A stretch of 13,358 nucleotides of DNA from Promethearchaeia archaeon (GTDB lineage: Archaea > Asgardarchaeota > Lokiarchaeia > Sigyniarchaeales > SOKP01): contig JAHQWG010000054.1 in NCBI GenBank assembly GCA_029856045.1, forward strand, positions 1-13,358, given 5' to 3'. Numbering within the stretch: position 1 is the first letter of the stretch; each line of letters opens with the position of its first letter. The notes under the pieces were generated by a model that was not told the origin of the DNA, did no database searches, and saw nothing but the letters and a program-made list of their open reading frames with translations. Positions 1 to 13,358 of this stretch are shown here, piece after piece. Both the position numbers and the translations under genes were made by a program.

Positions 1-1005
1 GTAGGAAAAAGTTCTATTAGCAGTGCCACTGCGGTTAAAGTATCTGATCTATTGCCAAATAAAAAGATTCTTTTGATCTCCTTTGATATTGCTCATAATT
101 TGACTGATTTATTTGGAGTTAAGATAGGGAACAATATAACTCCCATAAAAGATAATCTATGGGCAATCGAACCAGATCCTCATATTTATGCTGAAAAATA
201 TACAAGGCAATTTGCTGAAAAGTCTAGAAAATTAATGAAAATGACTCCTATTGTGAATTTAATTCCAAAATTGGAAGAATACATTGATAATACCTTTAAT
301 GCAGATTCAATTCCGGTCGCCTTAAAAAATGCAATTTTCTTCCAACAAATTTTAGATGCAGAAGATACTTCTGAAAACCTTCAATTTGATATAATAATCT
401 GTGATTTTCCACCAACGGCTAATATGGTAGCTCTCTTTGAAATTCCCGAAGACCATGTTAAGGGTATTATGAAATATAGCTTACGTATCATATCAGAAAT
501 TCGAAAGGCTATGCAAAAATTTACTAAAGCTGCAAAATTTTTATTTCCATTTGGGAAAAGTTCCACTGAAGAAAGAAAGGGACTTGCTGAAGAACTTTTG
601 GAAATGTTAAACGAAATTGAGGAAAGAGGGGAGAGAATTGCCGATCTGATTAAAAATTATGGCTCCTTAAGATTGGTTTCTATCGCCGAAAAACCAAGTT
701 ATGAAGAAATTAAAAGAGCATATGAACTAACTCAGAAATATATTAACACCGACGGGATTCATATAAATATGTTGATTCCAGAAGATGCAGCAGATCATTG
801 CAATTTTTGTAGAACTAAACGTCAAACACAGCAGAGATATATTAAACAAATTGAACAAGAATTTAGAAATTTAAAAATTTGGAAATCAAATTCGTTAAGA
901 ATTGAACCAATCGGAATAGATGGATTAAGAACCTTAGCCGATGAGATCTATTCTTCTATAGACGATGTAAATGATATACTAAATCCCTTAAAGAAAGAGA
1001 AATAA
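1..1005 (+). CDS. ArsA/Get3(TRC40)-family SIMIBI ATPase, 5'-truncated by the window edge
   Basis: Frame 1 is open from base 1 (VGKSSISSATAV, the end of the deviant Walker A GKGGVGKS/T), so the ORF-track start at 52 is not the real start. Switch I-like SFDIAHNL (family STDPAHNL), switch II-like DFPPTAN (family DTAPTGH), and C-terminal CNFC..K...Q..YI resembling the Get3 CxxC region. Confidence 0.88.
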   Translation, partial: VGKSSISSATAVKVSDLLPNKKILLISFDIAHNLTDLFGVKIGNNITPIKDNLWAIEPDPHIYAEKYTRQFAEKSRKLMKMTPIVNLIPKLEEYIDNTFNADSIPVALKNAIFFQQILDAEDTSENLQFDIIICDFPPTANMVALFEIPEDHVKGIMKYSLRIISEIRKAMQKFTKAAKFLFPFGKSSTEERKGLAEELLEMLNEIEERGERIADLIKNYGSLRLVSIAEKPSYEEIKRAYELTQKYINTDGIHINMLIPEDAADHCNFCRTKRQTQQRYIKQIEQEFRNLKIWKSNSLRIEPIGIDGLRTLADEIYSSIDDVNDILNPLKKEK

Positions 1006-1173
1006 AATTAATTTACTAGGCTTAAAACTTTTTATTGAACATAAATAGATATAATTGAATTTTTCGTAGAAGAAACCTTTAAAATTAAAATTCGATTGAA
1101 TATTTTGAATTATATCATAGATTAAATTATATTTTCTTTTAAAAACTTGAAAAGTATAGTAAATGATTTAATT

Positions 1174-1180
1174 AGGGAGA
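1174..1180 (+). promoter_or_regulatory. Shine-Dalgarno-like site for the M28 peptidase gene
   Basis: AGGGAGA ends 4 nt before ATG 1185. Confidence 0.5.
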
Positions 1181-1184
1181 TAAA

Positions 1185-2444
1185 ATGATCGAAAAGAAAT
1201 TAAATGATTACATGCATGGATTCATTGTAGATATTTGTAATAAAATCGGACCACGGGAGGCTGGTACGAAACAAGAAGAGCTTGCAGGCAATAAAATTGA
1301 AGAGGAGTTGAAAAAATTTTGTGATGAAACTCATCAAGAAGAGTTTATCTGTAGTCCAACAGCCTTTTTGGGTTTTGTCAGATATGGAGCTTTAATGGCA
1401 TTAATTTCAGTCATCTTATATTGGCTCTCTCTTTTAGTTGACCTTGGATGGCTACAAATAGATAATATCTTTAGTTTAATTTTCATAGTTATTGCAGTAA
1501 TATTACTTGGAATTACGGTTCCATACTTTATATTCGAAATAATAAGGTACTTTGAATTTTACGATTTCATGTTCCCCAAAAAAAAATCGAAAAATGTCAT
1601 TGGAACGATAAACCCAACAGATAAAGTTAAAAATACAATAATCTTTTCTGGACATCATGATTCTGCTTATGAATTTAATCTATTCTATTATTTGAAAAGA
1701 ATAGGTCAAATGATGATCAATATCGGATTACTTGAAGTGTTTACGCTCTTTTTTTTAGTTGTCTTGAAGCTGATTTTTTATTTCTTGCCAATAGATATAA
1801 CGATGATCTTTCTTGGGTTCGGCATAGCCTTTTTGACTCTATTACCCGTTGCATTTCTTTTTATGTTTTTTCATACCTATAATCCAGTCTTGGGAGCATT
1901 TGATAATTTATCAGGAGTAGTGATTTTACTGGGGATTGGTAAATACTTATATGAAAATAAAAATAATGAGAAATTTTTTCCAAAACACACCAAGATCCAT
2001 TTAGTATCTTTTGCTGCAGAAGAAGCGGGACTTAGAGGCTCAAAACGTTATGTAAAAGCACATTATGATGAATTGAAAGAAAATGGTACAATAATTGTCA
2101 ATATGGATGGAATTGCTAAAACCGAAAAATTATTGATAATTAGTAAAGAACCATTTATTGGTGCTAAATATAACCCAGAAATTTATAACCCGATATTAAA
2201 AATAGCGAGCGATTTAAAATTAAATATTAAAACTGGTCCTCTCTCTTTTGGTGCAACTGATGGAGCTGCTTTTGTTCGTAAAGGGTTACCTGCTGTGACA
2301 ATATCTGGACTTGATCTTAAAGAGGAACTCCCACCCTTTTATCATACCAGAGAAGATAAGCCAGAAGTTGTTGATAAAGAATCTTTGGGGCAAGTACTAG
2401 AGATCTGCTTAAATTATATAAAATTGATAGATTCATCTAATTAA
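1185..2444 (+). CDS. Membrane-embedded M28-family zinc metallopeptidase
   Basis: Motifs GPREAGT, GHHDS, GAFDNLSG, AAEEAGLRGS, NMD, GATD and YHT. Two pairs of hydrophobic helices are inserted (about aa 60-120 and 175-230). Confidence 0.88.
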   Translation: MIEKKLNDYMHGFIVDICNKIGPREAGTKQEELAGNKIEEELKKFCDETHQEEFICSPTAFLGFVRYGALMALISVILYWLSLLVDLGWLQIDNIFSLIFIVIAVILLGITVPYFIFEIIRYFEFYDFMFPKKKSKNVIGTINPTDKVKNTIIFSGHHDSAYEFNLFYYLKRIGQMMINIGLLEVFTLFFLVVLKLIFYFLPIDITMIFLGFGIAFLTLLPVAFLFMFFHTYNPVLGAFDNLSGVVILLGIGKYLYENKNNEKFFPKHTKIHLVSFAAEEAGLRGSKRYVKAHYDELKENGTIIVNMDGIAKTEKLLIISKEPFIGAKYNPEIYNPILKIASDLKLNIKTGPLSFGATDGAAFVRKGLPAVTISGLDLKEELPPFYHTREDKPEVVDKESLGQVLEICLNYIKLIDSSN

Positions 2445-2463
2445 TTTCTAACTTTTTTTCCTT
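2445..2463 (+). terminator. Oligo-T archaeal terminator candidate after the M28 gene
   Basis: TTTCTAACTTTTTTTCCTT directly after the stop codon, in a convergent intergenic region. Confidence 0.4.
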
Positions 2464-2581
2464 ATTGCCGGAACTTGTAAATCTGATTAGTAGATTATTT
2501 GAAGATAAGTATAATTAGCTCAATTTTTTCTAAAATACCTGGAGAATCTTCAAATTACTAAAGTGATAATCTTTGAATAAT

Positions 2582-2609
2582 AAAAAAAAGATAAAAAAAT
2601 TAAAAAAAA
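2582..2609 (-). terminator. Oligo-T archaeal terminator candidate after ahcY
   Basis: Three A7-A8 runs on + (T runs on -) directly downstream of the ahcY stop. Confidence 0.5.
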
Positions 2610-3878
2610 TTAGGTTCCTTCGGTATAACCGTGGATATAGTTGTATTGTTCTTCTGTCAATGTATCAATTTCAATACCAATAGACTTAAGTTTTAGGAAA
2701 CCTATCTTATCATCTATTTCTTCTGGCACTGGTATCATACCTGGCTTAAATTTATCCTTATTTTTCACAATATATTCAGACATTAAAGACTGTAGGGCAA
2801 ACGACATATCCATAACCTCACTGGGATGACCTTCAGACAGTACTAAGTTTGCTAATCTTCCTTTTGCAAGGAGATATATTCTATTACCATTAGGGAAAAT
2901 AAGTTCTTCGACATCTTTTCTTATTGGTTTTATTTCTTTGGCATATTCATACAATTCTTTGGTAGGAATTTCAATATCAAAATGCCCAAGATTCCCAAGA
3001 ATAACTCCATCCTTTAGGAGTTCAAACATTTCCTTGGTTGGTGCAATAACATGTTTACAACCTGTTGCCGTAAGGATTATATCTGCACCAGGTATTGCTT
3101 TTTTGATAGGCATGACTTGATATCCTGCAAACCTTGCTTGGAGAGCTTTTATTGGATCAACTTCAGTTACGATAACATTAGCACCCAAACCTCTTGCTCT
3201 AAGTGCCATTCCAGAGCTGCAATGACCATACCCACAAATAACACAAATCTTGCCAGCAAACAGTACATGCATTCCATAAATTGCTGAAACTACGCCTTGT
3301 CCAGTTCCTAATTCGTTATCAAACTGATTTTTGCATCTTGCATCATTTACAGGAAAAAGTGGAACATTTAACACTCCTTGTTTTTCCATAGCTTTAAATC
3401 GCTTTACTCCGGTTGTAGTTTCTTCTTGACATCCCCAAAAATTTCCTGCTTTAAGTAAATTGGGATAATCTTGGTGTGCAGTTACAATAAGATCTCCTCC
3501 ATCATCAATAAGAATATTTGGTTTTAAATCTAGACATTGTCTTATACACCAATAGAATTCTTCATCAGTATTTCCATGCCATGCGAAAACATTAACCCCC
3601 TCTTCTGCTAAGGCTGCAGCAACATTATCTTGTGTAGATAGTGGGTTTGATCCACATAACGCTACTTCTGCCCCTCCAGCCATTAAAGTTCGAGCTAAAA
3701 TTCCCGTCTCCTTCGTTATATGAAGGCAACCAGCAATTGTAACTCCCTTAAGCGGTTTTTCTTTTTCGAAACGTTCTCTTATTACTTTAGCTACTACTGG
3801 CATTTTCCGTTCGGCAGTATATAATGCTTCTTTCCCTTTTTCCGCTAAACTCTCATCTGCAACTTTATATTTTACCAT
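2610..3878 (-). CDS. ahcY: S-adenosylhomocysteine hydrolase (adenosylhomocysteinase), archaeal type
   Basis: Motifs GCLHITKET, SNPLSTQD, DDGGDL, EETTTG, VND..CK..FDN..GTGQ, TEVDPIKAL, GHFDIEI, GRL.NL and GHPSEVMDMSF. Confidence 0.97.
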   Translation of the reverse strand: MVKYKVADESLAEKGKEALYTAERKMPVVAKVIRERFEKEKPLKGVTIAGCLHITKETGILARTLMAGGAEVALCGSNPLSTQDNVAAALAEEGVNVFAWHGNTDEEFYWCIRQCLDLKPNILIDDGGDLIVTAHQDYPNLLKAGNFWGCQEETTTGVKRFKAMEKQGVLNVPLFPVNDARCKNQFDNELGTGQGVVSAIYGMHVLFAGKICVICGYGHCSSGMALRARGLGANVIVTEVDPIKALQARFAGYQVMPIKKAIPGADIILTATGCKHVIAPTKEMFELLKDGVILGNLGHFDIEIPTKELYEYAKEIKPIRKDVEELIFPNGNRIYLLAKGRLANLVLSEGHPSEVMDMSFALQSLMSEYIVKNKDKFKPGMIPVPEEIDDKIGFLKLKSIGIEIDTLTEEQYNYIHGYTEGT

Positions 3879-3910
3879 AATTTAAACACTTTCTTATTTT
3901 GAAATTTTTT

Positions 3911-3925
3911 TTATTAGTCTAATAA
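3911..3925. promoter_or_regulatory. Inverted repeat; candidate operator in the ahcY/Lrp divergent promoter
   Basis: TTATTAG-T-CTAATAA, a perfect 7-1-7 inverted repeat between the TATA-like element and the ahcY start. Confidence 0.45.
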
Positions 3926-3935
3926 TTTAATGATA

Positions 3936-3947
3936 ATATTTAAATAT
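3936..3947. promoter_or_regulatory. Palindromic TATA-like element, possibly bidirectional
   Basis: ATATTTAAATAT reads TTTAAATA on both strands and lies about 60 bp from both divergent start codons (3878 and 4009). Confidence 0.4.
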
Positions 3948-4008
3948 AATTTTAGAAAAATCATACATAATAGGAGATATATTTACACAATTAATTAATT
4001 GAATTAGT

Positions 4009-4965
4009 ATGGAAAATATTAAAATTCAAATTAAACATATTAAATTATTAAAAAAGTTAAATTCTAAGAAAAAACCAATAATATCAAAGATTTCCAAAGA
4101 TTTAAAACTAGCTAGAAAAACAATTATAAATAATTTCAATAATTTAAAGTTAAATAATATAATTAATAATTTTACAATCAACATTAATCCCCATATACAA
4201 CCAAACTTAAAATACGTTATCGTAGAGATCAAGACAAATCCAAATGAACCACAAATTTTGGATGAACTATTAAAAATTCCTCAATTAAAAATGTTAGATG
4301 GCATTTTAGGAGAATTTTCACTAATTGGACTTTTTATTTTTAAAAATACAGGTGAATTCAACCTGGTGTTGGATTTATTAGATAAATTGCTAGCAAATTC
4401 GAGTTTTAAAAAATATCAGATCGTAGATACTATAAAAGTATTTAAAACAAATGGTATTAAATTGTCTGAAGTCAATTTAAATCAAAGTTATAAAGTAGAT
4501 GAAATTGATTATTTAATCTTGAAAGTACTTCAACAAGATCAAGGCTTAAAATTAATTTCTACTTATGAGATTACTAAAATCTTAAAAAAAAAATATAATA
4601 AAGAAGTATCTCAATCAACTATATACCATAGGATAAAAAAACTTGAAGATTATGGCTTAATTCTTAATTATGCGATTAATTTTGACCCTAAAAAAATAGG
4701 ATATAATGGGAAATTTATCGTAAGAATTAAACCAAAAGATTCTTCAAAATATAATGAAATCGCATTGAAATTAGAAAAAAAAGAAGAAATAACTGACTTA
4801 TTTAGGATTGGAGAGCAATATGGATTATTTACTGTAATTAGAGTCAAAGAAATTGAATATTTCGGAAACTTTATAAAAGAACTATATGATTCTGAAGAAA
4901 TTGAAGATACATTTACAACTTTTGTATTGAATGAGCATATTCCCTATAGTAATTTTATAATTTAA
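4009..4965 (+). CDS. Tandem (two-module) Lrp/AsnC-family transcriptional regulator
   Basis: Two wHTH + RAM modules: ISKISKDLKLARKTI...IINNFTININP...ILGEFSLI, and DEIDYLILKVL...VSQSTIYHRIKKLEDYGLILNYAINFDPKKIG...LFRIGEQYGL. Confidence 0.88.
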   Translation: MENIKIQIKHIKLLKKLNSKKKPIISKISKDLKLARKTIINNFNNLKLNNIINNFTININPHIQPNLKYVIVEIKTNPNEPQILDELLKIPQLKMLDGILGEFSLIGLFIFKNTGEFNLVLDLLDKLLANSSFKKYQIVDTIKVFKTNGIKLSEVNLNQSYKVDEIDYLILKVLQQDQGLKLISTYEITKILKKKYNKEVSQSTIYHRIKKLEDYGLILNYAINFDPKKIGYNGKFIVRIKPKDSSKYNEIALKLEKKEEITDLFRIGEQYGLFTVIRVKEIEYFGNFIKELYDSEEIEDTFTTFVLNEHIPYSNFII

Positions 4966-5032
4966 CTAAATTCTTTATTATAACAAATTTTGTAAATGAT
5001 TTATTTGAAAGGAAAATAATTAATAACATAGA

Positions 5033-5213
5033 ATGCGTCGTAAAAAAGTGAAAAAGAGAAGGAAAAAAAAATAGAGGGATTGAAGTAATAACTGAACCTG
5101 GTGTTGGCTCATTATTTGTGAGAAGTCCATGGATGAAAAAGTTAGATGAATTAGATAAAGGTAAAAATAAACAATTTAAAAAATACGATAAATTAAAAAA
5201 AAAAATAATTTAA
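5033..5213 (+). pseudogene. Small basic ORF split by a frameshift in an A9 run (59 aa if repaired)
   Basis: ATG 5033 gives MRRKKVKKRRKKK then TAG at 5072. Removing one A from A9 (5063-5071) continues as NRGIEVITEPGVGSLFVRSPWMKKLDELDKGKNKQFKKYDKLKKKII to TAA 5211-5213. Confidence 0.45.
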
Positions 5214-5315
5214 TCCAATACGTTTTCGGAATAAAAATTCCATAGAAAATCTCGCTGTAATATATTCATAGAAGTAACAAATATCTTTTTAAACATCATT
5301 ATCATTTTTTTATTC

Positions 5316-7364
5316 ATGTCTTCTAACAAAAAATCTTTTAGCCATATCTATTCAGAATTAGCTTTAGTTTCAATCATATTCTTATTTTTCTTGCAATTAT
5401 GTTCAGATTTCCTTGAGGCAATATATGCTCTAAACTTAATCGAAGTCGAAATAAATGAAAATGTCTTAGCACTCTTGTTTTTCTTATCACCAGCGGTGCT
5501 TTTTCTTTTTAGAAAAGGCTTCCCGGATAAATTAATGGTAATAATTGGAGAAATTATGATCGTTTGCAGAGTTGTAGAAGTAATGCTTGAAGTTCAATTT
5601 AAAATGATAATCTCAGGACTTGGTGTTGGGTGTTTTCTGATTTTTTTTCCAGTATTTCTTCAGAAAAAAGATATACGTAATCAGGAGAACGATAGCAAGA
5701 CATTAGGACTGGGACTCGGTTTTGCCATTGCATCTTCAATTTTATTTAGAATTCTAGGTACAGGACTTGATATTTCTACCTATAGTTGGTTTCAATGTAT
5801 AGGTTGGCTTCTGGCTATTATATCTGCAATTATGATAATTAATCTGCTATATAAAGGGCGGGATATAAAAATTGAAGAGACTATAATAAATGAAAAACCT
5901 TCTAGTACATGGAAAGTTTTAGGCTTAACTCTTGGGTTAATAAGCATTTTTGTATTGATTTATTTTTCTTTCTCCAGTCCTACAGTAATTAGCAGATGGA
6001 CAGAATTCGATTATGTTGCAATTTTAATTATACTGATAATTATGATTGCTCTATTTACTATATTGACATTGTTTAAACCAGAGTTGTTTGTTAAAATAAA
6101 ACTGTGGACTATTTTACTTTGGAACGGTTTATTCGCTTTGACGCTGGTTTTAACAGTATATGGTCATCAAATATCTTTTCCTCCTGTTGAAGGTGCCTAT
6201 CCAGTTGTGGTCGATCCAACTAATATAATACAGCAAATACCAGTAATCCTAATGTTAATTTTTTCACCAATAATTTTAATTGATTTCATGCTATTATCAC
6301 GAGAGTTGATCAAAAGCAGACCATCCACATGGAAAATTGGCGGAAGTTTTATTATAGCGTCAGGATATTTCATAATAATGATTTTATCAGCTGTATTTAC
6401 AATAGTGTCGGATTACGTCCCTCTAGTTGGTCCATTTTTTAGAGATATGATTTGGATTGTATTTCTAATAATTGGAATTATTATCGTTTTACCGGTCCTT
6501 CTCATAAAGAAATCCTCGTTGATTTTCAAAAAAGCAATAAATGGCATGAAGCCCAAAATAACTATTACAGTAATATTAGGAATTATTAGTATAGGTACGA
6601 TTGTTAGCGCAATCATAACTGAACCATATTCAATTGAAGAAGAAACGCCAGGAAATTCCATAAAAGTATTATCTTATAATATTCAGCAAGGTATTAATGA
6701 GCAAGCTAATAAGGATTTTTATAGTCAGTCTGAGGTAATAATACAAGCAGATCCCGATATTATAGGCTTAGAAGAATCAGATACGTGTAGGATTTCAAGT
6801 GGAAATTCGGATATAGTAAGATTCATGAATGGTAAATTAAAAATGAATTCATATTTTGGACCGAAAACTGTTACAGGAACTTTTGGATTGGCATTGCTCT
6901 CGAAATATCCGATCGAAAACCCTATGACATTTTATATGTATAGCGAAGGATGTGAGCAAACTGCGACAATACAAGCAGAAATAACAGTCGGAACAACTAC
7001 CTATAATATATTTATAACCCATCTTGGAGATTATGTTAATACTTCAGTTAGTCGAGCTCAAATAATTCAGCAAGAAAATATTCTAAGCAGAATAGGAGGA
7101 AAAAGTAATGTGATATTAATGGGGGATTTCAACTTCATTCCGAATACCGAACAATACAATATTACTACTGCCGTTTTAAATGACTGCTGGGAAGTTGCAG
7201 ATAATCAAATCCTGGGAACTGTCCCAACATCCTGGATCCCTCGGTTGCCAGCAGAGAGAATAGACCAGATGTTCGTATCTCCCGGAATAATTGTATCCTC
7301 ATGCCAATATTTTGGAGGAACTGCCTCAGATCACCCTGCAGTTATGGTGGAAATCCAACTCTAA
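5316..7364 (+). CDS. Polytopic membrane protein with C-terminal endonuclease/exonuclease/phosphatase (EEP) domain, CWH43/PGAP2IP-like
   Basis: About 435 aa with many hydrophobic helices, then EEP motifs VLSYNI, DIIGLEE, GLALLSKYPI, THL, ILMGDFN, RIDQMF and SDHPAV. Confidence 0.85.
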   Translation: MSSNKKSFSHIYSELALVSIIFLFFLQLCSDFLEAIYALNLIEVEINENVLALLFFLSPAVLFLFRKGFPDKLMVIIGEIMIVCRVVEVMLEVQFKMIISGLGVGCFLIFFPVFLQKKDIRNQENDSKTLGLGLGFAIASSILFRILGTGLDISTYSWFQCIGWLLAIISAIMIINLLYKGRDIKIEETIINEKPSSTWKVLGLTLGLISIFVLIYFSFSSPTVISRWTEFDYVAILIILIIMIALFTILTLFKPELFVKIKLWTILLWNGLFALTLVLTVYGHQISFPPVEGAYPVVVDPTNIIQQIPVILMLIFSPIILIDFMLLSRELIKSRPSTWKIGGSFIIASGYFIIMILSAVFTIVSDYVPLVGPFFRDMIWIVFLIIGIIIVLPVLLIKKSSLIFKKAINGMKPKITITVILGIISIGTIVSAIITEPYSIEEETPGNSIKVLSYNIQQGINEQANKDFYSQSEVIIQADPDIIGLEESDTCRISSGNSDIVRFMNGKLKMNSYFGPKTVTGTFGLALLSKYPIENPMTFYMYSEGCEQTATIQAEITVGTTTYNIFITHLGDYVNTSVSRAQIIQQENILSRIGGKSNVILMGDFNFIPNTEQYNITTAVLNDCWEVADNQILGTVPTSWIPRLPAERIDQMFVSPGIIVSSCQYFGGTASDHPAVMVEIQL

Positions 7365-7437
7365 AAACTAGCTATTAATTCGATCTAAATTTAAATCATA
7401 AAATTTATTTTTTTTCCTTATATCATTCTTTAATAAG

Positions 7438-9528
7438 ATGAAAGGTTTTTTTGAAATTTTAAATTTCAAGGGCGGATTTGGAAAAATCGCTCGCATTAAT
7501 CTAATTCAAGGAAAAAAACAATATATAAATACTCCAAAATTGATAATTCCTTTAAATCTTTTATTATTTAATGATAAGGAACTATTAGATATTCTGAAAA
7601 ATTATGATCTTTTCAAAATTTTATATCTTGATGAATTAAAAGAAATTAATATTTTCCATGATTCGTTTTTTGAAAGTAACGGATTCTTTTTTTCTAATAG
7701 TGGGACATTTGAGACCTTTCAAGACAATTTGGAAGATATTTTAATAAAAGAAAGGATAAATAATGTATTTCCCATCATTCCATTTAATGTCCCCACCACT
7801 GCGATGAGTCTTGATTTTGCAATTGCTGAAATACAAAATTATCTCTCAGAATGTGAAAACCTCTTAGAAAAGTATCAAAATTTTGATTTTGGTCTTAGTA
7901 TTAAGTTTTTTGATAATATTTCTTTATTAGATTACTATATTGAGTTTATTAAAAAGCATAAAAACATAAGAGCACTCAATTTTTTGGATCTTTTTGATAA
8001 TTTGAAAAATTTTAGAAATATTCTAAAAATTATTGTATCATTTAGAAATAATGTTGATAATAATCTTCTAAATATCGCTTCAGGGAAAATTTTACCTAAG
8101 TATTACCCAATACTTGTTTATTTAGGGTTTGATGTCATTGATGCAACCTATCTATTTATTCTGTCATGTGATAATTTTTATAATATTGATGAGAAGCTTA
8201 TTCCTTTATATAAAATGAGATTTTTACCTTGTTCTTGCAAGTTTTGTCAATCTATCTCACCAGAGATGCTACAACAAAAACAAAATGAAGAAAATTTGGT
8301 GTTTTTATATAGACATAACCTCTTATCAGCATTATCTTATATGAATAAAGTTAAACAATATTTAACAACCGAAGATTTTAGAGAATTAGTTGAAAAATCC
8401 TCTTTAAATGATTCCTACTTAACATCCATGTTAAAAGTATTAGATAGAGAATATTTTGATACTATTAGACAATACACACCTCTATATCAAAAACTAAAGA
8501 AAATTAGTTGTCCCAGTGAACTCTCATTTTACCGCCCAGATTTTCATGAATTTAGACAACGTGTCGTAAATAACTTTACACCAGAGGAATTTACAAATTT
8601 AATTGTCTTGTTTCCTTGTTCGGCAAAAAAACCATACTCGAGTTCTAAATCTCATAAAAAATTATTGCGTATCCTAAGAGATACCGCTAGGTCTAAATTT
8701 CCTAATATCCAAGAATTTATCTTAACTTCTCCCTTAGGAGTTATTCCAAGACAACTAGAAAATATATATCCTGCAAATTCTTACGATATTTCAGTAACAG
8801 GTTTATGGAACGAGGAAGAAATACGAATAACCTCTGATATGTTAATTGCTTTTTTATCTAAGTATCCTAATGCTATTCCAATTATCGCTCATGTTGATAG
8901 CAATTATATTCCAATTATTGAAAGAGCTCAAGAGCATTTAAAATTAAATATATTCTATACCGATACTTCAATGGGAGTGACCGAAAAAAATTCTTTAATC
9001 TCTTTACAAGAAATGATTGAGAAATTTATCGGAAAATTCGATGTAAAGGAAAAAACGCCGATTTTAAATAAAAAAACAAGTTCAGAAACTAGAAAAATTT
9101 CAGCAATAATTGATTATTATTTCGGCAAAGACTTTAGTAAGGAAATAATAACAAAAAATGTTAAAATAATCAAACATAAAAATACAGATCTTCAATTTGT
9201 CTATGACAAGAATACAAACAGATTGATTGGTAAATTTCGGCAATCAACTGGTCAATTTCTATTAACGATTAAAGCTGTAGAGAACCTTTTACCTTTAGAT
9301 AAAATTAAAAATTTCATTATTTTTAATGGGAATCTCATAAAAGGTACTACTATTTTTAAGCCAGGTATATTAGAATATGGTTCGGACTTACAACCTAATG
9401 ATACAGTCATTGTTCTAAATAATTCAAAGAATAAAATTATTGGAATGGGCACAATGTTAGTTGGAACTGATTTTATTAAAAATTCAAAAACAGGGAGAAT
9501 TGTTGATATATATGAATCAAATAAATAA
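7438..9528 (+). CDS. arcS: Archaeosine synthase subunit alpha (ArcS; TGT-like N-terminus, C-terminal PUA domain)
   Basis: TGT-like N-terminus (INTP, LVYLGFDVID, Zn site CSCKFC...HN), ArcS signature PCSAKKPYSSSKSH, LTSPLGVIPRQLE..YP...YDI.VTG.W, and C-terminal PUA (IFKPGI...LQPNDTVIV...IIGMG). Confidence 0.9.
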   Translation: MKGFFEILNFKGGFGKIARINLIQGKKQYINTPKLIIPLNLLLFNDKELLDILKNYDLFKILYLDELKEINIFHDSFFESNGFFFSNSGTFETFQDNLEDILIKERINNVFPIIPFNVPTTAMSLDFAIAEIQNYLSECENLLEKYQNFDFGLSIKFFDNISLLDYYIEFIKKHKNIRALNFLDLFDNLKNFRNILKIIVSFRNNVDNNLLNIASGKILPKYYPILVYLGFDVIDATYLFILSCDNFYNIDEKLIPLYKMRFLPCSCKFCQSISPEMLQQKQNEENLVFLYRHNLLSALSYMNKVKQYLTTEDFRELVEKSSLNDSYLTSMLKVLDREYFDTIRQYTPLYQKLKKISCPSELSFYRPDFHEFRQRVVNNFTPEEFTNLIVLFPCSAKKPYSSSKSHKKLLRILRDTARSKFPNIQEFILTSPLGVIPRQLENIYPANSYDISVTGLWNEEEIRITSDMLIAFLSKYPNAIPIIAHVDSNYIPIIERAQEHLKLNIFYTDTSMGVTEKNSLISLQEMIEKFIGKFDVKEKTPILNKKTSSETRKISAIIDYYFGKDFSKEIITKNVKIIKHKNTDLQFVYDKNTNRLIGKFRQSTGQFLLTIKAVENLLPLDKIKNFIIFNGNLIKGTTIFKPGILEYGSDLQPNDTVIVLNNSKNKIIGMGTMLVGTDFIKNSKTGRIVDIYESNK

Positions 9529-10597
9529 ACAACCCATAATACAAGAGAAAATAAGAAAAATTAGGCAAGACATAATCAAAAAAGTCAAAATTAAATCTCC
9601 TAATAATGATTTGAATAAACCGGTAGCTTTTTGGACAAAAAATGATCGATTATTAAATGAAGTGGGAAATGAATTAACTATTATTTTGAGAACTCGTGGA
9701 TGTGAATGGGCTTTAGGAGATAATGGGGGGTGTTCAATGTGTGGATATATCAGTGATGCAAATATTGACGATGTTAATTCCCAAAATATCATAAATCAAT
9801 TTGATTATGCATTTCAAAACTCTTTAGATAATATCCAAAATGATTCAAGACCATTTATTGTCAAAATTTTTAATTCAGGAAGTTTTTTTGACTCTACTGA
9901 AATACCTAAAGCAGCCAGAGAATACATCTATGGAAAAATTACTCAGACTAAAAATATAAAAGAACTTGTAATAGAATCACGTCCAGAATATATAAACCAC
10001 GAAAATTTGGATGAAATAAAAAAATTTTTGCCAAATAAATATATAGAAGTTGGTATTGGTTTAGAAACCGTAAATGATTATATTCGAATTAACTATATAA
10101 ATAAAGGTTTTAAATACATAGATTTCTTAGAAGCTTTTAAAAAATGTAAAGATCATAAGATTGGAGTAAAAGCATATCTTTTATTTAAACCACCCTTTCT
10201 TTCAGAACAAGCTGCAATAGATGACTGTAAAAAATCAATCAAAAAAATGTTAGAAATAAAAATTAATTCTATTTCAATCAATCCAGCCAATATTCAAAAA
10301 GGAACCCTAGTAGAAACTCTCTGGTTTCAAAATAGATATAGACCTCCATGGATATATTCGATTATCACTTGTTTAAAAGAATCTTTACAAGATAAAGGCT
10401 TTGAAACAACTCGAATCTTGTGTGATCCATCTGGAGCAGGAACAAATCGTGGGGTTCATAACTGTTTTAATTCAGACTGTAATAAACAAAATTTAGAAAT
10501 CATTAAAAATTTCATATTATCCCAAGATGTAAATGAGTTAAATTATTCACCCCAGTGCTTTTGTAAGAAACGATATAAACTCAATTTACTTCAGTAA
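9512..10597 (+). CDS. Archaeosine biosynthesis radical SAM enzyme RaSEA (archaeosine synthase subunit beta)
   Basis: TIILRTRGC-x9-CSMCG, KIFNSGSFFD, IESRPEYI, GIGLET, KAYLLFKPP and YRPPW; adjacent to arcS. ATG 9512 (17-nt overlap with arcS) is preferred over the ORF-track start at 9461. Confidence 0.9.
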   Translation: MNQINKQPIIQEKIRKIRQDIIKKVKIKSPNNDLNKPVAFWTKNDRLLNEVGNELTIILRTRGCEWALGDNGGCSMCGYISDANIDDVNSQNIINQFDYAFQNSLDNIQNDSRPFIVKIFNSGSFFDSTEIPKAAREYIYGKITQTKNIKELVIESRPEYINHENLDEIKKFLPNKYIEVGIGLETVNDYIRINYINKGFKYIDFLEAFKKCKDHKIGVKAYLLFKPPFLSEQAAIDDCKKSIKKMLEIKINSISINPANIQKGTLVETLWFQNRYRPPWIYSIITCLKESLQDKGFETTRILCDPSGAGTNRGVHNCFNSDCNKQNLEIIKNFILSQDVNELNYSPQCFCKKRYKLNLLQ

Positions 10598-10618
10598 AAT
10601 CTAAATTTTAAAGATATA

Positions 10619-10639
10619 ATAAAAAACGGTATTTTTTAT
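10619..10639 (+). terminator. Hairpin/T-tract terminator candidate after RaSEA
   Basis: ATAAAAAA-CGGTA-TTTTTTAT (8-5-8 inverted repeat) 21 nt after the stop. Confidence 0.35.
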
Positions 10640-10824
10640 AGATAAAATGATTTGGGAATAAAAATAAAATTGTTGGATAATAGTGAAAATTAAATTAAAT
10701 TAACACGAATAATTTAAGGATATACATTTTTCTTTAATATTAGTTTAATACCATTAATTAGATGTAAGAACTTCAGAGATAAAACCTACTCAAATTTTTG
10801 TTCCTATTCTACCATTTCATAAAA

Positions 10825-10861
10825 TTTAAATAAAAAAGTTCCAATGAATAACATATTCATT
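10825..10861 (+). promoter_or_regulatory. Candidate gar1-tfb promoter: TATA box plus downstream inverted repeat
   Basis: TTTAAATA at 10825-10832 preceded by an A-rich BRE-like stretch, then AATGAATA-ACA-TATTCATT (perfect 8-3-8) at 10843-10861. Confidence 0.45.
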
Positions 10862-10888
10862 CTAACAATACTTTTACGTTCCCCTTAC

Positions 10889-11158
10889 ATGACTTGGATC
10901 AAATTAAACTTAAATTTCATTGGAACTTCTAAAAAAAATCAGATTTTTAGGTCAAGAGCATTCAAAAAGGGACAATTTAATATTTATAGTCCAGTATTCG
11001 ATAAAAAAATGAATATGATTGGACACATAAAAGATATTTTTGGTCCGGTAGATATGCCATTTGTTTCACTTCAACAGGATACAAACACTAAGCAAGTTGA
11101 TTTTGACTTCTCCTCTGAATCTCTTTTTACAAAAATGAAGAAATCAAAAAAAAAGTAG
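10889..11158 (+). CDS. gar1: H/ACA ribonucleoprotein subunit Gar1/Naf1 family
   Basis: VFDKKMNMIGHIKDIFGPVDMPFVSL matches the archaeal Gar1 core (V.D....IG.V.DIFGPV..PY). gar1 upstream of tfb is a known archaeal synteny. ATG 10889 is preferred over 10844, which lies inside the promoter palindrome. Confidence 0.8.
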   Translation: MTWIKLNLNFIGTSKKNQIFRSRAFKKGQFNIYSPVFDKKMNMIGHIKDIFGPVDMPFVSLQQDTNTKQVDFDFSSESLFTKMKKSKKK

Positions 11159-12166
11159 CTGACTAAAAAAAATTTTTCCCCCAAAATTAAAAAAGGTGTT
11201 AAAGACATCGGAAATTGGAAATTAAAATTTAAAAATCAACCTTTATTTGATGATATTTGCCCTGAATGTGATAGTAAACTAATTATTTATGATGAAAATA
11301 GAGGACAAATGATTTGTGAATATTGTGGACTTGTAATAAAGGAAAAATTCATTGATAAAGGTCCAGAGTGGCGAGCTTTTGATGCAGATCAAAAAAAGAA
11401 ACGAACTCGTGTAGGAGCACCCATGACATATCTTATTCATGACATGGGGCTTAGTACGATGATTGATTGGAAAAATAAAGATATATACGGCAAAGAAATT
11501 CCAGCAAAACTCCGAGGGCAAATATATAGGCTAAGAAAATGGCAAAGTAGAATACGTGTATCGGATGCTACAGAGCGAAATCTAACATTTGCACTAAGTG
11601 AATTAGATAGAATGGCATCAAATTTAGATTTGCCCAAAAATTTAAGGGAAACAGCCGCAAAAGTCTATCGTGACGCGGTAGATGCTCATCTAATACGTGG
11701 AAGAAGTATTGAGGGCGTTGCTGCAGCTTCCTTGTATGCAGCGTGTAGAATATATAAAATACCAAGAACTCTAAACGAAATTTCTGAAATTGCAAGAGTA
11801 AATAAAAAAGAGATTGGGCGCTCCTTCAGATTTATCTCCCATGAATTAAACTTAAATCTGAATCCAACAAAACCTTTTGATTATATAACACGCTTTACCT
11901 CTGAACTAAAATTGTCTCAAACTTGTCAAAAAATTGCAATGAAAATTATCGAAATTGCAGAATCTCGAGGTTTAATTTCAGGGCGTGGCCCAACCGGCGT
12001 GGCTGCAGCAGCAATCTATTTCGCTTCTATTTTATCGAAAGAAAAACGTACCCAAAGGGATATTGCTCGAATTAGTCAGGTCACAGAAGTAACTGTGCGT
12101 AATAGATATAAAGAATTAGCTGAAAATTTGAATTTTAAACTTCCTTTCAGAAGAAATACCTATTAA
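11159..12166 (+). CDS. tfb: Transcription initiation factor IIB (TFB); true start uncertain but upstream of the ORF-track ATG 11309
   Basis: Full Zn ribbon CPEC-x16-CEYCG (first Cys at 11258), B-reader GPEWRAF...RVGAP, LRKWQ.R.R...ERNL, two cyclin repeats ([16 protein letters not shown]; [14 protein letters not shown]) and [22 protein letters not shown]. The frame is open back to CTG 11159. Confidence 0.95.
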
Positions 12167-12290
12167 AAAAGAAAAGTGATTTTTGACTTTCTTGTAATGC
12201 CATAAAATATCTTAACTCCAATAATTTTCTTCAAAAAAAAATTAAGGCTACGAATTTTAACTCTTAATTTATTTTACGTCTTTCATTTAA

Positions 12291-12347
12291 ATATTATCTT
12301 CATATTCTTTTATTTTAAAAGGAAGATTAAATTTGATTAGCTTAAAG
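12291..12347 (+). repeat. Non-coding repeat copy 1 (57 nt), candidate promoter cassette
   Basis: 44/57 ungapped identity (manual count) to 12801-12857 at an offset of exactly 510, including the exact 16-mer ATATTATCTTCATATT and a 20/23 match over GATYAAATTTGATTA..TTAAAG. Confidence 0.8.
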
Positions 12348-12390
12348 TTATTATCATAACAAATTTAGTTATCAAGAAAGTTAAGAAAAA

Positions 12391-12660
12391 ATGAATGGAG
12401 AAAATATCAAATTGATTAAGAATTTACTTAATCTAGATGATATTAATGAGGAAAGTGTTATTAAATTCTTAAAGCATATAAAAAATACTAAAGAAATTAA
12501 AAAATCACCTGAAATTATATCAGATCATGATCCAACGCGAATTTTAGCAGCGGCAGCCATAATAATGGCAAATAAATTGTCAAAAGAAAAAAATGTATCG
12601 GATAAATCTATTCAAAAACGTTTTAGAGAATTAATAAGGAGTTTAAATATAAAACTCTAA
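12391..12660 (+). CDS. Mini-TFB: stand-alone divergent TFIIB/cyclin-box repeat with an internal HTH deletion
   Basis: ISDHDPTRILAAAAIIMANKLSKEK--NVSDKSIQKRFRELIRSLNIKL aligns with [24 protein letters not shown][[10 protein letters not shown]][22 protein letters not shown] of the adjacent TFB; 23/46 identical by manual count. Confidence 0.75.
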   Translation: MNGENIKLIKNLLNLDDINEESVIKFLKHIKNTKEIKKSPEIISDHDPTRILAAAAIIMANKLSKEKNVSDKSIQKRFRELIRSLNIKL

Positions 12661-12800
12661 TTTTTAAAAAATCAACTTTAATTTTTTTGCAAATCTCAGT
12701 TTAACCTTCAATTTTTTATTACATCTCCTTTAAAGAATATAATTTTGCATTAAATTCCAGTTCAATATAAATTTATCCATTACCTCATTTTCTTCGCATT

Positions 12801-12857
12801 ATATTATCTTCATATTATACAGTTTAAAAAAATCGATCAAATTTGATTAAATTAAAG
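12801..12857 (+). repeat. Non-coding repeat copy 2 (57 nt), candidate promoter cassette
   Basis: Counterpart of 12291-12347. It ends 40 nt before ATG 12898; copy 1 ends 43 nt before ATG 12391. Confidence 0.8.
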
Positions 12858-12897
12858 AAATATTGAAAATTTTAATTAAAATTTAGTCTGTTGAATT

Positions 12898-13233
12898 ATG
12901 CTCATAACTCAGCAAATGGTTGATGAACTCTTAAAAAAAATTAAAAAAACCTTTCCAAATTTTATTGCAGGAGTTTTATCCGATGAAAATGGATTCCCAA
13001 TTGCATCAAAGATTCCAAAAAAGTTAAAAATTGATGAGGATTTTTTTGCATTAGCTGCGACTGATGTAAGAATTGCGAATGATTTTATGGATTTCTCAAA
13101 ATACACAAAAGTTATGAAAGAAATTGGAAAAAAAGAGAAAATAAAATTATTGGTTTTATTGAAGAAATCTGCAAAATATTCGCATAAATTTCAGCAGTTA
13201 AATGAAGTACTCTCTAAACAATCTCTTTTCTAA
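12898..13233 (+). CDS. Roadblock/LC7-like small protein (divergent)
   Basis: N-terminal helix VDELLKKIKKTFPN followed by FIAGVLSDENGFPIAS resembles the roadblock helix + beta-hairpin pattern (...DG..IAS). The C-terminal half is less recognisable. Confidence 0.55.
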   Translation: MLITQQMVDELLKKIKKTFPNFIAGVLSDENGFPIASKIPKKLKIDEDFFALAATDVRIANDFMDFSKYTKVMKEIGKKEKIKLLVLLKKSAKYSHKFQQLNEVLSKQSLF

Positions 13234-13358
13234 AAATATGGTTAAATTTTTTAATCTCCTCCTCCTAAATAGTATAATAAAGTTAGTTGTTTATTTATTA
13301 TATTAGGGTTTTTAAATAAAGAAAAGAAAACTTATTTGAAGCTCAAATTTAAAGATAA

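Follow-up and report, generated by a model that had tools for sequence, protein, structure and literature searches.

The chimera locus described here is a traceable natural case of gene birth. In the window, a 13,358-nt stretch of a Lokiarchaeia (Asgard archaea) genome (G000; 3.34 Mb, 29% GC), an 89-aa ORF lies between a tfb gene and rbl, a gene for a predicted Roadblock/LC7/MglB-fold protein, in the order tfb-chimera-rbl, with both parents intact, one on each side. The organism occurs in salt-marsh and marine sediments. The C-terminal part of the ORF matches the adjacent TFB, and its N-terminal ~40 residues descend from rbl, so that the ORF is an rbl-tfb chimera. It is likely that one tandem duplication running from tfb into rbl, followed by in-frame losses, made this chimera and placed it behind an rbl promoter.

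A chimeric ORF between two intact parent genes

The genes and flanking tracts of the locus are as follows.

10844..11158, + strand: gar1-like gene (Pfam Gar1 E 1.4e-5), the conserved partner 5' of tfb, given for context only
11162..12166, + strand: parent 1, gar1-linked TFB with a Zn ribbon and two TFIIB repeats (Pfam TFIIB 3.4e-49, Zn_Ribbon_TF 3.7e-17)
12180..12184, + strand: T5 tract 3' of the tfb stop, of a kind that may be terminator-like in archaea
12391..12660, + strand: chimeric 89-aa ORF (earlier name 'mini-TFB'), between tfb and rbl
12661..12688, + strand: T5 (12661-12665) and T7 (12682-12688) tracts 3' of the chimera stop, putatively terminator-like
12898..13233, + strand: parent 2, rbl, Roadblock/LC7/MglB-fold protein of 111 aa, assigned by predicted structure and Foldseek

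The gar1-tfb linkage is also present in relatives. No in-frame ATG, GTG or TTG was found 5' of the TFB Zn ribbon; the TFB start codon is uncertain, and TFB residue numbers are counted from 11162. The rbl product gave no match in Pfam or NCBIfam, and its Roadblock match at the sequence level is weak (PDB profile E 0.4-0.6). Its AF2 model (pLDDT 81) has MglB and Asgard Roadblock structures as top Foldseek matches (TM up to 0.73, probability 1.00), and rbl is accordingly predicted to have a Roadblock fold.

The C-terminal part derives from the adjacent TFB

The segments that relate the chimera to TFB are listed below.

11951..12142, + strand: TFB donor segment, residues 264-327 (end of H2', H3', H4' and H5'), homologous to chimera residues 35-89
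12047..12076, + strand: TFB codons 296-305, helix H4', the first helix of the BRE-reading helix-turn-helix, with no chimera counterpart
12499..12657, + strand: TFB-derived part of the chimera, residues 37-89 (H3' and H5' of cyclin repeat 2, without H4')

The initial annotation had related the ORF to TFB, and its C-terminal part is indeed homologous to the end of the adjacent TFB (BLASTP E 2e-9; hhalign probability 95.5%, E 1.4e-8). At the nucleotide level, comparison of the chimera with the adjacent tfb gave a z of 6.7, with none of 500 shuffles scoring as high, and the significant coding alignment is limited to 11951-12046 against 12493-12591, at an offset of 542-545. The chimera HMM scores 26.6 bits on the adjacent TFB and 8 bits or less on three other TFB paralogs. 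The phylogeny, which the initial annotation had proposed as a check, places the chimeric ORFs within the clade of gar1-linked TFBs, next to their own genus's TFB (support 96/78) rather than with another paralog; apart from the chimera, only the TFB of this clade has SKEK and the terminal KL.

What the chimera retains of TFB is partial. Homology spans chimera residues 36-89 only, short of two complete cyclin-fold repeats, and the 10-residue H4' gap is found in every member of the chimera family, leaving the chimera with no intact BRE-reading H4'-H5' helix-turn-helix. No Cys pairs of a TFB zinc ribbon are present, Pfam Zn_Ribbon_TF matching the parent TFB only. Pfam TFIIB gave no match to the chimeric ORF at E<=1, and its scores on two distant chimera relatives, P0004 and P0007, are 18.8 and 15.3 bits, against a gathering threshold of 23.6 bits.

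The N-terminal part derives from rbl

The remaining segments and the probable joint between the two halves are as follows.

12397..12498, + strand: rbl-derived part of the chimera, residues 3-36 (homologous to rbl ~40-76)
12493..12499, + strand: probable joint GAAATTA (E35-I36 / K37), family consensus K-E-I-A-K-S
13015..13126, + strand: rbl donor segment, residues ~40-77, last letters GAAATTG (13120-13126)

Chimera residues 3-41 are homologous to rbl residues ~40-81 and not to TFB. In hhalign, the chimera N-terminus scores 38.9 against the rbl family (E 1e-5 to 1e-7), where 300 column shuffles reached a mean of 10.6 and a maximum of 20.0 and none scored as high, and both halves of this part match rbl separately and co-linearly. 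Against TFB the same region scores 11.7 with a probability of 0.2%, which is the null level. The rbl HMM gives 21.3 bits on P0007, with 0 of 500 shuffles as high, and the N-terminal HMM, run on the 22,069 six-frame ORFs of the genome, ranks the adjacent rbl first after self matches. The signal arises from the family profile, chiefly P0004 and P0007; at the nucleotide or single-sequence level inside G000, comparison of the chimera N-terminus with rbl or TFB was not significant. Only the counterpart of rbl residues ~40-81 is present in the chimeric ORF, which gave no Pfam Robl_LC7 match and contains no complete Roadblock alpha-beta-beta-alpha-beta-beta-beta domain (~100 aa).

The joint consensus K-E-I-A-K-S reads as rbl KEI followed by TFB (EI)AES. 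GAAATTG occurs in both present-day parents, at 11951-11957 in tfb and 13120-13126 in rbl, 6-7-mers being common at 29% GC.

The promoter region of rbl is present twice

The intergenic sequence is doubled, with one copy on each side of the chimera: a 57-nt block occurs twice, and the remaining spacer has decayed. The elements of the two copies are as follows.

12291..12347, + strand: promoter block copy 1 (P1), 3' end 43 nt before the chimera ATG
12291-12308, + strand: P1 box ATATTAT-N4-ATATTCT, the same box as upstream of rbl in relatives
12313-12320, + strand: P1 TATA-like TTTTAAAA
12325-12340, + strand: P1 element GATTAAATTTGATTAG
12801..12857, + strand: promoter block copy 2 (P2), upstream of rbl, 3' end 40 nt before the rbl ATG
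12801-12818, + strand: P2 box ATATTAT-N4-ATATTAT
12823-12832, + strand: P2 TATA-like TTTAAAAAAA
12835-12850, + strand: P2 element GATCAAATTTGATTAA

The direct repeat (12291-12347 and 12801-12857) is 77% identical at a spacing of exactly 510, as the initial annotation had described, and outscores 500 of 500 dinucleotide shuffles (z 7.5). A search of the complete 3.34-Mb genome for the opening 16 nt of the block, ATATTATCTTCATATT, found exactly the two copies at this locus, which rules out the genome-wide motif that would have made the spacing coincidental. The shuffle-controlled self-comparison suggested at the outset thus bore out the 57-nt block and the C-terminal coding part but not the rest of the two spacers, whose similarity is at shuffle level (z 0.5).

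The box is found upstream of rbl in at least 14 other family genomes, across genera and even where tfb is not adjacent. P2 is the genome-wide best match for an HMM of rbl promoters from 13 genomes outside this clade, and this HMM has only ~2 matches with E below 1 in the genome; the second, on contig C7 (C7:5689), was set aside as it carries no TATA-like element and no obvious downstream gene. The 57-nt block, which contains this conserved box, may be an active promoter. Leader hairpins 3' of both blocks were not better than shuffles (z -1.1 and +0.3), and no clear Shine-Dalgarno motif was found for the chimeric ORF. P2 of G000 is nearer to P1 than P2 of the sister genomes is; gene conversion was considered and not adopted, as a retained ancestral state in G000 accounts for this closeness equally well.

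Distribution of the unduplicated and duplicated loci

A search for the unduplicated tfb-roadblock order, likewise proposed in the initial annotation, recovered gar1-tfb-rbl with no ORF between tfb and rbl in 10 genomes from 8 sister genera, the tfb-rbl spacer measuring 129-295 nt. The ORF is restricted to one lineage: scanning of 135 family genomes and 154 order genomes found it in only four, with no further copy in the 154 order genomes. It is intact in G001, G002 and G004 (88-91% identity), and contigs of two independent studies span the chimera locus; the locus is therefore not an assembly artefact. Distant chimera relatives (P0006, P0004 and P0007; 47-69% identity) keep the frame, the stop position, the H4' gap and conserved columns in both halves. 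P0004 and P0007 are encoded on contigs of 3.4 kb and 32 kb. No further loci for them were found in two metagenome scans, and genome contigs gave the three known loci only. P0005, an 881-aa repeat protein from the HMM search, was judged spurious, its arginine-rich repeats being unlike this AT-rich lineage.

Probable origin by tandem duplication across tfb and rbl

A tandem duplication that spans two genes leaves just this arrangement, a 5' segment of the downstream gene fused to a 3' segment of the upstream one, with the two parents preserved on either side. The ancestral locus would have been gar1-tfb-[spacer + rbl promoter]-rbl, and one tandem duplication, with a unit of ~650-680 nt, may have started inside tfb at ~11951 (codon 264) and ended inside rbl at ~13126 (codon 77), both ends probably lying at the shared GAAATTG. 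The product would read tfb(intact) - spacer+P - [rbl 5' part + tfb 3' part] - spacer+P - rbl(intact). Because such a duplication extends across the promoter into rbl, the hybrid ORF would have received the rbl promoter and leader, and probably the start codon, along with the rbl 5' part. Later in-frame losses would then have reduced the unit to 510-515 nt and the ORF to 89 codons, removing ~37 codons from the start of the rbl part (rbl codons ~2-38), three further codons and the 10 codons of TFB helix H4', while the stop became earlier; the exact break points and the order of these deletions are our reconstruction. The lengths agree, in that 216 + ~230 + 222 gives ~668 nt, which minus 111, 9 and 30 leaves ~518, compared with the observed 510-515. 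The model also requires that rbl codons ~2-38 were lost in a second event, of which no direct trace is left.

Three rival readings of the locus have to be weighed. In the first, proposed in the initial annotation, a ~510-nt segment holding only tfb repeat 2 and the intergenic promoter was duplicated, and the ORF is a complete, diverged cyclin repeat 2 with its ATG at the joint. The block spacing of 510 fits, as do the final KL codons, which end at 12142 and 12657 (offset 515) with spacers of 148 and 143 nt to the repeat just as described; the C-terminal homology to TFB is equally expected, and the helix pattern of a low-confidence AF2 model loosely fits a cyclin repeat. However, the three offsets said to agree are not constant, as the coding stretch that aligns gives 542-545, the ORF end 515 and the block 510, and the ATG (12391) minus 510 does fall at the start of repeat 2 arithmetically but has no alignment support there and is coincidental. 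The N-terminal 40 residues, moreover, are null against TFB and significant and co-linear against rbl, so we regard this proposal as improbable. What it had right is a local tandem duplication at a tfb-P-roadblock locus that copied the promoter; the unit was not just the tfb 3' end plus P but reached into rbl, and the 510 period is the remnant of the ~650-680-nt unit after in-frame losses. In the second reading, the ORF came from outside the locus (a different TFB paralog, a mobile element or a virus) and the block is a convergent or regulon-wide motif; nothing specific favours it, although TFB homologs are reportedly mentioned in the Asgard virus literature. The best match is the adjacent TFB, with clade-specific residues in common, the 16-mer is confined to two sites, the promoter HMM finds so few matches, and no mobile-element genes lie near the chimera locus; an external source is hardly credible.

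The third reading concerns the status of the ORF. In it the duplication is real, but the ORF is a decaying, non-functional relic whose frame has stayed open by chance, and the region would be conserved as regulatory DNA or leader RNA for rbl and not for a protein. The four close genomes give an omega of 0.67, which does not fall significantly below 1 (p 0.27; 6 synonymous and 17 non-synonymous changes), and synonymous, non-synonymous and spacer rates are all ~0.08-0.12 per site, 3-4 times slower than the synonymous rate of tfb (ORF synonymous 0.118, spacers 0.116-0.118, tfb synonymous 0.415). The AF2 model of the ORF is likewise of low confidence (pLDDT 57), and neither of its two source folds is complete in the ORF. 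Against this, the frame stays open in 0.1-1% of neutral-decay simulations, all indels of the ORF are in frame, and the frame is open even though unconstrained spacer has been randomised. A promoter copy lies 5' of the ORF and T-tracts lie 3', and the relatives at 47-69% identity share the stop position and conserved columns in both halves. The relic interpretation is on balance rather unlikely. As these distant members keep frame and stop position, the chimeric ORF is probably a real gene; it may be translated, and we lean towards a maintained gene for a small helical protein.

Possible function

With only incomplete pieces of two folds, the chimera is judged not to work as either a TFB or a Roadblock protein. 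The N-terminal piece matches the Roadblock alpha2-beta3 region, which forms the dimer interface in Roadblock/LC7/MglB proteins, and the C-terminal piece retains two TFB helices, H3' and the recognition helix H5'. A working adaptor that docks onto Rbl or poisons the Rbl dimer could be imagined from these pieces but is a long shot, and it assumes that the chimera and rbl would be expressed together, each behind its own copy of one promoter. If true, the adaptor could connect signalling through Roadblock and small GTPases with DNA or with the basal transcription machinery.

Discussion

Known chimeric genes formed by tandem duplication across two adjacent genes have the same topology as this one, that is, the 5' end and regulatory region of the downstream gene fused with the upstream gene's 3' end and flanked by the intact parents. 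Unlike that class, the present chimera is archaeal (Asgard) and intron-free, and its age is such that neutral sequence has already been randomised; it has also undergone later in-frame deletions, and two unrelated folds contributed incomplete pieces to its 89-aa product. In the E. coli long-term evolution experiment, the rnk-citT module reportedly captured a promoter by tandem duplication. Promoter recruitment has also been described for proto-genes (PMC11101190). Both resemble the chimera in that a local duplication sets a coding sequence behind an existing promoter, but in those cases an intact gene gains expression, whereas here a new frame was formed from two gene fragments and kept in natural lineages.

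Sulfolobus TFB3 is likewise a lineage-restricted, shortened TFB derivative without a working C-terminal helix-turn-helix, but it still has the N-terminal Zn ribbon and exerts its effect on the pre-initiation complex (PMC6101594). In contrast, the chimera has two C-terminal-repeat helices only, lacks the Zn ribbon, the B-reader and the first repeat, and takes its N-terminus from a Roadblock protein. Asgard Roadblock/LC7/MglB proteins (PDB 7yh1, 9jue and 7f8m) share their fold with rbl, of which the chimera carries ~40 residues from the middle. The first helix and strands and the last strands are missing, so the chimera cannot form the Roadblock fold alone.

To our knowledge, the origin of most lineage-specific archaeal and bacterial 'orphan' genes is not traceable. 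At this locus the main elements of gene birth are visible, namely the ancestral order in sister genera, the intact parents and the doubled promoter, along with a plausible microhomology joint, subsequent trimming and descendants that have since diverged. Caution is also called for in naming such ORFs after their most recognisable half, since 'mini-TFB' would falsely imply a transcription factor. A small new Asgard gene can arise from fragments of two unrelated folds, with the promoter region supplied by one of the parents.

Gene content of the tfb-rbl locus

The 13,358-nt window is a complete contig of a 3.34-Mb genome (G000, 29% GC), and the genes concerned are as follows:

10844-11158, + strand, gar1-like gene
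about 11162-12166, + strand, TFB gene (tfb), encoding a Zn ribbon and two TFIIB repeats
12391-12660, + strand, ORF of 89 aa
12898-13233, + strand, rbl, encoding a 111-aa protein

No match to the rbl product was found in Pfam or NCBIfam. Its AF2 model (pLDDT 81) resembles MglB and Asgard Roadblock structures, so that the label 'roadblock', given to the gene downstream of the ORF in the initial annotation, is valid at the fold level. The gar1 stop (TAG) lies in the tfb frame, and from there to the Zn ribbon (11156-11311) no ATG, GTG or TTG occurs in frame. An in-frame GTG precedes the Zn ribbon in the congeneric genomes G004 and G002, a GTG at 11196 in G000 and the congeneric G001 lies one base out of frame within an A-run, and several other genera have GGTG-TAA-xxT-ATT in this region and then a conserved ISSWKE peptide. 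Sequence comparison points to ATT/ATC as the probable TFB start codon (ATC 11207 in the window).

The ORF is a chimera of rbl and tfb

As judged from sequence homology, the ORF is a chimera with an rbl-derived N-terminal part and a TFB-derived C-terminal part. Homology to the C-terminus of the adjacent TFB was detected by BLASTP (E 2e-9), by hhalign (probability 90.8%, or 95.5% with a richer alignment) and at the nucleotide level (z 6.7). In agreement with the initial proposal, the ORF grouped with its neighbour and not with a different TFB paralog: of the four full TFBs in the genome, the adjacent one scored 26.6 bits with the ORF HMM and the three others ≤8 bits, and in a repeat-2 tree the ORFs, on a very long branch (3.2), nested among the gar1-linked TFBs, next to the TFB from the same genus (support 96/78). 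Only the TFB of this clade shares SKEK and the terminal KL with the ORF.

Distant members of the chimera family came from HMM screening of 1.84 billion representative proteins and a subsequent word search: P0006 (89 aa, 69% identity), P0004 (81 aa, 47%) and P0007 (91 aa, 48%), all with the same stop position and the same gap at helix H4'. Using a nine-sequence alignment of the ORF family, residues 3-41 matched residues 40-81 of the rbl family (hhalign E 1e-5 to 1e-7, probability 82-94%) with a score of 38.9, compared to a mean of 10.6 (sd 2.0, maximum 20.0) for column shuffles, none of 300 reaching it; the score of this segment against TFB was at the null level (11.7). The match is made up of two separate, co-linear parts, columns 1-25 with rbl 40-65 and columns 23-44 with rbl 63-82 (0/150 shuffles each). 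With the rbl HMM, P0007 and P0004 scored 21.3 and 15.2 bits (shuffle maxima 12.3 and 9.4, 0/500 reached), and the N-terminal HMM, run against the 22,069 six-frame ORFs of the genome, had the adjacent rbl as its top non-self match (E 0.033). No significant signal between the N-terminus and rbl was obtained within G000 alone; divergence from rbl is greater in the G000 clade than in the P0004/P0007 branch. The rbl genes of G001 and G002 are 9 nt (3 codons; 13063-13071) shorter in the loop that, in the chimera, is three residues shorter than in G000 rbl; this Roadblock-fold loop is indel-prone.

Extent and register of the duplicated unit

A 57-nt direct repeat, 12291-12347 before the ORF (P1) and 12801-12857 before rbl (P2), shows 77% identity at a spacing of exactly 510, as originally noticed, and exceeded 500/500 dinucleotide shuffles (z 7.5). 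The KL ends at 12142 (TFB) and 12657 (ORF) and their distances to the block, 148 and 143 nt, were likewise correct. Outside the block, similarity between the two spacers was at the shuffle level (z 0.5). The constant register claimed for the repeat ('three offsets agree') did not hold. Where the coding sequences can be aligned (11951-12046 with 12493-12591), the offset is 542-545; it drops to 515 past a 10-codon gap (TFB residues 296-305, which make up helix H4' in the helix-turn-helix) and reaches 510 in the repeated block, and no alignment supports placing the ORF ATG minus 510 at the start of TFB repeat 2.

At the presumed joint, GAAATTG is found in both TFB (11951-11957) and rbl (13120-13126), the chimera has GAAATTA (12493-12499), and the family consensus K-E-I-A-K-S reads as rbl K-E-I followed by TFB (E-I-)A-E-S. 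The duplicated unit would have started at 11951 and comprised 216 nt up to the tfb stop, a spacer of ~230 nt and rbl codons 1-74 (222 nt), ~668 nt altogether; later losses of ~37 codons of rbl, another 3 codons and the 10 that encode H4' would leave ~518 nt, near the observed 510-515. An assembly artefact was ruled out, given that contigs from two independent studies cover 11300-13358 gap-free and no joint skips the duplicated unit.

The duplicated block is specific to rbl

The same element (12801-12832 in the window) lies upstream of rbl in at least 14 other family genomes, some 85-100 nt ahead of the start codon, and is kept even where the neighbour is not tfb. It consists of two 7-nt direct repeats 11 nt apart (e.g. 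ATAATAT-N4-ATAATAT) and, 5-8 nt later, a TATA-like TTTAA(A/T)G, and resembles a double TATA element or a site bound by a dedicated regulator. A promoter HMM built from 13 genomes only, all outside the G000 clade, found its best match in the whole G000 genome at P2 (12801), with just one other match at E <1, and the first 16 nt of the block, identical in P1 and P2, occur exactly twice genome-wide, both at this locus. The element is therefore rbl-specific, not the genome-wide motif considered at the outset, and the copy before the ORF is its duplicate; we infer that the block acts as a promoter. An inverted repeat, CCTATCA...TGATAGG, which may form a leader hairpin or serve as an operator, follows the TATA-like element and precedes the rbl start codon in several genera (leaders L042, L044 and L040); its counterpart in the G000 leaders is weak.

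Distribution of the ORF among relatives

An intact ORF occupies the corresponding position in G001, G002 and G004 (88-91% identity). No copy was found in G003 (same genus, 69%-complete, tfb and rbl on separate contigs), nor in any further genome of the 135 from the family and 154 from the order. The predicted unduplicated arrangement was recovered, with gar1-tfb-rbl on one strand, a 129-295-nt spacer and no ORF, in ten genomes of eight other genera. In two genomes of other genera, G014 (L064:2202-2795) and G015 (L065:2164-2757), an unrelated 197-aa gene lies between tfb and rbl, indicating that this spacer was struck by insertions more than once. In G003, the most divergent genus member, the locus is rearranged (L062, L063): the gene after tfb encodes a membrane protein on the reverse strand, and a different contig carries rbl and its promoter box, preceded by a 120-aa ORF.

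Maintenance and possible function of the chimera

The unconstrained spacer has been randomised since the duplication, while the 89-codon frame is still open. Stops make up ~8% of random codons in this genome, and in neutral-decay simulations the frame stayed open in 0.1-1% of runs. All chimera indels are in frame, and the frame, stop position and conserved columns of both halves are retained in the distant relatives. A promoter-block copy lies 5' of the ORF and T-tracts 3' of its stop. All these features speak for a gene.

Less favourable to a gene are an omega of 0.67 for the four closely related genomes (17 non-synonymous against 6 synonymous changes, p 0.27) and the change per site, ~0.12 for ORF synonymous sites and both spacers compared to 0.415 for tfb synonymous sites. 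Trees of different segments are mutually discordant, suggesting recombination, which confounds both measures. Per site, the spacers and ORF (12167-12897, against G001, G002 and G004) changed at a rate 3-4 times below that of tfb synonymous sites; G000 differs from these three genomes by about 10% in the second spacer, although its rbl shares 97% identity with G004 rbl. Slow spacers and ORF together with discordant segments suggest recombination among these lineages or nucleotide-level constraint.

Lacking the Zn ribbon, B-reader, repeat 1 and helix H4', the chimera is not a TFB, and the name 'mini-TFB' was rejected; nor is it a Roadblock protein, since no more than the central part of that fold is present. 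Its AF2 model is of low confidence, another point less favourable to a gene. We lean towards regarding the chimera as a putative small, helical protein that has been maintained and is expressed from the duplicated rbl promoter, and speculate that its role may touch Rbl or the transcription machinery.

What the first reader, a model, noticed from the sequence alone, without database searches (positions are those of the whole stretch)
12391..12660. A 'mini-TFB' next to tfb: single cyclin repeat missing part of the BRE-binding HTH
Seen: the unannotated 89-aa ORF aligns end to end with repeat 2 of the neighbouring TFB (ENIKLIKNLLNLDDINEESVIKFL vs [24 protein letters not shown]; C-terminal half 23/46 identical, sharing AAAAI, LSKEK and LN.KL). 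It has a clean in-frame 10-aa deletion ([10 protein letters not shown]), and the basic SGRGP loop has become acidic SDHDP. It has no Zn ribbon, B-reader or repeat 1. Established: in archaeal TFB the C-terminal HTH of repeat 2 reads the BRE, the cyclin repeats contact TBP, and the known truncated paralog TFB3 of Sulfolobales keeps the Zn ribbon instead, so this is the opposite truncation. Inference: an intact ORF with mostly conservative substitutions despite heavy nucleotide divergence suggests selection. It could be a non-DNA-binding modulator or decoy of pre-initiation complex assembly, or a free cyclin-box interaction module, which would be of interest in a probable Asgard archaeon.
Basis: partly seen in the sequence, partly recalled or inferred. 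Interest (0 to 1): 0.82.

Follow-up and report, generated by a model that had tools for sequence, protein, structure and literature searches.

The report
Young chimeric gene: roadblock piece fused to TFB piece
The 89-codon ORF next to tfb is a real, recently born gene of one Lokiarchaeial clade, but it is not a stand-alone cyclin repeat: a tandem duplication across the tfb/roadblock gene boundary fused the middle of the roadblock gene to the tail of TFB and gave the fusion a copy of the roadblock promoter.

Summary
The ORF (12391-12660, +) exists and is intact. Its last ~57 residues are homologous to the end of cyclin repeat 2 of the adjacent TFB (BLASTP E 2e-9; profile-profile 97% probability, E 2.5e-11). 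The claimed end-to-end alignment fails: residues 1-~34 do not match TFB. They derive from residues 45-79 (helix alpha2 + strand beta3) of the downstream roadblock-fold gene rb1. This is clearest in a 47%-identical orthologue (protein E 3e-9; DNA z = 14). The order of the homologous blocks, a second copy of the rb1 promoter/palindrome 100 nt upstream of the ORF, and an in-phase shared heptamer GAAATTG at the junction all fit one tandem duplication followed by two deletions. The gene occurs only in one clade within a genus (five lineages); the sister species and all other genera have tfb-rb1 or lack it. It is under purifying selection (dN/dS 0.28, CI 0.12-0.61; only 0.6% of neutral simulations keep the frame open). 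It lacks H1', most of H2' and H4', so it cannot be a canonical cyclin repeat or read the BRE. Its function is unknown. The scan flagged the same 'mini-TFB' in another genome (unchecked note).

The parts
11207..12166 (+). tfb (parent 1). Probable CDS from a non-canonical ATC start; the open frame runs from 11159.
   Evidence: Pfam TFIIB repeat 3.5e-49 and Zn ribbon 3.7e-17. Conserved GGTG-N7/8-ATT/ATC pattern across the family.
11951..12142 (+). TFB source segment: frame codons 265-328, covering the end of H2', the H2'-H3' loop, H3', H4' and H5'.
   Evidence: BLASTP, hhalign. The heptamer GAAATTG sits in phase 0 at 11951.
12291..12347 (+). Copy 1 of the rb1 promoter/operator-like element (palindromic ATATTATC-N3-ATAT, then a TATA-like TTTAAAA), 100 nt upstream of the mini ATG.
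   Evidence: 57-nt direct repeat, 77% identical, spacing 510. Alignment z = 6.9 against shuffles. Only these two good sites in the genome. Invariant in 4 species.
12391..12660 (+). The chimeric ORF (89 aa + stop).
   Evidence: Orthologues. Selection.
12391..12492 (+). rb1-derived part (residues 1-34). It corresponds to rb1 codons 45-74 (alpha2 and the start of beta3). The ATG aligns with the rb1 Ile45 codon ATT.
   Evidence: Orthologue P0005 1-35 against its own rb1 45-79: 15/35 identical, E 3e-9. 115-nt repeat at 71%. DNA z = 14.2. Window repeat D2. hhalign P 0.003. Alignment.
12493..12499 (+). Junction: GAAATTA, at the spot where both parents carry GAAATTG in the same codon phase.
12493..12657 (+). 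TFB-derived part (residues 35-89): end of H2', acidic loop, H3', then H5'. The 30-nt in-frame deletion of H4' lies between 12591 and 12592.
12801..12857 (+). Copy 2 (the ancestral copy) of the promoter/operator-like element, 97 nt upstream of the rb1 ATG.
   Evidence: The same motif lies 83-100 nt upstream of rb1 in G003 and in six other genera.
12898..13233 (+). rb1 (parent 2), a 111-aa roadblock-fold protein.
   Evidence: AlphaFold pLDDT 78, pTM 0.71. Foldseek top hits are Asgard roadblock structures 7f8m, 9jue and 7yh1, then MglB and LAMTOR, all at probability 1.00.
13030..13126 (+). rb1 source segment (codons 45-77: alpha2 47-63, beta3 69-76). GAAATTG at 13120-13126.

Best explanation
The ORF is a young, clade-restricted protein-coding gene born by a tandem duplication of roughly 0.6-0.7 kb. 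The duplicated stretch began inside cyclin repeat 2 of tfb (frame codon 265). It ran through the tfb stop and the intergenic region that holds the promoter/palindrome of the roadblock gene rb1, and ended inside rb1 (about codon 76). The joint fused rb1 in frame to the tail of tfb at a heptamer both genes share in the same codon phase.

Three later changes are inferred. A deletion of about 105-125 nt removed the copied rb1 5' end (codons 1-37). An ATT-to-ATG change at the Ile45 position gave a new start. A 30-nt in-frame deletion removed TFB helix H4'.

The product is therefore roadblock alpha2/beta3 followed by the TFB H2' end, H3' and H5'. It is preceded by a copy of the rb1 promoter element, so it is probably a separate transcription unit co-regulated with rb1-rb2. 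It is kept by purifying selection but evolves about four times faster than TFB at the protein level.

It cannot form a canonical five-helix cyclin repeat or the three-helix HTH that reads the BRE. Its most likely role (inference, weak) is a small all-helical protein-protein interaction module in the tfb / roadblock neighbourhood, not a DNA-binding TFB paralogue.

Shown: homology of each half, block order, distribution, selection. Inferred: order of the events, promoter activity, function.
For: TFB half:
- BLASTP E 2e-9; hhalign 97.3% probability, E 2.5e-11, mini 33-89 only.
- The eight best PDB profile hits are all TFB/TFIIB, matching mini 41/46-89.
- The adjacent tfb is a better match than the other paralogues.

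rb1 half:
- Orthologue P0005 residues 1-35 against its neighbour rb1 45-79: 43% identical, ungapped, E 3e-9.
- 115-nt ungapped DNA repeat at 71%.
- Local DNA score 71 against 23.8 +/- 3.3 in 1000 codon shuffles.
- In the window itself: repeat D2, hhalign P 0.003, alignment.

Block order TFB-C | IG | promoter | rb1-mid' :: TFB-C' | IG | promoter | rb1.

Junction heptamer in phase 0 in both parents and in both genomes.

Ancestral state:
- tfb is followed directly by rb1-rb2 in 8+ genera, with the same palindrome 83-100 nt upstream of rb1.
- Carriers form one clade (support 98-99); the sister species G003 lacks the gene.
- A HMMER scan of 1.84 billion representatives finds only this family.

Selection:
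- dN/dS 0.28 (bootstrap 0.115-0.61), against 0.06 for tfb and 0.17 for rb1 at dS ~1.4.
- 0.6% of neutral simulations stay open, and none of 3000 reaches the observed pN/pS.
- The two indels between the orthologues are both in frame.
Against: - Within the window's own genome the rb1 origin is weak when taken alone: BLASTP is not significant and the DNA score is within shuffles. It rests on the orthologue plus orthology of the two mini proteins (E 2e-15).
- TFB and mini show no DNA-level similarity, while the rb1 part does in L065. So the two halves may differ in age or rate, or gene conversion may have refreshed the rb1 part. L065's mini is closer to its own rb1 (71% nt) than to other rb1 genes (59-62%).
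- Among the four closest species dN/dS is 0.22-0.80 on very few changes.
- There are no expression data.
- The fold of the product is uncertain: pLDDT 56.7.
Confidence: 0.8

Rival explanations
1. One reading: a stand-alone, nearly complete second cyclin repeat of TFB (a 'mini-TFB') that acts as a non-DNA-binding decoy or modulator of TBP-TFB-promoter assembly.
For: The C-terminal 57 residues are true TFB homologues. H3' and much of H5' are conserved between the distant orthologues and TFB. BLASTP of P0005 against TFB stretches, with an extra 10-residue gap, into a 12-residue match with H1'.
Against: The match with H1' is short and needs a second large gap. The same residues match rb1 over 35 ungapped residues at E 3e-9, with DNA support. 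The profile comparison stops at mini residue 33. Residues that are invariant in TFB across the order (the GRGPTG loop, H4', the start of H5') are deleted or changed, and they vary between mini orthologues. There is no significant cyclin-fold hit and the Pfam score is below the cut-off.
Confidence: 0.1
2. A decaying duplication remnant: an ORF that is open by chance in closely related genomes and has no function.
For: The family is very narrow. dN/dS among the four closest species is up to 0.8 on 6-15 changes. The protein evolves fast, 47% identity where TFB keeps 87%.
Against: The frame is open in five lineages across dS ~1.4 in an AT-rich genome. dN/dS is 0.28 with an upper bound of 0.61. Only 0.6% of neutral simulations stay open. 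The upstream promoter copy is invariant in four species.
Confidence: 0.07
3. The likeness of the N-terminal third to rb1 is secondary: gene conversion from rb1 into an originally pure TFB fragment, or chance likeness of two Lys/Ile/Glu-rich helices.
For: In L065 the mini N-part is closer to its own rb1 than to rb1 of other species. Both sequences have a biased composition.
Against: BLASTP uses composition-adjusted statistics, and codon shuffles keep composition (z = 14). The promoter copy, the rb1-like block and the TFB-like block are collinear with the parents in both lineages. The switch point is the shared in-phase heptamer.
Confidence: 0.05

Closest known systems
Second cyclin-like repeat (CLR/HTH2) of archaeal TFB / eukaryotic TFIIB (Pfam PF00382; PDB 1AIS, 1D3U)
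   Same: Residues 33-89 are homologous to the end of H2', H3' and H5' of repeat 2 of the adjacent TFB.
   Different: There is no Zn ribbon, B-reader/linker or repeat 1. H1' and most of H2' are replaced by foreign sequence. H4', the middle helix of the three-helix HTH described in PMC4581349, is deleted. The invariant GRGPTG loop is changed. The score is below the Pfam cut-off.
TFB3 of Sulfolobales (truncated TFB paralogue that activates in trans with canonical TFB; PMC7289017, PMC6101594)
   Same: A shortened derivative of TFB that cannot replace TFB.
   Different: [quoted passage not shown] Here only part of the C-terminal core is kept, and it is fused to part of another gene. The two are not related by descent.
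Asgard roadblock (RB) proteins, MglB, LAMTOR (PDB 7F8M, 9JUE, 7YH1; PMC10933270)
   Same: The N-terminal third derives from helix alpha2 and strand beta3 of the roadblock-fold neighbour rb1.
   Different: Only about 35 of about 110 residues are kept. The alpha/beta sandwich cannot form, and the low-confidence model predicts this segment as helical.
Chimeric new genes made by tandem duplications that span a gene boundary (best documented in Drosophila; my recollection, not checked here)
   Same: Both parents stay intact. The chimera sits between them, carries the 5' region and promoter of the downstream parent and the 3' end of the upstream parent, and is joined at a microhomology.
   Different: This one is in an Asgard archaeon, the parents are a general transcription factor and a roadblock protein, and the product was later trimmed by two deletions and kept under purifying selection.

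Membership tests
TFB/TFIIB family | N-terminal Zn ribbon plus B-reader/B-linker | tested here: not met
   The Zn_Ribbon_TF model hits TFB only. The 89-aa protein has no Cys pair.
TFB/TFIIB family | [quoted passage not shown] | tested here: not met
   No PF00382 hit for P0001. P0005 scores 18.8 bits against a 23.6 cut-off. Homology covers only mini 33-89.
TFB/TFIIB family | Intact C-terminal HTH of repeat 2 (H3'-H4'-H5') that reads the BRE | tested here: not met
   The 10-residue gap removes H4'. Residues at the start of H5' that are invariant in TFB are substituted. DNA binding itself was not tested.
TFB/TFIIB family | Descent from a TFB gene | tested here: met
   hhalign 97.3% probability, E 2.5e-11. 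The adjacent tfb is the best of four paralogues.
Roadblock/LC7 (Robl_LC7, MglB-like) | Complete alpha-beta-beta-alpha-beta-beta(-beta)-alpha sandwich | tested here: not met
   Only rb1 residues 45-79 are represented. The mini model is all-helical with low confidence. rb1 itself meets the feature.
Chimeric gene born by tandem duplication across a gene boundary | The chimera lies between two intact parents, its blocks are collinear with them, and the regulatory region of the downstream parent is duplicated | tested here: met
   The ancestral gene order without the chimera is seen in the sister species and other genera.
Functional protein-coding gene | Purifying selection on the reading frame | tested here: met
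   dN/dS 0.28 (0.115-0.61). Neutral simulation.
Functional protein-coding gene | Transcript and protein detected | not testable with these tools
   No expression data are at hand.

The most novel reading that the evidence does not exclude
The chimera is a physical coupler between the two systems it was built from. The retained roadblock alpha2/beta3 segment forms the dimer interface in roadblock proteins (by my recollection). It could dock onto rb1 or rb2. The retained TFB helices could contact TFB (for example its Zn ribbon) or TBP. This would tie a roadblock/GTPase-type signalling module to transcription initiation in an Asgard archaeon. The conserved tfb-rb1-rb2 linkage across the order would then reflect an older functional link.
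Probability: 0.1. Interest if true: 0.8.

Novelty: new variant of a known kind. Interest (0 to 1): 0.55.

Why it matters
This is an unusually complete record of how a new gene arises in an archaeon. Both parents, the copied promoter, the in-frame joint at a shared heptamer, the later trimming, the ancestral gene order in the sister species and the onset of purifying selection can all be read from sequence. It also corrects an attractive but wrong reading (a free cyclin repeat or 'mini-TFB'). That reading had been raised twice in this scan and could otherwise spread into annotation. If the protein does touch TFB or the roadblock pair, it offers a handle on why tfb and two roadblock genes are linked across Lokiarchaeia.

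Tried and rejected
- phmmer of the protein against PDB sequences gave only chance hits to ribosome-recycling factor.
- Pfam on P0001 gave nothing relevant.
- AlphaFold2 with the 4-sequence alignment gave pLDDT 56.7 and pTM 0.34. Foldseek of that model against PDB found no match with E <= 0.001. TFIIB chains head the list at E ~2 and TM 0.28, which is not evidence.
- Complex prediction of mini with rb1 gave no verdict (score 0.00, partner fold uncertain). It counts neither for nor against binding.
- DNA-level alignment of TFB repeat 2 with the ORF is not above shuffles.
- My first model was a ~510-nt duplication unit whose chimera began with the rb1 N-terminus (note). I dropped it when the match proved to be to rb1 residues 45-79, and revised it to a longer unit plus a deletion.
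- P0006, an 881-aa repeat protein hit by the profile search, is an artefact of ten summed weak repeats.
- The profile of rb1 against PDB sequences gave no significant roadblock hit. The fold search was needed to identify rb1.

Full report
**What is there.** The window is a whole 13.4-kb contig of a 3.34-Mb genome. One source names an orthologue's organism Candidatus Lokiarchaeota archaeon. The gene order on the + strand is gar1-like (10844-11158), tfb (open frame from 11159, stop at 12166), the 89-codon ORF (12391-12660) and a 111-codon gene here called rb1 (12898-13233). In relatives a ~160-codon gene, rb2, follows. tfb carries a Zn ribbon and two TFIIB repeats.

**Check of the observation.**
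- BLASTP aligns ORF residues 35-89 with TFB frame residues 265-328: 26/65 identical, E 2e-9, with a 10-residue gap at [10 protein letters not shown] and SDHDP in place of SGRGP.
- A profile of six ORF orthologues against a profile of 15 TFB repeat-2 sequences gives 97.3% probability and E 2.5e-11, but only for ORF residues 33-89. H1' and H2' were present in the TFB profile.
- The eight best PDB sequences for the ORF profile are all TFB/TFIIB and again match only residues 41/46-89.
- Of the genome's four full-length TFB paralogues, the adjacent one is the best match.
- So the TFB descent, the deletion and the loop change are real. The 'end to end' alignment is not.

**Where the N-terminal third comes from.**
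- A HMMER scan of 1.84 billion representative proteins found only this family: the close cluster and one distant member, P0005 (81 aa, 47% identical, E 2e-15 to the window's protein).
- P0005 lies on a contig with the same order tfb - ORF - rb1 - rb2.
- Its residues 1-35 align without gaps to residues 45-79 of its own rb1: 15/35 identical, 27/35 similar, E 3e-9.
- At DNA level there is a 115-nt ungapped repeat at 71% identity. The local alignment score is 71 against 23.8 +/- 3.3 in 1000 codon shuffles.
- In the window the same relation is fainter but sits at the same place: repeat 12458-12504 / 13085-13131, hhalign ORF 9-41 against rb1 46-81 at P 0.003, and the multiple alignment.
- The ORF's ATG aligns with the rb1 Ile45 codon ATT.

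**What rb1 is.** Its AlphaFold model (pLDDT 78, pTM 0.71) has the element order alpha-beta-beta-alpha-beta-beta-alpha. Its best Foldseek hits are the Asgard roadblock structures 7F8M, 9JUE and 7YH1, followed by MglB and LAMTOR, all at probability 1.00 (structures described in PMC10933270). Residues 45-79 are helix alpha2 (47-63) and strand beta3 (69-76).

**How it arose.**
- In eight or more other genera of the family, tfb is followed directly by rb1 and rb2 with no ORF in between.
- In G003 and six other genera, a palindromic motif (ATAWTATC-N3-ATAT) followed by a TATA-like box lies 83-100 nt upstream of rb1.
- In the window this element occurs twice: 97 nt upstream of rb1 (12801-12857) and 100 nt upstream of the ORF (12291-12347). 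The two copies are 77% identical, z = 6.9, and there is no other good site in the genome. The distant orthologue's contig has the same two copies.
- Along the chromosome the homologous blocks run: TFB tail, intergenic, promoter, rb1-middle copy joined to TFB-tail copy, intergenic, promoter, rb1. This is the order expected from one tandem duplication that started in tfb codon 265 and ended near rb1 codon 76.
- At the switch point both parents, in both genomes, carry GAAATTG in codon phase 0. The ORF has GAAATTA (or AAAATTG) there, with rb1-like sequence before it and TFB-like sequence after it. A joint at this heptamer is automatically in frame.
- Relative to rb1, the copy lacks about 105-125 nt, covering the end of the 5' UTR and codons 1-37. 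Relative to TFB it lacks 30 nt (H4').
- The order of these events is inferred, not shown.

**Age and distribution.**
- Intact 89-codon orthologues (88-91% identical) are present in three of four other species of the genus, always between tfb and rb1.
- None was found in 36 further genomes of the family and order.
- In a tree of the TFB C-terminal part plus rb1, the five carriers form one clade (support 98-99). G003 is its sister (99).
- In G003, which is 69% complete, tfb and rb1-rb2 lie on different contigs and neither has the ORF.
- The gene was therefore born on the stem of this clade, or slightly earlier and then lost in G003.

**Selection.**
- Among the four close species there are too few changes to decide: dN/dS is 0.22-0.80.
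- Against the distant orthologue (dS ~1.4) dN/dS is 0.28 (bootstrap 0.115-0.61). The values for the TFB C-terminal part and rb1 are 0.06 and 0.17.
- The TFB-derived half looks more constrained (0.15) than the rb1-derived half (0.54).
- In 3000 neutral simulations at the observed divergence, 0.6% kept the frame open and none reached the observed pN/pS.
- The two indels between the orthologues are in frame.
- The ORF is thus a real gene, under weaker constraint than its parents.

**What it can and cannot do.**
- TFB/TFIIB repeats are five-helix bundles whose last three helices form the HTH. The HTH of repeat 2 binds the BRE (PMC4581349, PMC7289017).
- The ORF keeps the first and third of these helices, lacks the middle one, and lacks H1' and most of H2'.
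- The loop and the H5' residues that are invariant in TFB across the order are changed, and they differ between ORF orthologues.
- A canonical cyclin repeat and canonical BRE reading are therefore excluded by the sequence. This is an inference from architecture; binding was not tested.
- The predicted structure is all-helical but has low confidence, and no fold match is significant.
- The function stays open. The copied promoter suggests co-regulation with rb1-rb2. My preferred but weakly supported reading is a small protein-protein interaction module.

**Relation to earlier notes of this scan.**
I reached the duplication independently before reading those notes. My analysis extends it: the unit reaches into rb1 and the product is a chimera.
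- A first-reader note on another genome gives the same 'mini-TFB' reading. It is unchecked, and the present result applies to it if that ORF is an orthologue.

Noticed in passing
window 11195-11209 (and tfb orthologues in L036-L060): tfb has no ATG/GTG/TTG before its Zn ribbon. Across the family there is a conserved GGTG, then 7-8 nt, then ATT (ATC in this genus), followed by a conserved I-S-S-W-K-E-type peptide. In six genomes a stop codon lies directly before the ATT. This points to a conserved AUU/AUC initiation codon with an SD-like GGUG, possibly a translational control point. It does not fit amber read-through from gar1, because the frame relation to gar1 differs among congeners. Orthologues in the neighbouring family start with a normal ATG.
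   Followed up: partly
window 11159-13358; loci L042-L064: tfb is linked to rb1 and a second, longer roadblock-like gene rb2 across the family. In a second family of the order rb1 is divergently oriented next to tfb. This is a conserved neighbourhood of a general transcription factor and two roadblock-fold proteins. rb2 gives only sub-threshold Pfam hits to Robl_LC7 and MAPKK1_Int.
   Followed up: partly
window 12801-12857 and upstream of rb1 in G003, G005, G006, G016, G017, G023, G024: A palindromic motif (ATAWTATC-N3-ATAT) a few bases upstream of a TATA-like box is conserved 83-100 nt before the rb1 start across genera. It looks like an operator overlapping the BRE position. No binding factor is known.
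   Followed up: partly
L065:876-979 versus L065:1396-1499: In the distant lineage the rb1-derived part of the chimera is closer to its own genome's rb1 (71% nt) than to rb1 of other species (59-62%). Synonymous divergence of this half between the orthologues is also lower (0.76 against 2.5). This hints at gene conversion between the chimera and rb1.
   Followed up: partly
G000:C44:119034-119147 (locus L030): Besides four full-length TFB paralogues, the genome has a weak partial TFIIB-repeat match in a 161-codon open frame that runs into a contig end. It may be a fifth paralogue cut by the assembly.
   Followed up: no
window 12415-12435: The window's clade has seven extra residues near the N-terminus of the chimera compared with the distant orthologue. 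This in-frame indel lies in the rb1-derived part.
   Followed up: no
window 10844-11158: The ORF upstream of tfb matches Pfam Gar1/Naf1 only below the cut-off (25.3 against 29.3 bits). Its listed ATG start gives an odd hydrophobic N-terminus, so the true start may be further downstream.
   Followed up: no
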